The notes: generated by a model not told the origin, from the sequence alone. 64,000 nucleotides of DNA from Bacteroidales bacterium (GCA_017999895.1 JAGNKY010000007.1:71285-135284); one strand, 5' to 3'; numbered from the stretch's first letter, positions 1 through 64,000 are shown. Numbers and translations: made by a program.

Positions 1-56
1 TCTGTAATCGCTTTCTTTAATCTGCATCAGGTTTTAACCCTTTAAGATAAATTCAA

Positions 57-1388
57 TCAAATCAGAAAAAAAGATGAAATCCAGACAGTAATAAAAACAA
101 CAACTCCCATCACTGCTGTTGAGGATGAAAAGACTTTAAGGCTTGTTGACGCATCGAGCCCTGAGAAGTTCGTCACCACCCAGAAATAGGAGTCGTTGGC
201 ATGTGAAAAAATCATTGAACCGGCACCCATTGCCAGCATCGTAAAGAGTCGCCCTGTTTCGGAGTCGAGACCAAGCGGCGCAAGCATAGGCGCTACAAAG
301 GATGCAGCAGTAATTATTGCCACAGTTGATGAACCCTGTGCTGTTTTGAGAATAGCGGCCAGCAGAAAAGGCACTACAAGCCCAAGTCCTGTGCCGGAAA
401 GTAGCTTACCTGCTGCTTCACCTGTGCCGGTTGCCTTTATCACCATTCCGAAGGTACCGCCAGCAGCCGTTACTATAAGTATTGGACCTGCCTTCTCTAT
501 AGCTTCGCCGAAAATTTTATTCAACGAACTCATATCCTTTCTCTTTATCAGCAGGATGGCCAGAAGCATACCAATAAACAGAGCGACCACAGGATCGCCT
601 GCAATAGATAATATTCTTATAATAAGTGTATCATTTATACTTTTAATCATCTCCGCAATTGATTTAACAGCGATGAGCAGCAGGGGCACTATGACGGGAA
701 GGAAAGAAAGCGAGGCGGGAGGTAATGAATCTGGTGTAATGTTTTTATTATCATAATCGTCGTTGTAGGTTGTATAATCACCACGTTTAGAAATAAATCT
801 ACTCCAGAAGAATGCTGCAATAGCGCCGGGAATAGCAAAGGCAATGCCGATTAGGATAAGATGTCCGAGGTCGACTTTTATTATTCCGGCAGCAGCTGTG
901 GCCCCGGGATGAGGCGGTATAAGGCAATGAACCGAGTAAAGGGATGTTGCAAGCACAGTTGCCATAAACGGCATGACGGCGCCTGTTCGTTTACTGAAAG
1001 ATTTTGCAAGCCCGCTCAGTACGATAAACCCGGAATCACAAAATATGGGCAGTCCGGTTAAAAAACCTGTTATGCCGAGTGCACCGGCACTTCTTTTTTC
1101 TCCTGTTTTCGAAAGTATATAATTCGAGATGCTGAGTGTTGCTCCGGTTTTATCAAGTATCACTCCTATCATAGCACCGAAGATTATAAGAAATCCTATC
1201 GAGGCCATCGTGGAACCGAAACCGTCCTTAAGAGTACTAACTATCTTCCCTCCCGGCAGAGTTACAAGAGCCAGAAATAATGATACAATGAACAAAACAA
1301 TGAAGGCATTCATCCTCAGCCTTGATGTTAGCCATATAACAGCTATAATACTGAGAATTACAAAAAAAGAAATAGTTAAAATATTCAT
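57..1388 (-). CDS. GntP-family (gluconate/organic acid:H+) permease
   Basis: 443-aa ORF made almost entirely of hydrophobic helices. Segments GFGSTMASIGFLIIFGAMIG and LPIFCDSGFIVL resemble GntP/DsdX-type transporters. Family assigned by eye. Confidence 0.75.
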   Translation of the reverse strand: MNILTISFFVILSIIAVIWLTSRLRMNAFIVLFIVSLFLALVTLPGGKIVSTLKDGFGSTMASIGFLIIFGAMIGVILDKTGATLSISNYILSKTGEKRSAGALGITGFLTGLPIFCDSGFIVLSGLAKSFSKRTGAVMPFMATVLATSLYSVHCLIPPHPGATAAAGIIKVDLGHLILIGIAFAIPGAIAAFFWSRFISKRGDYTTYNDDYDNKNITPDSLPPASLSFLPVIVPLLLIAVKSIAEMIKSINDTLIIRILSIAGDPVVALFIGMLLAILLIKRKDMSSLNKIFGEAIEKAGPILIVTAAGGTFGMVIKATGTGEAAGKLLSGTGLGLVVPFLLAAILKTAQGSSTVAIITAASFVAPMLAPLGLDSETGRLFTMLAMGAGSMIFSHANDSYFWVVTNFSGLDASTSLKVFSSSTAVMGVVVFITVWISSFFLI

Positions 1389-1479
1389 TCCTGGTATATA
1401 AATTCAATTGCTAATCTAAAAGAATCATTGTACCTGCTTTGTTGTATCTGTGAAACTATCGTAGCTTCACAGAATCATT

Positions 1480-2619
1480 TTATTTAATTTTATAGACTTC
1501 TGACCCTGCCAGCAAGAAACACCCCAGTCCGAAGTCTTCGAAGTTCGGAACAACATCATACCCCACGGGCTGGCTGTCCTTGGGTTCTTTACCGGTGCCC
1601 TGTACATAACCGAGGAAGCCGTTTGGATGAAGGCAATCTTCTACCAACGCTTTCCATGAGCTTTGCACTATTGGCAGGTATTTCTTCCTGCTCAGTATTC
1701 CGTTATTTATTCCCCATGCAATTCCATAAGTAAAAAGTGATGTTCCGGTAAGTTCTTTGCCGCCGAAATGGTTCGGGTCGTGCAGGCTCACGTTCCAGAA
1801 GCCGTCGTCGCGGCGACAGGCAACAAGGGCATCGACCATTTCCTTATAAGTTGTGATGAATTCCTTCCTGTATGGACTTTTTTTCGGAAGCCAATCCAGA
1901 GTGCGAACTAAAGCGGCGAGTACCCAGCCGTTTCCCCTCGACCAGTAGCAATTTCTGCCGTTAGGTTCCTTATAAGGAGGAATGAAGTCCTTGTCGCGCC
2001 ACCAGAGATGCTCCACCGGATTATAGAGGCCGTTATCTCCATGTTTTGTTTTGGTGTACATATACATTTCAAACATACGGTCGAAGTATCTGTTGTCTTT
2101 GTAAACATAACCCAGCCGGGCAAAGACCGGCATTGCCATCTGAAGAGCGTCAATCCACCACCAGTCGTCAATTTTATCTGTCGCAAGCATATTATCAATG
2201 CAGGCTTTAATATCCCTTATCCTCTCTTTCTTTGTTGTATCCAGCAGATAGAGGTCTATATAAGTCTGGCCGCAACACTGGTCGTCGGCATTACGGGTTT
2301 TAACGCCGCCCCGCATACTCCATTTGTGAAATTCACCCCATCTAACGGCATAATCGAGGTACACAGGTGAAGGATTAAGCTTATAAAGCGCCATCAATCC
2401 CTCATAATAAACTCCGCGTGTCCAGATGTTGCTGGGCCGCTCACGGTCGGTTACGATTGTTTTCCCAACATCCGGCCATTTTTCCATAAAGTACTTGTTA
2501 GCAAGTACCATTGCCTGCATGGTTCTTTCCCTTGAGAGGGGCTGTGCCTGTAGCTGATAAAGGCCGCAAATGAAAAGAAAAACAGTCATTGGCAATAAAA
2601 TTGATCTACGTCTTTTCAT
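1480..2619 (-). CDS. GH88/GH105-family unsaturated glycuronyl / rhamnogalacturonyl hydrolase
   Basis: 379 aa with an N-terminal signal peptide. WWWIDALQMAMP and CYWSRGNGW motifs are typical of YteR/UGL (alpha/alpha)6 hydrolases (Pfam Glyco_hydro_88). Confidence 0.8.
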   Translation of the reverse strand: MKRRRSILLPMTVFLFICGLYQLQAQPLSRERTMQAMVLANKYFMEKWPDVGKTIVTDRERPSNIWTRGVYYEGLMALYKLNPSPVYLDYAVRWGEFHKWSMRGGVKTRNADDQCCGQTYIDLYLLDTTKKERIRDIKACIDNMLATDKIDDWWWIDALQMAMPVFARLGYVYKDNRYFDRMFEMYMYTKTKHGDNGLYNPVEHLWWRDKDFIPPYKEPNGRNCYWSRGNGWVLAALVRTLDWLPKKSPYRKEFITTYKEMVDALVACRRDDGFWNVSLHDPNHFGGKELTGTSLFTYGIAWGINNGILSRKKYLPIVQSSWKALVEDCLHPNGFLGYVQGTGKEPKDSQPVGYDVVPNFEDFGLGCFLLAGSEVYKIK

Positions 2620-2743
2620 GGCAATTATTCGTTTATATTTCGAGTATTTATAATCGACAGCTTTTGTGTTCTCTGCTTCACCTTTGTGTATCCTGACTGA
2701 TTGCCGCAGGCAGCCGGGTTTGGGGTTAGTCCGACTTCTTCTG

Positions 2744-3532
2744 CTATTTGTATTTTGGTTTTACTTTGCTCAAAAGCAGTTCGGTGAGGTTTTCCGCTGC
2801 TTTTCGGTTATCAAAATCGGGCGTGAGGCGGTCATGGTCAATATACTCGTTATAAATCCACGGGTCGCCAATGGCAAAGACGTATCCTTTGCCGTAATTA
2901 CATTCAGCTATCAGCACATTTCCATTTTCGGTCAGTACAGGTCTTGCTTTCCCAGAGAGGCTTATTGACGACACTTCCTTGATATAAATTTTTTCCACTC
3001 CTTTGAACAGCGGGTGGTCGGGCAGGTTTGTGCATGCTCCCATTTCCCAGTTGGTACCCGTTACCGGATGTAATGTCACATGGTTGAATGTAATGCCGAA
3101 CTGCGACATCATCTTATTAAGGTTTGTGAATTCGCAGTTGGGAGCATCGTTTGCAAGGACTGCGAGAACGCCGCCTTTTTTCACCCATGAGGCAATTGCC
3201 TTTGCATCGTCGCGGGTGATATAATTAGGATTTTCGTTTTCGGTGGTTGTATCGGGATCGACAATTATGTAAATATCGAGGCCTTTCAGCACATCGGGGG
3301 AGGGCTTGCCGACAGTTGTGATTTTTGCTCCTTTCGATTTGAATATATCGCCCCATCGTGAGTAGCCGCTCCATTCAGTGTCGGTCCAGAGGTAATGATA
3401 CGGCTGGCCGGTTTTAGGGTTCGTCTCATGGTTGAACCAGTTATCGAGCCCGACAACAGGCTGTGAAAAAGAGGCGGAACATAAAATAATACCTATTGAA
3501 ACGAAAGCAGAATAAATAATTATCTTTTTCAT
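2744..3532 (-). CDS. secreted hypothetical protein (possibly DUF4350/ThuA-like fold)
   Basis: Long ORF. The likely true start is MKKIIIYSAF at 3532, which gives a signal peptide; the track start at 3610 adds an implausible extension. The family guess rests only on the LDIYIIVDPD...WVKKGGVLAVLAND pattern. Confidence 0.5.
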   Translation of the reverse strand: MKKIIIYSAFVSIGIILCSASFSQPVVGLDNWFNHETNPKTGQPYHYLWTDTEWSGYSRWGDIFKSKGAKITTVGKPSPDVLKGLDIYIIVDPDTTTENENPNYITRDDAKAIASWVKKGGVLAVLANDAPNCEFTNLNKMMSQFGITFNHVTLHPVTGTNWEMGACTNLPDHPLFKGVEKIYIKEVSSISLSGKARPVLTENGNVLIAECNYGKGYVFAIGDPWIYNEYIDHDRLTPDFDNRKAAENLTELLLSKVKPKYK

Positions 3533-3767
3533 AGCTGCAATTATTTCTTCAAAAATAAAAAGAATTACGTGTAATTTGAAGAAGGATGGTAAAAGACTTA
3601 TATATGTCAATCCTGAAAAATGAGGATTTTATTAAAAACCCCTGAATAAGGTGTAATTCAGTCAAAGTTTTCCAGATTATAAAGCATCGAATCTTTACGA
3701 CATCGAGCACCTAATAATAATTTTTGTATCTTTCCATACTCTTTATAACCTCTTAAAAAGAAAAGAA

Positions 3768-5120
3768 ATGAAAAAATCACTCTTTATCCTTTTTGCATTT
3801 ATTTCATTGACAATTAGCGATAATGCTTTGTGTCAATGGAAAAAACTTATCGGCAAAGATCTTTCAAACTGGGAAGAGCTTAACGGAACGGCACCTTTCA
3901 AGCTCGAAAAAGGAACAATAATAGGAACAACCGTTGTCGGTTCACCTAACTCTTTTCTTTGCACAAAGGAGAAATACGGTGATTTCATACTTGAATTCGA
4001 TACATGGTTCGACCCTCAAATTAATTCGGGGGTTCAGATACGGAGCGAGAGCAGACCAGACTATCAGAACGGACGAGTACATGGTTATCAGATAGAAATG
4101 GACCCATCGGAACGTGCATGGTCAGGCGGAATTTATGATGAGGCACGCAGGGGATGGCTTTACTCGCTCGAAAGAAATCCGATAGGCAAAAAAGCCCTAA
4201 AAGTGGGCGAATGGAACCATTTCCGTGTTGAAGCTATCGGAAACTCAATAAGAACATGGGTAAACGGAATACCATGCGCCGACCTTGTGGACGATATGAC
4301 ACCCTCAGGCTTCATAGCACTTCAGGTGCACAGTATCGGCAAAGACACTTCAAAAGCAGGGCTTCAGGTTAAATGGAAAAATATCAGGATAATAACCTCA
4401 AATCTCGATAAGTATAAAACTCCTTATACCCCTGTTATCCCGCAGGTTAGTTTTCTTACAAACAAGCTTACCGACCGTGAGAAGGCCGAAGGCTGGAGAC
4501 TTTTATTCGACGGTCAGACTTCTGCAGGCTGGATGAACGCACTAACCGGAAAATTCCCCGATAGCGGCTGGGAAATAAAGAATGGAGAACTTATCGTCAA
4601 CCCTGCTACTAAAAAACCCGGAGGAGGCGGCGACATTGTGACAGTAGATAAATTTGCAGATTTCGAACTGATAGTTGATTTCAAATACACCAAAGGCGCA
4701 AACAGTGGCATTAAATATTTTGTTGATACCGAATCGGAAGGCGGTAAATATGCTTCAATAGGCTGCGAATATCAGATTCTCGACGACAGAAACCACCCGG
4801 ATGCAAAAGCAGGATTCGAAGGAAACAGAACTCTTGCCGGACTTTACGACCTGATCGCACCGAAGAACAAACGCGACAATGGCTTCGACCAGTGGAACAG
4901 GGCTATGATAATAGTGAATGGAAATAAAGTACAGCATTGGCTGAACGATAACCTTACGGTCGAATACGAAAGAGGCACTCCCGAATGGAAAGCATTGGTC
5001 GCAAAAAGCAAATTTAAAGACATAGAAAACTTCGGCATGGCAAAAGAAGGAAGGATTCTCCTGCAAGACCATGGAAACCTCGTATCGTTCAAAAATATAA
5101 AAATCAAGGCAAAAAAATAG
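3768..5120 (+). CDS. tandem DUF1080 (3-keto-disaccharide hydrolase-like, concanavalin-type) domain protein
   Basis: 450 aa with a signal peptide. Two repeated modules each end in a W.N(I/F)(R/K)I motif: LQVKWKNIRI and VSFKNIKIK. GDFILEFDTW / ADFELIVDFKY strands are typical of DUF1080. Confidence 0.75.
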   Translation: MKKSLFILFAFISLTISDNALCQWKKLIGKDLSNWEELNGTAPFKLEKGTIIGTTVVGSPNSFLCTKEKYGDFILEFDTWFDPQINSGVQIRSESRPDYQNGRVHGYQIEMDPSERAWSGGIYDEARRGWLYSLERNPIGKKALKVGEWNHFRVEAIGNSIRTWVNGIPCADLVDDMTPSGFIALQVHSIGKDTSKAGLQVKWKNIRIITSNLDKYKTPYTPVIPQVSFLTNKLTDREKAEGWRLLFDGQTSAGWMNALTGKFPDSGWEIKNGELIVNPATKKPGGGGDIVTVDKFADFELIVDFKYTKGANSGIKYFVDTESEGGKYASIGCEYQILDDRNHPDAKAGFEGNRTLAGLYDLIAPKNKRDNGFDQWNRAMIIVNGNKVQHWLNDNLTVEYERGTPEWKALVAKSKFKDIENFGMAKEGRILLQDHGNLVSFKNIKIKAKK

Positions 5121-5156
5121 AATAACCAATTTTCGATATTCAAGAATAACAGGCTT

Positions 5157-6764
5157 ATGAAACAAAGCCATATAGGAGCCTTACTGCTTTTAACCCCCTG
5201 CCTGCTTCCGGGATGTAAAAACAATGACCGGATTGTTCCTGAAGAAGAGAGGCCTAATATTCTTATTGCCATGGGTGACGATATCTCCTGGCCGCACATG
5301 GGAGCATACGGCACATCATGGATAAAAACTCCGGGATTCGATATGGTTGCAAAAAACGGAATTCTATTTTGTAACGCCTACACTCCAAATGCCAAATCAT
5401 CTCCTTCACGAGCATGCTTCCTGACAGGGAGAAACTCATGGCAACTCGAAGAAGCAGCTAACCACAACCCATATTTCCCTGTAAAGTTCAAGTCATTTAT
5501 CGAAACTCTCAGCGAAAAAGGATATTTTACCGGATACACTGCCAAAGGATGGGCACCTGGAGTAGCTCTCGACAGCACAGGAAAGCCGCGTGAACTTACC
5601 GGCAAAGCCTTCAATGCAAAAAAACAAATTCCTCCTGCCAGTGGAATGTCGAATAACGACTATGCCGGGAATTTCGAAGAATTTCTCAATTCGAAACCCG
5701 AAGGCAAACCTTTCTGTTTCTGGTATGGGTCGAATGAGGCTCATCGCAAATATGAATATGAATCGGGTATTAAAAGAGGAGGAAAACATCTCGAAGATAT
5801 TCCGTCAGTATTCAGTTTCTTACCTGATAATAAAATTGTCAGAACCGACCTTCTCGATTATGCGTATGAAATAGAATACTTCGACAGCCATCTTATAAGG
5901 ATGCTCGATTTGCTAAAATCAAAGGGTGAACTCGACAACACTATCGTAATCGTAACAGCCGATAACGGAATACCTTTCCCTCGTGTTAAAGGACAGGCTT
6001 ATGAATATTCCAATCACATACCTCTCGCAATAATGTGGAAAAAAAGAATTAAAAACCCGGGCCGGAAAATTTATGATTACATCAGTTTCATTGATTTTGC
6101 ACCTACAATACTCGAGGTTGCGGGTATTAACCAGAATGAGAGCGGGATGCAAAAGATAGAAGGAAGAAGTTTTGCAGACATCTTCTGGACAGGCAAAAAC
6201 AAAATTGTGGACAAAACACGTAATTATGTACTTACAGGCAAAGAGAGACATGATGTAGGACGACCTGACGACCAGGGTTACCCTATAAGGGGCATCATAA
6301 CTAACGGCTTTCTCTATCTGAAAAATTATAAACCGGGCAGATGGCCTGCAGGTAATCCCGAAACAGGCTATCTTAATTGTGACGGAAGCCCAACAAAATC
6401 GTGGATACTAAATCTCAGAAGATCAGGATATGAAACAAGATATTGGGAACTTTGCTTCGGAATGAGAGAAGATGACGAATTATACAATATTGGCAACGAC
6501 CCTGATTGCGTTAATAATCTTATAAATAATCCAGGCTACAGCTCTGTATGGCAGGAATTAAGCGAAAAAATGTTCAATTTGCTCCTTGAACAGGAGGACC
6601 CGAGAGCGCTTGGTAAAGGTGATATTTTCGACAAATATCCTTATGCAGGGGAAGAAGTACGTAATTTTTACAACAGGTTCATAAATGGAGAACTCACAAA
6701 ACAATCGGCCTCATGGGTTGACTCAACCGATTTCGAGCCTTTGCCTGAAAGAAAGAGGAAATGA
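5157..6764 (+). CDS. sulfatase (formylglycine-dependent family), lipoprotein, Ser-type active-site motif
   Basis: 535 aa. Lipobox LLPGC. Metal-site NILIAMGDDISW. The sulfatase signature reads S-S-P-S-R-A-C-F-L-T-G-R (S81 codon TCA at 5397-5399) where Cys-type enzymes have C-x-P-x-R. Confidence 0.85.
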   Translation: MKQSHIGALLLLTPCLLPGCKNNDRIVPEEERPNILIAMGDDISWPHMGAYGTSWIKTPGFDMVAKNGILFCNAYTPNAKSSPSRACFLTGRNSWQLEEAANHNPYFPVKFKSFIETLSEKGYFTGYTAKGWAPGVALDSTGKPRELTGKAFNAKKQIPPASGMSNNDYAGNFEEFLNSKPEGKPFCFWYGSNEAHRKYEYESGIKRGGKHLEDIPSVFSFLPDNKIVRTDLLDYAYEIEYFDSHLIRMLDLLKSKGELDNTIVIVTADNGIPFPRVKGQAYEYSNHIPLAIMWKKRIKNPGRKIYDYISFIDFAPTILEVAGINQNESGMQKIEGRSFADIFWTGKNKIVDKTRNYVLTGKERHDVGRPDDQGYPIRGIITNGFLYLKNYKPGRWPAGNPETGYLNCDGSPTKSWILNLRRSGYETRYWELCFGMREDDELYNIGNDPDCVNNLINNPGYSSVWQELSEKMFNLLLEQEDPRALGKGDIFDKYPYAGEEVRNFYNRFINGELTKQSASWVDSTDFEPLPERKRK

Positions 6765-6820
6765 ATAAAGAATAATTTTTATAAATTTCAAGTTATATTA
6801 AACCGAAAGCCAATCTACTT

Positions 6821-9800
6821 ATGAATCCAGAATCAATAAAAACAATTGCAGCAGTATTGATGCTGTCAGCCTTTTTTACGGGCGAGTCGTGCAAAGAGAA
6901 AACCGGCGATCCTATAAGTGTACCAGATTTTAAAACACTGTCAGGAGAGTTTAAAGAACCTCCTGCCGAATATACAACCTCACCGTTTTTTGTATGGAAC
7001 GGTGAAATAACACGTAGCGAAATAGATAATTTCCTTAATGAATTTTATAAGCAGGGCATAAAGCAGGTTTTTGTGCATCCCAGACCCGGGCTTATTACGG
7101 AATATCTTTCGAATGAGTGGTTCGACCTTTTCAAATATACTGTCGACCACGGTAAAGAACTCGGGATGAAGGTCTGGATTTATGATGAAAATTCTTATCC
7201 AAGCGGGTTTGCCGGCGGGCATGTTCCAGCTAACATGCCTGAGTCGTATAACCAGGGGCAGGGCCTCAGGATGAGAAAAACAGAGACACTTCCAGATACT
7301 GCTAATAAATTTTTCCTTATTCTGAAGGAAGAAAACGGTTCATTCAAAGATATCACTGGAACCTTGACGCAAGAAGAAGGAAAAAACAGTAAATATTATC
7401 TTTTCTGGAAAACGTACCATGAGAAATCGGGATGGTATGGCGGCTTCTCGTATGTTGACCTTCTCGTTCCAGGTGTGACTCAAAAATTTATCGAGCTTAC
7501 TATGCAAGGATATGAAAAATATACAGGCCAGGAATTCGGCAAAACGATTCCTGGAACATTTACAGATGAACCGCATATTAACTCTCCCGGTGGCATAAGG
7601 TTTACTCCCGATCTATTCGATGAATTCTACAAAAAATGGAACTATGACCTGAAAACAAATCTTCCATCATTGTTCGAAGAAACCGGCGACTGGAAGAAAG
7701 TGAGGCATAATTACACGCAAACGCTACTTCAACTTTTTATAGACAGATGGTCAAAACCGTGGAAGGAATACTGCGATGAAAAAGGGCTTAAGTTTACCGG
7801 ACACTACTGGGAGCATGAATGGCCGAATATGAAACATGGAGGCGACAATATGGCAATGTATGTATGGCATCATGTACCTGCTATCGATATGCTTTTCAAT
7901 CAGTTCGATGATTCATCCTCAAGGGCACAATTTGGCAATGTGCGTTCAGTTAAAGAACTTGCCTCTGCCGCAAACCAGGCAGGAAGAATAAGGAAACTGA
8001 GCGAAACATACGGTGGCTCAGGATGGGATCTTACATTCGAGGAAATGAAACGCAACGGAGACTGGGAATATGCACTTGGAGTAAACTTTATGAATCAGCA
8101 CCTCACATTTTTCACAATGGCAGGAGCAAGAAAGTATGACTACCCCCCAACTTTCGACTATCACGAACCATGGTGGGATAATTATAAATTACTGGCCGAT
8201 CATTACGCAAGACTGTCTCTTGCACTGTCAGCAGGAAAACAGATAAATGAGATACTTGTTCTCGAACCTACAACCACAACATGGATGTACGACTCCTATA
8301 TCAAAGCCAATAATAAACTAAATGTTATAGGACAGGCCTTTCAGACATTTGTAACAACACTCGAAAAGAAACAGGTGGAATTCGATCTCGGGTCGGAAAA
8401 TATTATAAAAGATATGGGCTCGGTGAAAAAAGGCAGATTCGTTGTCGGGGCGTGCTCATATCATACTGTTGTAATCCCTCCCATGATGGAAAATCTTGAT
8501 CTGCCCACTTTCACTCTTCTCAGGGAATTCGTTACAAAAGGAGGCAGACTTATTTTGTTTTCATCACCCTCTATGGTTGACGGAGCGGAAAATGCAGAAC
8601 TGAAAGAATTTTTAGACGGCGGAAAAAATAATATCATCAAACTCACCGAACTAAATGATAAAGAATTATCAAACTATTTTGAAAACAAGGCCGTAAGAAT
8701 AAATATTACGGAAGGGCAAGGCCTTTATCACCACACACGGACACTGAATGACGGGATACTTGTATTCCTTGCCAATTCAAACCCCAAAAACAGTGTATCA
8801 GGTACACTTAATATTTCCGGCATTTCAGCAATTGAACTGAATACTCTTAATGGTGAAATAAAAAATTATCCTTTCGTGAAAAAAGGAACAGGGGTTGAAA
8901 CAACGTTCAGTCTGTATCCTGCCGGAAGCCTTTTACTTTTCTTTCCAGCTTCTAATGCTTCCATATCTCCTGGTGTACAGGAAACCATAAATGAAACTGA
9001 AACTGAAATTGCATCTTCCACTGGAATAGTTGTCTCTCGCGATAAACCAAATGCTCTTACCATAGATTTCTGTGATCTGGAACTGGGAGGGAAAACGGAT
9101 AAGAATATTCATGTTTTCGATGCTACCGACAAGGTTTTCAAATATTATGGATTCACTTCCGGAAATCCATGGAATCACTCGGTTCAGTACAAAAAGAATA
9201 TAGTCGAAAGAGACACTTTCGGCTCAGGAACAGGTTTTACGGCAACATACAGGTTTACATTGAAAAATCTCAAAGACAAGTCATCTCTGATGGCAATAGT
9301 GGAACGTCCGGGACTTTGGAATGTGACTCTTAATGGAACCGAAATAAAACCTGAGCCTGACTTATGGTGGCTCGACCGTGAGTTCAGGGTGTTTCATATC
9401 GGCAGTATGGTAAAGGATGGCTCGAATGAATTGAAGCTGAATGCTTCACCTATGAAGATTAATGCCGAAATTGAACCGGTTTATATTGTCGGCGACTTCT
9501 CAGTCGAACCAGCGGAAAAAGGATGGATTATCACACCGCCTGCAAAAGCTCTCACAAAGGGCACATGGCTTAATCAAGGCCTGCCTTTCTATTCTTGGGG
9601 AATCACTTATTCAAAGGATTTCGAGGTTGACACAGTTAGTGGGAAATATTATTTAAAAGTATCTGACTGGAAAGGAACAGTTTCCGAAGTATTCGTAAAC
9701 GGCAAAAAAGCAGGTGTAATAGCATTCCCTCCTTATGAGGCGGATGTAACTGCCTTTATATCCAGCGGAGTTAACAAGGTCGATCTCAGGATAACCGGAA

Positions 9801-9958
9801 GTCTTAGAAACCTTGAGGGACCTCATCATAATAATCCGCCGGCAGGCATTTCATCACCGTGGAGCTGGAGGAATGTCAAAAGCTATCCTTCAGGAAAGAA
9901 TTACAAACTTTATGACTACGGACTTTTTGGTGATTTCACACTGCTGAACAGAAGATAA
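6821..9958 (+). CDS. large secreted glycoside hydrolase-like protein (GH106 / alpha-L-rhamnosidase-like, jelly-roll C-terminus)
   Basis: 1045 aa with a signal/lipoprotein-like N-terminus. The N-terminal block PFFVWNGEITRSEIDNFLNEFYKQGIKQVFVHPRPGL...VWIYDENSYPSGFAGGH matches my recollection of proteins annotated as Glyco_hydro_106-like. Family unverified. Confidence 0.5.
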   Translation: MNPESIKTIAAVLMLSAFFTGESCKEKTGDPISVPDFKTLSGEFKEPPAEYTTSPFFVWNGEITRSEIDNFLNEFYKQGIKQVFVHPRPGLITEYLSNEWFDLFKYTVDHGKELGMKVWIYDENSYPSGFAGGHVPANMPESYNQGQGLRMRKTETLPDTANKFFLILKEENGSFKDITGTLTQEEGKNSKYYLFWKTYHEKSGWYGGFSYVDLLVPGVTQKFIELTMQGYEKYTGQEFGKTIPGTFTDEPHINSPGGIRFTPDLFDEFYKKWNYDLKTNLPSLFEETGDWKKVRHNYTQTLLQLFIDRWSKPWKEYCDEKGLKFTGHYWEHEWPNMKHGGDNMAMYVWHHVPAIDMLFNQFDDSSSRAQFGNVRSVKELASAANQAGRIRKLSETYGGSGWDLTFEEMKRNGDWEYALGVNFMNQHLTFFTMAGARKYDYPPTFDYHEPWWDNYKLLADHYARLSLALSAGKQINEILVLEPTTTTWMYDSYIKANNKLNVIGQAFQTFVTTLEKKQVEFDLGSENIIKDMGSVKKGRFVVGACSYHTVVIPPMMENLDLPTFTLLREFVTKGGRLILFSSPSMVDGAENAELKEFLDGGKNNIIKLTELNDKELSNYFENKAVRINITEGQGLYHHTRTLNDGILVFLANSNPKNSVSGTLNISGISAIELNTLNGEIKNYPFVKKGTGVETTFSLYPAGSLLLFFPASNASISPGVQETINETETEIASSTGIVVSRDKPNALTIDFCDLELGGKTDKNIHVFDATDKVFKYYGFTSGNPWNHSVQYKKNIVERDTFGSGTGFTATYRFTLKNLKDKSSLMAIVERPGLWNVTLNGTEIKPEPDLWWLDREFRVFHIGSMVKDGSNELKLNASPMKINAEIEPVYIVGDFSVEPAEKGWIITPPAKALTKGTWLNQGLPFYSWGITYSKDFEVDTVSGKYYLKVSDWKGTVSEVFVNGKKAGVIAFPPYEADVTAFISSGVNKVDLRITGSLRNLEGPHHNNPPAGISSPWSWRNVKSYPSGKNYKLYDYGLFGDFTLLNRR

Positions 9959-10004
9959 GCTCTTCATTCAGGCAAAGTCTGATTCGTCGTCCGGAAAAAC
10001 AAAA

Positions 10005-10024
10005 CCTCCGGCTTCAGCCGGAGG
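10005..10024 (+). terminator. hairpin downstream of the GH106-like gene
   Basis: CCTCCGGC-TTCA-GCCGGAGG: 8-bp GC-rich stem with a tetraloop, 47 nt after the stop codon. The downstream T-run is weak (AGTAATTTG). Confidence 0.5.
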
Positions 10025-10037
10025 AGTAATTTGCCGG

Positions 10038-10055
10038 TGCGGAGAGAGGGGGATT
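10038..10055 (-). repeat. 18-nt direct copy of the 3' end of tRNA-Ser (T-loop/acceptor 3' strand + 2 nt)
   Basis: tgcggagagagggggatt at 10038-10055 is identical to 10136-10153, which covers tRNA positions 73-87 plus CA. No matching T-stem 5' strand lies next to it. Confidence 0.85.
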
Positions 10056-10090
10056 ATTCGCTTCGCTCATGATCCCTTAGTGTGACTTAT

Positions 10091-10135
10091 ACAACAGGCA
10101 AAGGGCTGAAATAATTTCAGCCCTTTGCCTGTTGT
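10091..10135. repeat. 45-nt perfect palindrome (22-nt arms) abutting the tRNA-Ser 3' end; likely bidirectional terminator
   Basis: acaacaggcaaagggctgaaat-a-atttcagccctttgcctgttgt. The arms are exact reverse complements. It sits 2 nt from the tRNA discriminator base. Confidence 0.8.
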
Positions 10136-10137
10136 TG

Positions 10138-10224
10138 CGGAGAGAGGGGGATTCGAACCCCCGGTATAGTTTCCTATACGGCAGTTTAGCAAACTGCTGG
10201 TTTAAGCCACTCACCCATCTCTCC
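10138..10224 (-). tRNA. tRNA-Ser (anticodon GCU), type II with long variable arm
   Basis: Folded by hand: a 7-bp acceptor stem (GGAGAGA/TCTCTCC), a 3-bp D stem and a 5-bp anticodon stem. The anticodon loop is TT-GCT-AA, the variable arm has 6 bp, the T arm is GGGGG-TTCGAAT-CCCCC, and the discriminator is G. No encoded CCA. Confidence 0.93.
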
Positions 10225-10260
10225 TTAATTCTTTCTTTTATACTCTTGCATCAACCCATC

Positions 10261-10319
10261 CGGCAGTTTATCCGCCACCTGGCGGATGGTTTAAGCCACT
10301 CACCCATCTCTCCTTAATT
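10261..10319 (-). pseudogene. tRNA-Ser remnant (5' acceptor + D arm copy, plus a 10-nt anticodon-stem match), non-functional
   Basis: A 33-nt exact repeat (10287-10319 = 10198-10230) covers tRNA positions 1-27 plus 6 nt of upstream flank. In addition, TAAACTGCCG (minus strand, 10261-10270) equals tRNA positions 37-46. No T arm is present and no 7-nt anticodon loop can be drawn. Confidence 0.8.
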
Positions 10320-10384
10320 ATTCTTATTCGCCATAGGAGCATGGCAAAAATATAAAAACCTGCTTTAAGGACAAAATAATTTTG

Positions 10385-12667
10385 TTACTTAAGCTCTTTC
10401 AACAATCCGGCCAAATATCTAAAATTTTCATGAGTCTCCTCATCCAGATCTTCGGGCCTGATAATTCCCGATTTAATATCGCTCAGCAGACGACTGAGAA
10501 GGAAGTTACGCGGAAGATTCTTATCTGCAATATAAACCGAATTAGGGACAGTAATCCCTTCTCTTGTCTTTAGCACATGGTTTTTAAAATCCAGAGTAGA
10601 TAAAAGGTCTTCTGCATTAAGGAATCTGCGATCAGTTGATATAATGAAATCATTTTGGTCTTCTTCAATTATGAATATGTTCTCTTTTAAGAATTTTTCA
10701 AGCCCTTGCTCATTCTCGTTACCGAAAAGAAGAACTGCAAATTTCAATCCCCATCCAATCATTATGTTGCACATTAAAGGTATTGATGAAGCACCTGTCG
10801 AGGGAATAATACATATTTTTCCTTTAAAACCGGTCACGTTCATTACACATGAAAGCATATAGAAGGTACCTATATCGTTGACTATAAGGTTTATTTTTCC
10901 TGTTGAAAATCCTTCTGTCATAATAGGGTTCCCCATTATATTTTGAAGAGGTGTAAGTGTATCAGGTGATGCAGAGGAAAGCTTCAACGGGTCGAGTACT
11001 CTAGTGGCACTTTTAAAATTATTAAGGTTATCGCGTTGAACGGCAAGCACCCGATGGAGCTTATTTATATCAATAAGTTGAGGGGAATGGGTTGTATAAA
11101 TTATTTGCATTTTATCTTTTATATCTTCAAATACTTTCAATACATCTTCCTGTGCTCGCGCATGAAGGCTTATTCCGGGCTCATCTACGAGTAGAACCAT
11201 AGGTTTTTTACTACGGATTGCCGAGGCTTTCAGCTCCATATAAAAAGAAAGAAACCATCTTACACCGCGACTTCTCTGTTTCGGATAAAGGCGTTCGCCT
11301 TCGTCCTTAACCCAGAATTCAAGATAAGGTTTCCCTGCTTTATCACCATAGTTCAGACTATAGTGGTCAAGTTCGAATTGGATTTTTATTTTATCATTTC
11401 TGCTTACGCACTGTTGCCAGAAATCCTGAAAGTTTAAAGTAATAGTATTATTGAGATTTTCGATTTTTTGTTTAAGTATTCTGCTCGATGGTTGCTGAAA
11501 AAAAGAATAATCCAGTTGTGCCAGAGTAAGAAAATTTCTGGCTGCCTTGTAACCTTCTACCTGTTCGTTTCCGGTAATGATATCTTCAAGGTCTATTCTG
11601 TTTGGCAGGAGGCTTCCGAAATCTTCGAATAGTTCTATAACCGGGGAAAATTCGAAATATTTTCTACCAAGCATCTCTGTAGTATACTGCGACTTATATC
11701 TTTTAATTGCCTCCTCTGCAAGTTGTTCAGCTTCAAGTTCATTACGTCCTTCCATAAGGTAACCACAAAAGGCAATGTGTGAATCGAACTCGGACATTAC
11801 CTTTTCATTTTCGAGCCGGGTATTACGATATTCATTCAATACTTTTGTCCACTCAGGATCCTTATTTTCTCCCATTGGTACCAGGAGGAGCGTCATTTTC
11901 TGGTGATATTCCTCTAGCTTTGAAGAAAGGGAGAGAAGTTTCCCTTCGAGCTCTTCGAGTCTCTTATTAAGAGAGTTATATTTTTGTCCGGCATTTATGA
12001 TTTTTGCCCTTAGGCTCAACTCTTGTTTCAGTCTTTCTTCCTCATTTACAATTTCATCGTAAATTCGTTTTTGCTCCGGAGCTAATTTAGCTGTAATATC
12101 CTGTTCCGATTTCCTTAAAAATCTGTTTATTATACTCTTTCCTGATTCAAGATTAACATTTCTCGCCAGTTTAGTTTTCTTCGATAAAATCTCAGAAAGT
12201 TTATTTTCTAAATTCCTTATAAAATCAAGTTCCGATTCAAATTTCAATTTTACTTCATCGAGGTAAAGTCTCCATGCATTTTCAAGCGAGTCGAGATATT
12301 CGCTTATTTCTCCACTGACTTTTATAACAGATGTAAAATCTTCAAGCCAGGTTCTGGTTAACTCAACATGATTAAGATTGGCAAGAAGTTCTTTTAGTTC
12401 AGTTCCGGGATTTTCTGTAACCTCAAGTAGCCAACCTGGTTTAACGGAAAAACGGCAGGATATTTCCGGAAGAGAAAGGTCGCTCCTTAGAACATCTTCT
12501 GAAATGACTCCTGTATAGAATGCTCTCAAACCTTCAAGAATTGAAGTCTTGCCCGATTCATTCTGACCAATCAAACAGGTTATGTTATCAGGCGAAAGGT
12601 TCTGCCATTCTGTATCAACAATCGAACGGAAATTCCTTATTCTGAAAGCATACAGTTTCATTTCCAT
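10385..12667 (-). CDS. coiled-coil ABC-type (AAA_15/OLD-like, Rad50/SMC-like head) ATPase with C-terminal Toprim-like region
   Basis: Likely start MEMKLYAF at 12667; the track start at 12742 would overlap the upstream gene. The ATPase motifs are:
- Walker A: GQNESGKTS
- signature-like: QRSRGVRWFLSF
- Walker B: VLLVDEPGISLH
- H-loop: YTTHSP
A roughly 250-aa K/E/L-rich heptad-like insert lies between Walker A and the signature. The C-terminal beta-alpha-beta pattern is NLIVND...ICIIPSTGASS...FAVLLFGNENE. Confidence 0.75.
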   Translation of the reverse strand: MEMKLYAFRIRNFRSIVDTEWQNLSPDNITCLIGQNESGKTSILEGLRAFYTGVISEDVLRSDLSLPEISCRFSVKPGWLLEVTENPGTELKELLANLNHVELTRTWLEDFTSVIKVSGEISEYLDSLENAWRLYLDEVKLKFESELDFIRNLENKLSEILSKKTKLARNVNLESGKSIINRFLRKSEQDITAKLAPEQKRIYDEIVNEEERLKQELSLRAKIINAGQKYNSLNKRLEELEGKLLSLSSKLEEYHQKMTLLLVPMGENKDPEWTKVLNEYRNTRLENEKVMSEFDSHIAFCGYLMEGRNELEAEQLAEEAIKRYKSQYTTEMLGRKYFEFSPVIELFEDFGSLLPNRIDLEDIITGNEQVEGYKAARNFLTLAQLDYSFFQQPSSRILKQKIENLNNTITLNFQDFWQQCVSRNDKIKIQFELDHYSLNYGDKAGKPYLEFWVKDEGERLYPKQRSRGVRWFLSFYMELKASAIRSKKPMVLLVDEPGISLHARAQEDVLKVFEDIKDKMQIIYTTHSPQLIDINKLHRVLAVQRDNLNNFKSATRVLDPLKLSSASPDTLTPLQNIMGNPIMTEGFSTGKINLIVNDIGTFYMLSCVMNVTGFKGKICIIPSTGASSIPLMCNIMIGWGLKFAVLLFGNENEQGLEKFLKENIFIIEEDQNDFIISTDRRFLNAEDLLSTLDFKNHVLKTREGITVPNSVYIADKNLPRNFLLSRLLSDIKSGIIRPEDLDEETHENFRYLAGLLKELK

Positions 12668-12671
12668 CAAT

Positions 12672-13490
12672 TTACAGTTTAAATCCAAAGATAAGGACGT
12701 CGTCAACCTGTTGCATATTCCCTTTCCATTCAAAAAATGCATTCTCCAGAAATTCTTGTTGCTTATTCATATCCTCGTAAGAGGATGCCACTTCGAGAAT
12801 TTTTCTAAAGCTTTTGTTCTTGAGCTTCTTATTTGTCTTTTCTCCAAACTGGTCAGGGAACCCATCTGAAAAGAGATAGAATTTGTCATCAGGCTGTGTT
12901 TCAATAACTATATTTTTAAATGCGCGCTCAGTAACAGGTGCAAGGCCAATAGTCATGAAATCGGGCTTATATTCTGTCAGCTCTCCGTTTCTTATCATTA
13001 CCAGAGGGCGGTTTGCACCTGCAAACTGCATTGTTCCGGTTTTTTTATCAATAATGCATAAACCTATGTCAATGCTATCCTTTGTTTCTGCTTTTTCGCC
13101 GGTTTGATGAAGAGCTTTCATCACTCTTTCTCTCATCATATTGAGTATCCTGTTGGCTTTGAAACAGTCGCCAGATTGCAGAATTTCATTTAGAAAATTT
13201 ATTCCAAGTATGCTCATTAAAGCACCTGGCACACCATGCCCTGTGCAGTCACCTGCAGCAATACATGTATAATCTTTGTTAGAGAATGCATAATAAAAAT
13301 CTCCGCTTACAATATCCCGTGGCAAAAAGACTATGAAATAATCCTTTAGAAGCCCTGAAAGAAAATTATTATCGGGCATCAGTGCATGCTGTATCATTCC
13401 TGCATATCTTAAGCTTGCAAGATGTTCATCCAGAGCCTGTGAACTCGATTGCAAAAACAAATCGTTCCGTTGAGACTTACCTTCCAACAT
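12672..13490 (-). CDS. stand-alone PP2C/PPM (SpoIIE/RsbU-type) serine phosphatase domain protein
   Basis: 272 aa. Motifs IVSGDFYY, AAGDCTGHGVPGALMS, FAGANRPL, YLFSDGFPDQFG and QVDDVLIFGFK. Only about 40 aa precede the catalytic domain, so there is no sensor domain. Its stop (12672-12674) lies 4 nt before the ATPase ATG. Confidence 0.85.
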   Translation of the reverse strand: MLEGKSQRNDLFLQSSSQALDEHLASLRYAGMIQHALMPDNNFLSGLLKDYFIVFLPRDIVSGDFYYAFSNKDYTCIAAGDCTGHGVPGALMSILGINFLNEILQSGDCFKANRILNMMRERVMKALHQTGEKAETKDSIDIGLCIIDKKTGTMQFAGANRPLVMIRNGELTEYKPDFMTIGLAPVTERAFKNIVIETQPDDKFYLFSDGFPDQFGEKTNKKLKNKSFRKILEVASSYEDMNKQQEFLENAFFEWKGNMQQVDDVLIFGFKL

Positions 13491-13631
13491 TTATTATTAA
13501 ATGTTCATAAAATTATAAAAATACATCAATTCAAGATGTATTCAACATCTTTTTTGATCCAAACAGGCAATTTTATATATTATTTAAGCAATTCTTGGCT
13601 TTTTGCTCCCCTCCAATGTTTAATATTTATA

Positions 13632-15038
13632 TTATCTTCTTACAAGAAGAGTTACATTTTCAACATGATGTGTCTGCGGAAACATATCCACAGGCTGCAT
13701 TGTTTCAACCCGGTATTTTTCCGATATAATGCTAATATCCCTTGCCTGAGTGGAAGGGTTACATGAAACGTAAACAATTCTCGACGGAGCGGCTGAAAGA
13801 AGCGACCTGATAACTTCACCGTGCATACCTGACCTGGGAGGATCGGTAATAACAACATCGGGATACCCATATTCATCAAAAATACCACCTGAAAGCATCT
13901 TCTTGATATCGCCTTCAATAAACTTTACATTAGAACAGCCATTGAGTGAGGCATTGGCTTTTGCATCTTCGACTGCCTCAGCAACACATTCAACTCCTGT
14001 CACGCTTGCCGCTTCAGCCGAAATATAACATGCGATGGAGCCTGTGCCTGTATAAAGGTCATAAACAACTTCTTTTCCGGTAAGGCATGCCATTCTTTTA
14101 ATTGTTTCGTACAGTCTCGCTGCCTGAAGCGTATTCACCTGGTAAAAAGATTTTGGTCCAACCCTGTATTTCAAACCATTCATATTTTCGAATAAATAGT
14201 CCTCTCCGTAATAATGAATAGCTTCCATGTCACTTATACTATCGTTTCTCTTTGTATTTATTACATAAAAAAGAGATGTTACTTGCGGAAACTCTTTCTT
14301 TATAAAATCGAGTAACCCCTCAATATGCTTTTTATCGTACTGGCTAAAAACCATTATAACCATTATTTGTCCATCCGATGAATTTCTTATGATAAGGTTT
14401 CTCAGAAATCCGGTGTGGCTTTTCACATTGTAAAACTGAAGATTCAATGTCAGGGCATAATCTCTTATTGCATTTCTTATTCTGTTTGCTGGTTCAGGCT
14501 GCAGATAGCACTCCTTAATGTCTATCACACGGTCGAAAAATCCACGCTTATGAAAACCGAGGGCTTTCTCCCTGTCCGGTTCTTCACCTGAAAGTATTTC
14601 ATTTTCAGTAAGCCAGCGACGTGAAGAAAAAGTATATTCGAGTTTATTCCTATAGTAGTATTTTTGCGGGGATTCAAGAACCGGCATAACATTCTCGGGA
14701 TATACTTTACCGATCCTTTCAATATTGTCTTCCACGATTTTCTTTTTATACACGAGTTGTTTTTCATAACATATATGCTGCCATGTGCATCCTCCGCATT
14801 CACCGAAATGAGCGCAAATCGGGTTTACCCTTTCAGGCGAATATTCATGAAATTTTACTGCCACTCCCTCGAGGTAATTCTTTTTTCTTGCTGTGATTCG
14901 TATATCGACAACATCACCCGGAACCGACAGCGGAACAAACAGCACCATGCCGTCAATCCTCGCAACAGCGCGGCCTTCGGAATCCATCCCGCTTATCTTT
15001 ACTTTTTCGATTAATGAAGGTTTCTCTGAACTGCTCAT
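13632..15038 (-). CDS. rlmD: 23S rRNA (uracil-C5)-methyltransferase RlmD/RumA family
   Basis: 468 aa. N-terminal TRAM-like domain, 4-Cys cluster CAHFGECGGCTWQH, and a SAM-MTase core (DLYTGTGS, DPPRSG, VSCNP). Confidence 0.85.
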   Translation of the reverse strand: MSSSEKPSLIEKVKISGMDSEGRAVARIDGMVLFVPLSVPGDVVDIRITARKKNYLEGVAVKFHEYSPERVNPICAHFGECGGCTWQHICYEKQLVYKKKIVEDNIERIGKVYPENVMPVLESPQKYYYRNKLEYTFSSRRWLTENEILSGEEPDREKALGFHKRGFFDRVIDIKECYLQPEPANRIRNAIRDYALTLNLQFYNVKSHTGFLRNLIIRNSSDGQIMVIMVFSQYDKKHIEGLLDFIKKEFPQVTSLFYVINTKRNDSISDMEAIHYYGEDYLFENMNGLKYRVGPKSFYQVNTLQAARLYETIKRMACLTGKEVVYDLYTGTGSIACYISAEAASVTGVECVAEAVEDAKANASLNGCSNVKFIEGDIKKMLSGGIFDEYGYPDVVITDPPRSGMHGEVIRSLLSAAPSRIVYVSCNPSTQARDISIISEKYRVETMQPVDMFPQTHHVENVTLLVRR

Positions 15039-15186
15039 TTTAAAAATTACATTAGGCCGAAAAAAGATTATTTCTCAATAACTTCCAGATAAATATTTTA
15101 AATAAATTTTTAACATGTACTCACCCTCACTATAAATCTGGAAAGCTCTCCTTCACGAAGCTCAGGTTTCCACCAGCTGACGGATT

Positions 15187-15250
15187 CAAGGGGGAGATCA
15201 TGGTTTTAAAAAATGAAACCAATTTGATTTTACATTACTTTTTTAATTTC
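15187..15250 (+). repeat. copy A of a ~66-nt intergenic repeat (caaggggg..tcatggttt..aaaaaat..tttgatttta..)
   Basis: Aligns by hand with 19589-19654 at about 52 of 66 positions. The alignment includes identical blocks caaggggg, tcatggttt, aaaaaat and tttgatttta in the same order and orientation. Confidence 0.65.
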
Positions 15251-15390
15251 TCAAATTTTTTCGAACAATACTAATTATTTCTCAGACCTTCCGGGAAAAT
15301 AAGCCCCTCAAAATTTCGTTTAAAAGTAATCAAAGTTACACAAAGCATCGTAATGTTTGCCGGCAACGAAAAGTTTATTATTTTTAAGTC

Positions 15391-16731
15391 ATGAAAAAGA
15401 ACCGGACATTCAGGTATTTTTTTGTATCAATAACATTTATAGCGGTTCTGTTTCTATTCTTTTCCTGTGCGTCAACGAAGACAACTTTCGATACAAAGGA
15501 TCTTTCATATCTTTATAATCCGCTAAAAAATACAATAAATCCTGCATACGGAATATTTAACGAAACTGACGACAGAACGGTCTTGTCTGTTAAGCTTTTC
15601 GCAAAGGAACTATTTTTTACCGAAGCTAATCCGGCTGGAGTGCCAATGGCACAGATGTTCCTTGCAGTCAAACTTTATAATATGTCTTCGGGAAGGACTA
15701 TTGCCGACACTGCCTATTACGACCTTAACATAGTAAAAGAGCAGCAAAAAGAGGAATATTTGTATCACATTCCTCTAAAAGTGAGAAAGGGGACGGAGTA
15801 CATGGCCGAAGTAAAAATAATGGATAAGATAAGGGATTTAATGATTCAGTCTTTTGTACCGTTTAATACTCTTTCAGAACTTAACAGATATAACTTTTAT
15901 GCCAGAGAACATTTCAGGAAAAGTGAACTTTTAAAGCCGTATGTAAGGAAAGATGAATTCTTTAATGTTATTTACGGACGAAAAAAAATCGACTCACTCT
16001 TCATTGCGGTATATAAGCCTTCCGATGAAATACCGTATCCACCGTCGATGATATTGCCTGAAAGAAGTATAGTAACAAAGCCCGATACAGTAGTGGCAAT
16101 TCCCTACTCTGATACTTTGCCGCTTATGCTTCCTCAAAAAGGTATTTTCCTGTTCAAAACGGCAAGAGATATTAATGAAGGCTATACTATATTTAATTTC
16201 GGTCAGGATTTTCCAACAATGAATAAACCTGAGGAGATGATAAAGCCGCTTGTATACCTTTTGCCTCAGGAAAAAGCAGATAGTATGGCCGCCTCGCCTA
16301 AACCTAAAGTTGCCCTCGACGAATTCTGGCTAAGCTGTGGAGGAGGCAATATAGAAAAAGCCAGAGAATTGATAAGGATTTTTTATACAAGAACAATATT
16401 TGCAAACTATTACTTCACTTCATGGAAAGAGGGATGGCGAACTGACCGCGGCATGATATATATCATTTATGGTCCGCCCGACAAGCTTTACAAATCGTAC
16501 GAAAATGAAACATGGGGTTACAGGAAACCCGTTGTCCGTTCAGGATGGGGAACCAGATATTCGGTTAAAGAAGATTATCTTTTCTTTACATTCAAAAAAA
16601 GAAACAATGTATTTTCCGATAACGATTTCTATCTGAGCCGTAGTGAATCCGTTGTCACATTCTGGGATAAAGCTGTACAGTCGTGGAGAAAAGGTATAGT
16701 TTTCAGGCTCGACAACCCTGATGAAATTTAA
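15391..16731 (+). CDS. GWxTD domain-containing protein
   Basis: 446 aa with a signal/lipoprotein N-terminus (FFSCAS). C-terminal WKEGWRTDRGMIYIIYGPPD is the GWxTD motif. Confidence 0.8.
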   Translation: MKKNRTFRYFFVSITFIAVLFLFFSCASTKTTFDTKDLSYLYNPLKNTINPAYGIFNETDDRTVLSVKLFAKELFFTEANPAGVPMAQMFLAVKLYNMSSGRTIADTAYYDLNIVKEQQKEEYLYHIPLKVRKGTEYMAEVKIMDKIRDLMIQSFVPFNTLSELNRYNFYAREHFRKSELLKPYVRKDEFFNVIYGRKKIDSLFIAVYKPSDEIPYPPSMILPERSIVTKPDTVVAIPYSDTLPLMLPQKGIFLFKTARDINEGYTIFNFGQDFPTMNKPEEMIKPLVYLLPQEKADSMAASPKPKVALDEFWLSCGGGNIEKARELIRIFYTRTIFANYYFTSWKEGWRTDRGMIYIIYGPPDKLYKSYENETWGYRKPVVRSGWGTRYSVKEDYLFFTFKKRNNVFSDNDFYLSRSESVVTFWDKAVQSWRKGIVFRLDNPDEI

Positions 16732-16734
16732 TAA

Positions 16735-17475
16735 ATGAACAAAACTTCATCCTTTATTTATGGCCTTCGTCCTGTAATTGAAGCAATACGGGAAGGAAGA
16801 CATATTGATTGTATTCTTATAAGGCGCGGACTTCAGGGTCAGGTTTATCATGAGCTAATGAAGGAAATAAGAGCTAATGGGATACCTTACCAATTTGTCC
16901 CTGGTGAAAGAATCGACTTTTATACAAAGAAAAACCATCAGGGTGTTCTCGCATTGATGTCTCTTATTGAATACCAGGAAATCAATAATATAGTACCTGC
17001 AATTTATGAAAATGGTGAGGAACCTCTAATTATTTGCCTCGATGGTGTTTCGGATGTAAGGAATTTTGGAGCAATTGTCAGGTCAGCAGCCTGTATGGGT
17101 GCTCATGCAATAATGATTCCTGAAAAGGGTTCTGCAGGTATAACTGCCGACTCAATAAAGACATCGGCAGGGGCACTCACCAATTTCCCGGTCTGTAGAG
17201 TTAAGAGTATTATCAGGGGGGTTACTTACCTGAAAGAATCAGGTTTAAAAATAGTTTGCGCAGAAGAAAAAAGCGGGATGATTGTTTACAAATCGGATCT
17301 TACAGGCCCGGTTGCAATAATAATGGGCTCTGAAGAACGTGGTATAAGAAAGGAGCTACTTACATTGGCCGACCTGAAAGTAAAAATTCCTATTACCGGT
17401 ACAATAGGGTCATTAAATGTTTCAGTGGCCGCAGGAATACTACTTTATGAAATCTCAAGGCAGAGATCGAAGTGA
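16735..17475 (+). CDS. rlmB: SpoU/TrmH-family 23S rRNA (guanosine-2'-O)-methyltransferase
   Basis: 246 aa. An N-terminal substrate-binding domain (IYGLRPVIEAI) is followed by SpoU MTase motifs (NFGAIVRSA, IMGSEERGI, GSLNVSVAAGI). Confidence 0.8.
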   Translation: MNKTSSFIYGLRPVIEAIREGRHIDCILIRRGLQGQVYHELMKEIRANGIPYQFVPGERIDFYTKKNHQGVLALMSLIEYQEINNIVPAIYENGEEPLIICLDGVSDVRNFGAIVRSAACMGAHAIMIPEKGSAGITADSIKTSAGALTNFPVCRVKSIIRGVTYLKESGLKIVCAEEKSGMIVYKSDLTGPVAIIMGSEERGIRKELLTLADLKVKIPITGTIGSLNVSVAAGILLYEISRQRSK

Positions 17476-17487
17476 ACCTTTATTTGA

Positions 17488-17784
17488 CTAAACTTTCTCT
17501 CTTTTCACTTCAGCCGTTATACCCCTCGAACTCAGGCCTATCTTCATCTGTTCCATTGTTGCTTTTGGGCCGCTTTTAATCTGACAACTCCCTTTGTTAT
17601 GAGCAATAACGGCACACTGTCTCGCTTGCATATCGTCATGGCCACACACTTCAATAAGCGACTTGATGATATGCTCAAATGTGTTCACATCATCATTGTA
17701 CAATACAAGTACAAATTTTTCGTCGGCCGTGCTCTCCGACTTTTTTCTACGTGGGTCTCCTTCTTCCATATTAATATTCCTCAA
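17488..17784 (-). CDS. clpS: ATP-dependent Clp protease adaptor ClpS
   Basis: 98 aa. LVLYNDDVNTFEHIIKSLIEVCGH...A...AHNKG is the conserved ClpS core. Confidence 0.85.
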   Translation of the reverse strand: MRNINMEEGDPRRKKSESTADEKFVLVLYNDDVNTFEHIIKSLIEVCGHDDMQARQCAVIAHNKGSCQIKSGPKATMEQMKIGLSSRGITAEVKREKV

Positions 17785-19261
17785 AAAGTTTTCGCGCTAA
17801 TTCAACCGGAATTTCCCTGTCTCCCAGATACGCCACAACCTTTGCATCCCTATACCCGTTCCTTACAAGCAAATCAGCATATTCGGATGCACTTTTGAAA
17901 CTCAAAAATATACCCATTAAATAAATATTTTCCTTTTTCTCATTTACAAGAATGTCAAATTGTTTTCCTGCTGCGAGTTTTTTAATCTCTTCAATTCGCT
18001 CTTTTGGCAGTGGTTTTTGCGACCTGGCTATTTCTACCCGAAAAACAAGTGTAGGTGGAATCGTATCGCGCTCTACAATCTCCTCCTGCGAAATTTCAAA
18101 AAGTGGCTTTGAACCCCATTCTTTTTCAAGAATAGCAGCTTTATCCATCGAAACCTGCTTTCCGTCCATCAGCGCTACAATAAATGCATCTTTAAACCCC
18201 ATCGACTTTATTTTCAATAATGCTGTTGATGCATCAGATGCCTTACGGAAAATTCCGGCATAATATGTAGTCAGATCCGAACCTTCATTTCTGAAACCCT
18301 CAACCGGATACAAACCCTTAAAAAATGACGGCGAAACAGGGTTACGAAATATTCCAACCTGCACACGATAAACCAGACCTTTCGGAATAGCAGGATTTAT
18401 GGGAATATTGTAATTAGCCCTGGAATCAGGCTTTTCTATTATTTCAAATTGAGAAAATACTGGAACTTTACTTTCATCTTTTTTCACAGGTTCTTTCGGA
18501 GCGGCAAGAATAATTGCATAATCCTTTTTGGTTTCAGACTTAATATTATTTGCCTTATCGGTTTTCTTTTCTATCAAAAGCTCAGAAAGCATCGAATCAA
18601 CATCGACAGGAGCATACTCTTTTTCGTCTGCATCGAAAATATCATTATTTAATTCTGAATCTCCATTAGAAGGACTTTTTAAAACACTCTTTTCATTTTT
18701 AACTGTCTGAACAACAGATTCACTTAAACTAGCCTCGTTTAACCCTGTAACAATTTTGCCCTCTTTCCCCATTGATTGTTTTATAAAATAAGGCACATTC
18801 ATTTCTTTTGCAGTTTTTTTCCCTGCGAGCTCCGTGAACTTGTTATATGATAAAACGGCTTCGTCAAACATGCCACATAATTGTTGAGCTCTCCCAAGCC
18901 AAAACCATACATCGGACGGAACAGGTTTTATAGCTGCAGATGTTTCCGCAGCTTCTTTTAACAAATTTAAAGCTTTTTCAGGCTCTTTTTCAAGCTTTAC
19001 AAGGCAAACACCACAGTAATATTTATACAGCGGATCTTTTGGATATATTGAAAGAAGTTCAAGAAACTGTTTATAAGCTTGTTCATACTGCCCATTGTTG
19101 AAAACTTTTATTGCCGACTGCATAGAAGGCCTATCGCCAGACCCCTGTGAATAAATCCCATTGTTGTAAAATATCAATGAGATTATCACCATAAGCATTA
19201 TTCTGCTTCCGAGATAAAAAGAAGGTCTTATATCTGACCATCTTGATTGCATATAAAACAA
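17771..19261 (-). CDS. TPR plus SPOR-domain protein (peptidoglycan-binding)
   Basis: 496 aa. One N-terminal TM/signal segment, TPR-like helices, and two SPOR-like modules (YRVQVGIFRN..., FRVEIARSQKP...). Its 3' end overlaps the clpS start by 14 nt. Confidence 0.65.
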   Translation of the reverse strand: MFYMQSRWSDIRPSFYLGSRIMLMVIISLIFYNNGIYSQGSGDRPSMQSAIKVFNNGQYEQAYKQFLELLSIYPKDPLYKYYCGVCLVKLEKEPEKALNLLKEAAETSAAIKPVPSDVWFWLGRAQQLCGMFDEAVLSYNKFTELAGKKTAKEMNVPYFIKQSMGKEGKIVTGLNEASLSESVVQTVKNEKSVLKSPSNGDSELNNDIFDADEKEYAPVDVDSMLSELLIEKKTDKANNIKSETKKDYAIILAAPKEPVKKDESKVPVFSQFEIIEKPDSRANYNIPINPAIPKGLVYRVQVGIFRNPVSPSFFKGLYPVEGFRNEGSDLTTYYAGIFRKASDASTALLKIKSMGFKDAFIVALMDGKQVSMDKAAILEKEWGSKPLFEISQEEIVERDTIPPTLVFRVEIARSQKPLPKERIEEIKKLAAGKQFDILVNEKKENIYLMGIFLSFKSASEYADLLVRNGYRDAKVVAYLGDREIPVELARKLFEEY

Positions 19262-19506
19262 TTTTGTTTGATAATTATACCGGTTAAAAATTTTTACAGA
19301 TGATTTGTTGTTAATAATAATTCCATCCTTTTCTTTATTATCCGGTTCAAACTTCGTAATTTTACAGATAAATACAAAAATAACAAAAAAATCAATAATG
19401 TCTGAATATAATATTTTTGTGACTGTTAAATTATTATATTAAAGTAACTTATAAAATATATTTTTGCTTTAAATAATAATAACTATAATTTTATAAAAAA
19501 TATATA

Positions 19507-19544
19507 CCATGTCTATAGTCCCTTGTTTCCCATGTCTATTGTCC
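19507..19544 (+). repeat. two 15-nt direct repeats (ccatgtctatWgtcc) 23 bp apart, upstream of recA
   Basis: 19507-19521 ccatgtctatagtcc and 19530-19544 ccatgtctattgtcc, 14/15 identical, about 150-190 nt upstream of the recA ATG. Confidence 0.6.
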
Positions 19545-19588
19545 ATAAACGACATAGAGAGAGCCTGCCCCAATTTTTCAGGAGGAAG

Positions 19589-19654
19589 CAAGGGGGCGAG
19601 TTCATGGTTTAAAAAATAAAATTATTTTGATTTTAAACTATTATTTTAAGTTTC
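19589..19654 (+). repeat. copy B of the ~66-nt intergenic repeat
   Basis: See copy A (15187-15250). Located 40 nt upstream of the recA start codon. Confidence 0.65.
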
Positions 19655-19693
19655 CAGATATTGTTTTATAATAATGCAATAAAAATTAAAAAT

Positions 19694-20704
19694 ATGGATA
19701 ACAATAAGAAAGAATTAAACAGAGAAAAACTTAAAGCTCTGGAATTAACTATCGGTAAGATTGAAAAAGATTTTGGGAAAGGCACAATAATGAAACTTGG
19801 TGATCATGCAGTCGATAATGTTCAGGTTATTTCTACAGGTTCTATAGGACTCGACGCTGCGTTGGGGATAGGTGGCTTACCACGTGGCAGAATTATTGAG
19901 ATTTTCGGTCCCGAGGCCTCGGGCAAAACCACGCTTGCTATTCATGCCATAGCCGAAGCCCAAAAAAACGGAGGAATAGCTGCAATAATAGATGCCGAGC
20001 ATGCCTTCGACAGAAATTATGCAGAAAAACTCGGGGTTGACGTCGAGAATCTTCTTATCTCACAACCCGACAACGGGGAACAGGCTCTCGAAATTGCCGA
20101 CCATCTGATACGTTCAGGTGCACTCGATATAATTGTGATTGATTCCGTTGCCGCACTTACTCCAAAGGCTGAAATAGAAGGCGAGATGGGCGATAGTAAG
20201 ATGGGGCTTCAGGCTCGTCTTATGTCGCAGGCTCTCAGAAAACTAACCGCCAACATAAGCAAAACAAACACAGCATGCATCTTTATCAATCAACTGCGTG
20301 AGAAAATCGGAGTTATGTTCGGTAACCCCGAAACGACAACAGGAGGCAACGCTCTTAAATTCTATGCTTCTGTAAGACTCGACATAAGGAAAGTAAACCA
20401 GATAAAAGAAGGTGAGGAAATAATTGGCAACCGCACAAGAGTTAAAGTGGTCAAGAATAAACTTGCCCCGCCTTTTAAAAAAGCCGACTTTGATATTCTT
20501 TACGGCGAGGGAATATCTCAGCTTGGAGAAATAGTGGACCTCGGCGTTGACTTCGACATCATCAAAAAAAGCGGCTCATGGTTCAGCTATGGCGAAACCA
20601 AACTTGGACAGGGACGCGACGCTGTAAAACAGGTAATAAAAGACAATCCTGAACTGTACGAGGAACTGAAGGCAAAAATCACTGAAGCTTTGAAAAAACA
20701 ATGA
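19694..20704 (+). CDS. recA: recombinase RecA
   Basis: Start [17 protein letters not shown] at 19694. Walker [10 protein letters not shown], and canonical blocks [17 protein letters not shown] and [36 protein letters not shown]. Confidence 0.97.
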
Positions 20705-20841
20705 CTTTTGTAATTTATTTTTATTAAGCCGCAACCACGCAACGACTAATTAAATATTCTGCTTTGTGCCCTCAATAAAATTCTCAGGGTTCTCTGCTAT
20801 TAGCATTTCTTATGATTTTCATCCATCTTATTTTTAATAAT

Positions 20842-22896
20842 ATGAGAAATTTTTTGTCTGTAATATTTTTTACCTCACTGCTTATTATTGCATCTTCATG
20901 CAAACAGCAGACAGTCCCACAACAACAGTTAAGTGTACAACTCACTGAAGAAGAAAAATCAGGCGGTGTGTTAACTCCGGAGATATTATGGAAATTCAGC
21001 CGGCTTGGCTCATTTGCCCTTTCTCCCGACGGTAAATCTGTTGTCTATTCGATGACTCAATACGATTTGAATACAGAGGCACATACGACAAACTTATATA
21101 AAATATCCTCGACAGGCGGAACCCCAATACAATTGACCACAAATGGAGGCTTCGCACCACAATGGTTCGATAATGGCAAGAAAATAGCTTTCATCGGCAA
21201 TGGCAGGCTTACAGTCATGAATGCCGACGGTTCCGGACAGCAAATAGTGCAGGGATTAGATAACTTCAACATATTTAATGTCTCACCTGCGGGAGATAGA
21301 ATTTACTTTACCCGCCGTGTAAAACTCGATACTACCGCCAACGAGAAATACAATCTTCCAAAAGCTAATGTCAGAATAATTGATGATCTGATGTACCGCC
21401 ACTGGAGCTACTGGTCAGACTATTCATACAGCCATATCTTCGTAGCATCGTTCGACGGCAAAAAAATTACTGACGAAAAAGACATTATGCAGGATCAGCG
21501 TTTTGAATCGCCCCTCTCGCCCTATTTCGACGAAAATGAAATTGCATGGAGCCCCGACGGCAGATATATAGCTTATACAACCAAAAGATTGAAGGGAAAA
21601 GAAGATGCGATAAGCACGAATTCCGATATTTATCTTTATGATATCACAACCGGTAAAGAGGTGAATATCAGTGAAGGAATAATGGGATACGATAAATACC
21701 CTGTCTTTTCTCCCGACGGCTCAATGATAGCATGGCAGAGTATGGAGAGAGACGGCTATGAGTCCGACCTCCAACGACTTTTTGTGTACAACATAAAAGA
21801 TAGCACAAAGATATGGCTGACAAAAGGATGGGACTTTGATGTTGAAAATATATCATGGGCCGATGATAATAATACAATCTATTTTAACTGTGCGTATCTT
21901 GGAACTACACAAATATTCAAAACAGACCTTCAGAGCAAAGGTGTGACAAAAATAACAGAAGGTATTCATGACCTGGGTCCCATCAGCCAGCATGGAGGCA
22001 CAATGATCGCACAGGTTATGTCCATGTCGTTAGCGCCTGAATTAGCCCTGGTTGATATAAATTCAGGTAAGGTAACACAGATTACAAACCTAAATGCACA
22101 TTTATATGACAATATAAAAATGGGAAAAGTCGAAGAGAGATATATAAAAACAAAGGACAATAAAGACCTGCAGATGTGGGTTATTTATCCTCCTGATTTT
22201 AATCCATCGAATAAGTATCCACTTTTGCTTTACTGCAAAGGCGGTCCCCAGGGGCCTCTGGGACAAAGCTGGTCGTATAGGTGGAATTATCAGTTGATAT
22301 CAGCAAAAGGATACATTGTAGTTGCGCCAAACAGAAGAGGCAATTCAGGCTTTGGACAGGCATGGAAAGAACAAATTTCGGGCGATTATGGAGGGAAAAA
22401 CATACAGGACTATCTCGATGCCACCGATGCAATGGCAAAAGAACCCTTCGTGGATGCAAACCGAATGGGTGCAGTGGGTGCCAGTTATGGAGGATTTTCA
22501 GTGTTTTATCTCGCAGGAATGCATCAAAAACGATTTAAAGCTTTCGTATCACACTGCGGATTATTCAATTTCGAAAGCTGGTACGGCTCAACGGAAGAGC
22601 TCTGGTTCCCGAATAAAGATTTAGGAGGACCCTACTGGGAAAACCACTCAAGCTATAAATTCTCTCCGCATCTGATGGTCAAAAACTGGGACACACCAAT
22701 ACTTATCATTACAAGTGAGAATGATTTCAGAGTTCCTTATACCCAGAGCCTCGAAGCATTCACTGCAGCACAACTGATAGGCGTGCCAAGCAGACTTCTT
22801 TTCTACGGAGATGAATCACATTGGGTCACAAAGCCACAAAACTCAATTATCTGGCATAAAGAATTCTTTAACTGGCTCGATACTTATCTGAAATAA
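20842..22896 (+). CDS. S9-family serine peptidase (prolyl oligopeptidase / acylaminoacyl-peptidase-like) with N-terminal beta-propeller
   Basis: Likely start MRNFLSVIFF, giving a signal peptide. PD40-like repeats (SPDGK..., WSPDGRYIAY, FSPDGSMIAW). Catalytic GASYGGF, with later D and H (DESHW). Confidence 0.85.
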   Translation: MRNFLSVIFFTSLLIIASSCKQQTVPQQQLSVQLTEEEKSGGVLTPEILWKFSRLGSFALSPDGKSVVYSMTQYDLNTEAHTTNLYKISSTGGTPIQLTTNGGFAPQWFDNGKKIAFIGNGRLTVMNADGSGQQIVQGLDNFNIFNVSPAGDRIYFTRRVKLDTTANEKYNLPKANVRIIDDLMYRHWSYWSDYSYSHIFVASFDGKKITDEKDIMQDQRFESPLSPYFDENEIAWSPDGRYIAYTTKRLKGKEDAISTNSDIYLYDITTGKEVNISEGIMGYDKYPVFSPDGSMIAWQSMERDGYESDLQRLFVYNIKDSTKIWLTKGWDFDVENISWADDNNTIYFNCAYLGTTQIFKTDLQSKGVTKITEGIHDLGPISQHGGTMIAQVMSMSLAPELALVDINSGKVTQITNLNAHLYDNIKMGKVEERYIKTKDNKDLQMWVIYPPDFNPSNKYPLLLYCKGGPQGPLGQSWSYRWNYQLISAKGYIVVAPNRRGNSGFGQAWKEQISGDYGGKNIQDYLDATDAMAKEPFVDANRMGAVGASYGGFSVFYLAGMHQKRFKAFVSHCGLFNFESWYGSTEELWFPNKDLGGPYWENHSSYKFSPHLMVKNWDTPILIITSENDFRVPYTQSLEAFTAAQLIGVPSRLLFYGDESHWVTKPQNSIIWHKEFFNWLDTYLK

Positions 22897-22966
22897 GAAC
22901 AGCCTTGTGCTAAGCCGACCAAAGGACAGTGATTTTTCTTAATTTTGATGGCTTTATAATAGAACT

Positions 22967-23431
22967 ATGAAAGCCGAAGCCGGAAATATTGTCATTAAAA
23001 ATAAAAAGGCATCTCATGATTATGAGTTCCTCGAAAAATTCATTGCCGGAATAGCTCTTACAGGTACTGAAATTAAGTCTATACGTGAAGGTAAAGCTTC
23101 TCTTACCGACTCATACTGCGTGTTTCGCAACGGCGAGTTATATATAAAAGGAATGCATATAGCTGAATACCGCTGGGGTAATATCCGCAACCACGACCCT
23201 TTAAGGGAAAGAAAACTTCTTCTGAAATCGAGAGAGCTTCATAAGCTGGAGAAGAAAGTGAAAGAATCAGGGCTGACAATAATTGTCACAAAAGTCTTTA
23301 TCAATGAACGAGGCCTCGCAAAAGCAGAGATAGCCCTGGCAAGAGGCAAGAGGGAGTATGACAAACGTGAATCTCTTAAAAGAAAAGAGGCATCAATAGA
23401 GATGGAGCGCGAACGGAAAAAAATAAAATGA
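22967..23431 (+). CDS. smpB: SsrA-binding protein SmpB
   Basis: 154 aa. NKKASHDYEFLEKFIAGIALTGTEIKS...LLL and a basic C-terminal tail are typical SmpB features. Confidence 0.93.
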   Translation: MKAEAGNIVIKNKKASHDYEFLEKFIAGIALTGTEIKSIREGKASLTDSYCVFRNGELYIKGMHIAEYRWGNIRNHDPLRERKLLLKSRELHKLEKKVKESGLTIIVTKVFINERGLAKAEIALARGKREYDKRESLKRKEASIEMERERKKIK

Positions 23432-23496
23432 AAAACTCATTAATTTTTCCCTTAAACCAAATGGTTCAATTAAAAATAAATAAATCAGCTTTTAAA

Positions 23497-24216
23497 TCAA
23501 TAATTAGGACTGAGCAGATACCTCGAGTAAAATTTATCAATAAGATCAACAGCCTCATCGGAAGTGTCAACAAGTGTAAAAATATTTAGATCCTCGGGCG
23601 AAATATTATGTTCCTCTTCAAGCATTACTTCTTTAATCCATTTAATCAAACCTTCCCAATATTTTTTACCAACGAGCACAATTGGAAATTTACCTATTTT
23701 CTTTGTCTGAATCAAAGTCATTGCTTCGAATAATTCATCGAACGTACCAAAACCTCCGGGAAGAACAATAAATCCCTGCGCATATTTTGTGAACATAACT
23801 TTCCTGACGAAGAAATAGTCGAATGTTATAAGTTTATCAGGGTCAATGTATGGATTAGGTTTTTGTTCGAACGGTAAATCAATATTTATTCCAACTGATT
23901 TTCCTTTGCCCTTTCTGGCACCCTTATTGGCAGCCTCCATTATACCTGGTCCTCCGCCCGTTATAACTCCATAACCTTTTTGTGTCAGTTTATAAGCAAT
24001 ATCTTCGGCAAGTTTATAATATTTGTCATTGTAATGTGTTCGCGACGAGCCGAAAATGGAAACACAAGGCCCTATCCTTGCGAGTTTTTCGAAGCCTTCT
24101 ACAAATTCCGACAATATTTTTAACACTCTCCATGAATCGGTTACATGAATTTCCTGCCATGTTTTCTGTTCAAAAGCATCCTTAACAAGATCTGCCGGTT
24201 TCTCAATAGTTTCCAT
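23497..24216 (-). CDS. LOG-family (TIGR00730) nucleotide 5'-monophosphate nucleosidase
   Basis: 239 aa. GGGPGIMEAANKGA and PGGFGTFDELFE motifs. Confidence 0.85.
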   Translation of the reverse strand: METIEKPADLVKDAFEQKTWQEIHVTDSWRVLKILSEFVEGFEKLARIGPCVSIFGSSRTHYNDKYYKLAEDIAYKLTQKGYGVITGGGPGIMEAANKGARKGKGKSVGINIDLPFEQKPNPYIDPDKLITFDYFFVRKVMFTKYAQGFIVLPGGFGTFDELFEAMTLIQTKKIGKFPIVLVGKKYWEGLIKWIKEVMLEEEHNISPEDLNIFTLVDTSDEAVDLIDKFYSRYLLSPNY

Positions 24217-24255
24217 TTATTTTTAATTTAAAAGAGACCAAACTTACATAATAAT

Positions 24256-27078
24256 TTATAAATGCTCAAGCTCAGGTTTAAGAAATATGCCTGTATAACT
24301 TTCACTGCATTTGACTATTTCTTCCGGTGTGCCTGAAAAAACAACATAACCTCCGTCTTCACCTCCCTCCGGCCCAAGGTCGATGATATAATCAGCCATT
24401 TTGATTACATCCAAATTATGTTCGATAACTATTATTGTGTTTCCTTTGTCAATCAGTTTGTTAAGTACATCCATCAGCACTTTTACATCCTCAAAATGTA
24501 AACCCGTAGTTGGTTCATCGAAAATATAAAGAGTTTTTCCTGTATCACGCTTTGCAAGTTCTGTGGCAAGTTTTACTCTCTGAGACTCTCCGCCGGATAG
24601 TGTGGTTGATGGCTGGCCTATTTTTATATATCCCAGACCCACATCCTGGAGGGTTTTTAATTTATGATAAATATGCGGAACATTTTCGAAAAAAACAACA
24701 GATTCGTCAACCGTCATTTCAAGAACATCGCTTATTGTGCGGCCCTTGTATTTTACCTCCAGAGTCTCGTGGTTATACCTCTTGCCGTTGCATTCGTTGC
24801 AATGCACGTAAACATCAGGCAGGAAGTTCATTTCTATTGTCTTCACACCAGCTCCCTGGCAGCCTTCGCATCTTCCTCCTTTAACATTGAACGAGAATCT
24901 GCCCGGGCCAAATCCTCTTATTTTTGCTTCGGTAGTCTGTGCAAATAAATTCCGGATATCAGTAAAAACGCCCGTATATGTTGCAGGATTCGAACGTGGT
25001 GTCTTTCCAATAGGCGACTGATCAACTTCAATAACCTTGTCAATATTCTCAATACCAATTATTTCATTATAAGGAAGAGAAGTTTCCCTTGTGTTATGAT
25101 ATATCCTTGCGAGCGCTGGATGTAGCGTCTGGTTTACAAGTGTTGATTTCCCGCTTCCCGACACACCTGTTACACATATAAATGTACCCAGAGGGAAAGT
25201 AACATCGATGTTTTTCAGGTTATGCCCTGATGCACCTTTTATAAGAATATATTTCCCGTTTCCTTTTCTCCTTCCGATAGGCGGTTCTATCCGTCTCGAA
25301 TTGTTCAGGTAACTTGAAGTAAGCGTATTATATTTCAGGAATTCAGCAGGTGTACCCTGCCCTACTATCTCCCCACCAAGTAAACCAGCTCCGGGTCCAA
25401 CATCGATTATATAATCGGCCGACATTATCATTTCCCTGTCGTGCTCTACAACGACAACAGAATTCCCTGCATCTCTCAATTGTTTAAGAGAAGCTATCAG
25501 CTTTCTGTTATCCCGCTGATGAAGCCCAATGCTGGGTTCATCGAGGATATAAAGAACATTTACAAGTCTTGAGCCAATCTGTGTGGCAAGGCGTATCCTC
25601 TGGCTTTCTCCGCCAGAAAGTGTTCTTGCGCTTCTGTTGAGCGACAGGTAATCGAGGCCGACATCGAGCAGGAAGCTGAGGCGCGCTCTTAGCTCTTTCA
25701 ATATCTCGGAAGCAATCTTCTTCTGTCGTTCACTCATCGTATCTTCAACAGTTTCAAGGAATGAAAAGAGTTCCTTTATATCCATTGCCGACAACTCAGC
25801 TATGTTTTTATTTCCTATCCTGAACCAGAGAGCTTCCTTTTTCAGCCTTGTCCCTCCACATTCAGGACAAGTTTTATATTGTATGTAATATTCCTTTCCT
25901 TTTGTTCCGTTATTTCTGCCGTTTATTGCTTCGAGGTTATTAAGGAAACTTATCACTCCTTCGAATGTAAGTAAGTAATTTGAGGTAAGTCCGAGAGGTG
26001 TGTTCGAAAGTTTTATCACTTCATCGGAACCGTAAAGAATCTTGTTGAGAGCTTCATCCGGAATCTCGCTTATCGGAGTATCGAGGGTAAATCCGTTTTT
26101 TTCGGCAATTGCTTCGATCTGCCAGAAAATCCAGGTGTTTTTGTATTTTCCAAGAGGTTCGATTCCTCCTTTTCTAATGCTTAGTGATTTGTCGGGGATT
26201 AGTTTGTTTATATCTATCTCCGAAATCTCTCCGAGCCCGTTACATACCGGACATGCGCCCTGTGGCGAGTTGAATGAGAATGTGTGAGGGGCAGGCTCAT
26301 TATATGATATACCTGTCACCGGGCACATTAGATGACGGCTAAAATATCGTATTTCACCTGTTTCTTCATCAAGTACCATCATCACCCCATCGCCCTGGTC
26401 GAGCGCAAGAAGCACGGAATCTTTCAGACGTTTATCCGACACACTGCCGACCTTGAACTTATCAATGACTATTTCGATAAAATGAGTTTTATAACGATCG
26501 AGTTTCATGCCCGGAGTGATGTCTCTTATTTCGCCGTTGATTCTCACACTCAGGAATCCCTTAAGCCTTAGCCGCTCGAAGAGCTCACGGTAATGTCCTT
26601 TCCTGCCGCGTACTACAGGTGCAAGAATAAATATCTTCTTATCTTTAAAACTCGATTTTACAAGCTCGAAAATCTGGTCATCGGTATAATGCACCATCTT
26701 TTCTCCCGAAGCATAAGAATATGCATCGGCTGCACGCGCATAGAGAAGACGGAGAAAGTCGTAAATTTCCGTTATCGTTCCGACAGTTGACCGTGGATTC
26801 TTATTTGTTGTTCTCTGATCGATAGAAATAACAGGACTTAAGCCTGTAATTCTGTCCACATCAGGCCGTTCCATGCCGCCAAGAAACTGTCGGGCATAGG
26901 CTGACAGCGTCTCCATATAACGTCTCTGGCCCTCGGCATAGATAGTGTCGAATGCAAGGGATGACTTCCCACTGCCGCTCAAACCCGTTATTACAACAAA
27001 TTTGTTGCGCGGTATTGTGACGTCAATGTTTTTAAGATTATGAACCCTTGCACCTAAAACTGTCAGTCTGTTATCCAT
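24256..27078 (-). CDS. uvrA: excinuclease ABC subunit UvrA
   Basis: About 940 aa. Two ABC modules ([24 protein letters not shown]), zinc-finger Cys clusters, and LSGGESQR signatures twice. Start taken at [18 protein letters not shown]. Confidence 0.97.
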
Positions 27079-27104
27079 AAACACATAAAATAGCTTAAAA
27101 AGCT

Positions 27105-28046
27105 TTAATCATTCAAACTTGTCACTGAAATTTCATCGGGTATGTGGATAATATAAGTCTTATTCGAGCGTCGGGAAAGATAAGGTTTCCGGAGCCATGG
27201 ATTATAAAACTTAAGCAATTTGTAATTCGTACCGAAGGAAGCGGCAAACGCTGCAAAATCAGTCACAGCAGTATCAACCTTCACTTCCTGATAGCGAAGG
27301 GGCACATAGAGATCATCGGCGCCTATGCTAAATCCGTATGCCTCAGGATTCGAAAGAATCAGTTTATAGGCTACGACTCTGAAAATATATCTGGCAGTTT
27401 CTTCGGATAGAAGTAGGTTGTAGTAATTGTTTTGTTTCTGTAAAGCAATCTGCTGGTCTATGGCGTTTCTTCCGCCGTTGTATGATGCTGCGGCAAGTGT
27501 CCAGCTTCTGTATTTTTCGAACGATTTTCTGAAGTAACTACAAGCAACTTCAGTTGATTTTTCGAGATTGTATCTCTCATCAACTTCGTTGTTTATCTCG
27601 AGCCCGTATTCCCTTCCTGTAGCTGGCATTATCTGCCAGAAACCGACAGCACCGGCAGGTGAAACCATGTTGCTTAGTTCGCTCTCAGCAACTGCAGCAT
27701 ATTTGAAATCGTCAGGTATGTTGTTTTCTTTCAGTATCTTTTCGATAACAGGGAAGTATCTATTAGCGCGTTTGATAATCATTATGGTGGAGCCGTGACG
27801 ATATGCGGTCATAATAACTTCTCTGTCGAGGCTTTCGCGCGTATCGAAATTTTCCATTGGAAGTCTTTCTCCGGCAAAATCTATTGTATCGGGCAGCCTG
27901 AAAGTACCTGAAACCGGAATTTCGGAAACCGTTTTTAAAGGCTTCGGACTTTCATCTTTTAGAAAACCAGAAAACAGGATTATCATTGTCACCACAATTA
28001 ACGAGGTGATAATAATTGTATATCGAGGCCTTTTTGGATTTTTCAT
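27105..28046 (-). CDS. lytic transglycosylase (SLT domain) protein
   Basis: N-terminal TM anchor. SLT catalytic block AVAESELSNMVSPAGAVGFWQIMPATG. Start taken at MKNPKRPRY. Confidence 0.8.
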   Translation of the reverse strand: MKNPKRPRYTIIITSLIVVTMIILFSGFLKDESPKPLKTVSEIPVSGTFRLPDTIDFAGERLPMENFDTRESLDREVIMTAYRHGSTIMIIKRANRYFPVIEKILKENNIPDDFKYAAVAESELSNMVSPAGAVGFWQIMPATGREYGLEINNEVDERYNLEKSTEVACSYFRKSFEKYRSWTLAAASYNGGRNAIDQQIALQKQNNYYNLLLSEETARYIFRVVAYKLILSNPEAYGFSIGADDLYVPLRYQEVKVDTAVTDFAAFAASFGTNYKLLKFYNPWLRKPYLSRRSNKTYIIHIPDEISVTSLND

Positions 28047-28167
28047 CGTCAACCATTTTAAAATAAACTGCAAAGGTACAACTTTTATGTCTGATAGAGT
28101 AATAAACCTTTAACCGGTTTTATATGACCTGGCTTTGTTTTCAGACAATTATTTGAAGAAAGTCTTT

Positions 28168-28239
28168 ATATTTCACCACGGGGAGCACCGATTAACACGG
28201 ATTCCCCTGTGCCAATCCGTGAATTCCGTGGTGAAATAT
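28168..28239. repeat. nested inverted-repeat (REP-like) element
   Basis: Outer 14-bp arms atatttcaccacgg / ccgtggtgaaatat (28168-28181, 28226-28239). Inner 8-bp arms cacggatt / aatccgtg (28196-28203, 28214-28221). Lies between the stop of the 28247 gene and the start of the transglycosylase gene. Confidence 0.75.
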
Positions 28240-28246
28240 TATAGAT

Positions 28247-29566
28247 TCAGAAGTTATAAAAGAAACCGGAAAGGATTCCGAGAGAATAAGGATGTATATT
28301 CGAACCAGTCAAACCTCCGAGAGGAGTGACATAGTATCTGAGCAAGGGCTCAACACTGAAGGTCATCCGCTCCGAGAGCCTGTATTCCATTCCCATACCT
28401 ACTGATGAACTTAATGTAACCGGGCTAAGTCCTTCAGTGCTGCCAATAGTATATTTTATACCGTCCGATTTAATATAAGATGAATTGCTTACCAGAATAT
28501 TATAAGACAGGCCTCCGACCATATTTATATCAAGCCTCCGGTCAACAACTTTGTAGCGTACTAAAACAGGTATTTCAATATACTTCATATTTTGTATAAT
28601 TGAATTGGCGATATAATTGAGGTTAGCTTTTAATGGGTCGAACATATCCATTGTATATAATGTTATAACTCTGGGAACATTACCGTTATCGGCTAAATAA
28701 ATATCCCTGTTTGTTGATTTAATTGTGCCTGAGGCAGTTGTAATTGAGAAATCACTTGCGCTCTTAGAATCGTTGTATTTTGCAAAACCTGCAAACGATG
28801 CTACTCCATTTATTTCCTGACCAAGAGAGTTAAAGGAAAGACCTGTCTGAACAGTCAATCTTTTGCCAAGTTCAATTCCGAATGATATTCCACCAGAATA
28901 TGAGAATGCAACATTTTCTTCATTTATATAATCCCTTCCGGCATCATCATTGTTAAAATTGAATTTGGAATAATAAGCCGGCTGAATAGTCGCTCCAAAT
29001 TTCCATTTTTCATGCTCTTCCATTTCTGTCGCGACATTTTTTATTTCAAAAACTTTTCTATTGGATGTTTTATCCGGAATATTAGGAATATTAAAAGTTG
29101 TAATAGGAGTAAGAGAATTACGTCTTATTGCTATATCTTCTGTCGCGTCTTCAATATAAGCGATTCTTGTCTTTGAAATATCAAGAGCTTTTAGTTCATC
29201 TGTAGCTGGGATATTTTTGTTATTCTTCGAATTTACTATAATTTCATTAAGTATAGTCGGCATTGTTTCAGCTCCAGAAGAAATCAGTGCGTTATTAACT
29301 GAAGGAGCATTCGTCTGATTTAAAGTAATAACCCTGTTATTATTTATTATTTTGGAAAATCTTGAATTAATCATCCATATAATGGAACCAGCAAACGCAA
29401 ATATCAATACAACGACAGCTATGCTTCCCATGAAAGAATATCTTCTGTTTTTACCTGCATGTATCGAACTGCTAATATTTGCCCATTCGTCAACCGGAGG
29501 TAAAACTTCGTAGTCTTGAAGTCCGTTTCGAAAAACCAGGTCTATATTCGAATTTTTTTCAGCCAT
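28247..29566 (-). CDS. anti-sigma-like single-pass membrane protein fused to a PF13568-type outer-membrane beta-barrel domain
   Basis: 439 aa. A roughly 45-aa N-terminal cytoplasmic segment precedes one TM (FMGSIAVVVLIFAFAGSIIWMI). The C-terminal approximately 200 aa have alternating beta-strand patterns ending in an aromatic residue (GILSGFFYNF). The start overlaps the ECF sigma stop by 8 nt. Confidence 0.6.
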   Translation of the reverse strand: MAEKNSNIDLVFRNGLQDYEVLPPVDEWANISSSIHAGKNRRYSFMGSIAVVVLIFAFAGSIIWMINSRFSKIINNNRVITLNQTNAPSVNNALISSGAETMPTILNEIIVNSKNNKNIPATDELKALDISKTRIAYIEDATEDIAIRRNSLTPITTFNIPNIPDKTSNRKVFEIKNVATEMEEHEKWKFGATIQPAYYSKFNFNNDDAGRDYINEENVAFSYSGGISFGIELGKRLTVQTGLSFNSLGQEINGVASFAGFAKYNDSKSASDFSITTASGTIKSTNRDIYLADNGNVPRVITLYTMDMFDPLKANLNYIANSIIQNMKYIEIPVLVRYKVVDRRLDINMVGGLSYNILVSNSSYIKSDGIKYTIGSTEGLSPVTLSSSVGMGMEYRLSERMTFSVEPLLRYYVTPLGGLTGSNIHPYSLGILSGFFYNF

Positions 29567-30119
29567 TAATGATGCTCTTTCTTATCCCCGTATATAAATT
29601 CACTTTTTTCTGAAGAATGCTTCTTGCGCGTGAGAGGTTTGATTTGGAAGTGCCTTCCGAAATATTCAACATCTGGCTTATCTCCTTGTGTGAATATCCT
29701 TCAATTGCATACAGGTTGAAAACCATTCTGTATTTTGGTGGCAATTCCCTGATAATGTAAAGTAAGTCAGCGGCTTCTAAGCCTGCATAATCTTCATTTT
29801 CAGGTTCTGCTTCCGGTTCGTCGGCAGGATCAATATCATCAACCCTGTAAAGATTATGCCTGGCTCTGAATTTCTCGAGCGCAGTATTTACCACAATCCT
29901 TCTCATCCAACCTTCAAAAGAACCCTCGAATTTATAATTCTGCAGATTCTGGAATATTTTGATAAATCCATCCTGCAGAATGTCGCGTGCCTCTTCATCG
30001 CTTTCCGCGTACTGAAGGCATACTGCATAGAGCTTACCGGCATGCCTTCTATAAAGAAGTTCCTGATCACGCCTGTTGCCTTCAAGACAACCCTTTATTA
30101 TTTCCCTTATATCGTTCAA
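29559..30119 (-). CDS. ECF-type RNA polymerase sigma-70 factor
   Basis: 186 aa. Region 2 (LYAVCLQYAESDEEARDILQDGFIKIF, FEGWMRRIVVN) and region 4 (YRMVFNLYAIEGYSHKEISQMLNISEGTSKSNLSRAR). Confidence 0.88.
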   Translation of the reverse strand: MNDIREIIKGCLEGNRRDQELLYRRHAGKLYAVCLQYAESDEEARDILQDGFIKIFQNLQNYKFEGSFEGWMRRIVVNTALEKFRARHNLYRVDDIDPADEPEAEPENEDYAGLEAADLLYIIRELPPKYRMVFNLYAIEGYSHKEISQMLNISEGTSKSNLSRARSILQKKVNLYTGIRKSIING

Positions 30120-30254
30120 GAGGCACCTTATAACGATATAAAAATAATAAAAATTGTCTATTAAATTACAATACTACTAACTCTCTTTTTAGAGATGAAA
30201 AATATTGCCGGATGGTTGCGTCAAATAGGTATGGAGTCTGTCGGACAGTAATTA

Positions 30255-31646
30255 TCAGATATTTACCGATACTCCGTAAGCAGCGGCTGCAGCCTCCATT
30301 ATGGCTTCCGACATTGTAGGATGAGGATGTACTGATTTTATAAGTTCATGAGCGGTTGCTTCAAGCTTTCTTGCAACGACAATTTCCGAAATCATTTCTG
30401 TCACGTTTGCTCCTATCATGTGAGCTCCCAGAATTTCACCATATTTTGCATCAAAAATCAGTTTCACGAATCCATCTCTTGCACCTGCTGCATTTGCTTT
30501 GCCCGAAGCCGTGAACGGGAACCTACCGACTTTTATTTCATATCCCTTTTCTATGGCAGCTTTTTCAGTGAGGCCGCACGAAGCTATTTCCGGATTTGTG
30601 TATATACATGATGGTATGTTATTGTAATCGAGAGGTTCAGGAGAAAGTCCTGCCATCTTTTCAACACAAATAATCCCTTCTGCAGAAGCTACATGAGCAA
30701 GTGCCGGTCCGGGTACTATATCCCCTATAGCATAAATATCTTTAACTGTAGTACGGTAAAACTCATCAACCAGTATTTTCCCCTTATCTGTTTTCAAACC
30801 CGCCTCTTCGAGCCCGATACCTTCAATATTTGGTACCACACCTGCCGCTGAAAAGATTATATCAGCCTCCAGAACCTCGTTCCCTGAAGATGTTTTAACT
30901 GTAATCTTACATTTATCGTCCGATATTTCGGCCTTTTCCACCGTTGATCCGGTGAGTATTTTCATTTTCATCTTCCTGAATGATTTCTCGAGCAGTTTCG
31001 AAACCTCCTCATCTTCGGCAGGCACTACTGAAGGCATCATCTCCACTAATGTTACGCTTGTGCCAAGTGTTTGATAGAAGTATGCAAACTCGCTTCCTAT
31101 AGCCCCTGAGCCTACAATAATCATCGAATCAGGCTGACGTGACAGACTCATTGCTTCACGGTATCCGATTATCTTTTTGCCGTCCTGCTTCAGCCCCGGT
31201 AATTCTTTCGACCTTGCTCCGGTTGCAAGGATAATTTTCGAAGCTTTGTATATTTTTTTCTCCCCCGCATCTGATGTTACTTCGACTTCACCTGCACGAA
31301 GAAGTCTGCCGAAGCCTTTGATATGTTCGATTCCGTTCTTTCTGAAAAGAAAGTTGATTCCTTTGCTCATACTCTGTGCCACGGCTCTGCTTCGCGCAAT
31401 TATAGCCTGAAAATCAGGCTTTGCCTCACCCTTCAGAGACATTCCATATTCGGATGCATACTGTACATACTTATATACCTGTGCACTTTTCAGGAGCGAT
31501 TTTGTCGGAATACAGCCCCAGTTGAGGCATATACCACCAAGTTCGGACTTCTCGACAACAGCAACCCTCATCTTGAGTTGTGCCGCTCTTATAGCTGCAA
31601 CATATCCACCAGGGCCGCTTCCTATAACGATAAGGTCGTAATCCAT
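30255..31646 (-). CDS. lpdA: dihydrolipoyl dehydrogenase (E3)
   Basis: 463 aa. FAD site GSGPGGY, redox-active disulfide GGICLNWGCIPTK, NAD site GSGAIGSE, and C-terminal HPHPTMSE. Confidence 0.9.
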   Translation of the reverse strand: MDYDLIVIGSGPGGYVAAIRAAQLKMRVAVVEKSELGGICLNWGCIPTKSLLKSAQVYKYVQYASEYGMSLKGEAKPDFQAIIARSRAVAQSMSKGINFLFRKNGIEHIKGFGRLLRAGEVEVTSDAGEKKIYKASKIILATGARSKELPGLKQDGKKIIGYREAMSLSRQPDSMIIVGSGAIGSEFAYFYQTLGTSVTLVEMMPSVVPAEDEEVSKLLEKSFRKMKMKILTGSTVEKAEISDDKCKITVKTSSGNEVLEADIIFSAAGVVPNIEGIGLEEAGLKTDKGKILVDEFYRTTVKDIYAIGDIVPGPALAHVASAEGIICVEKMAGLSPEPLDYNNIPSCIYTNPEIASCGLTEKAAIEKGYEIKVGRFPFTASGKANAAGARDGFVKLIFDAKYGEILGAHMIGANVTEMISEIVVARKLEATAHELIKSVHPHPTMSEAIMEAAAAAYGVSVNI

Positions 31647-31656
31647 ATCATCTATT

Positions 31657-32493
31657 TTAGAAATTATCTTTTTTATATTTTTTCACTTTTAAAGAAGTAA
31701 AAAATTTTGCAAATAACCATATTATTACAAGTGCAAAAACTATTGCGGCGCCTGCAGGTATTCCTGTAAACCACGAAAATACATAACCAATTGATGTCCC
31801 GATAAAACCTGAGATTACCGCTCCTTTCATTATGGATGAATAATTTTTCGTAAAAAGCATTGCTATGTTTGGGGGAAGGGTTAGTAATGAGAGAACGAGA
31901 ACAACGCCGGCCATTCTGATATTGAGGACTATTGTCAGAGCTATCAGAGATGTGGTGAGGTATTTAAAAAAATCGACATGGCGTGAGTAAGTTCTGGCAT
32001 AGTTCTCATCAAACGAAATATAAAGTATGGTCCGATAAAAGATTGAAAAATAAGCAATTAGAACTACGGATAGAATTCCAAGGTAAATCAAGTCGGCTTT
32101 CGTTACCAGAAGAATGCTTCCGAAGAGATAACTCATGAGGTTTGGAGCGTAGCCTGGTGTAAGGTAAATGAAAATTATTCCTATTGCCATTCCGAAAGCC
32201 CATAGTATTCCAATTGCAGAATCTTCCCTTATTTTTTGTTTTCCTGAAAGATATTCGATACCTATTCCCGAAAGGATTCCAAAGGCTGCCGCTCCGGCAA
32301 CAGGGTTTATTCCTGCAAAATATCCTATCCCTATTCCACCGAAAGAGGCATGAGTGATGCCGCCACTAAGGAATACAATTCTTTTTGAGACTATATATGT
32401 TCCGGCAATGCCTGCCGTAATACTTGCAAAAAGACAGCCGAGGACTCCTCTTAAAATAAAATCATATTGCAGAAGTGATTCTCCCATAATCAT
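31657..32493 (-). CDS. metal (Zn/Mn-type) ABC transporter permease
   Basis: 278 aa, 8-9 TM, ZnuB/TroCD-like (ABC-3 family) pattern. Overlaps the upstream ATPase gene by 4 nt. Confidence 0.8.
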   Translation of the reverse strand: MIMGESLLQYDFILRGVLGCLFASITAGIAGTYIVSKRIVFLSGGITHASFGGIGIGYFAGINPVAGAAAFGILSGIGIEYLSGKQKIREDSAIGILWAFGMAIGIIFIYLTPGYAPNLMSYLFGSILLVTKADLIYLGILSVVLIAYFSIFYRTILYISFDENYARTYSRHVDFFKYLTTSLIALTIVLNIRMAGVVLVLSLLTLPPNIAMLFTKNYSSIMKGAVISGFIGTSIGYVFSWFTGIPAGAAIVFALVIIWLFAKFFTSLKVKKYKKDNF

Positions 32494-33236
32494 TCATGTT
32501 TTCCAAGAACAGTGTGAGGCACCCTTCCATGAGTAATAAGTTGAATAGGACACTCGTAGGCCGATAATTGCTCCTCGGTTATTTCGGGAGACGGATGATA
32601 ATGAAGGCGTCTGTTAACACAAGCGAATGATTTCACATGAGCTGAAATCGTTCCGACATCGTGGGAAGCAATCAGAATAGCCATTCGTTTGTTAAATTCA
32701 TGAAGCTTTATATAAAACTCATTTTCAAAACTTGAATCAACAAAGTTATCCGGTTCATCAAGTAAAAGAAGTTTTGGATTACCAATTAATGCTCTTCCAA
32801 GAAACACTCTCTGTATTTGTCCACCAGAAAGTTCAGCCAAAGTTGCTTTTTCGAAACCTTCAAGGCCAAGTTCACGTATAATATCTAATGCTCGTTCTTT
32901 ATCTTTCCTGTCCATTCCTCCATAAACTTTTTTGTGCATCATCAGGCCTGAAAGAATGATATCTTTTACTGTTAAGGGAAAAGATAAGTCGACCAATGAC
33001 ATTTGCGGCAGGTATCCTATATTGTTTCTTTTCAGAAGTTCATCGTTATAAATCACCTCACCTTTAAAAGGTTTTAACATACCAAGAATGATCTTAAGAA
33101 GTGTTGTTTTACCTCCCCCGTTAGGGCCAATAACGCCGATAAAATCTTTCTCGCTGATAACAAAATCAACATCTTCCAGCACAATCTTCTGTCCATAACC
33201 GGCTGTAACTGATTTCAACTCAACCAAAGTATTCAT
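32490..33236 (-). CDS. metal ABC transporter ATP-binding protein
   Basis: 248 aa. Walker A GPNGGGKTT, signature LSGGQIQR, Walker B LLLLDEP. Confidence 0.85.
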   Translation of the reverse strand: MNTLVELKSVTAGYGQKIVLEDVDFVISEKDFIGVIGPNGGGKTTLLKIILGMLKPFKGEVIYNDELLKRNNIGYLPQMSLVDLSFPLTVKDIILSGLMMHKKVYGGMDRKDKERALDIIRELGLEGFEKATLAELSGGQIQRVFLGRALIGNPKLLLLDEPDNFVDSSFENEFYIKLHEFNKRMAILIASHDVGTISAHVKSFACVNRRLHYHPSPEITEEQLSAYECPIQLITHGRVPHTVLGKHE

Positions 33237-34114
33237 TTTATAATTTGTTTATCTGTGAAGCTAAGATAAATACAATCAATAAGCTGGTTGATATCGCTGA
33301 ACCAGTCGCGCGACAAAGTGCTGATTTCAATTATGCGTGTGCCCGTTTCACCGGCAATTACTTCGGCATTTCTTTTATCGAACTCTTTCTGCACAAAAAT
33401 AGCGCCGATATTATTTTCCAAAATTTTATCAACAACTTCTTTGAGCCATGAAGGAGATGGTTCCTTACCTTCTTTTTCGATGGAAATTTGTACAAATCCA
33501 TAATCTCTTGCAAGATACCCAAGCGTTGGGTGATAAACAAAAACCGGCTTCCCTGCAAACGGAGTCAGAAGTCTCAAAGCTTTATTATGAATAGCCTGAA
33601 TAGAATCAATTAGAAGAAAATAGTTTTGTTCGTATTTATCTTTCCTTTCCGGCTTAATTTCACACAAAAGCCATTTTACGGAAGAGGCAATTTTCATTGC
33701 TGAAAGCGGAGCAAGCCAGAAATGCGGATCGGCATTTATTCCATGTCCGTGATCTTCAGTGATAATAAGGTCAACTGAGTCGGCAAGATTAAGCTTCTTC
33801 ATTTTACTATTTACGGAATAGAATTTTTCAAGCCATGCAATTTCGAAATCGAGCAAGCCGTTGCTTATATATGCAGCCGAATTACTGAGAGCGGCTACCT
33901 GAGAAGGATAAGGCTCGTAAATATGAGGGTCGGAGCCGGGTGGTACCATTATATTAATCTGAAAATCTTCTCCGCCTATCCTGTCAATAAAGAAGGCAAA
34001 TGGAGATATACTTACAGTAATGATATCGCTTTTTTCATTTGTCTTATGCGATGAACAGGAAAACAAGAAAAAAAGTGGAACAATAAGTGGAATAATAATA
34101 AGTACCTTACGCAT
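33233..34114 (-). CDS. metal ABC transporter substrate-binding lipoprotein (ZnuA/TroA-like)
   Basis: 293 aa. Lipobox LFSCS. Conserved DPHIYEP and DPHFWL metal-ligand motifs. Confidence 0.82.
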   Translation of the reverse strand: MRKVLIIIPLIVPLFFLFSCSSHKTNEKSDIITVSISPFAFFIDRIGGEDFQINIMVPPGSDPHIYEPYPSQVAALSNSAAYISNGLLDFEIAWLEKFYSVNSKMKKLNLADSVDLIITEDHGHGINADPHFWLAPLSAMKIASSVKWLLCEIKPERKDKYEQNYFLLIDSIQAIHNKALRLLTPFAGKPVFVYHPTLGYLARDYGFVQISIEKEGKEPSPSWLKEVVDKILENNIGAIFVQKEFDKRNAEVIAGETGTRIIEISTLSRDWFSDINQLIDCIYLSFTDKQIIK

Positions 34115-34231
34115 TTAATTATGGTTAAAATAGTGCAAATTTAACACGTTAATCCTTAAGTTAAGAGGATTATTGCAAATAAAATAATATAAATTAATTT
34201 TATACGTATTTTTATAAATATCTGCCAGCGG

Positions 34232-34726
34232 ATGAAAAACAAGGGAGAAATACTTGCAGAAATCCTTTCAGAATTTGATGATTGTTATTTCTTCCTTCAT
34301 AATACTCGTGAACAGAATATTGCAGAAAAAATAATGAAGGAAGGGTTCAGATATGAAAGTCAGCTTCCGCACTCAACCGACAGAGTTAATCCGAAAGAGC
34401 CGATCGAAATAACTTATTTTCTTTTTCAGAGAAAGGAATATGGAATATATACAATAGTAATTGCAATTCCAAAGGAAACTTATGAAAGGTACATAAGGCT
34501 TTCAGACTTGCTCGACATTCCTGTGGAAGAAGTTATGAGTACCGAAAAACCGTGGTTGAACGATAATGATGAAATTGTCTATACTCTATCTGCAAAACAT
34601 ATTCTGGGGTATTTCAATAATAAAACATCGGAATTTCTAATGAATCCATTATGGGATCCTTATTTTGATTCTACGGAAAATAAAATTTTCAAAAGAAGGC
34701 CTCCAGCTGATATTATTCCAAAATAA
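34232..34726 (+). CDS. hypothetical protein (no recognisable family)
   Basis: 164-aa ORF, isolated on the + strand between minus-strand genes, AT-rich, no signal peptide. Confidence 0.45.
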   Translation: MKNKGEILAEILSEFDDCYFFLHNTREQNIAEKIMKEGFRYESQLPHSTDRVNPKEPIEITYFLFQRKEYGIYTIVIAIPKETYERYIRLSDLLDIPVEEVMSTEKPWLNDNDEIVYTLSAKHILGYFNNKTSEFLMNPLWDPYFDSTENKIFKRRPPADIIPK

Positions 34727-34831
34727 CGGTTATCAGATATCAATATGTTTTTATAAAACCCGAAAACTTAAAAAACAAAGCAGGTCGCTCTGCTACTATG
34801 CTTTAAACGGCCTGCCTGTTCCGATGAAAAT

Positions 34832-35524
34832 TTAGTAAGACTGTAGAGATATTCTGAAAAAGCCTGTAGCTTTTACGGCTTCAACCTTAAAAATCCACTC
34901 GCCTATCTTGTCCTTGTTTTCCTCATCTGAAATTGTGAAAGATTTTCTCCAGTTCAGGTTTCCCGATTCATCTATTACAACCTCCGAATAGGTCTTACCG
35001 CCCGGCATAATTATCTTCACTTTTATTTCACCTTTCTTACAATCGCCACTGATATTCATCGCAACATTCTTCATATTTTCTTCGACTTCAAATGAGAACT
35101 GACGAGAAAATGACGACTCCTTAATGCTTTTTGCAAACTCGAATGAGGTTCTTTCGGAATCTCCGCTTCCTCTCCATATATTATATCCAAAATCCTGTGG
35201 ACCAACATAAAAGGGCTGATTTCCTCCTTCGCGACCAACATAAAATGACCAGTCGCTTCTTGGAGTATTGTTTTGACCGGCACGACCGGTCGAACGTTCC
35301 TCTTCCTGAATATAAATCTTATACTTTTCTAACTCCCCTGCTTGCTGTTCAATAGCTTTTGCCTGCTCTTCCATCGCCTTTTTCCTCTCCTCAATAGTCT
35401 GCTGAAGCCTGGCTTCCTTTTCCTTATCCGTCAGGGTTTTATCCTGAGCAATGCTCAACCCGCCTGAAAAAGTCATAATAACAAGGGATGATATTATTGC
35501 CAAATAAATAATTTTTGTTTTCAT
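34832..35524 (-). CDS. secreted hypothetical protein, coiled-coil N-terminus and beta-rich C-terminus
   Basis: 230 aa. Signal peptide, E/K/Q-rich helix (KEKEARLQQTIEERKKAMEEQAKAIEQQAGELEK), then a beta-sandwich-like C-terminal half. Confidence 0.55.
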   Translation of the reverse strand: MKTKIIYLAIISSLVIMTFSGGLSIAQDKTLTDKEKEARLQQTIEERKKAMEEQAKAIEQQAGELEKYKIYIQEEERSTGRAGQNNTPRSDWSFYVGREGGNQPFYVGPQDFGYNIWRGSGDSERTSFEFAKSIKESSFSRQFSFEVEENMKNVAMNISGDCKKGEIKVKIIMPGGKTYSEVVIDESGNLNWRKSFTISDEENKDKIGEWIFKVEAVKATGFFRISLQSY

Positions 35525-35584
35525 AATTGCCTCCTCTTATTAATTAGATGTCAATGTAAAATTACAACACATATACTATGGTTT

Positions 35585-35614
35585 GTGTTAACACGAGGTT
35601 AATGTAAGGTTAAT
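35585..35614 (+). promoter_or_regulatory. three GTTAA sites in exact 11-bp phasing (candidate OmpR-family response-regulator operator)
   Basis: GTTAA starts at 35587, 35598 and 35609, within gtGTTAAcac-gagGTTAATgtaagGTTAATcc. The last two units are an exact 8-mer, AGGTTAAT, repeated at 11 bp. Located in the divergent intergenic region next to the HK/RR operon. Confidence 0.4.
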
Positions 35615-35796
35615 CCTTTCTCTCCTTTCACCGATTAGTGGTGACAGTTGGGAGCATAGCAAAGCTAATAAGAGGGGGGACAATATAGAAAAACCTGAAG
35701 AAATATTCTATTCAGAATTTGTTAATGAGAGAACCCGAAGATTTTGAACCGATAGATACAGAATGAAATATGAAATAAAGAAAATTGAGTACTTTT

Positions 35797-37203
35797 ATGT
35801 CATCGAAAAATTTCATGGAAAAGAAAAATAGTATATTAATTTTTGGAATTATTTCGATCATGATTCTGATTTTAGTCCAGATATTTATCACAAAAGATAT
35901 CTGGAGGGATAAGAATGAAAAGTTCGATCTTAAGTATAAATTGCTCTCACAGGAGGCAATGGAGCAGCTTTACCGTATGAGCAGAACCGACGGCTTTGAA
36001 GATGCACTTGAACTGATCAATAACTATTCGAAAGAAGTTATGAATCTGGAATATAAGACGATAAAAGACTCATCGGAACTGAAAAAACTCAAGGATAATG
36101 CATTTAATGCAGTAATAAAAATTCTTACCGAACTTGAAAATCTCACTCCGTACCTTAAGAACTATTTCCGAACTCAGGGGTTCGAGAGTGACTTCTCGAA
36201 TAGTATCGTAGTAAATTACCTCCAGTTTCTTGATTTCGACAACAGACTCGAAATATATGCCAATCCTGATTTATTTACTGCAAGGCCTATTTCAGATGTG
36301 GAATTACGCTCGAGCACAAAAACAAGAATACTTGTAAATCGATTCTTCAGAGAGGATAATTATTATAGAATAATTTTCGATTATTATATTGATTTCTCAG
36401 GTAAACAGAAAATGGTTTTAAGAGAAATGTCTATTTATCTTTCTATGAGTATTTTCAGTATACTGGTAGTGATGGTGATATTCGTAATTACTTACCATAA
36501 CCTCATGGAAGAGAAAAGGCTTTCGAACCTCAAAACCGACTTCATCAATAATATGACTCATGAAATAAAAACGCCTCTCTCCACCATCACCGTTGCAGGG
36601 AAAACACTCGAAATGGAGCAGATAAGGAAAGATGAAAACAAAATACTCGAAACTGCGAGGCTTATAGGGAAACAGAGTGTTCATCTAAACCAGCTCATCA
36701 ACCTGATTCTGGAAATCAGCATGTGGGAAAGAACACAGTTCCAGCTCGATAAAAAAGAGGTGGAAATACAGGAATTTATTCATGATATCGTGAATAGTTT
36801 CCGAACCGGCAACAATGATACTGCCACTATAATTGAAAATTACCAGCTAAACGGAATAAAAACAAAAGTTGATGTCGTTTATTTCACAACCATGATTAAC
36901 AATCTGCTTTCCAATGCAGTAAAATATTCCAATAAAGACCCTGTGATTAAGGTGGAAGGGAAACTAATTAAAGACAATATCGTTATTTCCATCGAAGACA
37001 ATGGAATAGGAATAAGTAAACAGGATCAGAAACATATCTTCGACAAGTTCTATCGTGTAAGTCAGGGTAATATTCACAAGACAAAAGGACTTGGGCTCGG
37101 ACTTTATTACGTAAAGAGAATTGCCGAGGCTCATGGTGGAACAGTGACAGTTACAAGTAAACTCGGACAAGGGAGTTGCTTTACAATTATTATACCGAAA
37201 TAA
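35797..37203 (+). CDS. sensor histidine kinase (HisKA + HATPase_c)
   Basis: The track start at 35785 is TTG; the first ATG is at 35797. Two TM segments. H-box FINNMTHEIKTPLS, N box LLSNAVKYS, and G boxes DNGIGI / GLGLGL. Confidence 0.85.
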   Translation: MSSKNFMEKKNSILIFGIISIMILILVQIFITKDIWRDKNEKFDLKYKLLSQEAMEQLYRMSRTDGFEDALELINNYSKEVMNLEYKTIKDSSELKKLKDNAFNAVIKILTELENLTPYLKNYFRTQGFESDFSNSIVVNYLQFLDFDNRLEIYANPDLFTARPISDVELRSSTKTRILVNRFFREDNYYRIIFDYYIDFSGKQKMVLREMSIYLSMSIFSILVVMVIFVITYHNLMEEKRLSNLKTDFINNMTHEIKTPLSTITVAGKTLEMEQIRKDENKILETARLIGKQSVHLNQLINLILEISMWERTQFQLDKKEVEIQEFIHDIVNSFRTGNNDTATIIENYQLNGIKTKVDVVYFTTMINNLLSNAVKYSNKDPVIKVEGKLIKDNIVISIEDNGIGISKQDQKHIFDKFYRVSQGNIHKTKGLGLGLYYVKRIAEAHGGTVTVTSKLGQGSCFTIIIPK

Positions 37204-37218
37204 TTAAATATCATTGAT

Positions 37219-37914
37219 ATGAAAGTACTTATTGCAGAAGACGACAGGGATTTTGGGAATATCCTGGCACAATATGTTACTATAAACGGATTCGATGTGA
37301 AACTTGCCAGGGATGGAAAAGAAGCATGGGAAATGTTTAATACCGAGAAGCCCGATATTTGTGTGTTTGATGTTATGATGCCTGAGATGGACGGTTTTAC
37401 ACTTGCCGAAAAAGTAAAGAATGCTGCTCCGGAAATGCCTTTTATTTTCCTAACTGCAAAAAGTCTGAAAGAGGACATTGTGAAAGGGCTTAAACTTGGG
37501 GCCGACGACTATATTACAAAGCCCTTTGACCCTGAAGTATTGATTCTGAGAATCAATAATATTCTTAAAAGAGCATACTCATCGGCAAATGAAGAATACC
37601 ACATTTCAAAATCAATTCTTAAATTTAATACGCTCGAGCTGATTTCTGGTAAAAAGAAAGAAAAACTTACATTGAAAGAAGCTCAGCTTTTAAGGTATTT
37701 CATCCTTAATAAAAATAAAATTTTAACCCGCGAAGATATTCTAACTGAAATATGGGGTGAAGACGATTATTTTCTTGGAAGGAGCATGGATGTATTTATA
37801 AGTCGGCTCAGAAAATATCTGTCGGAAGATAAGGGAATAGATATCCGTACAGTCCGGGGTACAGGGTTCATACTCGAGGAAGTAACTAACCAGAAAGAAA
37901 AAGAAGAAGATTAA
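37219..37914 (+). CDS. OmpR/PhoB-family response regulator
   Basis: 231 aa. Receiver domain (DD...D at FDVMMPEMDG, T at LTAK, K at KPF) plus a winged-helix C-terminus (LTLKEAQLLRYF...VFISRLRKYL...IRTVRGTGF). Confidence 0.9.
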   Translation: MKVLIAEDDRDFGNILAQYVTINGFDVKLARDGKEAWEMFNTEKPDICVFDVMMPEMDGFTLAEKVKNAAPEMPFIFLTAKSLKEDIVKGLKLGADDYITKPFDPEVLILRINNILKRAYSSANEEYHISKSILKFNTLELISGKKKEKLTLKEAQLLRYFILNKNKILTREDILTEIWGEDDYFLGRSMDVFISRLRKYLSEDKGIDIRTVRGTGFILEEVTNQKEKEED

Positions 37915-37922
37915 AGCAAAAT

Positions 37923-37951
37923 AATAGCGCCGTCAGATTAACGGCGCTATT
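37923..37951. terminator. bidirectional hairpin between convergent genes
   Basis: aatagcgccgt-cagatta-acggcgctatt: 11-bp stem flanked by A/T runs, between the RR stop (37914) and the DUF1573 gene stop (37975). Confidence 0.7.
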
Positions 37952-37974
37952 TTAAATTCTGTATATTGGATTGC

Positions 37975-39054
37975 TTAATTTTCCTTTACGTTTGCATTAA
38001 GCATAAGTATGACCTCTGAATTAGCGGGGTCGTTAGTATAAACATATATTGCCTTTGTTACCTTTCCCTTATAAGAACCGGAGTTGAATGTTGCTTTTAT
38101 AGAGCCCGATTCTCCGGGTTTTACGATATTACTGCTGCTTTGATTAACGGCAGTGCAACCGCATGTAGAACGTATATGTCTTATTATAAGGTCACTCTTG
38201 CCTTCGTTAGTAAACTTAAATTCGACTTCCTTATTTGTGGAAGGAGACATATCCCCAATATCTACAGTTGCAGAGGCAACTTTAAAAACCGGTGCATTTG
38301 CAAGCTCTTCCTTGGTAAGGGATGAAAAGTCTTCTACAAGATTTGCAGAAACATACAGATATGTATTGTTCTGCAACTCCCCGTTGAGCTTAATCCTCAC
38401 AACATCAGTAATAGTGCCCCATCCATTATTTTTTGTTGCATCGTAAGTACCTTCTATAACACCTTTCTGACCGGGTTTAAGTGTTTCAGGATTGGCTTTG
38501 AGCTGGAGATGTGCAGGAACTCCGTCGAATTCAATTTTCACAGGTTCTTTCGATGTATTTATAACAGGCATCACCTTTATCTTCTTTTCTGTTTTCTTAA
38601 TTGTAGTGAAAGCAAGATGATTACTTTCGAACCTTACCTGTCCGACAGGCCATGTATAAAGTTCCTCTATAGTTTTTTCCCTCTCTTTCACCTCTCCTTT
38701 AATTACAAGAACTACTTGCCCCGGATTTGCATTGGAATAAACCGTGAGTGTTTTATTGAACACACCTGGCCTTCCGGCAGGGTCATAAATAGCAGTTATC
38801 ACACCTTTCCCGTTGGGTGGTATAGGGCTCTTCGTCCACGTTGGAGTTGTACATCCACAAGATGCCACAACATTCTGAATAACCAGAGGAGCATTGCCGG
38901 TATTAGTCACTTCGAAATTATATGTCTGCCGGCCGGCATCTTCCCTGAAAACTCCGAAATCGTGCTCATATTCAGAAACCTGTATTTTAGGTTGTGCTAA
39001 TAACGAAACAACCCCAAAAACAGAAACAAGAAAAACTGAAAATATCCTCTTCAT
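37975..39054 (-). CDS. DUF1573 domain-containing secreted protein (two DUF1573 modules)
   Basis: 359 aa with a signal peptide. The hallmark motif occurs twice: ...NTGNAPLVIQNVVASCGCTTP and ...NEGKSDLIIRHIRSTCGCTAV. Confidence 0.8.
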   Translation of the reverse strand: MKRIFSVFLVSVFGVVSLLAQPKIQVSEYEHDFGVFREDAGRQTYNFEVTNTGNAPLVIQNVVASCGCTTPTWTKSPIPPNGKGVITAIYDPAGRPGVFNKTLTVYSNANPGQVVLVIKGEVKEREKTIEELYTWPVGQVRFESNHLAFTTIKKTEKKIKVMPVINTSKEPVKIEFDGVPAHLQLKANPETLKPGQKGVIEGTYDATKNNGWGTITDVVRIKLNGELQNNTYLYVSANLVEDFSSLTKEELANAPVFKVASATVDIGDMSPSTNKEVEFKFTNEGKSDLIIRHIRSTCGCTAVNQSSSNIVKPGESGSIKATFNSGSYKGKVTKAIYVYTNDPANSEVILMLNANVKEN

Positions 39055-39304
39055 AAACAGTATATTTTTTATTAATGATTATACTTTATAATATTATTAT
39101 AACTAATATTTTATCAATTTTGTTGCATTATATACAAATTACAGGCCATTTTTTGAGACAATAAAATTAATCATTATTGTAAAAATTTTTATAACAGATC
39201 CAATTTTTATCTTTTAATCCAATTCTCTCGATAGAATATATTAGCTTTGTTTCCGTTGTTTTGGAATAGAATTTGAGTATATTGAAAACAGTTTAATCTC
39301 ATTC

Positions 39305-42300
39305 ATGCCAATGCCCAGGGCCTTAAAAATAAAACTAATCATGTTCTCCATTTCAGTCGCTATGTATTTATCGGCCTCAGGACAATTTTACAACGGCATG
39401 CAGATGACATTCGGAAAGAACAGGGTTCAATATTACGATTATTACTGGTCGTTCTACAGATTCGAAAACATTGACTGTTATTTCAAGGAAGAAGGAAGGG
39501 AGCTGGCGAAAAATACAGCCAACTATGCAATAAAGAAGATCGAAGAAACAGAAGATTACTTCGACTATCCGCTTGAAAAGAGGCTCATATTCATCATATT
39601 CAACAAACAGGCTGAATACAAGCAAACAAACATCGGACTTGTCAGCTTCTCCGAAGACGATTATAACCTTGGCGGTTACAGTCGAATAATCAAAAACAAG
39701 GTTCTGCTGTATTATGAAGGAAACAGAGTTGCATATCAAAAACAAATTGGCTCTTCAATTGCCGAAGTAATAATAAACGAAATCTTTGCAGATGCCGACG
39801 TGCGCGACAGAACCTCAAGCTCACAGTCATTTACTATGCCCGACTGGTATCTTAAAGGACTGGCAAACTATGTCGGATACGGCTGGGACTACGAGGTTGA
39901 AAACAGGGTAAGAGATGGTTTTAAAAGTAAAAAATACAAAAACATTAACAACCTCGAATACGACGATGCAATCTATGCCGGGCAATCGTTCTGGAGATTC
40001 ATTGGCCGTCAGTATGGCGATGCCCTTATCCCTTCAATAGTTTATCTTACTAAAATATATAAAAATATCAATGACGGCTTTCTGTATGTAACCGGACAGA
40101 AACTAAAAGATCTCCTTAAAGAATGGCAGGAATATTATAAGGCTGAATTTGCAGGTGATAACGGGAACCCTTCAGTAAAAAACGAATATTTAAAGAGATC
40201 AAAAAAAGAACAGATTTTTCAGCAGGTTAAAATAAGTCCGGACAAGAAATATATTGCGTACGTCACAAACGACTGGGGTCGCAAGCGGATATGGATTTAT
40301 GACCAGGAGACAGGTAAAACAAAGATCATCTTCAGGGCAGAACCTAAATATGAACACAAAACCGATAATTCTTATCCTGTAATTGCATGGCATCCAAATA
40401 GTAAAATGCTCACATTTATTAATGAGGAGAAATCTCAGCTCAGGATATATTTCTACAGAATACCTGAAAAATCGACTGAAAACAGGCTTTTCCTTTCTAT
40501 GGATAAGGTTCTTGATTTCAGTTACTCTCCTGACGGAACACGATTGGTGCTTTCCGGAGTAAAAGGAGGATTTACCGACATCTACATACATACCATAGCT
40601 TCGGGTACAAACGAACAGATAACAAACGACCTTCCCGACGACTTGAGTCCATCTTTCCTCAAAGGATCTAACAGCGAAATAATTTTCACGTCAAACCGTA
40701 TGACTGATACGCTTTCAAATAAAGCCGATCCTTTTGAAAAACTTGGTTTTATTTACGACCTTTTCACTTACGACCTTAACAGCAAGAGCAACGTACTTAC
40801 GCGCCTTACAGAAGGACAGTATAATGACCATTATCAGCCAGTAAGTACCGGCAAGCAAACCATCTCATATATTGGAAACAATACAGGTATATACAACCGT
40901 TTTTCGGCAAAATTCGACAGTACTATAAGTTTTGTCGATACAGTTACTCATTACAGATATTTTATAAGCTCATTGCCTGCAACAAATTATGACCGGAATA
41001 TTATTTATCACGATGTGGTAGGCAATCCAGAATACTATGGAGAAGCGCTTTTTAATCAAGACAGATATTATCTTAGAAAAGGGGAAATTCCATCAGGTAT
41101 TCGGATAAAAGAAAATGAGTTGCCTGTAACCAATTTCAGAAAAGAACAAACAGAATTACTTCACAAAGCCGATAGCATCGAAAGTATACGGCAATGGCTA
41201 CTGGTTGAAGACAAAAAGAGAAGAGACACACTTAAAAAACCCCTCTATGAATATTATGCCAAAGATGAGCCTATAGACATAAATCATTACATCTTCGAAA
41301 AAGAAAAACAAAACTATTATGAACAGCTCTGGAGAAAAGACTTTATGAATATCGACCTTGAAACCGACACTCTAAAGCTCCCTCTCATTAGAATTTACCA
41401 GCCTTCATTTTACAACAATTATATAGCTACACAGATAGATTTCAGTTTTCTTAATAACTCGTATCAGCCTTACAACGGCGGCTCGCCGTATTTCAATCCA
41501 GGAACGAACCTTCTTACCCGGATAGGAATTCTCGACCTTTTCGAAGATTACAAAGTCACAGGCGGTTTCAGGTTTGCAGGCAATTTAGACAGCAATGAAT
41601 ATCTTCTTCTCATAGAGAATCTAAAGGGCAAATACGACAAACAGCTTCTTTATCACCGCATGACTTTCAATTCATCAGATGATGAGGGTAATTATTTCAA
41701 AATACATAGCGACAATCTTTACTTCTCACTTGCAAAACCTTTTTCACCGGTTCTTGCGCTTAAGGGAACAATTTCATACAGACTCGATAAATATGTAAAC
41801 CTTTCAACAAGTGTACAATCGCTAAATAGCGGTGATATTACGAAACATTGGGCCAGCCTGAAAGGAGAATTAATTTACGACAATACACGAAAAAGAAGTA
41901 TCAATATTTATTACGGCACACGGTATAAAATTTTTGGGGAATATTATAAAGAGCTTACTCAGAAAAAGTCGGATATGATAGTTCTGGGTGCTGATTTCAG
42001 ACATTATACAAAGATTCACCGCGAGCTTATCTGGGCTAATAGATTTGCAGCCAGTACTTCATACGGTCCTACAAAACTTATTTATTATCTCGGAGGTGTA
42101 GATAACTGGATGGGGTATTTATTCAGTAAGATTCCCATGTTCGACCAATCTCTTGGAGTAAACCCGAATTACAATTACGGTTTTCAGGCTCTTGCCACCA
42201 ATATGAGGGGATTCAGTCAGAATATCAGAAATGGTAATAGTTTTGCATTGATAAACAGCGAGATACGCTGGCCTTTCATAAGATATTTTGCCGGTCATCC

Positions 42301-42595
42301 GCTACGTTCCAATTTCCTTAATAGCCTGCAGATTGTTGGCTTCGGGGACGTTGGCACTGCATGGTCGGGAAAATCGCCATGGTCGGGCGAAAACTCATAC
42401 GACAGAGATATTATTACCAATGGTCCGGTAACTGTTTATCTCGACACAAACAAAGAACCTATTGTAGGGGGTTTTGGCGCAGGCCTTAGAGCTCAGATTC
42501 TAGGCTATTTTATCAGAGCCGATTTTGCATGGGGCATCGAAAACCACTATATCCTGCCGATGGTATTCTATCTGTCGTTCAGCCTCGATTTCTAA
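39305..42595 (+). CDS. large outer-membrane protein: N-terminal domain + PD40/TolB-like beta-propeller + C-terminal Omp85 (bacterial surface antigen)-like beta-barrel
   Basis: 1096 aa with a signal peptide. PD40-like repeats (ISPDKKYIAYV, WHPNSKMLTF, YSPDGTRLVLS). The C-terminus has Omp85-like blocks (LGGVDNWMGY, NMRGFSQN, NSEIRWPF, GFGDVGTAW, GFGAGLRAQILGYFIRADFAWG). Confidence 0.55.
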   Translation: MPMPRALKIKLIMFSISVAMYLSASGQFYNGMQMTFGKNRVQYYDYYWSFYRFENIDCYFKEEGRELAKNTANYAIKKIEETEDYFDYPLEKRLIFIIFNKQAEYKQTNIGLVSFSEDDYNLGGYSRIIKNKVLLYYEGNRVAYQKQIGSSIAEVIINEIFADADVRDRTSSSQSFTMPDWYLKGLANYVGYGWDYEVENRVRDGFKSKKYKNINNLEYDDAIYAGQSFWRFIGRQYGDALIPSIVYLTKIYKNINDGFLYVTGQKLKDLLKEWQEYYKAEFAGDNGNPSVKNEYLKRSKKEQIFQQVKISPDKKYIAYVTNDWGRKRIWIYDQETGKTKIIFRAEPKYEHKTDNSYPVIAWHPNSKMLTFINEEKSQLRIYFYRIPEKSTENRLFLSMDKVLDFSYSPDGTRLVLSGVKGGFTDIYIHTIASGTNEQITNDLPDDLSPSFLKGSNSEIIFTSNRMTDTLSNKADPFEKLGFIYDLFTYDLNSKSNVLTRLTEGQYNDHYQPVSTGKQTISYIGNNTGIYNRFSAKFDSTISFVDTVTHYRYFISSLPATNYDRNIIYHDVVGNPEYYGEALFNQDRYYLRKGEIPSGIRIKENELPVTNFRKEQTELLHKADSIESIRQWLLVEDKKRRDTLKKPLYEYYAKDEPIDINHYIFEKEKQNYYEQLWRKDFMNIDLETDTLKLPLIRIYQPSFYNNYIATQIDFSFLNNSYQPYNGGSPYFNPGTNLLTRIGILDLFEDYKVTGGFRFAGNLDSNEYLLLIENLKGKYDKQLLYHRMTFNSSDDEGNYFKIHSDNLYFSLAKPFSPVLALKGTISYRLDKYVNLSTSVQSLNSGDITKHWASLKGELIYDNTRKRSINIYYGTRYKIFGEYYKELTQKKSDMIVLGADFRHYTKIHRELIWANRFAASTSYGPTKLIYYLGGVDNWMGYLFSKIPMFDQSLGVNPNYNYGFQALATNMRGFSQNIRNGNSFALINSEIRWPFIRYFAGHPLRSNFLNSLQIVGFGDVGTAWSGKSPWSGENSYDRDIITNGPVTVYLDTNKEPIVGGFGAGLRAQILGYFIRADFAWGIENHYILPMVFYLSFSLDF

Positions 42596-42813
42596 AAATA
42601 AAGGTTAGTAACTTGAAATACAATTCTTAATAAGACAGCAGAAATCTTAAAATTTGAATATCAAAATGAACAATTAAACAAGTATAATTGTTAACCAATT
42701 GTATTTAAATAATGTTCAATATTAAAAACATAATATAAGAACTTTTTAATTTCAGAATTTAAAAAAATGAGTTACTTTTGGAGAATTGTATATATCAACT
42801 AAAAATAAAAGTT

Positions 42814-42981
42814 ATGGCTTATAAAATTGATGAAAATTGCACAGCATGTGGAGCATGCATTGATGAATGTGCATCTAATGCTATATCAGAAGGTGATATC
42901 TATAAGATAGATCCCGATTTATGTACCGACTGCGGAACTTGTGCAGATGTATGTCCGGTTGATGCGATTCATCCTGCATAG
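42814..42981 (+). CDS. 2x[4Fe-4S] ferredoxin
   Basis: 55 aa from MAYKIDENC. Two CxxCxxCxxxC(P) clusters: CTACGACIDEC and CTDCGTCADVCP. Confidence 0.85.
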   Translation: MAYKIDENCTACGACIDECASNAISEGDIYKIDPDLCTDCGTCADVCPVDAIHPA

Positions 42982-43004
42982 TATTGAATTGAAAAACTAA
43001 AATT

Positions 43005-43031
43005 AAAAAGCCCTTGATAAGGGCTTTTTTT
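43005..43031 (+). terminator. intrinsic terminator after ferredoxin gene
   Basis: aaaaaGCCCTT-gat-AAGGGCttttttt: stem, 3-nt loop and a 7-T run. Confidence 0.8.
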
Positions 43032-43114
43032 ATTAGCACTTTTCTATTTTCTTATTAAACCGTGGAAAAATTTTTAAGATTTTAGAAATGATAAAGGGAA
43101 ATTAATAAAAGAAT

Positions 43115-44008
43115 TTAATATTTTATTATTTTTTTCCATCGTCTGTGCGACCATAAATAGTTTCCCGGCTGCTTTTTTATGGCATCGCTAAGAGAAGTAG
43201 CATATCGTTGTGTTATTTCTCCCTTTTCCATGTTTTCACTACCATCATAAATTATATTATAAAATGTTTCATAAGTTGAATCTTTAATATTTATCGTTTC
43301 TCCAAAAATGACAGGCATATTAAATTTTTTTGCAAAAAATTCCACTCCACGATAAAATGGTGTTTTCACACCAAGAAAATCAACCTGGAAAGAATTCACT
43401 GAAGGTGGTGGATATTGGTCAGCCAGCATGATAAATACTGACGGTTGCTTTTCTTTCACAGCTTTAAGAAAATATTTAGTTGTTGAATCGCTGTCTATAT
43501 ATGAAGCCAAAGGGGCGTAATGCGAATTTCTCACCCTGCGATCTACGTATTTGTTTGACAATGGTTTGTAAACCATATAAGCAGGACATTTTAATATTTC
43601 AGATATGATAACCTGCCATATCCAGTTGTTATGATGTCCTAATGCTATTATAACGCTTTTGCCTTGATTTAAAAAGTCTTGTATTATTTCAATATTTGCA
43701 AATCTAATATGAGATAAAACGTTTTTATCGTTCATATAATAACTTTCGGCCATTTCTAAAAACATTCTTGCCAGAAAATGATAAAACTGTTTTTCTAATT
43801 TATTATAGTATGAGTATGATTGCTCAGGGAAGATGAACTCAAGATTTTTCCAAACCACCTTTTTCCTGTAACGAAAAATATGACGCAATAAAAAATAAGC
43901 AATATTTTCCCATATAAAATGTAAAGATGATGGAGTTAATCTTACTAAGACCTGAAAAAACCAAGCAATGAAGGCAGTGAATATATCCAGAAGTTTAAAA
44001 TTGATCAT
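43115..44008 (-). CDS. LpxL/HtrB-family (lipid A late / lysophospholipid) acyltransferase-like protein
   Basis: 297 aa. N-terminal TM, family-typical FRYRKKVVWKNLEFIFPE, and C-terminal YLWSHRRWK. The HX4(D/E) position reads GHHNNWIW. Confidence 0.7.
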   Translation of the reverse strand: MINFKLLDIFTAFIAWFFQVLVRLTPSSLHFIWENIAYFLLRHIFRYRKKVVWKNLEFIFPEQSYSYYNKLEKQFYHFLARMFLEMAESYYMNDKNVLSHIRFANIEIIQDFLNQGKSVIIALGHHNNWIWQVIISEILKCPAYMVYKPLSNKYVDRRVRNSHYAPLASYIDSDSTTKYFLKAVKEKQPSVFIMLADQYPPPSVNSFQVDFLGVKTPFYRGVEFFAKKFNMPVIFGETINIKDSTYETFYNIIYDGSENMEKGEITQRYATSLSDAIKKQPGNYLWSHRRWKKIIKY

Positions 44009-44125
44009 TTTTTTAAATGTCTCAATATAATTGTATGACCTTATGAAGTTCTTTTTTAAGTTAGTTATATATACTTAACTGTTGATTATTAATTTGTTAT
44101 GAATTATAAATTAATAATCAACAAT

Positions 44126-45658
44126 CTAATTTAACTCTTTTAATTCTGCTTTATTTATTTTTCCTGTAGTTGTTTTAGGAAGTTCTTTGAGATATTCAAT
44201 TTGCCTTGGAAGTTTAAACTTTGCCAATTTGTCTCTCAGGTATTCAGTTATATAACTTTTGGGCAAAACTATGCCATCTTTTAATACGATAAAACATTTT
44301 ACCGTTTCTCCACGCAATTTATCAGGAACGCCTACTACTGCAACTTCTTTAATACACGGATGCCTCAGCAATATTTCCTCTATTTCGGCGGCCCATACGA
44401 GTTCGCCCCCAACTTTTATTGTATCTTTTGATTTTCCAATAATATAAAGATTACCCTTTTTATCAAAGTATCCCAGATCGCCTGTATAAAACCAGCCGTT
44501 TTTAAAGACTTCCTTATTCAATTCCGGTTCATTATAATAGCCGCAGAAGACAGACTTACCTCTGGCTGCAATTTCTCCTATTTCTCCTGTTTTTAATTCA
44601 TTATCGTGAACATCAAAAATTTTTAATTCCACATTAGGAACAGGTTTACCCACTGAAGTAATATTGTCAGGGGAACATACCGAAACTGGCGGAACCACTT
44701 CTGTCATTCCCCAACCATTCAAAACAACTGCATTAGGAAATAATTTTTTAAACTGCATTAATAACTCCGGAGAAGACGGCGCTCCAAAAACATCTGCCCA
44801 TCTGAGCGACTCCAAATTATAACTGCTAACATCTTTTAAATATAAGAGAGCATAAAACATAGGTGGCACCATCCAAACTCCAGTTACCTTCCATCTATCA
44901 ATCAACTGGATAAAGTTTAGAGGAAAGAACCTTGGCATGATTACTGTACTCATCCCATATTTTATAGCAACCATTATAAATAATATGCCTCCGGAATGAG
45001 AAAACGGAATAGCAGATATTGTCCGTTCTGTCTCATCAATCTTTAATATACTTTCAAGTCCTTCGTAAGTGCAGAAATATTTCAACTGTTCCGCTCCTAA
45101 ATGAATATGTTCGTAATTCCAAAGAGCTCCCTTGGGTTTGCCTGTACTGCCAGAGGTATAGAAAATGCTGGACGGCATATTTATGTTTATATCCTGATCG
45201 TCTAAATAATTTTTTGAGTTTTTTGTAAGGTTCCAGAATGAAAGATATTTAGGGTCGTCTTCAATAGTTATTACTTCTTTCAAAGTGGAAATATTTGTTT
45301 TCAGCTTTAAAAGGTTAAACTTGACGCTATTTGTGGTAATAATACCTTTTAAAGCACAATGATTGCCAATGTCTATCAATTCATTTGCCGTTAAAAAGAA
45401 ATCAACCGGTACCGCCACACAGCCTATTGAATATATCGCCAGATAAGAACAAACATACTCTATGCAATTGGGTAGATAAATGGCAATTTTGTCCCCTTTT
45501 TTAAACCCACACTCAATTAGTCCATTGGCTAATCTAAATGTATAATCCTTTAATGTTATAAAATCATATTCAATATCTTTATCAATAAAAGCAGTTTTAT
45601 TGCCGTATTTTTCAGCAGCTTCAATTATAAGTTGGCGCACGTCTTTTCTTTTTAACAT
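44126..45658 (-). CDS. AMP-dependent synthetase/ligase (acyl-CoA or acyl-AMP ligase)
   Basis: Start taken at MLKRKDV (45658). AMP-binding motif IFYTSGSTGKPKGA, plus GWGMTE, YTGDLGYFDKKGNLYIIGKSKDTIKVGGE and a C-terminal GKINK lysine. Confidence 0.85.
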   Translation of the reverse strand: MLKRKDVRQLIIEAAEKYGNKTAFIDKDIEYDFITLKDYTFRLANGLIECGFKKGDKIAIYLPNCIEYVCSYLAIYSIGCVAVPVDFFLTANELIDIGNHCALKGIITTNSVKFNLLKLKTNISTLKEVITIEDDPKYLSFWNLTKNSKNYLDDQDININMPSSIFYTSGSTGKPKGALWNYEHIHLGAEQLKYFCTYEGLESILKIDETERTISAIPFSHSGGILFIMVAIKYGMSTVIMPRFFPLNFIQLIDRWKVTGVWMVPPMFYALLYLKDVSSYNLESLRWADVFGAPSSPELLMQFKKLFPNAVVLNGWGMTEVVPPVSVCSPDNITSVGKPVPNVELKIFDVHDNELKTGEIGEIAARGKSVFCGYYNEPELNKEVFKNGWFYTGDLGYFDKKGNLYIIGKSKDTIKVGGELVWAAEIEEILLRHPCIKEVAVVGVPDKLRGETVKCFIVLKDGIVLPKSYITEYLRDKLAKFKLPRQIEYLKELPKTTTGKINKAELKELN

Positions 45659-45916
45659 TTTATTTCGCGTTTGTATAATTAACTGTCCTGAATTTTTTAT
45701 TAAAAAATTATTGCCTTTACTTTTTAAATACAATTTAATTTATTATATTTAACATACATGCAATAAATTCAGCTGGCATAACGGCAGCCAAAAATACTGA
45801 AATTTTAATAAATGAATTCGATTTTATTAATAAAAGAAAAATATTGCCGTAAAAGTCGGCTCAATCTGCAGGAATTAATTCTCATGCAAAACCTTTATTG
45901 CAGATTGAAATAAGTT

Positions 45917-48151
45917 TTATAAAATGAAAGTATGAACATATTTCACCATTACAGTTTCGTTAAAGAAACCTGGTGGTTCGGGAATTAGACTACTATTTGT
46001 TATACCGCGAAAATCATTGAATACTAAATAAAAATCATTTCCTTCGCGTGGATTATAGCGTAACCTGAAATTAGTAATAAGTTCATCTTCTGTATTCACA
46101 TATTGTACGAGCAAAGATGCCGACAATTTTGTGCTTAACATCAACAAAGCTTTCATATTCACAACATGAATATCGAGTGAATTATTTACTGTTCTGTCGG
46201 GAAACCTTATTGCATTGAATTCATACATTAAAGACAAGTTCAGACTGGAAGATACATTAAACTTAGGCTCTGCTCTTAATCCTACTCTATAACCGTCGTA
46301 AAACTGCCCGCCATTTATTTCTCCTCTTATGGATAATTTCCTGGCTTCAGAAGTTCCAATATTTACTTCCATCCCGATGAATGAATATTCGCCGCTCTTA
46401 ATGACTATACTGTCGGAAAGGTTGAAATCGTGGAGAACACCCTCTCTCTGTATTTCAAGAGAAATTTCTCCGTGAATATTTTTTTTGGTGTTGATTTCAA
46501 ATCCAGGGGATATTCTCATTGATTCCAGATCTCCATCCTGCAGACGCACATACCTTTCACCTCTTATATTAACGTTATAGTTAAATAGCTTTGATTCCTC
46601 ACCCGGAATCCATCCATATAACAGCTCACCATCCACACCCTGAACACCCCTACGCCTAACAAAGCCGATACCCGGGTTGAATTTCAATCCGGAATATGAA
46701 TAATTAAGTCTGTAAGCAAATCCTTCTTCTGTCCGTCTTTCCCAGTTCAACAATATAAACGAGGGAGATAGCGAGTTCAGCTTATTCCCCAGTTCGTTAT
46801 CGTAAGTCTGTGACCATTTGATATTGAGATAATCATCGCCAAAGAGACGGAATATACCATCAACGCCATAAGCAATATTCCTGTCGCCATTCATTCCAAT
46901 CCTGGAAGTCAATATTCCCCCAACATAGCTGTTCTGATTAATTACCTGGCGGCGCATTCGGAGAACCCCAAAATTCTGACCTGGTACTTCCTCATATTCT
47001 TCAGTCTGCATATCCAGGAATCCCACATCCCAGTTTCCTATCCTGCCGGTAAGCCTTGCCCCACCGTAGATTCTTGTCTGATTGCCATTTGCTATTCCAA
47101 TTCTTCTGCTGTAAAACAGGTTATCGGAAGATCCTCCAAGGGTGAAATCAAACAGGCTTGATCTTTCCTGAAAAAATTTCCTCTTTTCAGGAAAGAAAAG
47201 AGAATATCTTGTAAGATTCACCTGCTGGTCGTCAGCTTCCACCTGTGCAAAATCAGTATTGACAGTAAGATCGAGTGTGAGATTACTGTTAATATTATAT
47301 TTTACGTCGAGGCCAGCATCAAACAGATTTTCTTTCTCTTTGATATAATCGGACTCCTCTTCATTCAGCCGGTTATTTACCTCCAGCCCGCCCAGCAAAT
47401 AAGGCGATAAATATAATGGTTTTTCCGGCCTGGCTCCGTAAATCTCAATTGTTTGTGCCAATGAAGGTTTTTGGATGGCCATAAATCCATATTTAGGATC
47501 AATGGCAGGATATGTGTCTGTCTCATTGTATGCACTTATATTGCGTACTATTATAAGACCCATTCTTACAACATCATTTATGGGTTTAAACTTAAGACTT
47601 GAAAACGGGATTCTCATTTCAACATACCATCCGTTATTATCGCGGGTTGTTTTGACATCCCAGAAAGTATCCCAGCTTGTATTCAGGGATGACATGAAAG
47701 GTCCTCCAACAGCATCGTTGGAGATTGTATAGTCGGTACGTAAACCGGTTGGAGCAGTGAAAAAAGCAAGCCCATTTTCGTTGTCGTCATAGGTATCAAG
47801 AATAATTCCAAATGCATCATAATCAAAAAGCATCTCGTCTCTTTTCTTTGTCACTGTAAAAATTTTTGATGGGTCGTTCATGAAAAGACTTGCTCCTACC
47901 CATAGAAATTTATTGTCATAACCGATTCTGATATCGCTTTTCTCAGAAGGCTGTGACATGTAATTTGGCTTATGCATGGTTAATTCAAACAAATCAAGTG
48001 CCTTCCATGTAACTTCATCAGGTTTGCCGTCAAAATGAATCGGCTCGTTGATTCTTTTTATCCTGACAGCTTCCTGAGCTGAACAAATGCTGTAGACAGA
48101 CAATACTAAAATGGCAAATAATAACCTGGGAATAATTCTCAAATTTGTCAT
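45917..48151 (-). CDS. secreted DUF5916 / CBM9-like domain protein
   Basis: 744 aa with a signal peptide. N-terminal IHFDGKPDEVTW...IRIGYDNKFLWVGA looks like CBM9-type modules. Long beta-rich C-terminus. Family by recollection only. Confidence 0.5.
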   Translation of the reverse strand: MTNLRIIPRLLFAILVLSVYSICSAQEAVRIKRINEPIHFDGKPDEVTWKALDLFELTMHKPNYMSQPSEKSDIRIGYDNKFLWVGASLFMNDPSKIFTVTKKRDEMLFDYDAFGIILDTYDDNENGLAFFTAPTGLRTDYTISNDAVGGPFMSSLNTSWDTFWDVKTTRDNNGWYVEMRIPFSSLKFKPINDVVRMGLIIVRNISAYNETDTYPAIDPKYGFMAIQKPSLAQTIEIYGARPEKPLYLSPYLLGGLEVNNRLNEEESDYIKEKENLFDAGLDVKYNINSNLTLDLTVNTDFAQVEADDQQVNLTRYSLFFPEKRKFFQERSSLFDFTLGGSSDNLFYSRRIGIANGNQTRIYGGARLTGRIGNWDVGFLDMQTEEYEEVPGQNFGVLRMRRQVINQNSYVGGILTSRIGMNGDRNIAYGVDGIFRLFGDDYLNIKWSQTYDNELGNKLNSLSPSFILLNWERRTEEGFAYRLNYSYSGLKFNPGIGFVRRRGVQGVDGELLYGWIPGEESKLFNYNVNIRGERYVRLQDGDLESMRISPGFEINTKKNIHGEISLEIQREGVLHDFNLSDSIVIKSGEYSFIGMEVNIGTSEARKLSIRGEINGGQFYDGYRVGLRAEPKFNVSSSLNLSLMYEFNAIRFPDRTVNNSLDIHVVNMKALLMLSTKLSASLLVQYVNTEDELITNFRLRYNPREGNDFYLVFNDFRGITNSSLIPEPPGFFNETVMVKYVHTFIL

Positions 48152-48379
48152 GATTTTAATTAAAAATGGTTATAAATAAACATAAATATCTAATCTGGAT
48201 CCAGCATCAATTGACATAAATCAGTATTTCGCCTTATTATTCGATAATGCCGCAATGAAATAATATTCATCTGAAATCCGATGATTTACTTTATAATAGA
48301 CATAGAAATTATGAGATTTATTCCTGGAATTTTTTTTTTTTACCTAACATTCAAAGTTGAGTTTTAATTTAAAATGGAA

Positions 48380-49405
48380 TCACAACTTCTGCGGGCTATA
48401 TTTTGCTTTCTCAAGAATCTGTTGATAATCTTTGAATTTCATCATCTCTTCCACACTCAATCCCCTATTGTTTTTCATAAACGATTCGATTATCCTGAAT
48501 CCAATCCATACTGCCGCACGACCGGGAGATTCTTTAGTAAAATAAGATGTAAAAGGTGCCTCTCCGATAAGCTTTCTTATAGTGATCTGATCGGTGCTGA
48601 AAAGAAGATTGTTTTCAACAAGATACTGCCACATCATTCCTTCATTGTCACGACAGAACCTCATCTGTTCGGGCGTGAAACCGAATATCATTTCATCCTG
48701 TAAATCAGGCAAAAGGCATTTTTTCACATACATAAACTTCCCCTCCCTTATGATTTCTGAAAGAACATTTTGAGAAGCCTGCCCTGCATCCCACTCAGAT
48801 GAGATCCATGCATATATGGCGTCAGGCACAACATATTCAGGTGTCATTTTAACTATTTGATAATTATATAAACCAAGCATGGGATAATACTTACAATCTT
48901 TACCAAGATACCTGTCGAGTCCGATGCCTAAAACTGAATCTCCCACAATAATACTGCTGTTAAAACCTGTAATGCAGGTGAAAACAGCAGGAATAGGTTT
49001 CGTTGAAAAATAATATTTATAATACCTGAAAGCGAGCGAAAGTTCTTTCTCAATAAACTGAACATCAGGAAACACTTTCATTGTTTCGTTAAAGACCTCA
49101 TTGTTCAGTCGGTCTGTACAAAATCTAATAAGCCCGTCTGTCCATGTCGAATCATCAGGTTCACCGATATTAATCACATAACCGAAATACTTAAGAAAGT
49201 CACCATACTTTTGCTTAAACGTTTGAATTGAATCCGGTATCTTTAACGGATCTACCGTAAAAAGATCTTTTTCAAGTCTTTTAATATGAACTTCTACACT
49301 AATACCTGAAATATTAACCTTATACGGGTTCTTTTTGCACGACAAAAAGCACGGAATGGTAAGGATGATTACCGAAATCAAAATCAATGTTAATTTTCTT
49401 TTCAT
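48380..49405 (-). CDS. gldB: gliding-motility lipoprotein GldB-like (DUF2268-related)
   Basis: 341 aa. Lipobox FLSCK. The C-terminal blocks FTPEQMRFCRDNEGMMWQYLVENNLLFS, APFTSYFTKESPGRAAVWIGFRIIESFMKNN and KAKYSPQK match my memory of Flavobacterium GldB. Confidence 0.6.
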   Translation of the reverse strand: MKRKLTLILISVIILTIPCFLSCKKNPYKVNISGISVEVHIKRLEKDLFTVDPLKIPDSIQTFKQKYGDFLKYFGYVINIGEPDDSTWTDGLIRFCTDRLNNEVFNETMKVFPDVQFIEKELSLAFRYYKYYFSTKPIPAVFTCITGFNSSIIVGDSVLGIGLDRYLGKDCKYYPMLGLYNYQIVKMTPEYVVPDAIYAWISSEWDAGQASQNVLSEIIREGKFMYVKKCLLPDLQDEMIFGFTPEQMRFCRDNEGMMWQYLVENNLLFSTDQITIRKLIGEAPFTSYFTKESPGRAAVWIGFRIIESFMKNNRGLSVEEMMKFKDYQQILEKAKYSPQKL

Positions 49406-49694
49406 AAGCTGATATTATTGATTGCTAAATTATCCACTTTGAAATAAAATGACAACAATCCGAATATAAAGTTTATTTTGACCTTAAACGTTTCGCTGCT
49501 TTGCCCTCCGTATCCGCCGGTTGGCGGAGAAGGATGGTCTCATACTCTATGCTGTCAGGCAGTCCTAAGGCCATACTAAACGGCACTCCGGGCGATAAGA
49601 AAGGATCATTCAATGTGACCAGATTAAATTTAATAAGATTTGTTATTTTTACTGCATAAAAATTTGTTTTACATTTCATTAAAATATCTGTTTC

Positions 49695-50387
49695 ATGAGT
49701 CTTCACAACTTTTTATCTGTAAAAAAAACCTGCGTCGTAATAAGTTTACTGACAATAATCTCAGGTGTAACAAATGCTCAGAACATCCGGTTTGGCATAT
49801 TTGCAGATCCTTTAATATCCTGGTTCTCGTCCGACACACGTGAAACAAAAAATGAGGGATCCAGAGCAGGATTCATCTTTGGATTCACATTCAATAAATA
49901 TTTTACTAATAATTATTCTTTCTCATCAGGTCTGAGCATCATTAATGCAGGAGGTAGACTTGTTACGTCAGACACAATAACAATGATATTCAATAATTTC
50001 AATACCACTGTTCCTGCGGGAAAATCAGTAATCTATAAAATCCATTATATTAACCTGCCTGTAGGACTCAAATTCGAATCGAATCAGATAGGTTATATTA
50101 CTTTTTTCTCCGATATCGGGCTCGACCCAAAGGTTGTAACAGGAGGTAAAGTTGATATTCCCTCTGAAAATATCGAAGGAGAATCAGCAATGAAAGAGCT
50201 AAGGAAATTCAATCTGGGGTATCATATAACAGGAGGTATTTCCTATTCGGTGGGAGGTACGACAGAAATTGTGCTTGGGCTTGGCTTCGAACAAAACTTT
50301 CTCGACATAACCAAAGACATTGTGCCACAGCCTGTTGACAGAATTTCACATAACTTTCTTAAATTTAGAGTTGGAATTAACTTCTAA
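49695..50387 (+). CDS. outer-membrane beta-barrel protein (PF13568/PorT-like family)
   Basis: 230 aa with a signal peptide. Alternating beta-strand pattern (YINLPVGLKFE, GYHITGGISYSV) and a C-terminal aromatic residue (VGINF). Confidence 0.7.
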   Translation: MSLHNFLSVKKTCVVISLLTIISGVTNAQNIRFGIFADPLISWFSSDTRETKNEGSRAGFIFGFTFNKYFTNNYSFSSGLSIINAGGRLVTSDTITMIFNNFNTTVPAGKSVIYKIHYINLPVGLKFESNQIGYITFFSDIGLDPKVVTGGKVDIPSENIEGESAMKELRKFNLGYHITGGISYSVGGTTEIVLGLGFEQNFLDITKDIVPQPVDRISHNFLKFRVGINF

Positions 50388-50396
50388 GTGCCGGTT

Positions 50397-52052
50397 ATGA
50401 AGATAACTATAGCACAGCTCAATTACCGGGTAGGCGACTTCGAAAGGAACGCAGGGCAAATAATCTATGCTATAAAAAAGGCCAGGGCCGAAGGTTCGGA
50501 TCTGGTTATTTTCTCAGAGTTGTGCGTTACCGGTTATCCCCCGCTTGATCTGCTCGATTATATTGATTTTATTAATGAAAGCAGTCAGACCATTAGCAGG
50601 ATAGCCGACGAATGCAGAGGCGTTACAGCAATAATAGGTGCGCCGGTAATGAATACAAAGGCTGAAGGCAAAAAACTCTTTAATGCTGCTATTGTTCTGA
50701 ATGAAGGCAGAATTATATTTCAGGCCAATAAATCCCTTCTCCCGACTTATGACATATTCGATGAATACAGATATTTCGAATCTGAGAAAAATTTTTCCAT
50801 TTTCAGTTTTAACGGGAAAAATATTGCACTAACAATTTGTGAAGACTTATGGGATGAACAGCCTTTTCTGAATGAGTTCGAGAAGTCGAGGCTCTATAAT
50901 GTTTCGCCGATGGATGAGCTTGCAAAGCTGAATCCCGAACTTATTATTAATATTTCAGCTTCGCCGTTTTCATACACACAAACCGAAACACGCCGTCAAA
51001 TTTTTATTAACAAAGCTTTAAAATACAGGTTGCCCATTATTTATGTAAATCAAACAGGGGCAAACAGCGAGCTTATTTTCGACGGAGGCTCGCTCATAAT
51101 TGACGGTGCTGGAAAAATTTTCCGACAGTTACCATTCTTCGAAGAATGTATTTCGACTTTTGAACTTGATGATCTTGCGATAGGAACTCAAAATCCTGAA
51201 CCTGATATTCCCGATAAAATAGAATTGATTTACAAGGCATTACTGACAGGTATCAGAGATTATTTTGGAAAGTCGGGGCTCAACAAAGCAGTTCTGGGCC
51301 TGTCGGGAGGACTTGATTCGGCTGTGGTTCTTTGTCTTGCTTCTGCCTCACTTGGAAGAGAAAATATAGCAGCTCTTATTATGCCCTCAAGATATTCCCC
51401 TGCCCAGTCTGTTGAAGATGCAGTGAAGATGGCGGAAAGCCTCGGAGTAAAATACGAAATTATCAGCATTGAAAAGCTTTTCAGGGCATTCGAGGAAGTT
51501 CTTGAGCCATTGTTCAAAGGACTTCCGGCCGATGTTACTGAAGAGAATATACAGGCACGCATAAGAGCTGTTCTGCTTATGGCATATTCCAATAAATTTG
51601 GATATATTCTTCTGAATACCTCCAATAAGAGCGAGATAGCTACCGGTTATGGCACTCTTTACGGCGATATGGCAGGTGGACTTTCAGTTATAGGGGATGT
51701 TTATAAGAGTGATGTTTACAGGCTCGCAAATTATATTAACCGCCATGAAGAAATCATTCCTGCCTCTATAATTGCAAAACCGCCATCGGCCGAACTGAAG
51801 CCTGATCAACTCGATACCGACAGCTTACCTCCTTATGTTGTTTTAGATGAAATAATTTACAGATATATCGAACTGTCGAAATCGGCAGATGAAATAATTG
51901 TCGAAGGCTTTGACGGGGAAATTGTTATGAAAACTCTTCGTATGATAAATTCAAATGAATATAAGAGATATCAGGCGCCGCCAATTCTGCGTGTCTCCTC
52001 AAAAGCATTTGGTGCAGGTCGAAAAATGCCTCTTGTTTTTGTCAAAAAATAA
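50397..52052 (+). CDS. nadE: glutamine-dependent NAD+ synthetase
   Basis: The ATG at 50397 is used (the track start at 50388 is GTG). An N-terminal nitrilase/CN-hydrolase domain (ELCVTGYPP, CEDLW) is followed by an NAD synthetase domain (GLSGGLDSAV, SNKSE..GY.TLYGD). Confidence 0.9.
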   Translation: MKITIAQLNYRVGDFERNAGQIIYAIKKARAEGSDLVIFSELCVTGYPPLDLLDYIDFINESSQTISRIADECRGVTAIIGAPVMNTKAEGKKLFNAAIVLNEGRIIFQANKSLLPTYDIFDEYRYFESEKNFSIFSFNGKNIALTICEDLWDEQPFLNEFEKSRLYNVSPMDELAKLNPELIINISASPFSYTQTETRRQIFINKALKYRLPIIYVNQTGANSELIFDGGSLIIDGAGKIFRQLPFFEECISTFELDDLAIGTQNPEPDIPDKIELIYKALLTGIRDYFGKSGLNKAVLGLSGGLDSAVVLCLASASLGRENIAALIMPSRYSPAQSVEDAVKMAESLGVKYEIISIEKLFRAFEEVLEPLFKGLPADVTEENIQARIRAVLLMAYSNKFGYILLNTSNKSEIATGYGTLYGDMAGGLSVIGDVYKSDVYRLANYINRHEEIIPASIIAKPPSAELKPDQLDTDSLPPYVVLDEIIYRYIELSKSADEIIVEGFDGEIVMKTLRMINSNEYKRYQAPPILRVSSKAFGAGRKMPLVFVKK

Positions 52053-52075
52053 AAAAACTTTCAGCCCGTTGAGGA

Positions 52076-54568
52076 CTATTCTCTTGTAAAGATTCTCTTC
52101 ACTCTTGAAGGTATGGAAGTCAGGACTTCATAAGGTATAGTGCCAACCTTTTTTGAAAACTCCTCGAGAGAAATATTCTTACCGAATATTTCAGCTTCAT
52201 CGCCTTCCTCCGCATCTATTCCTGTAATGTCGGCCATAGTCAAATCCATGCAGATATTTCCAACCACTGGAGCAAAGCCGTTCTTAATGAAAAAACTGCC
52301 CCTTCCGTTTCCAAGTCTGCGGTCGAATCCGTCGGCATAACCCACAGGCAAAATGGCGATACGTCTATCTTCCTCCGAAACATCTTTACATCCATATCCG
52401 ACCGGTTCACCGGCCGGCACGTTCTTTATCTGCAATATCCTTGTTACATATCTGACAGCCTCGTGAAGGTTTATGTCGGGCGTCCCCGTGATTCCGAAAA
52501 TACCTATACCTGGCCTTACCATATCGAACTGATATTCAGGGAAACGAAAAATACCGGCCGTATTAAGTAGGTGGACAAGAAAGCCGTAACCTAAGGCTTC
52601 CTTAATCTTATCGGCCGTTTCTTTCAGTAATTGGGCTTGCTTATGCGTGAAAAAGTCATATTCGGGTGCTTCGCTTGCCGAGAGATGTGAGAACACCGAT
52701 GCAACCCTGAGCGAACGCGCAGCTTTTATTTCCTCAATAAGAACGTCGGTTTCAGAAGGCATAAAGCCCAGACGATGCATGCCCGTATCAATTTTTATGT
52801 GCACCGGAAAGTCGGTAAGCCCATGTCGTGAAGCCGTTTCTGCAAAACTTCGCAACATTGTGAAGCTGTAAATTACCGGCTCGAGATTATATTTTATAAT
52901 AAGGTTGAAAGCATGAGGTTCGGGGTTCATAACCACTACCGGAAGCGATACGCCTGCATCACGCAGTTCGACACCTTCATCGGCATTTGCCGCTGCGAGG
53001 TAGTCAACCCTATGAAACTCGAGTAGCGAAGCAACGCCGGAAGACCCGGTACCGTAAGCAGAAGCTTTTACCATGGCCATTATTCTGGTACCTGGATTAA
53101 GGCGTTTCCTTATCTCATTGATATTGTATGAAACAGCATCGAGATTAATCTCAAGCATCGTCTGATGAATCTTCTGCACAAGGAGATTGCTTATCCTCTC
53201 GAACTCGAATTTACGAGCGCCCTTAAGCAGTATTACTTCACCTGAAAAATCTGCCCGTTCTATTTCCCTGCAAAAGTCCTGAGTGGAATCATAGAAAAAG
53301 CTGCCTGTAGGAAAGAGTTCTTTATTTCTTTGAAGTACAGGTCCTATACCTATGAACCTGTCTATTTTGAATGTATTCAGCAAACCTGCCACTTCCCCAT
53401 AGAGCTCTTTTTCATCCCTGCCAGTCTGTAAAAAATCGGACAGAATAAGCACCGACCGCCTGTTATTATGTGATTTAAGATATTCAAGTGCCATCTTAAG
53501 GGAGCCAGGGTCGGAATTATAATAGTCTTCGATAAGCAAGCAGCCGTTAATCCCTGCCTTTATCTCCATCCTCATTGCCACTGAGGCCAGCCTCGGAAGA
53601 CATTCTCTTATAGTTTCATACGATAAGCCTGCTATAAGACACGTTGTAATTACTGCTGCAGCATTTTCAATTGATGCCCTATCGTCGAAAGGTATATAAG
53701 ATTCAAAAATAGTATCTCCGCTTTTCACCGTAATATCTGTCCTCCCTGATGAAATTCTTGTTATTTTTATAAATATCGGAGCATTTTCGTCAGTAAAAGA
53801 CCAGCCGGCAAGTTTCTTTTTCGAGTAGATTTTATCTGAAAGAATTATGTCGCGTAACAGAACATGGTCCCTGCAAAAAACTATCACTTCGCTGTTTATA
53901 AACAATTTCAGTTTTTCAAGAGCTTTTTCTTTCTGAGATGCGAAATTTTCACTATGAGCATCTCCAATGTTTGTTATTACTCCTATATCAGGTTCTATAA
54001 TCCTGCGGAGTTTTTCCATTTCTCCTGGTTGTGAAATTCCGGCCTCAATTATTCCGACATTATATTTATTCTCAAGCTTCCATACCGACAGCGGCACGCC
54101 AATCTGAGAATTATAGCTTTTCGGGCTTCTCACTACAGGAGTAACAGAGCCTATGATATCTCCAAGCCACTCTTTCACAACCGTTTTGCCTGCGCTTCCT
54201 GTAACAGCTATTACTTTCCCTTTGAAACGACGTCGCCGTTCGGAGGCAAGCAACTGAAGAGCTTTAACACTGTTATTAGTGACAATAAATGCCGCATCGG
54301 TAAAATTTTCTATTCCGGACGGCATATTTTCAACAAAAAATATCCTTACACTGCGACGATATAGTTGTGAAAGAAAATTATGACCGTCGTGGTTAGGCCC
54401 TTTTATAGCAAAAAAGGCTGTGCCTTCCTGAAAAACGGACTGACGGCTATCAGTAATAATCTCTCTAATTTCAAGGTCAGAGCTACCGTATAGCTTACCG
54501 CCTGTTATCCCGGCAGCTTCACCTGTAGTTATTCTTTTATTCACACCCCGCAATTCGTTATCCATCAT
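52076..54568 (-). CDS. murF/alr: bifunctional UDP-MurNAc-tripeptide:D-Ala-D-Ala ligase (MurF) / alanine racemase (Alr) fusion
   Basis: About 830 aa. The N-terminal half is Mur ligase (AVTGSAGKTVVKEW). The C-terminal half is alanine racemase (MAMVKASAYGTG PLP-lysine motif, C-terminal YEVLTSI..RV.R). The track start at 54577 is TTG; the first ATG is at 54568. Confidence 0.9.
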   Translation of the reverse strand: MMDNELRGVNKRITTGEAAGITGGKLYGSSDLEIREIITDSRQSVFQEGTAFFAIKGPNHDGHNFLSQLYRRSVRIFFVENMPSGIENFTDAAFIVTNNSVKALQLLASERRRRFKGKVIAVTGSAGKTVVKEWLGDIIGSVTPVVRSPKSYNSQIGVPLSVWKLENKYNVGIIEAGISQPGEMEKLRRIIEPDIGVITNIGDAHSENFASQKEKALEKLKLFINSEVIVFCRDHVLLRDIILSDKIYSKKKLAGWSFTDENAPIFIKITRISSGRTDITVKSGDTIFESYIPFDDRASIENAAAVITTCLIAGLSYETIRECLPRLASVAMRMEIKAGINGCLLIEDYYNSDPGSLKMALEYLKSHNNRRSVLILSDFLQTGRDEKELYGEVAGLLNTFKIDRFIGIGPVLQRNKELFPTGSFFYDSTQDFCREIERADFSGEVILLKGARKFEFERISNLLVQKIHQTMLEINLDAVSYNINEIRKRLNPGTRIMAMVKASAYGTGSSGVASLLEFHRVDYLAAANADEGVELRDAGVSLPVVVMNPEPHAFNLIIKYNLEPVIYSFTMLRSFAETASRHGLTDFPVHIKIDTGMHRLGFMPSETDVLIEEIKAARSLRVASVFSHLSASEAPEYDFFTHKQAQLLKETADKIKEALGYGFLVHLLNTAGIFRFPEYQFDMVRPGIGIFGITGTPDINLHEAVRYVTRILQIKNVPAGEPVGYGCKDVSEEDRRIAILPVGYADGFDRRLGNGRGSFFIKNGFAPVVGNICMDLTMADITGIDAEEGDEAEIFGKNISLEEFSKKVGTIPYEVLTSIPSRVKRIFTRE

Positions 54569-54722
54569 TCTGTTCAATATTCATTGTTTCACGTTTCACG
54601 TTTCTAATTTCTTGTTCGATATTCATCATTCCTTGTTCGATATTCGATGTTTCTTTTCCCTTTTTCCTTGTCCCTTGTCCCTTTTTTCGACATTCCTTGT
54701 TCAATATTCGTTATTCGATGTT
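54566..54722. repeat. cluster of short direct repeats upstream of and overlapping the murF-alr start
   Basis: There are four copies of a ~19-nt unit with core CT(T)GTTCRATATTC, at 54566-54583, 54607-54625, 54627-54646 and 54691-54710. A 7-mer tandem gtttcac x2.7 lies at 54586-54604, and a 7-mer tandem ccttgtc x2.5 at 54666-54683. tattcgatgtt occurs twice (54641-54651, 54712-54722). Confidence 0.8.
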
Positions 54723-55122
54723 ATATCTTCACTTTTTTAAACTATAAAAATAAACAAAATGGAAAATACTAATCAACAGGAACGTTTAATACATAATTTT
54801 CAATAATCTATAATTAAACATTGCTATGATTCCTTTGATTATAAGGCTTTCTGCAATGCATATTCCTGATTTTTTTGTAGTTATTTTGCAACATATAGAA
54901 AGGTCTTTGTCTTTTTCCCGATAGTATAAATAAGTTGGCACCGAAAGAACCCGTGTCAATCAGTGAATTATGTGACGAATTACTTCTAATTCCATTATTG
55001 GCAATCATAAAAAGTGAAAATGGCAGGTAATTTATATAAAGCTTTAAAATTTAATTTTGATCATATTTCTTTAATAGGAACATTTATTGCATTTTTGCGT
55101 AAAATAATATAATGGATTATTT

Positions 55123-55413
55123 ATGAAAAATAAAAATAAAGATCGCATTGAGATTACTGAAATGTTTATGGCACAAGCTGACAAGGACAGATGTTTTTAC
55201 GGCATTCTCAAAAGAGAAAAGGATGCTAACGGAAATCCATTTGTTTTCAGCCGAATTATTGTCAATGACGGGTTAATTTGTGCACGTGCGTCCGAACAGA
55301 ATGAGCTTGGAAAAAATCTTGATGAGATGTGCAAAATGGTTCTTGACTATGGGCTACATAATGACTTGGGTGTTTCAATTGAAATCTTTGGGAATAAATT
55401 TTTTTGTAACTAA
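55123..55413 (+). CDS. hypothetical protein
   Basis: 96-aa ORF with no recognisable motif. Whether it is coding is unverified. Confidence 0.4.
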   Translation: MKNKNKDRIEITEMFMAQADKDRCFYGILKREKDANGNPFVFSRIIVNDGLICARASEQNELGKNLDEMCKMVLDYGLHNDLGVSIEIFGNKFFCN

Positions 55414-55631
55414 TCGGTGAGAAAACAAATAAAATTATCGTGATATTAAAGTTAAGGATTGATGAGTTATGACAGAATAATAAACGAAATAACCATTTTA
55501 TATACTTCCTTTCTAAAATTGTGAAAAATCTTAAAATCAATACTTAAAGCGACACTGATTTTACACTCCTATACCGAAATTGTTTACTTTTGCAAAGTAA
55601 ACAAAACAGCAGTTTTATAAATATCATCCCG

Positions 55632-56423
55632 ATGGATTTCAACTCAACCATTGAAATTATTATCAAGGATCTCAGAGAAGTAAGAGATATTATTGATGAT
55701 TTCAAAAATTATCAGGGTGTGCCTCCTCTGCAGGTCGAGCTTGCCAAATTGAAGTGTAAAAGTGCTGAGGAAGCTATTTTACTTCTTAAAACTTTTAAGC
55801 CTGAAGATGTTTCTGCAGTACCGAAACGTTCACCATATCCTCAGGAAAAAGAAATAAGTGTAGATGAAACACTTATTGAAATATCCGACGAGGAATTCTT
55901 GCCGGAAAATGAGCAGAAATTCTGTGCTACAAAGGTTGATGCAGATCAGCATGAAAACGTTACAAAAGAACATGCAGCAATTAATGTAGCAAAAACTGAG
56001 TCTGCTGGAGGAGATAGTGTATCGTCGGTAGAACAGAGCCCATCAGAAAGGAAGCCTGATATTTATTCTAAAGAAAAAGAATCAGAATATCAGATTTTTG
56101 CCGATAAGTTCAGTGGTACTCAAACTACACTTCTCGATCAGTTCGCAAGTAAGGCAAGTAACGAAACTTCTCATCTGATAATGGGACGTTCCATTTCGAG
56201 CCTCACCGATGCCATTGGAATAAACGACAGGTTCCTTTTCATTAGAGAAATATTTGGAGGAGACAGCCGCACTTATGATGAAGTTATTTCCAGGCTCGAC
56301 CAGTCAACTTCATTTAATGAAGCCAGAGCAATACTTTTTAGCTATACAGGAGAACATGAAGATAATGAATATATAAGGCAGCTTCTTGATTTTGTGAAAC
56401 GTAAATTTCCGGCCGATGGCTAA
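55632..56423 (+). CDS. hypothetical protein with acidic low-complexity middle and conserved-looking C-terminal domain
   Basis: First ATG at 55632 (the track start is TTG). The C-terminal block SLTDAIGINDRFLFIREIFGGD...Y...I resembles a domain I recall from other Bacteroidota hypothetical proteins. The stop overlaps the rsmI start by 8 nt. Confidence 0.55.
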   Translation: MDFNSTIEIIIKDLREVRDIIDDFKNYQGVPPLQVELAKLKCKSAEEAILLLKTFKPEDVSAVPKRSPYPQEKEISVDETLIEISDEEFLPENEQKFCATKVDADQHENVTKEHAAINVAKTESAGGDSVSSVEQSPSERKPDIYSKEKESEYQIFADKFSGTQTTLLDQFASKASNETSHLIMGRSISSLTDAIGINDRFLFIREIFGGDSRTYDEVISRLDQSTSFNEARAILFSYTGEHEDNEYIRQLLDFVKRKFPADG

Positions 56424-57084
56424 GCTGGTGCTCGTACCGACACCTCTCGGCAACCTTAAGGATATTACTCTCCGGTCGCTGGAAGTATTGAAGGAAGTTA
56501 ATCTGATTCTTGCTGAAGACACTAGGCAGGCGTCAAAGCTGTTAAAGCATTACGGAATTCAAACTCCTTGTTTATCTCATCATAAATTCAATGAACACAA
56601 AAAGGTATCGGAAATATGTAAAGAGATAAAGGGAGGAAAGAATATAGCTCTCATATCTGATGCAGGCACTCCCGGGATATCCGATCCCGGGTTCCTTCTT
56701 GTACGCAAATGTATAGAAAATGATATTACTGTCGAAGTGTTGCCAGGTCCGGTAGCATTTGTTCCGGCGCTAGTTGGCTCAGGCATTCCATGCGACCGCT
56801 TTTGTTTCGAAGGTTTTCTTCCCAATAAAAAAGGACGCCTTAAGAAACTTGAGGCACTGAAAAACGAGAAGAGAACGATGATTTTTTATGAGTCACCTTT
56901 CCGTCTGGTTAAAGCTCTTGACGAAATGGCGAATATTTTCGGACAGGAAAGAAGAGCATGCGTTGCAAGAGAAATAAGTAAAATTCACGAGGAATACAAG
57001 CGTGGTACGCTGAAAGAACTTTTCGATTATTATTCGGAACATCCACCGAAAGGGGAAATAGTAATAGTTGTCGAAGGGGAATAG
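56416..57084 (+). CDS. rsmI: 16S rRNA (cytidine1402-2'-O)-methyltransferase RsmI
   Basis: 222 aa. Tetrapyrrole-methylase fold motifs LVPTPLGNL.DIT.R, AEDTR, ISDAGTPGISDPG and FYESP.R. Confidence 0.9.
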   Translation: MAKLVLVPTPLGNLKDITLRSLEVLKEVNLILAEDTRQASKLLKHYGIQTPCLSHHKFNEHKKVSEICKEIKGGKNIALISDAGTPGISDPGFLLVRKCIENDITVEVLPGPVAFVPALVGSGIPCDRFCFEGFLPNKKGRLKKLEALKNEKRTMIFYESPFRLVKALDEMANIFGQERRACVAREISKIHEEYKRGTLKELFDYYSEHPPKGEIVIVVEGE

Positions 57085-57092
57085 CTATTTTT

Positions 57093-58616
57093 CTATCCGA
57101 AAGGCGGTTCGTTAAAATCATCATTCTCGATATCAAAGCCTCCACCTGTTTCAGACAGATAGTCACGGTTCATTTTAGAGCCTATTGTAATACTCTGAGG
57201 CTGAACCGGTTGTTCAAAACCCTGTTCAAATTCGAAATCTTCGAGGTCAACAAAAGTTGCCTTTTCTTCCCTGAACTTTAATCTGATTTCATCAACAGGG
57301 CCGTTGCGGTTCTTTGCAAGGATGATATCGGCTATCCCTTTTGTGGAGGTGCCGTCTTCATAAGTAAATATTCCGAATTTATCCATGCGGTGTATAAAAA
57401 CAACCATATCCGCATCCTGTTCTATAGCTCCCGATTCCCTCAAATCGGAGAGTTGTGGTTTCTTATAGCCGCCTCTGAGCTCGGCAGAACGATTTAATTG
57501 AGAAAGGGCTATTACAGGCACATCGAGTTCCTTTGCAATACTTTTTAGCGACCTCGATATATTGCTTACTTCCTGTTCGCGGCTTCCAGAATTCTGAGGA
57601 CCTGACATAAGCTGGAGGTAATCGATGATGACTATATCGAGTTTATGCTGTGCCATCAGTCTGCGACATTTTGCCCTCAGCTCGGTAATAGTTATTGCCG
57701 GAGTATCGTCGATGTAAATCGGTGCCTGCTCAAGTTTTTTTATCCTTGAATCGAGCTGACGCCATTCATCTTCCGTCAGCCTTCCGTTCTTTATCTTCTG
57801 CGCCGGGATATCTGTTTCAGCTATAATCAGTCTGTTAACAAGTTGTACGGCCGACATCTCGCACGAGAAAATAGCAACTTTCTTTCCGTGGTCTATGGCC
57901 ATGTTTCTGGCCATAGTAAGTGCAAATGCGGTTTTCCCCATGGAAGGACGGGCGGCAATAATAATTAGTTCCGACTTCTGCCATCCCGACGTTAGCCTAT
58001 CGAGCTTAGTAAACCCCGACGGTATTCCCACCAGGGCATCTTCCCTCTTCCCTGCAGCTTCAATTTCAGAAATGGCTTCCTTAATCACTTCATTCACCGG
58101 AATTACTTCTCGTTTAATATTTCCCTCGGCAATCTGAAATATAGCATCCTCTGAAAAATCAAGAAGCTCGGTAATATCATAAGTATCATCATACGATCTT
58201 GCCTGTATTTCAGACGAAACTCTTATGAGTTCTCGCTGAATATATTTCTGAGCTACAATTCTTGCATGATATTCCACATTAGCCGCCGAGACAACCTTTG
58301 AAGTAAGTTGGGTGAGATATACAGGACCCCCGGCGTTTTCGAGCTCTCCTGTTGCCCTAAGTTCCTCTGTAACAGTATAAAGGTCAACAGGCAAATCCTT
58401 TTCAGCCAGACTAACTATTGCCGAGAATATTTTCTGGTGTGACTCTTTGTAAAAACTCTCGGGCCGCAGGATATCGAGCACCGTTATCACCGCTTCCTTT
58501 TCAAGCATCAATGCCCCAAGAACAGCTTCCTCCATGTCAATTGCCTGCGGAGGAATCCTGCCTATATCAGGTAAAGGTAATGTGACCGGCTTTGATCCTG
58601 TTCTTTGTTTTGCCAT
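57093..58616 (-). CDS. dnaB: replicative DNA helicase DnaB
   Basis: 507 aa. N-terminal PPQAIDMEEAVLGALML, Walker A AARPSMGKTAFAL, Walker B IIDYLQLM, and ALSQLNR. Confidence 0.95.
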   Translation of the reverse strand: MAKQRTGSKPVTLPLPDIGRIPPQAIDMEEAVLGALMLEKEAVITVLDILRPESFYKESHQKIFSAIVSLAEKDLPVDLYTVTEELRATGELENAGGPVYLTQLTSKVVSAANVEYHARIVAQKYIQRELIRVSSEIQARSYDDTYDITELLDFSEDAIFQIAEGNIKREVIPVNEVIKEAISEIEAAGKREDALVGIPSGFTKLDRLTSGWQKSELIIIAARPSMGKTAFALTMARNMAIDHGKKVAIFSCEMSAVQLVNRLIIAETDIPAQKIKNGRLTEDEWRQLDSRIKKLEQAPIYIDDTPAITITELRAKCRRLMAQHKLDIVIIDYLQLMSGPQNSGSREQEVSNISRSLKSIAKELDVPVIALSQLNRSAELRGGYKKPQLSDLRESGAIEQDADMVVFIHRMDKFGIFTYEDGTSTKGIADIILAKNRNGPVDEIRLKFREEKATFVDLEDFEFEQGFEQPVQPQSITIGSKMNRDYLSETGGGFDIENDDFNEPPFG

Positions 58617-58831
58617 TAGTTATAATATATTGATTAATAAATTATTATTAATAATAAAAATCTCTGCGGCAACTATTTCAAAGGTATTAATTAGAAAAAT
58701 ACAATAAGAATTACATGAAAGATTTTGTTACAAACAAAATTTGTTTAAAAATTGTTGATAAGAGAATTTGCCTCTTAATTTTTCTTCAGATACAATTCTT
58801 ATACGTATTTTTACGCAAAATAAATGCCAGG

Positions 58832-59653
58832 ATGATAACATTTCCACAGGCGAAAATAAACATCGGACTAAGGATAATTGCCAGGAGGGCTGATAATTAT
58901 CATGATATCCAGACAATTTTTTATCCTGTCGGTTTATGTGATGCTCTTGAATTTGTAGTGCCTGCAAATGATATGGGATTTGATAATATGACCATGTCGG
59001 GTTATACTGAAGGGATAAACTATGATGAAAATACAGTTATGAAAACTTTATCGGTACTCAGGCAAACTTTTAAGATACCGAATCTGGCTATTCATCTTCA
59101 TAAAGCTATTCCTCATGGCTCTGGACTTGGAGGTGGTTCTTCCGATGCGGCTTCTTTTATAAAACTGTTGAACAATTATTTCAAGCTGAACTTAAGCGAG
59201 AATGAACTTATAGAGATTTCTCTACGTATAGGAAGCGATTGTCCGTTCTTTATTAAAAGTTCGCCTGTTTATGCGGAAGGAAAGGGTGAAATAATGACCG
59301 CTTTACCACCAGTATCTGGCAATTATCATCTTCTGATTATATGGCCGCAGATTCATATAAGTACAAGTGAGGCTTATGAGAATTGCAAACCTATGCAATG
59401 CAAAAAAGAACTGCCCGATTTTTACGGTCGGCCGATTGAAGAATGGAAGAATCTGATTATTAATGATTTTGAAGAAATAGTATTTAAAAAACACCCCGAA
59501 ATTAGAGAAATCAAAAATTCTCTTTATGATATGGGCGCTCTTTACAGCTCTATGTCGGGTAGTGGTTCGGCAGTTTATGGAATCTTCAGAAATAAGCCGG
59601 AAAATATCCCGGCAGAAATTAACCGTCTAAAAATATATTCCGGCCCGCTTTAG
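58832..59653 (+). CDS. ispE: 4-(cytidine 5'-diphospho)-2-C-methyl-D-erythritol kinase
   Basis: Start taken at MITFPQAKINIGLRI (58832). GHMP kinase motif IPHGSGLGGGSSDAA. Confidence 0.88.
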   Translation: MITFPQAKINIGLRIIARRADNYHDIQTIFYPVGLCDALEFVVPANDMGFDNMTMSGYTEGINYDENTVMKTLSVLRQTFKIPNLAIHLHKAIPHGSGLGGGSSDAASFIKLLNNYFKLNLSENELIEISLRIGSDCPFFIKSSPVYAEGKGEIMTALPPVSGNYHLLIIWPQIHISTSEAYENCKPMQCKKELPDFYGRPIEEWKNLIINDFEEIVFKKHPEIREIKNSLYDMGALYSSMSGSGSAVYGIFRNKPENIPAEINRLKIYSGPL

Positions 59654-59797
59654 AAATTGATGTTATTTGCTTCTCTTATTCTCCTTTTCTCACTTTCTAT
59701 TCTTAAAATTAAGACATTTATCTCTTTTCAGCTTTAATAGATTGTAAACAAAAATTTTCACGGATAATCTGTATTTAAGTGCTCATCATCCGAACAT

Positions 59798-60937
59798 CTA
59801 TTTTGGAGCAACTCTGTAAAGGAAAAGTGCAATTATAAGATAAATTATATTGGGTATCCATAAAGCAATAGTAGGGCTTAAATTTCCTCTAAGTGAAAAC
59901 TGAGATGCAAATTGCATAAAAAGAATATATGAAAAACTCAGGGCGAGTCCTATTCCAATATGCATACCGATTCCTCCTCTCATTTTCTTCGATGACAGTG
60001 AAACGCCAATAAGCGTTAGAATAAATACTGAAAAAGGATCGGCTATACGTCTCTGTTTCTCAATCTGGAAAAGTTTCAGTTCTTCCGAACCCTGAAGACG
60101 CAGAAGTTGTATATAATCGTTCAGTTCTTTATATTTCATGGTTCCTACATATTTAGGATCGCGCGAAAAATCTTCTGGTCGTACGGTAAGAGTAGTGTCA
60201 ATCTTCACTCCGCTTCTTATCTCTTCTCTTCCATCCTTAATATCTCTGATGTAATATGACCAGGCGATCCATTTGTTAGTTGTAGAATCCCATGTTACTC
60301 TTGAAGCTATCAGCTTCGATTCGAGCTGACCATCGTCATTGAATCTCTCGAGGCTGAAATTCAGGCCTGTCTGAGTTTCAGGATTATATTTTTCAATATA
60401 CATCATTTCGTTCTTATATACCTGTCGGTGAAAGTTTACAATCTGGCCTCGTCTTGCCCTCGAAGGTTTGTAATATTTATCTTCGAAATCCAACCTTTTG
60501 AGGTTGGCATTCGGTATGACAAAATTCATAAGTAGAAAAGTAAATAGAGCTATCACAAATGATGCAAGGAAATAAGGCCACATCATTCTTTTGAAGCTCA
60601 TTCCTCCGCTTAGTATGGCGATTATTTCGGTATGAACAGCCATCTTTGCAGTAAAAAAAATTACAGATATAAATACAAACAGAGGAGCAAAGAGCGTTGC
60701 GAAATAAGGTATAAAATTCAAATAATAATCAAATATAATAGCTTGTGCAGGAGCGTCCCTCTCCATAAAGTTATCGATTTTCTCTGCAAAATCAAATACA
60801 ACCGCAATAAGGACTATCATCAGAAGTGAAATGAAAAATGTCCCAAGAAATTTTCTGATGATATAAATATCTATTATTTTCAGTTTCAAATCGGCTATAG
60901 CCTTTGTGAAACTTTTTTTATCGTCTTTTCTTTCCAT
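59798..60937 (-). CDS. LptF/LptG-family (YjgP/YjgQ) LPS export permease
   Basis: 379 aa. IIDIYIIRKFLGTFFISL start motif, 6 TM and a periplasmic beta-jellyroll insert. The ATG at 60937 overlaps tgt by 43 nt. A TTG at 60889 would remove the overlap. Confidence 0.8.
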   Translation of the reverse strand: MERKDDKKSFTKAIADLKLKIIDIYIIRKFLGTFFISLLMIVLIAVVFDFAEKIDNFMERDAPAQAIIFDYYLNFIPYFATLFAPLFVFISVIFFTAKMAVHTEIIAILSGGMSFKRMMWPYFLASFVIALFTFLLMNFVIPNANLKRLDFEDKYYKPSRARRGQIVNFHRQVYKNEMMYIEKYNPETQTGLNFSLERFNDDGQLESKLIASRVTWDSTTNKWIAWSYYIRDIKDGREEIRSGVKIDTTLTVRPEDFSRDPKYVGTMKYKELNDYIQLLRLQGSEELKLFQIEKQRRIADPFSVFILTLIGVSLSSKKMRGGIGMHIGIGLALSFSYILFMQFASQFSLRGNLSPTIALWIPNIIYLIIALFLYRVAPK

Positions 60938-62022
60938 TCCAAAAAAGTTCCTTCTTCTATCTTTTTTCTTGCCGTTGCCACAAGGCTTATGTAAAAAGAA
61001 AGATTGTTTATACTGGCTATCTGGGCTCCGAGCATCTCTCCCGAGACGAATAAATGACGAAGATAAGCTTTTGAATATTTCCGGCTTATTTCAGTTGCTC
61101 CCTCTGAATCAATCGGACTAAAGTCATTATACCATTTTTTATTACGTATATTAATTATTCCATCAGATGTGAACAACATTCCGTTACGTCCGTTTCTGGT
61201 GGGCATTACGCAGTCGAACATATCAATACCACGAGCTATAGACTCAAGAATATTTGCAGGTGTTCCTACTCCCATAAGATAACGGGGTTTATCTTCCGGA
61301 AGTATCTCATTTACAATTTCCGTTATCCTGTACATCTCTTCTACAGGTTCTCCTACCGATAGTCCGCCGATAGCAATACCGCTCATTCCTGTTGAAGCGG
61401 CTTTCTCGGCTGATTGGCGACGAAGGTCGTCCCATATACTTCCCTGGACAATAGGGAACAGAGCCTGTTCGTAGCCCCATAGAGGCTCTGTTTCGTTGAA
61501 TCTTTTAATTGCTCTTTCAAGCCAGTTGTTTGTAAGGGCGAGGGACCTTGCAGCTTGCCTGTGATCGCAAGGATAAGGTGTACACTCATCGAGAACCATC
61601 ATAATATCTGCACCAATAACACGCTGTATATCAATTGCATTTTCAGGTGTGAAGAGATGCTTCGAACCGTCAATATGAGAACTGAATGTGACACCATCGT
61701 TATTTACTTTTCTAATCTTACTGAGTGAATAAACTTGATAGCCACCACTGTCGGTAAGCAAAGGTCTGTCCCAGCTCATGAACCGGTGAAGGCCGCCTGC
61801 ATATCTTAACACTTCCGTCCCCGGCCTTAAATATAAATGGTAGGTATTACAAAGAATAATTTTTAAATCCATCAGATCGGTAAGGTCGCGATGCAGAATT
61901 CCTTTGACTGTACCGCCTGTGCCTACAGGCATGAAAACAGGTGTTGGAATGCTTCCGTGTGCAGTATTCAAAAAACCAGCCCTCGCTTTACTCTTAATAT
62001 CTCTCGCAGTAATAGAAAACAT
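60895..62022 (-). CDS. tgt: tRNA-guanine transglycosylase (queuine tRNA-ribosyltransferase)
   Basis: Start taken at MFSITARD. Motifs TPVFMPVGT, LTDSGGYQV, GGLSVGE, and the zinc site C..P....CxC..C-like region. Confidence 0.93.
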   Translation of the reverse strand: MFSITARDIKSKARAGFLNTAHGSIPTPVFMPVGTGGTVKGILHRDLTDLMDLKIILCNTYHLYLRPGTEVLRYAGGLHRFMSWDRPLLTDSGGYQVYSLSKIRKVNNDGVTFSSHIDGSKHLFTPENAIDIQRVIGADIMMVLDECTPYPCDHRQAARSLALTNNWLERAIKRFNETEPLWGYEQALFPIVQGSIWDDLRRQSAEKAASTGMSGIAIGGLSVGEPVEEMYRITEIVNEILPEDKPRYLMGVGTPANILESIARGIDMFDCVMPTRNGRNGMLFTSDGIINIRNKKWYNDFSPIDSEGATEISRKYSKAYLRHLFVSGEMLGAQIASINNLSFYISLVATARKKIEEGTFLEWKEKTIKKVSQRL

Positions 62023-62143
62023 CCATAATTTAATATAGTGCACAAAGGTAAACCTTCCTTTCAAGCATATAAAATATTTATTATTTTTTTACATGGATGT
62101 TACAATAATTATGCCCTTTGTTAAAAACTATTCGGAAAAATGA

Positions 62144-63316
62144 ATGCGTTACTTGTTATTTTTGCTATCAATTTTTATAATAAGTGCCATTTTGGACTTC
62201 AATTTACTAATGTTGATTTTTATCCTTTACTGCATTGCTGCGGCAATACAATTATTTTTCTATTTGTGGTTTTATCTGGCACCTGCTTTTTACAAACATA
62301 ATGATTCACCGCGAAATGAGCTGCCCCCTCTGTCGGTGATTATATGCGCAAGAAATGAATCGGCTAATCTTAAACGGTTCCTTCCTTTAGTACTTGAACA
62401 AGATTATCCTTCTTTTGAGGTCATAGTTGTAAACGACTGCTCAGAAGACGATACATATCAGGTTCTCGGTGAAATGCTTTCAAAATATCAAAACCTTAAA
62501 ATTTCGACAATTAACAAAGACCCCAGTTTTAGTCATTCGAAAAAGTTTGCCCAGTTCATAGGCATAAAAGCAGCATCGAATGAACTGCTCGTATTTACCG
62601 ACGCCGATTGTTATCCGGTATCGGATAAATGGCTGAGGATGATGGCGTCAGGTTTTTCAAAGGGAATCGATTTTGTTATAGGCTATGGCGGGTTCATTGC
62701 TGAGAAAGGATTACTGAACAGATATCAGCGCTATGAAGCAATGTTTATTGCAATGCAATATCTCGGTATGGCTATACGAGGCATCGCTTATATGGCTGTG
62801 GGCAGAAACTTTGCTTACCGTAAAGATGTTTTCTTCAGAAATAAAGGATTTGGAAGATATAATCATATTGCGTCAGGTGATGATGACCTTTTTGTTAACA
62901 GAAATGCAAGGGCATCATCAGTAAAAGTAGAGTTCAGAAAAGATGCTCATACAAGATCACCCGCTGCTCATAGACTTAACGAATGGGCTAACCGGAGGAT
63001 GAGACACATGACTACCGCAAGATATTATAAACTAATACATAAGATATTGCTTGTCGCCGAACCGTTGTCGAGATTAATATTTTATATAACATTTATATGG
63101 CTAATCCTGGATATGTTTCTGTGGCAATACGTTGCAGGAATATTTCTTATAAGGCTTGCCATAATGTTTGCAACGTTTTATACCAACATGAAAAAACTTG
63201 ATGAAAAAGGACTTCTTCCTTTTATACTAATTTTTGATCTATTTTCACCGTTAATAAATATTATATTATATTCGGGAACACTTCGAGAAAAAAGTCTCCG
63301 CAAAGCATGGAAATGA
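62144..63316 (+). CDS. family-2 glycosyltransferase, integral membrane
   Basis: 390 aa. LSVIICARNE...VIVVNDCSEDDT, an FTDADC (DxD-like) motif, and flanking TM helices. Confidence 0.8.
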   Translation: MRYLLFLLSIFIISAILDFNLLMLIFILYCIAAAIQLFFYLWFYLAPAFYKHNDSPRNELPPLSVIICARNESANLKRFLPLVLEQDYPSFEVIVVNDCSEDDTYQVLGEMLSKYQNLKISTINKDPSFSHSKKFAQFIGIKAASNELLVFTDADCYPVSDKWLRMMASGFSKGIDFVIGYGGFIAEKGLLNRYQRYEAMFIAMQYLGMAIRGIAYMAVGRNFAYRKDVFFRNKGFGRYNHIASGDDDLFVNRNARASSVKVEFRKDAHTRSPAAHRLNEWANRRMRHMTTARYYKLIHKILLVAEPLSRLIFYITFIWLILDMFLWQYVAGIFLIRLAIMFATFYTNMKKLDEKGLLPFILIFDLFSPLINIILYSGTLREKSLRKAWK

Positions 63317-63921
63317 AAAAAAATAAAATCGGGCAGGAATTCTCAGAAAAGGCCATGCAAGACTTATTGCTTGTTGAAAGGGCAAAAGCCGGTGATGAGA
63401 AGGCCTATGCATCTTTGCTTAACCGTTATCGCGATTCAATTTATTTCATGCTTCTGAAAATGGTAAATAATACATCTGATGCTGAAGATCTTACTATAGA
63501 GACGTTTGGAAAAGCATTTAAAAGCCTTGATTCCTATACACCAACTTTTGCTTTCAGCACCTGGCTTTTTAAAATAGCTACCAACAATTGTATCGATTTC
63601 CTGCGAAAAAAACAACAAACCCCTCAGGTAATTAACCAGGAACATAATGAGGAAAATGATTCTTACGAGTCAACTCTTCAATCAGACACACCCGACCCTG
63701 AGGAAATAATGATCAACAAACAAAATATTGCCGGGTTATATAATGTGGTGGACCAATTGAAACCACGTTATAAAAAGCTTATTGAACTTCGCTATTTCAA
63801 GGAGTATTCTTATGAAGAAATCTCCTCAAAACTCAATATTCCTATTGGAACTGTTAAGGCACAACTCTTCAGAGCAAAAAGCCTTTTATATAATATCCTC
63901 AATAAAACCGGAGAAAGGTAA
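63307..63921 (+). CDS. sigma-70 family (ECF-like) RNA polymerase sigma factor
   Basis: 204 aa. Region 2 (YRDSIYFMLLKMVNNTSDAEDLTIETFGKAF, FSTWLFKIATN) and region 4 (RYKKLIELRYFKEYSYEEISSKLNIPIGTVKAQLFRAK). An alternative ATG at 63313 forms an ATGA overlap with the GT2 stop. Confidence 0.85.
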   Translation: MEMKKNKIGQEFSEKAMQDLLLVERAKAGDEKAYASLLNRYRDSIYFMLLKMVNNTSDAEDLTIETFGKAFKSLDSYTPTFAFSTWLFKIATNNCIDFLRKKQQTPQVINQEHNEENDSYESTLQSDTPDPEEIMINKQNIAGLYNVVDQLKPRYKKLIELRYFKEYSYEEISSKLNIPIGTVKAQLFRAKSLLYNILNKTGER

Positions 63922-64000
63922 TGGATGAAATTCTGGAAAAATATTTTCCGGAAATTACCACACAGCAAAAAGAAAAGTTTTGCCTGCTTGAAACACTCTA
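63921..64000 (+). CDS. rsmG: 16S rRNA (guanine527-N7)-methyltransferase RsmG, 5' partial (runs off window)
   Basis: MDEILEKYFPEITTQQKEKFCLLETL resembles the RsmG/GidB N-terminus of Bacteroidota (..I.KYFP.LT..Q..F..L). The ATG overlaps the sigma factor's TAA stop by 1 nt. Only 26 codons are visible. Confidence 0.55.
   Translation, partial: MDEILEKYFPEITTQQKEKFCLLETL

Follow-up and report, generated by a model that had tools for sequence, protein, structure and literature searches.

Among the closest described counterparts of the locus analyzed here are systems built on ATPases of the OLD family. Class 1 OLD proteins such as P2 Old and TsOLD (PDB 6p74) are encoded by solitary genes and combine an ABC ATPase that carries an insert with a C-terminal Toprim domain in one polypeptide. 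Residues E398, D453, and D455 of P2 Old are the metal-A ligands, each of which is needed in vivo, and metal-A mutants of TsOLD retain some nicking activity (PMC7049728). In Gabija (class 2), GajA has an active Toprim, binds ATP but does not hydrolyze it, and is accompanied by GajB, a UvrD/PcrA-like helicase; class 3 proteins are associated with retrons and their reverse transcriptase and ncRNA. PARIS (AriA-AriB, class 4) is mobile and phage-borne, and combines AriA, an ABC ATPase sensor or scaffold that has neither nuclease chemistry of its own nor any Toprim, with a separate effector, a Toprim/DUF4435 tRNase. Cran1 of the Sulfolobales (class 5, U11 clade), also of the OLD family, is inherited vertically and has a non-defense role (PMC12796447). 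Neither PADLOC 2.0 and NCBIfam nor the literature on OLD classes holds a named system with a PP2C phosphatase as partner, which bears out what the original prediction had supposed for the locus described below.

Organization and conservation of the PP2C-ATPase pair

The window (the whole stretch of 64,000 nt of Bacteroidales DNA that was analyzed) contains two co-oriented ORFs on the (−) strand that are separated by a gap of only 4 nt. The upstream gene (12672..13490) encodes a stand-alone SpoIIE/RsbU-type PP2C (PPM) phosphatase of 272 aa and ends with a TAA stop codon at 12672–12674. The downstream gene (10385..12667) encodes an OLD-family ATPase of 760 aa plus stop, which starts with the ATG at 12667 and terminates at 10385–10387, so that the spacing and codon positions first proposed for the pair hold. 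An alternative in-frame ATG is present at 12742; the starts of homologues correspond to the MKL/MEMKL position instead. Upstream of the pair, 141 nt from the PP2C start, lies a TRAM plus U5-methyltransferase gene (RlmD/RumA-like according to Pfam; 13632..15038, (−) strand), which provided a syntenic anchor. A tRNA-Ser(GCT) gene predicted by ARAGORN (10137–10224, (−) strand) is located 3′ of the pair, and is probably a conserved neighbor and not a functional part of the PP2C-ATPase module. RecA is encoded ~6 kb from the pair within the window.

Conservation analysis showed that a co-oriented PP2C ORF immediately precedes the ATPase gene in 75 of the 76 loci for which upstream DNA is available, and these testable loci span 39–96% ATPase identity. 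A PP2C gene is also carried by P0306/L090. The pairing occurs across many environmental Bacteroidales, and the chromosomal contexts in which it was seen number three or more. Gut Bacteroidales contigs with RlmD (52% identity) have no pair beside this gene. The number of loci, their range of identity, and the variety of contexts indicate that the two genes are a real module, and PP2C and ATPase thus form a conserved functional pair. In line with this, their distance matrices are correlated (r 0.76, Mantel p 0.001), and most of the gaps between the genes are short; several called ORFs even overlap. Whether a PP2C gene is a conserved neighbor of the ATPase homologues had been posed as a test, together with the doubt that the adjacency might be confined to close relatives and that homologues elsewhere might sit in housekeeping contexts; the contexts are indeed housekeeping, but the pairing reaches down to 39% identity and through several contexts.

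A minimal PP2C phosphatase with conserved metal ligands

The PP2C protein matches Pfam SpoIIE (E 2.4e-15), and its residues 25–271 match the PP2C domain of SiaA (PDB 6k4e, E 2e-28); the NCBIfam SiaA model reaches 157 bits, which covers the C-terminal part only and is under the cut-off. Both hallmarks of the PPM/PP2C (SpoIIE) family, the GHG motif and the Asp residues that bind metal, are present (D64, D81, G84-H85-G86, D209, D213, and D263-D264). All motifs named in the original prediction of a minimal PPM/SpoIIE-type phosphatase were recovered, and the catalytic motifs and metal ligands are invariant in 74 orthologues, so that the enzyme is, judged by its sequence, catalytically intact. A charged N-terminal helix of ~40 aa precedes the catalytic domain and is the only non-catalytic element of the protein. 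In RsbU-like phosphatases, a helix of this kind couples sensor domains to PP2C domains. Compared to RsbU, SiaA, and SpoIIE, of which the SiaA catalytic domain is closest, the window protein shares the metal-site motifs and the N-terminal coupling helix, but it lacks a fused sensor domain and has an OLD-family ATPase as its neighbor. Neither a STAS substrate nor a GHKL kinase was found among the immediate neighbors in the window or, for 104 genes that flank 15 loci, among the 25 Pfam families matched most often (of 103).

Assignment of the ATPase to the OLD family

Residues 3–532 of the ATPase match Pfam AAA_15 (E 1e-25), with further matches to AAA_21 and AAA_23. The best Foldseek matches of its AF2 model (mean pLDDT 85.6) are TsOLD 6p74 (E 3.6e-11) and GajA (8u7i/8x5i/8sm3; E 1e-10 to 2e-9, with alignments that run beyond the ATPase part). 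The heads of cohesin, condensin, and Rad50 are matched at E values of about 1e-9 to 1e-10. An hhalign comparison of the ATPase family with P2 Old gave 91% probability (E 1e-6). The protein is thus a member of the OLD family that includes P2 Old, TsOLD, and GajA.

The ABC head is split, as had been predicted. Its N-lobe (aa 1–119; 12311..12667, (−) strand) carries the Walker A motif GQNESGKTS at aa 34–42, and its C-lobe (aa 341–560; 10988..11647, (−) strand) carries the signature-like QRSRGVRWFLSF, the Walker B motif LLVDEPG, and the H-loop YTTHSP. Mean pairwise identity within the syntenic clade is 0.80 for the N-lobe and 0.87 for the C-lobe, with no variation in 121 of its 220 columns. None of the 80 loci departs from the Walker A motif, and Walker B, the H-loop, and the signature-like motif show little or no variation across the same set (n=80), from which the head looks fully functional. 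The two lobes are separated by a coiled-coil insert of ~220 aa (aa 120–340; 11648..12310, (−) strand), for which AF2 predicts long helices at residues 120–174, 197–259, 271–305, and 310–338. This insert occupies the site of the OLD dimerization insert and is the least conserved part of the ATPase (identity 0.49). It is ~170 aa longer than in short relatives, and is short or missing in those of ~600 aa. These shorter relatives have an intact Toprim and no PP2C, adjoin restriction-modification, toxin-antitoxin, serine recombinase, and conjugation genes, and look like typical class 1 OLD proteins in that they are solitary, keep an intact Toprim, and lie in mobile or restriction-modification surroundings.

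A Toprim-like domain without metal-A ligands

Between the head and a C-terminal helical region (aa 691–760; 10388..10597, (−) strand; identity 0.64), the ATPase contains a Toprim-like beta-alpha-beta core (aa 590–690; 10598..10900, (−) strand) in which the metal-A site is lost. According to the hhalign register and the family alignment, N597, F648, and N650 align with E398, D453, and D455 of P2 Old. All three ligands are therefore missing, with N597 in place of the Glu and F648 and N650 in place of the Asp pair of the DxD motif. A possibly degenerate Toprim without the catalytic E and DxD had been read by eye from the sequence, and the P2 Old alignment bears this out. TsOLD is also the best, though weak, Foldseek match of the domain-only model (E 0.017, probability 0.96). 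HMM searches restricted to the domain gave marginal matches or none; in two relatives with an intact site, P0148 and P0134, the Toprim region is reached by the Old and GajA models of PADLOC. Homology of this domain to the OLD Toprim is moderately supported, as the family profile matches and the domain-only matches are weak, marginal, or negative. The domain is still under constraint, with an identity of 0.62 compared to 0.67 for RlmD.

Within the PP2C-linked clade, the sequences indicate that DxD was lost repeatedly: it is missing in many sub-clades with differing replacement motifs, corresponding to ~11 state changes on a neighbor-joining tree, while Walker A, Walker B, the H-loop, the signature, and the PP2C metal ligands stay invariant. 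The intact E and DDD are kept in some PP2C-linked members (L057, L058, L062, L068, L072, L080, and L084), indicating that the ancestral module may have been a nuclease-based defense system, a role that may persist in some PP2C-linked lineages. An acidic patch, E686-D687...D693-F694, precedes the helical tail and is kept even in Toprim-degenerate members. In A1, D693 is invariant and E686 and F694 are nearly so; the invariant residue of A2 is F694, with E686, D687, and D693 close to invariant. Given the acidic residues of this patch and the nicking by TsOLD metal-A mutants, the window ATPase might conceivably have residual nuclease activity.

The pair is part of a stable chromosomal block

The order RlmD-PP2C-ATPase is held down to ~57% ATPase identity: at or above this value, RlmD is found upstream of PP2C wherever the flank is on the contig, with L027 as the sole exception. 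A tRNA-Ser follows the ATPase gene in every relative checked at 64–96% ATPase identity (L001, L003, L004, L005, L010, L028, and L042). ATPase and RlmD distances are correlated (r 0.85, Mantel p 0.001), and the two proteins diverge at about equal rates (ratio 0.96). The 104 genes that flank the 15 PP2C-linked loci are housekeeping genes whose PADLOC matches are to generic domains only; these contexts are not defense islands. No integrase was found among the neighboring genes, and IMG/VR viral contigs yielded no PP2C-linked form. Thus, the locus is a vertically inherited, stable chromosomal block, and its interpretation as a mobile defense island is not supported.

The lower G+C content of the pair that had been noted from single lines of sequence disappears upon full computation, since the pair has a G+C content of 0.377 compared to 0.387 ± 0.025 for size-matched segments (38th percentile), and its tetranucleotide distance lies at the 57th percentile; by composition, the pair is indistinguishable from the remainder of the window. 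The partial duplications next to the tRNA-Ser are real, consisting of a 36-nt copy of its 5′ part at 10287–10322 and a copy of the last 18 nt of its 3′ end at 10038–10055. The 5′-half copy is one repeat of a tandem array, which is variable (at least seven copies in L042), and is not an att site. The 18-nt repeat of the 3′ end brackets a 98-nt insert, which lies beyond the tRNA and away from the pair. As the tRNA-Ser is itself conserved after the ATPase gene at 64–96% identity, its partial copies are not confirmed as marks of an insertion of the pair.

Comparison with described systems

PADLOC gave no full-length match of either gene to a named system, and none at all for the PP2C. The best matches of the ATPase were the AriA, Old, PtuA, and GajA models, all of them partial; the top match, AriA, covers residues 3–532 and has the span of Pfam AAA_15 (373–374 positions) and a score close to it. 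Class 1 OLD proteins are similar in build, with TsOLD as the best structural match and a P2 Old profile alignment that covers the E and DxD positions of the Toprim. In contrast to class 1 proteins, the window ATPase lacks the metal-A ligands, has an expanded coiled coil, and is not solitary but chromosomally fixed and vertically inherited with an obligate PP2C partner. GajA has the same overall fold but differs in its active Toprim and in its use of ATP, and the neighbors of the ATPase gene are PP2C, RlmD, and a tRNA, with no GajB-like helicase next to it. There is also no reverse transcriptase among the neighbors, and the score for the Eco8 effector model of NCBIfam, 43.6 bits, is far below the cut-off of 250. 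PARIS is similar in that an ATPase lacking nuclease chemistry would serve a separate effector, but the window ATPase has a PP2C as its partner and keeps a Toprim-like domain. The resemblance to Cran1 is one of evolutionary pattern only, i.e., a single-order clade with vertical inheritance, an apparently non-defense role, and a crucial ATPase domain; Cran1 is archaeal, keeps an active nickase, and has no PP2C partner.

The likeness to Lamassu (LmuA-LmuB) that had been pointed out is confined to gene order, a small putative effector followed by a coiled-coil ABC ATPase. LmuB is of the SMC/Rad50 type and is accompanied by LmuA, a Cap4-like effector such as a nuclease, whereas the window ATPase is of the OLD type with a Toprim remnant and its partner is not LmuA-like; no Lamassu model was among the best 25 of 101 PADLOC matches. 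For Septu, the PtuA models match ABC motifs only, and no HNH gene corresponding to PtuB is adjacent. Likewise, neither a vWA protein nor a kinase adjoins the pair, as would be found in a TerY-P triad.

Possible function of the pair

The interpretation that we favor, and regard as evenly poised, is that environmental Bacteroidales carry a vertically inherited operon in which an OLD-derived, ATP-driven sensor or scaffold gates a PP2C phosphatase in a cellular job. The OLD-derived protein would have given up its nuclease role, would dimerize via its coiled coil, and would bind and control the small PP2C; we infer this physical interaction, the direction of control, and the non-defense role. The output would be a dephosphorylated Ser/Thr phosphoprotein encoded elsewhere, and because the genes beside the pair include neither a kinase nor an obvious substrate of the PP2C such as a STAS protein, this signaling pathway is hypothetical. 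A link to signaling would fit the 1,121-aa Y_Y_Y-sensor-SpoIIE protein that precedes the pair in one clade, and Cran1 offers a precedent for an OLD-family protein outside defense. The module would descend from solitary, Toprim-active OLD nucleases of the defense-island type and, in the lineage of the window, would behave as a resident cellular gene pair. As a counterpoint, chromosomally fixed defense genes exist.

A conflict or defense role was the original proposal, and ordinary composition, stable synteny, co-divergence with RlmD, and housekeeping contexts argue against such a locus. It is rather unlikely that the pair is an anti-phage or abortive-infection system fixed in the chromosome. 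In such a system, the OLD-type ATPase would sense infection through DNA ends, depleted ATP, or a phage protein, and the PP2C, replacing the nuclease as effector, would dephosphorylate key proteins and thereby shut down cell or phage. The whole family is built on a defense-type chassis, as reflected in its partial PADLOC matches; its nearest short relatives reside in defense or mobile contexts, some PP2C-linked members have an intact Toprim, the tight coupling of the two genes recalls sensor-effector operons, and PARIS demonstrates that an ABC ATPase without its own nuclease can sense for a separate effector. However, the 15 loci with their 104 neighboring genes offer no defense-island context, the genes diverge at a housekeeping-like rate, the PP2C-linked form was not found in viral or mobile copies, full-length matches to named systems are missing, and a PP2C as stand-alone defense effector is not described in the literature searched.

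We consider it improbable that the ATPase is a chromosome maintenance factor (SMC/Rad50/RecN-like or Cran1-like), with PP2C regulating it, e.g., by stripping off an inhibitory phosphate, or the reverse. The Rad50/SMC-like build and the Foldseek matches to cohesin, condensin, and Rad50 heads would fit, as would vertical inheritance, the proximity of RecA, and the precedent of Cran1. However, with helices of only ~35–60 residues, the coiled coil is too short for ring-type DNA entrapment to be likely, and the DNA-cleaving site is gone here, whereas Cran1 keeps its nickase. Moreover, no linkage to repair or segregation genes is conserved across clades, and no kinase is available for phosphorylating the ATPase. 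The scenario implied by the first reading of the sequence, a recent genomic island integrated at the tRNA-Ser, drew on partial tRNA copies on both sides of the tRNA and on the 98-nt insert between 18-nt repeats. It is extremely improbable and refuted for practical purposes, since RlmD-PP2C-ATPase-tRNA-Ser recurs in relatives at 64–96% identity and RlmD-PP2C-ATPase down to 57%, composition is not distinct, an integrase is missing, the 5′-half copy belongs to a tandem array, and the insert is on the far side of the tRNA. It is just as hard to believe that PP2C and ATPase are unrelated neighbors that happen to share a transcript, as their adjacency persists to 39% ATPase identity through several changes of context, their divergence is correlated, and their gaps are mostly short or replaced by overlaps.

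A more specific form of the favored reading, in which an ATPase phosphatase partnership serves the cell, is tentative and falls somewhat short of even confidence: through domestication in Bacteroidales, an immune-type ATPase of the OLD family may have become a regulatory subunit that controls a PP2C in an ATP-dependent manner, with repeated decay of its nuclease site after the partnership had formed. If true, this would be the first link of an ABC-Toprim sensor chassis to Ser/Thr phosphatase signaling and a bacterial counterpart of archaeal Cran1, and would define a further context-based class of OLD proteins.

A phosphatase-ATPase gene pair conserved in Bacteroidota

Two genes on the minus strand of the window encode a 272-aa PP2C phosphatase (12672-13490; Pfam SpoIIE/PPM, E 2.4e-15) and a 760-aa ABC ATPase (ATG at 12667, stop at 10385-10387), with the ATG of the second lying 4 nt downstream of the TAA of the first. 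Both ORFs, the 4-nt spacing and the domain identities agree with the original prediction, whose sequence observations were largely correct. Among solved structures, the phosphatase is closest to the PP2C domain of Pseudomonas SiaA (6k4e in the PDB, E 2e-28). Residues 3-545 of the ATPase are covered by Pfam AAA_15, AAA_21, AAA_23 and SMC_N, and residues 560-760 were matched by no sequence model in the Pfam search.

An exhaustive search at E < 1e-30, clustered at 50% identity, yielded 409 ATPase-family clusters, which include ~600-aa forms without the long insert, and a scan of one genome per species showed that more than 547 species encode relatives of the ATPase. The best 80 loci all belong to Bacteroidota MAGs, except for one short contig labelled Spirochaetes, and their ATPases share 39% to 96% identity with that of the window. 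A same-strand PP2C ORF is located directly upstream of the ATPase gene in 75 of the 76 loci that have upstream sequence. For the clade at ATPase identities of 57% or more, the gene context reads RlmD-PP2C-ATPase-tRNA-Ser (RlmD being a TRAM/U5-methyltransferase gene); another clade has PyrD-OmpA-TPR-PP2C-ATPase, and in a third the pair follows the gene of a 1,121-aa Y_Y_Y-sensor-SpoIIE protein. Since the neighbours differ between clades, the adjacency is held by selection and not by the shared descent of one locus alone. All PP2C metal-site motifs are invariant in 74 orthologues, and the Walker A, signature-like, Walker B and H-loop motifs of the ATPase are invariant or nearly so. PP2C is thus confirmed as the conserved neighbour of the ATPase, and the PP2C-ATPase module is genuine, widespread, old and undescribed.

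The exception, L083 (ATPase at 4902-7229), is the only one of the 80 loci in which a long-form ATPase, i.e., one with the coiled-coil insert, has no PP2C gene in the 5 kb upstream. This ATPase retains the Toprim E and DDD, adjoins a DEDDh exonuclease-GIY-YIG protein and a GH106-like gene, and may represent a state preceding or following partner loss. A Chlorobi-labelled long form likewise carries a PP2C. At a further locus (L091, 1101-5638) the same chassis has a different partner: the long-form, Toprim-intact ATPase P0271 (806 aa) has a 703-aa TPR-repeat protein encoded 5 nt downstream and no PP2C ahead of it. In loci L049-L059 (e.g., L059:1825-5190), the 1,121-aa Y_Y_Y protein has a C-terminal SpoIIE domain and the appearance of a periplasmic-sensor-type phosphatase; its gene lies directly upstream of the small PP2C gene, often with a 4-nt overlap. 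The small PP2C is similar to the PP2C domain of this protein (E about 1e-50), which hints at where the small PP2C originated or at a common pathway.

An OLD-family ATPase without the Toprim metal-A site

The AlphaFold2 model of the ATPase (86-sequence alignment, mean pLDDT 85.6) has an ABC head interrupted by four long helices (residues 120-338), followed by a beta-alpha-beta domain (592-677) and a helical tail. Foldseek searches against the PDB returned as top matches the Thermus scotoductus class 1 OLD nuclease, TsOLD (6p74, E 3.6e-11), and Gabija GajA (8u7i, 8x5i and 8sm3), in alignments that extend past the ATPase part of the window protein; SMC, Rad50, PtuA and retron ATPase heads ranked lower. 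When the C-terminal domain was modelled alone, TsOLD was again the best match, weakly (E 0.017, probability 0.96). At the sequence level, this domain of the window protein had no match among PDB sequences, Pfam or PADLOC, and marginal matches were obtained with the isolated domain of one relative (GajA model, E 0.0019) and of another (Pfam OLD-like_TOPRIM, E 0.044).

A domain-only profile gave an insignificant hhalign comparison with P2 Old. The full-family profile aligned with phage P2 Old at 91% probability (E 1e-6), spanning the signature motif through the Toprim, and this sole significant C-terminal alignment is what fixes the register of the Toprim positions. It places the family Glu opposite P2 Old E398 and the DxD opposite D453 and D455, which are metal-A ligands each needed for function in vivo; a TsOLD triple mutant shows a 12-15-fold decrease in nuclease activity (PMC7049728). 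The window ATPase carries N597, F648 and N650 at these positions, and therefore the degenerate OLD Toprim, which had been called by eye, was correctly recognized. An acidic patch that is kept (E686, D687 and D693) might be a leftover metal-B site.

Classes of the OLD family are set by the genetic partner: a helicase, a retron, a split Toprim, or no partner at all. To judge from sequence and predicted fold, the window ATPase appears to descend from the OLD family and to work like it, although it lacks the catalytic Toprim of that family. It has a PP2C partner, whereas class 1 OLD is a solitary gene, and it shares neither the helicase partner of class 2 (Gabija), the retron context of class 3 nor the split Toprim of class 4 (PARIS). 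Searches of PADLOC, NCBIfam and Pfam with both proteins gave generic ABC-motif matches only and no named system at full length, with zero PADLOC matches for the PP2C. Septu and TerY-P were rejected as identities based on the PADLOC and NCBIfam searches. So was Lamassu, of which no model stood among the best 25 of the 101 PADLOC matches: the resemblance that had been suggested goes no further than gene order, and the analogy was dropped because it has no other basis. In the literature searched, no PP2C/SpoIIE phosphatase was linked with an OLD or AAA_15 ATPase; the PP2C in the PADLOC 'embedded genes' preprint is an unrelated candidate, and PP2C content is absent from the latest version of the CoCoNuT paper. 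The view that the pair matches no named system thus held in the databases and literature searched. The pair represents an OLD clade of Bacteroidota that is associated with a PP2C, has an expanded coiled coil and is often nuclease-dead, and what it adds to the family is a partner of a different enzymatic kind. Annotation pipelines that assign 'OLD endonuclease' labels, or flag AAA_15 genes as defence, would misname the locus in the window.

Repeated decay of the nuclease site

The ~600-aa forms and some long forms possess a C-terminal domain with the motifs N-x-[IL]-[LV]-E-[ED] and [VL]-x-D-D-D-x-x-G. The contexts of three short Toprim-intact relatives were inspected, and all were of the defence or mobile kind. 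The first relative is flanked by a BsaWI-type restriction enzyme and by methyltransferases, with conjugation genes nearby; the second adjoins Eco57I and XhoI restriction-modification genes; the third has a serine recombinase and a Gp49/HTH toxin-antitoxin pair as neighbours. In the neighbour-joining tree, built from 303 family members, short forms with an intact Toprim occupy diverse basal positions, and the Bacteroidota long forms group together.

Several PP2C-linked long forms retain E and DDD (e.g., L057, L058, L062, L068, L072, L080 and L084). The DxD is gone in many PP2C-linked sub-clades, with a different replacement in each (LFxN, LTGxNK, VTEGD, VTDES, LKGD, LMDNP, IFDTPE and LNFGN), and parsimony counts about 11 state changes for the DxD and about 10 for the Glu. 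These varied losses inside the PP2C-linked clade indicate that the coiled coil had expanded and the PP2C had become the partner before the nuclease site decayed, which it then did repeatedly. Decay of this kind marks a function that depends on the ATPase and on the phosphatase, and not on cleavage of DNA or RNA. The clade is in effect a natural experiment, with the nuclease metal site lost many times after the partnership and the ATPase and phosphatase sites fixed, and it points to the job of the ABC head when there is no nuclease to control.

A resident locus and its possible function

The lower G+C content that hand counts had suggested for the pair is absent: its value of 0.377 compares with 0.387 ± 0.025 in equal-size windows (38th percentile), and in tetranucleotide usage the pair does not stand out from the window (57th percentile). 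The compositional deviation proposed under the island hypothesis was therefore rejected. Relatives at ~64% identity, on contigs of 0.6-1.2 Mb, keep the order GWxTD, (ABC-F, acyl-ACP thioesterase), RlmD, PP2C, ATPase, tRNA-Ser. In 30 syntenic genomes, the distance matrix of the ATPase correlates with that of RlmD (r 0.85, Mantel p 0.001), and the evolutionary rate of the ATPase is 0.96 times that of RlmD. Conservation of the two ABC lobes exceeds that of RlmD (identity 0.80 and 0.87 versus 0.67), and the catalytically dead Toprim-like domain is conserved at about the RlmD level (0.62 versus 0.67). Neighbours in the window comprise glycan-degradation genes, rRNA/tRNA methyltransferases and RecA, with no integrase found near the pair. 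The 104 genes flanking 15 diverse loci carry housekeeping Pfams (DHO dehydrogenase, SSB, TsaD, pyruvate kinase, RlmN, permeases and ABC-F) and gave generic-domain matches only in PADLOC. IMG/VR viral contigs contained distant short forms only, none with a PP2C. A metagenome scan with RlmD for empty sites returned 6 loci, none bearing on presence or absence within the syntenic clade. Ordinary composition, synteny, RlmD-paced divergence, housekeeping flanks and the lack of a viral PP2C form thus leave the proposed defence island unsupported. That the pair serves, or once served, in defence with the PP2C as a co-effector seems less likely to us; this stays a serious rival because Toprim-intact members still carry the PP2C.

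The reading we favour, at about even odds, is that the OLD-derived protein was recruited as an ATP-driven sensor or scaffold for PP2C output. It would dimerise via its enlarged insert, the equivalent of which is the dimerisation domain in TsOLD and GajA (PMC10568477). In this form it would bind the small PP2C and gate its activity. The sole extra element of the small PP2C is an N-terminal charged helix, which may be likened to the coupling helices between sensor and PP2C domains in enzymes of the RsbU and SiaA types. As its output, the pair would remove phosphate from a Ser/Thr phosphoprotein whose gene lies elsewhere; neither a kinase nor a STAS substrate turned up among the window neighbours or the commonest Pfams of the 104 flanking genes. 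A role in signalling would agree with the Y_Y_Y-sensor-SpoIIE gene that lies ahead of the pair in one clade. OLD-family proteins are, to our knowledge, viewed as defence nucleases with one archaeal exception. Cran1 of Sulfolobales, a vertically inherited OLD clade with a cellular role (PMC12796447), is a precedent for the use proposed here, and the pair could serve as a tractable example of a defence-type chassis taken into a cellular role.

Surroundings of the tRNA-Ser

The window harbors a single tRNA-Ser(GCT) (10137-10224, minus strand) with partial copies on either side. The copy of the tRNA 5′ half at 10287-10322 belongs to one unit of a ~119-nt repeat; the unit at 10233-10322 consists of the first ~27 nt of the tRNA and a 9-nt leader, then a hairpin-containing tail. 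There is one extra unit upstream of the tRNA in the window, and the 96%-identical relative L042 has at least seven tandem units upstream of the same tRNA (4160-4915, interrupted by an N run). The truncated tRNA 5′ halves form a variable-number array, for which promoter duplication, decoy transcripts and replication slippage are possibilities.

Immediately 3′ of the tRNA, on the side away from the pair, lies a 98-nt insert (10038-10135) that is absent from L042. The tRNA 3′ end supplies an exact 18-nt direct repeat on its two sides (10038-10055 and 10136-10153), and within it lies an inverted repeat of 22 nt without mismatches (10091-10112 and 10114-10135); the insert looks like a small insertion/excision footprint or a miniature element bringing a terminator hairpin. 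Comparison with L042 led us to reread the tRNA scars, which under the island hypothesis would be att sites, as the tandem array plus this small insert, neither of which says anything about how the pair arose.

Beyond the tRNA, as seen from the pair, a polysaccharide-utilisation-type cluster (3768-9958) encodes a 3-keto-disaccharide hydrolase, a sulfatase and a 1,045-aa GH106-like rhamnosidase. This cluster is also present in L042 and is missing from the ~64% relatives, so that synteny breaks at the tRNA. In a 2026 preprint, P2 OLD is reported as an abortive tRNase surveying DNA defects (bioRxiv 10.64898/2026.07.10.737580). The presence of a tRNA-Ser beside a Toprim-dead OLD homologue is for now regarded as coincidence; if OLD Toprims target tRNA, this conserved arrangement may deserve a second look.
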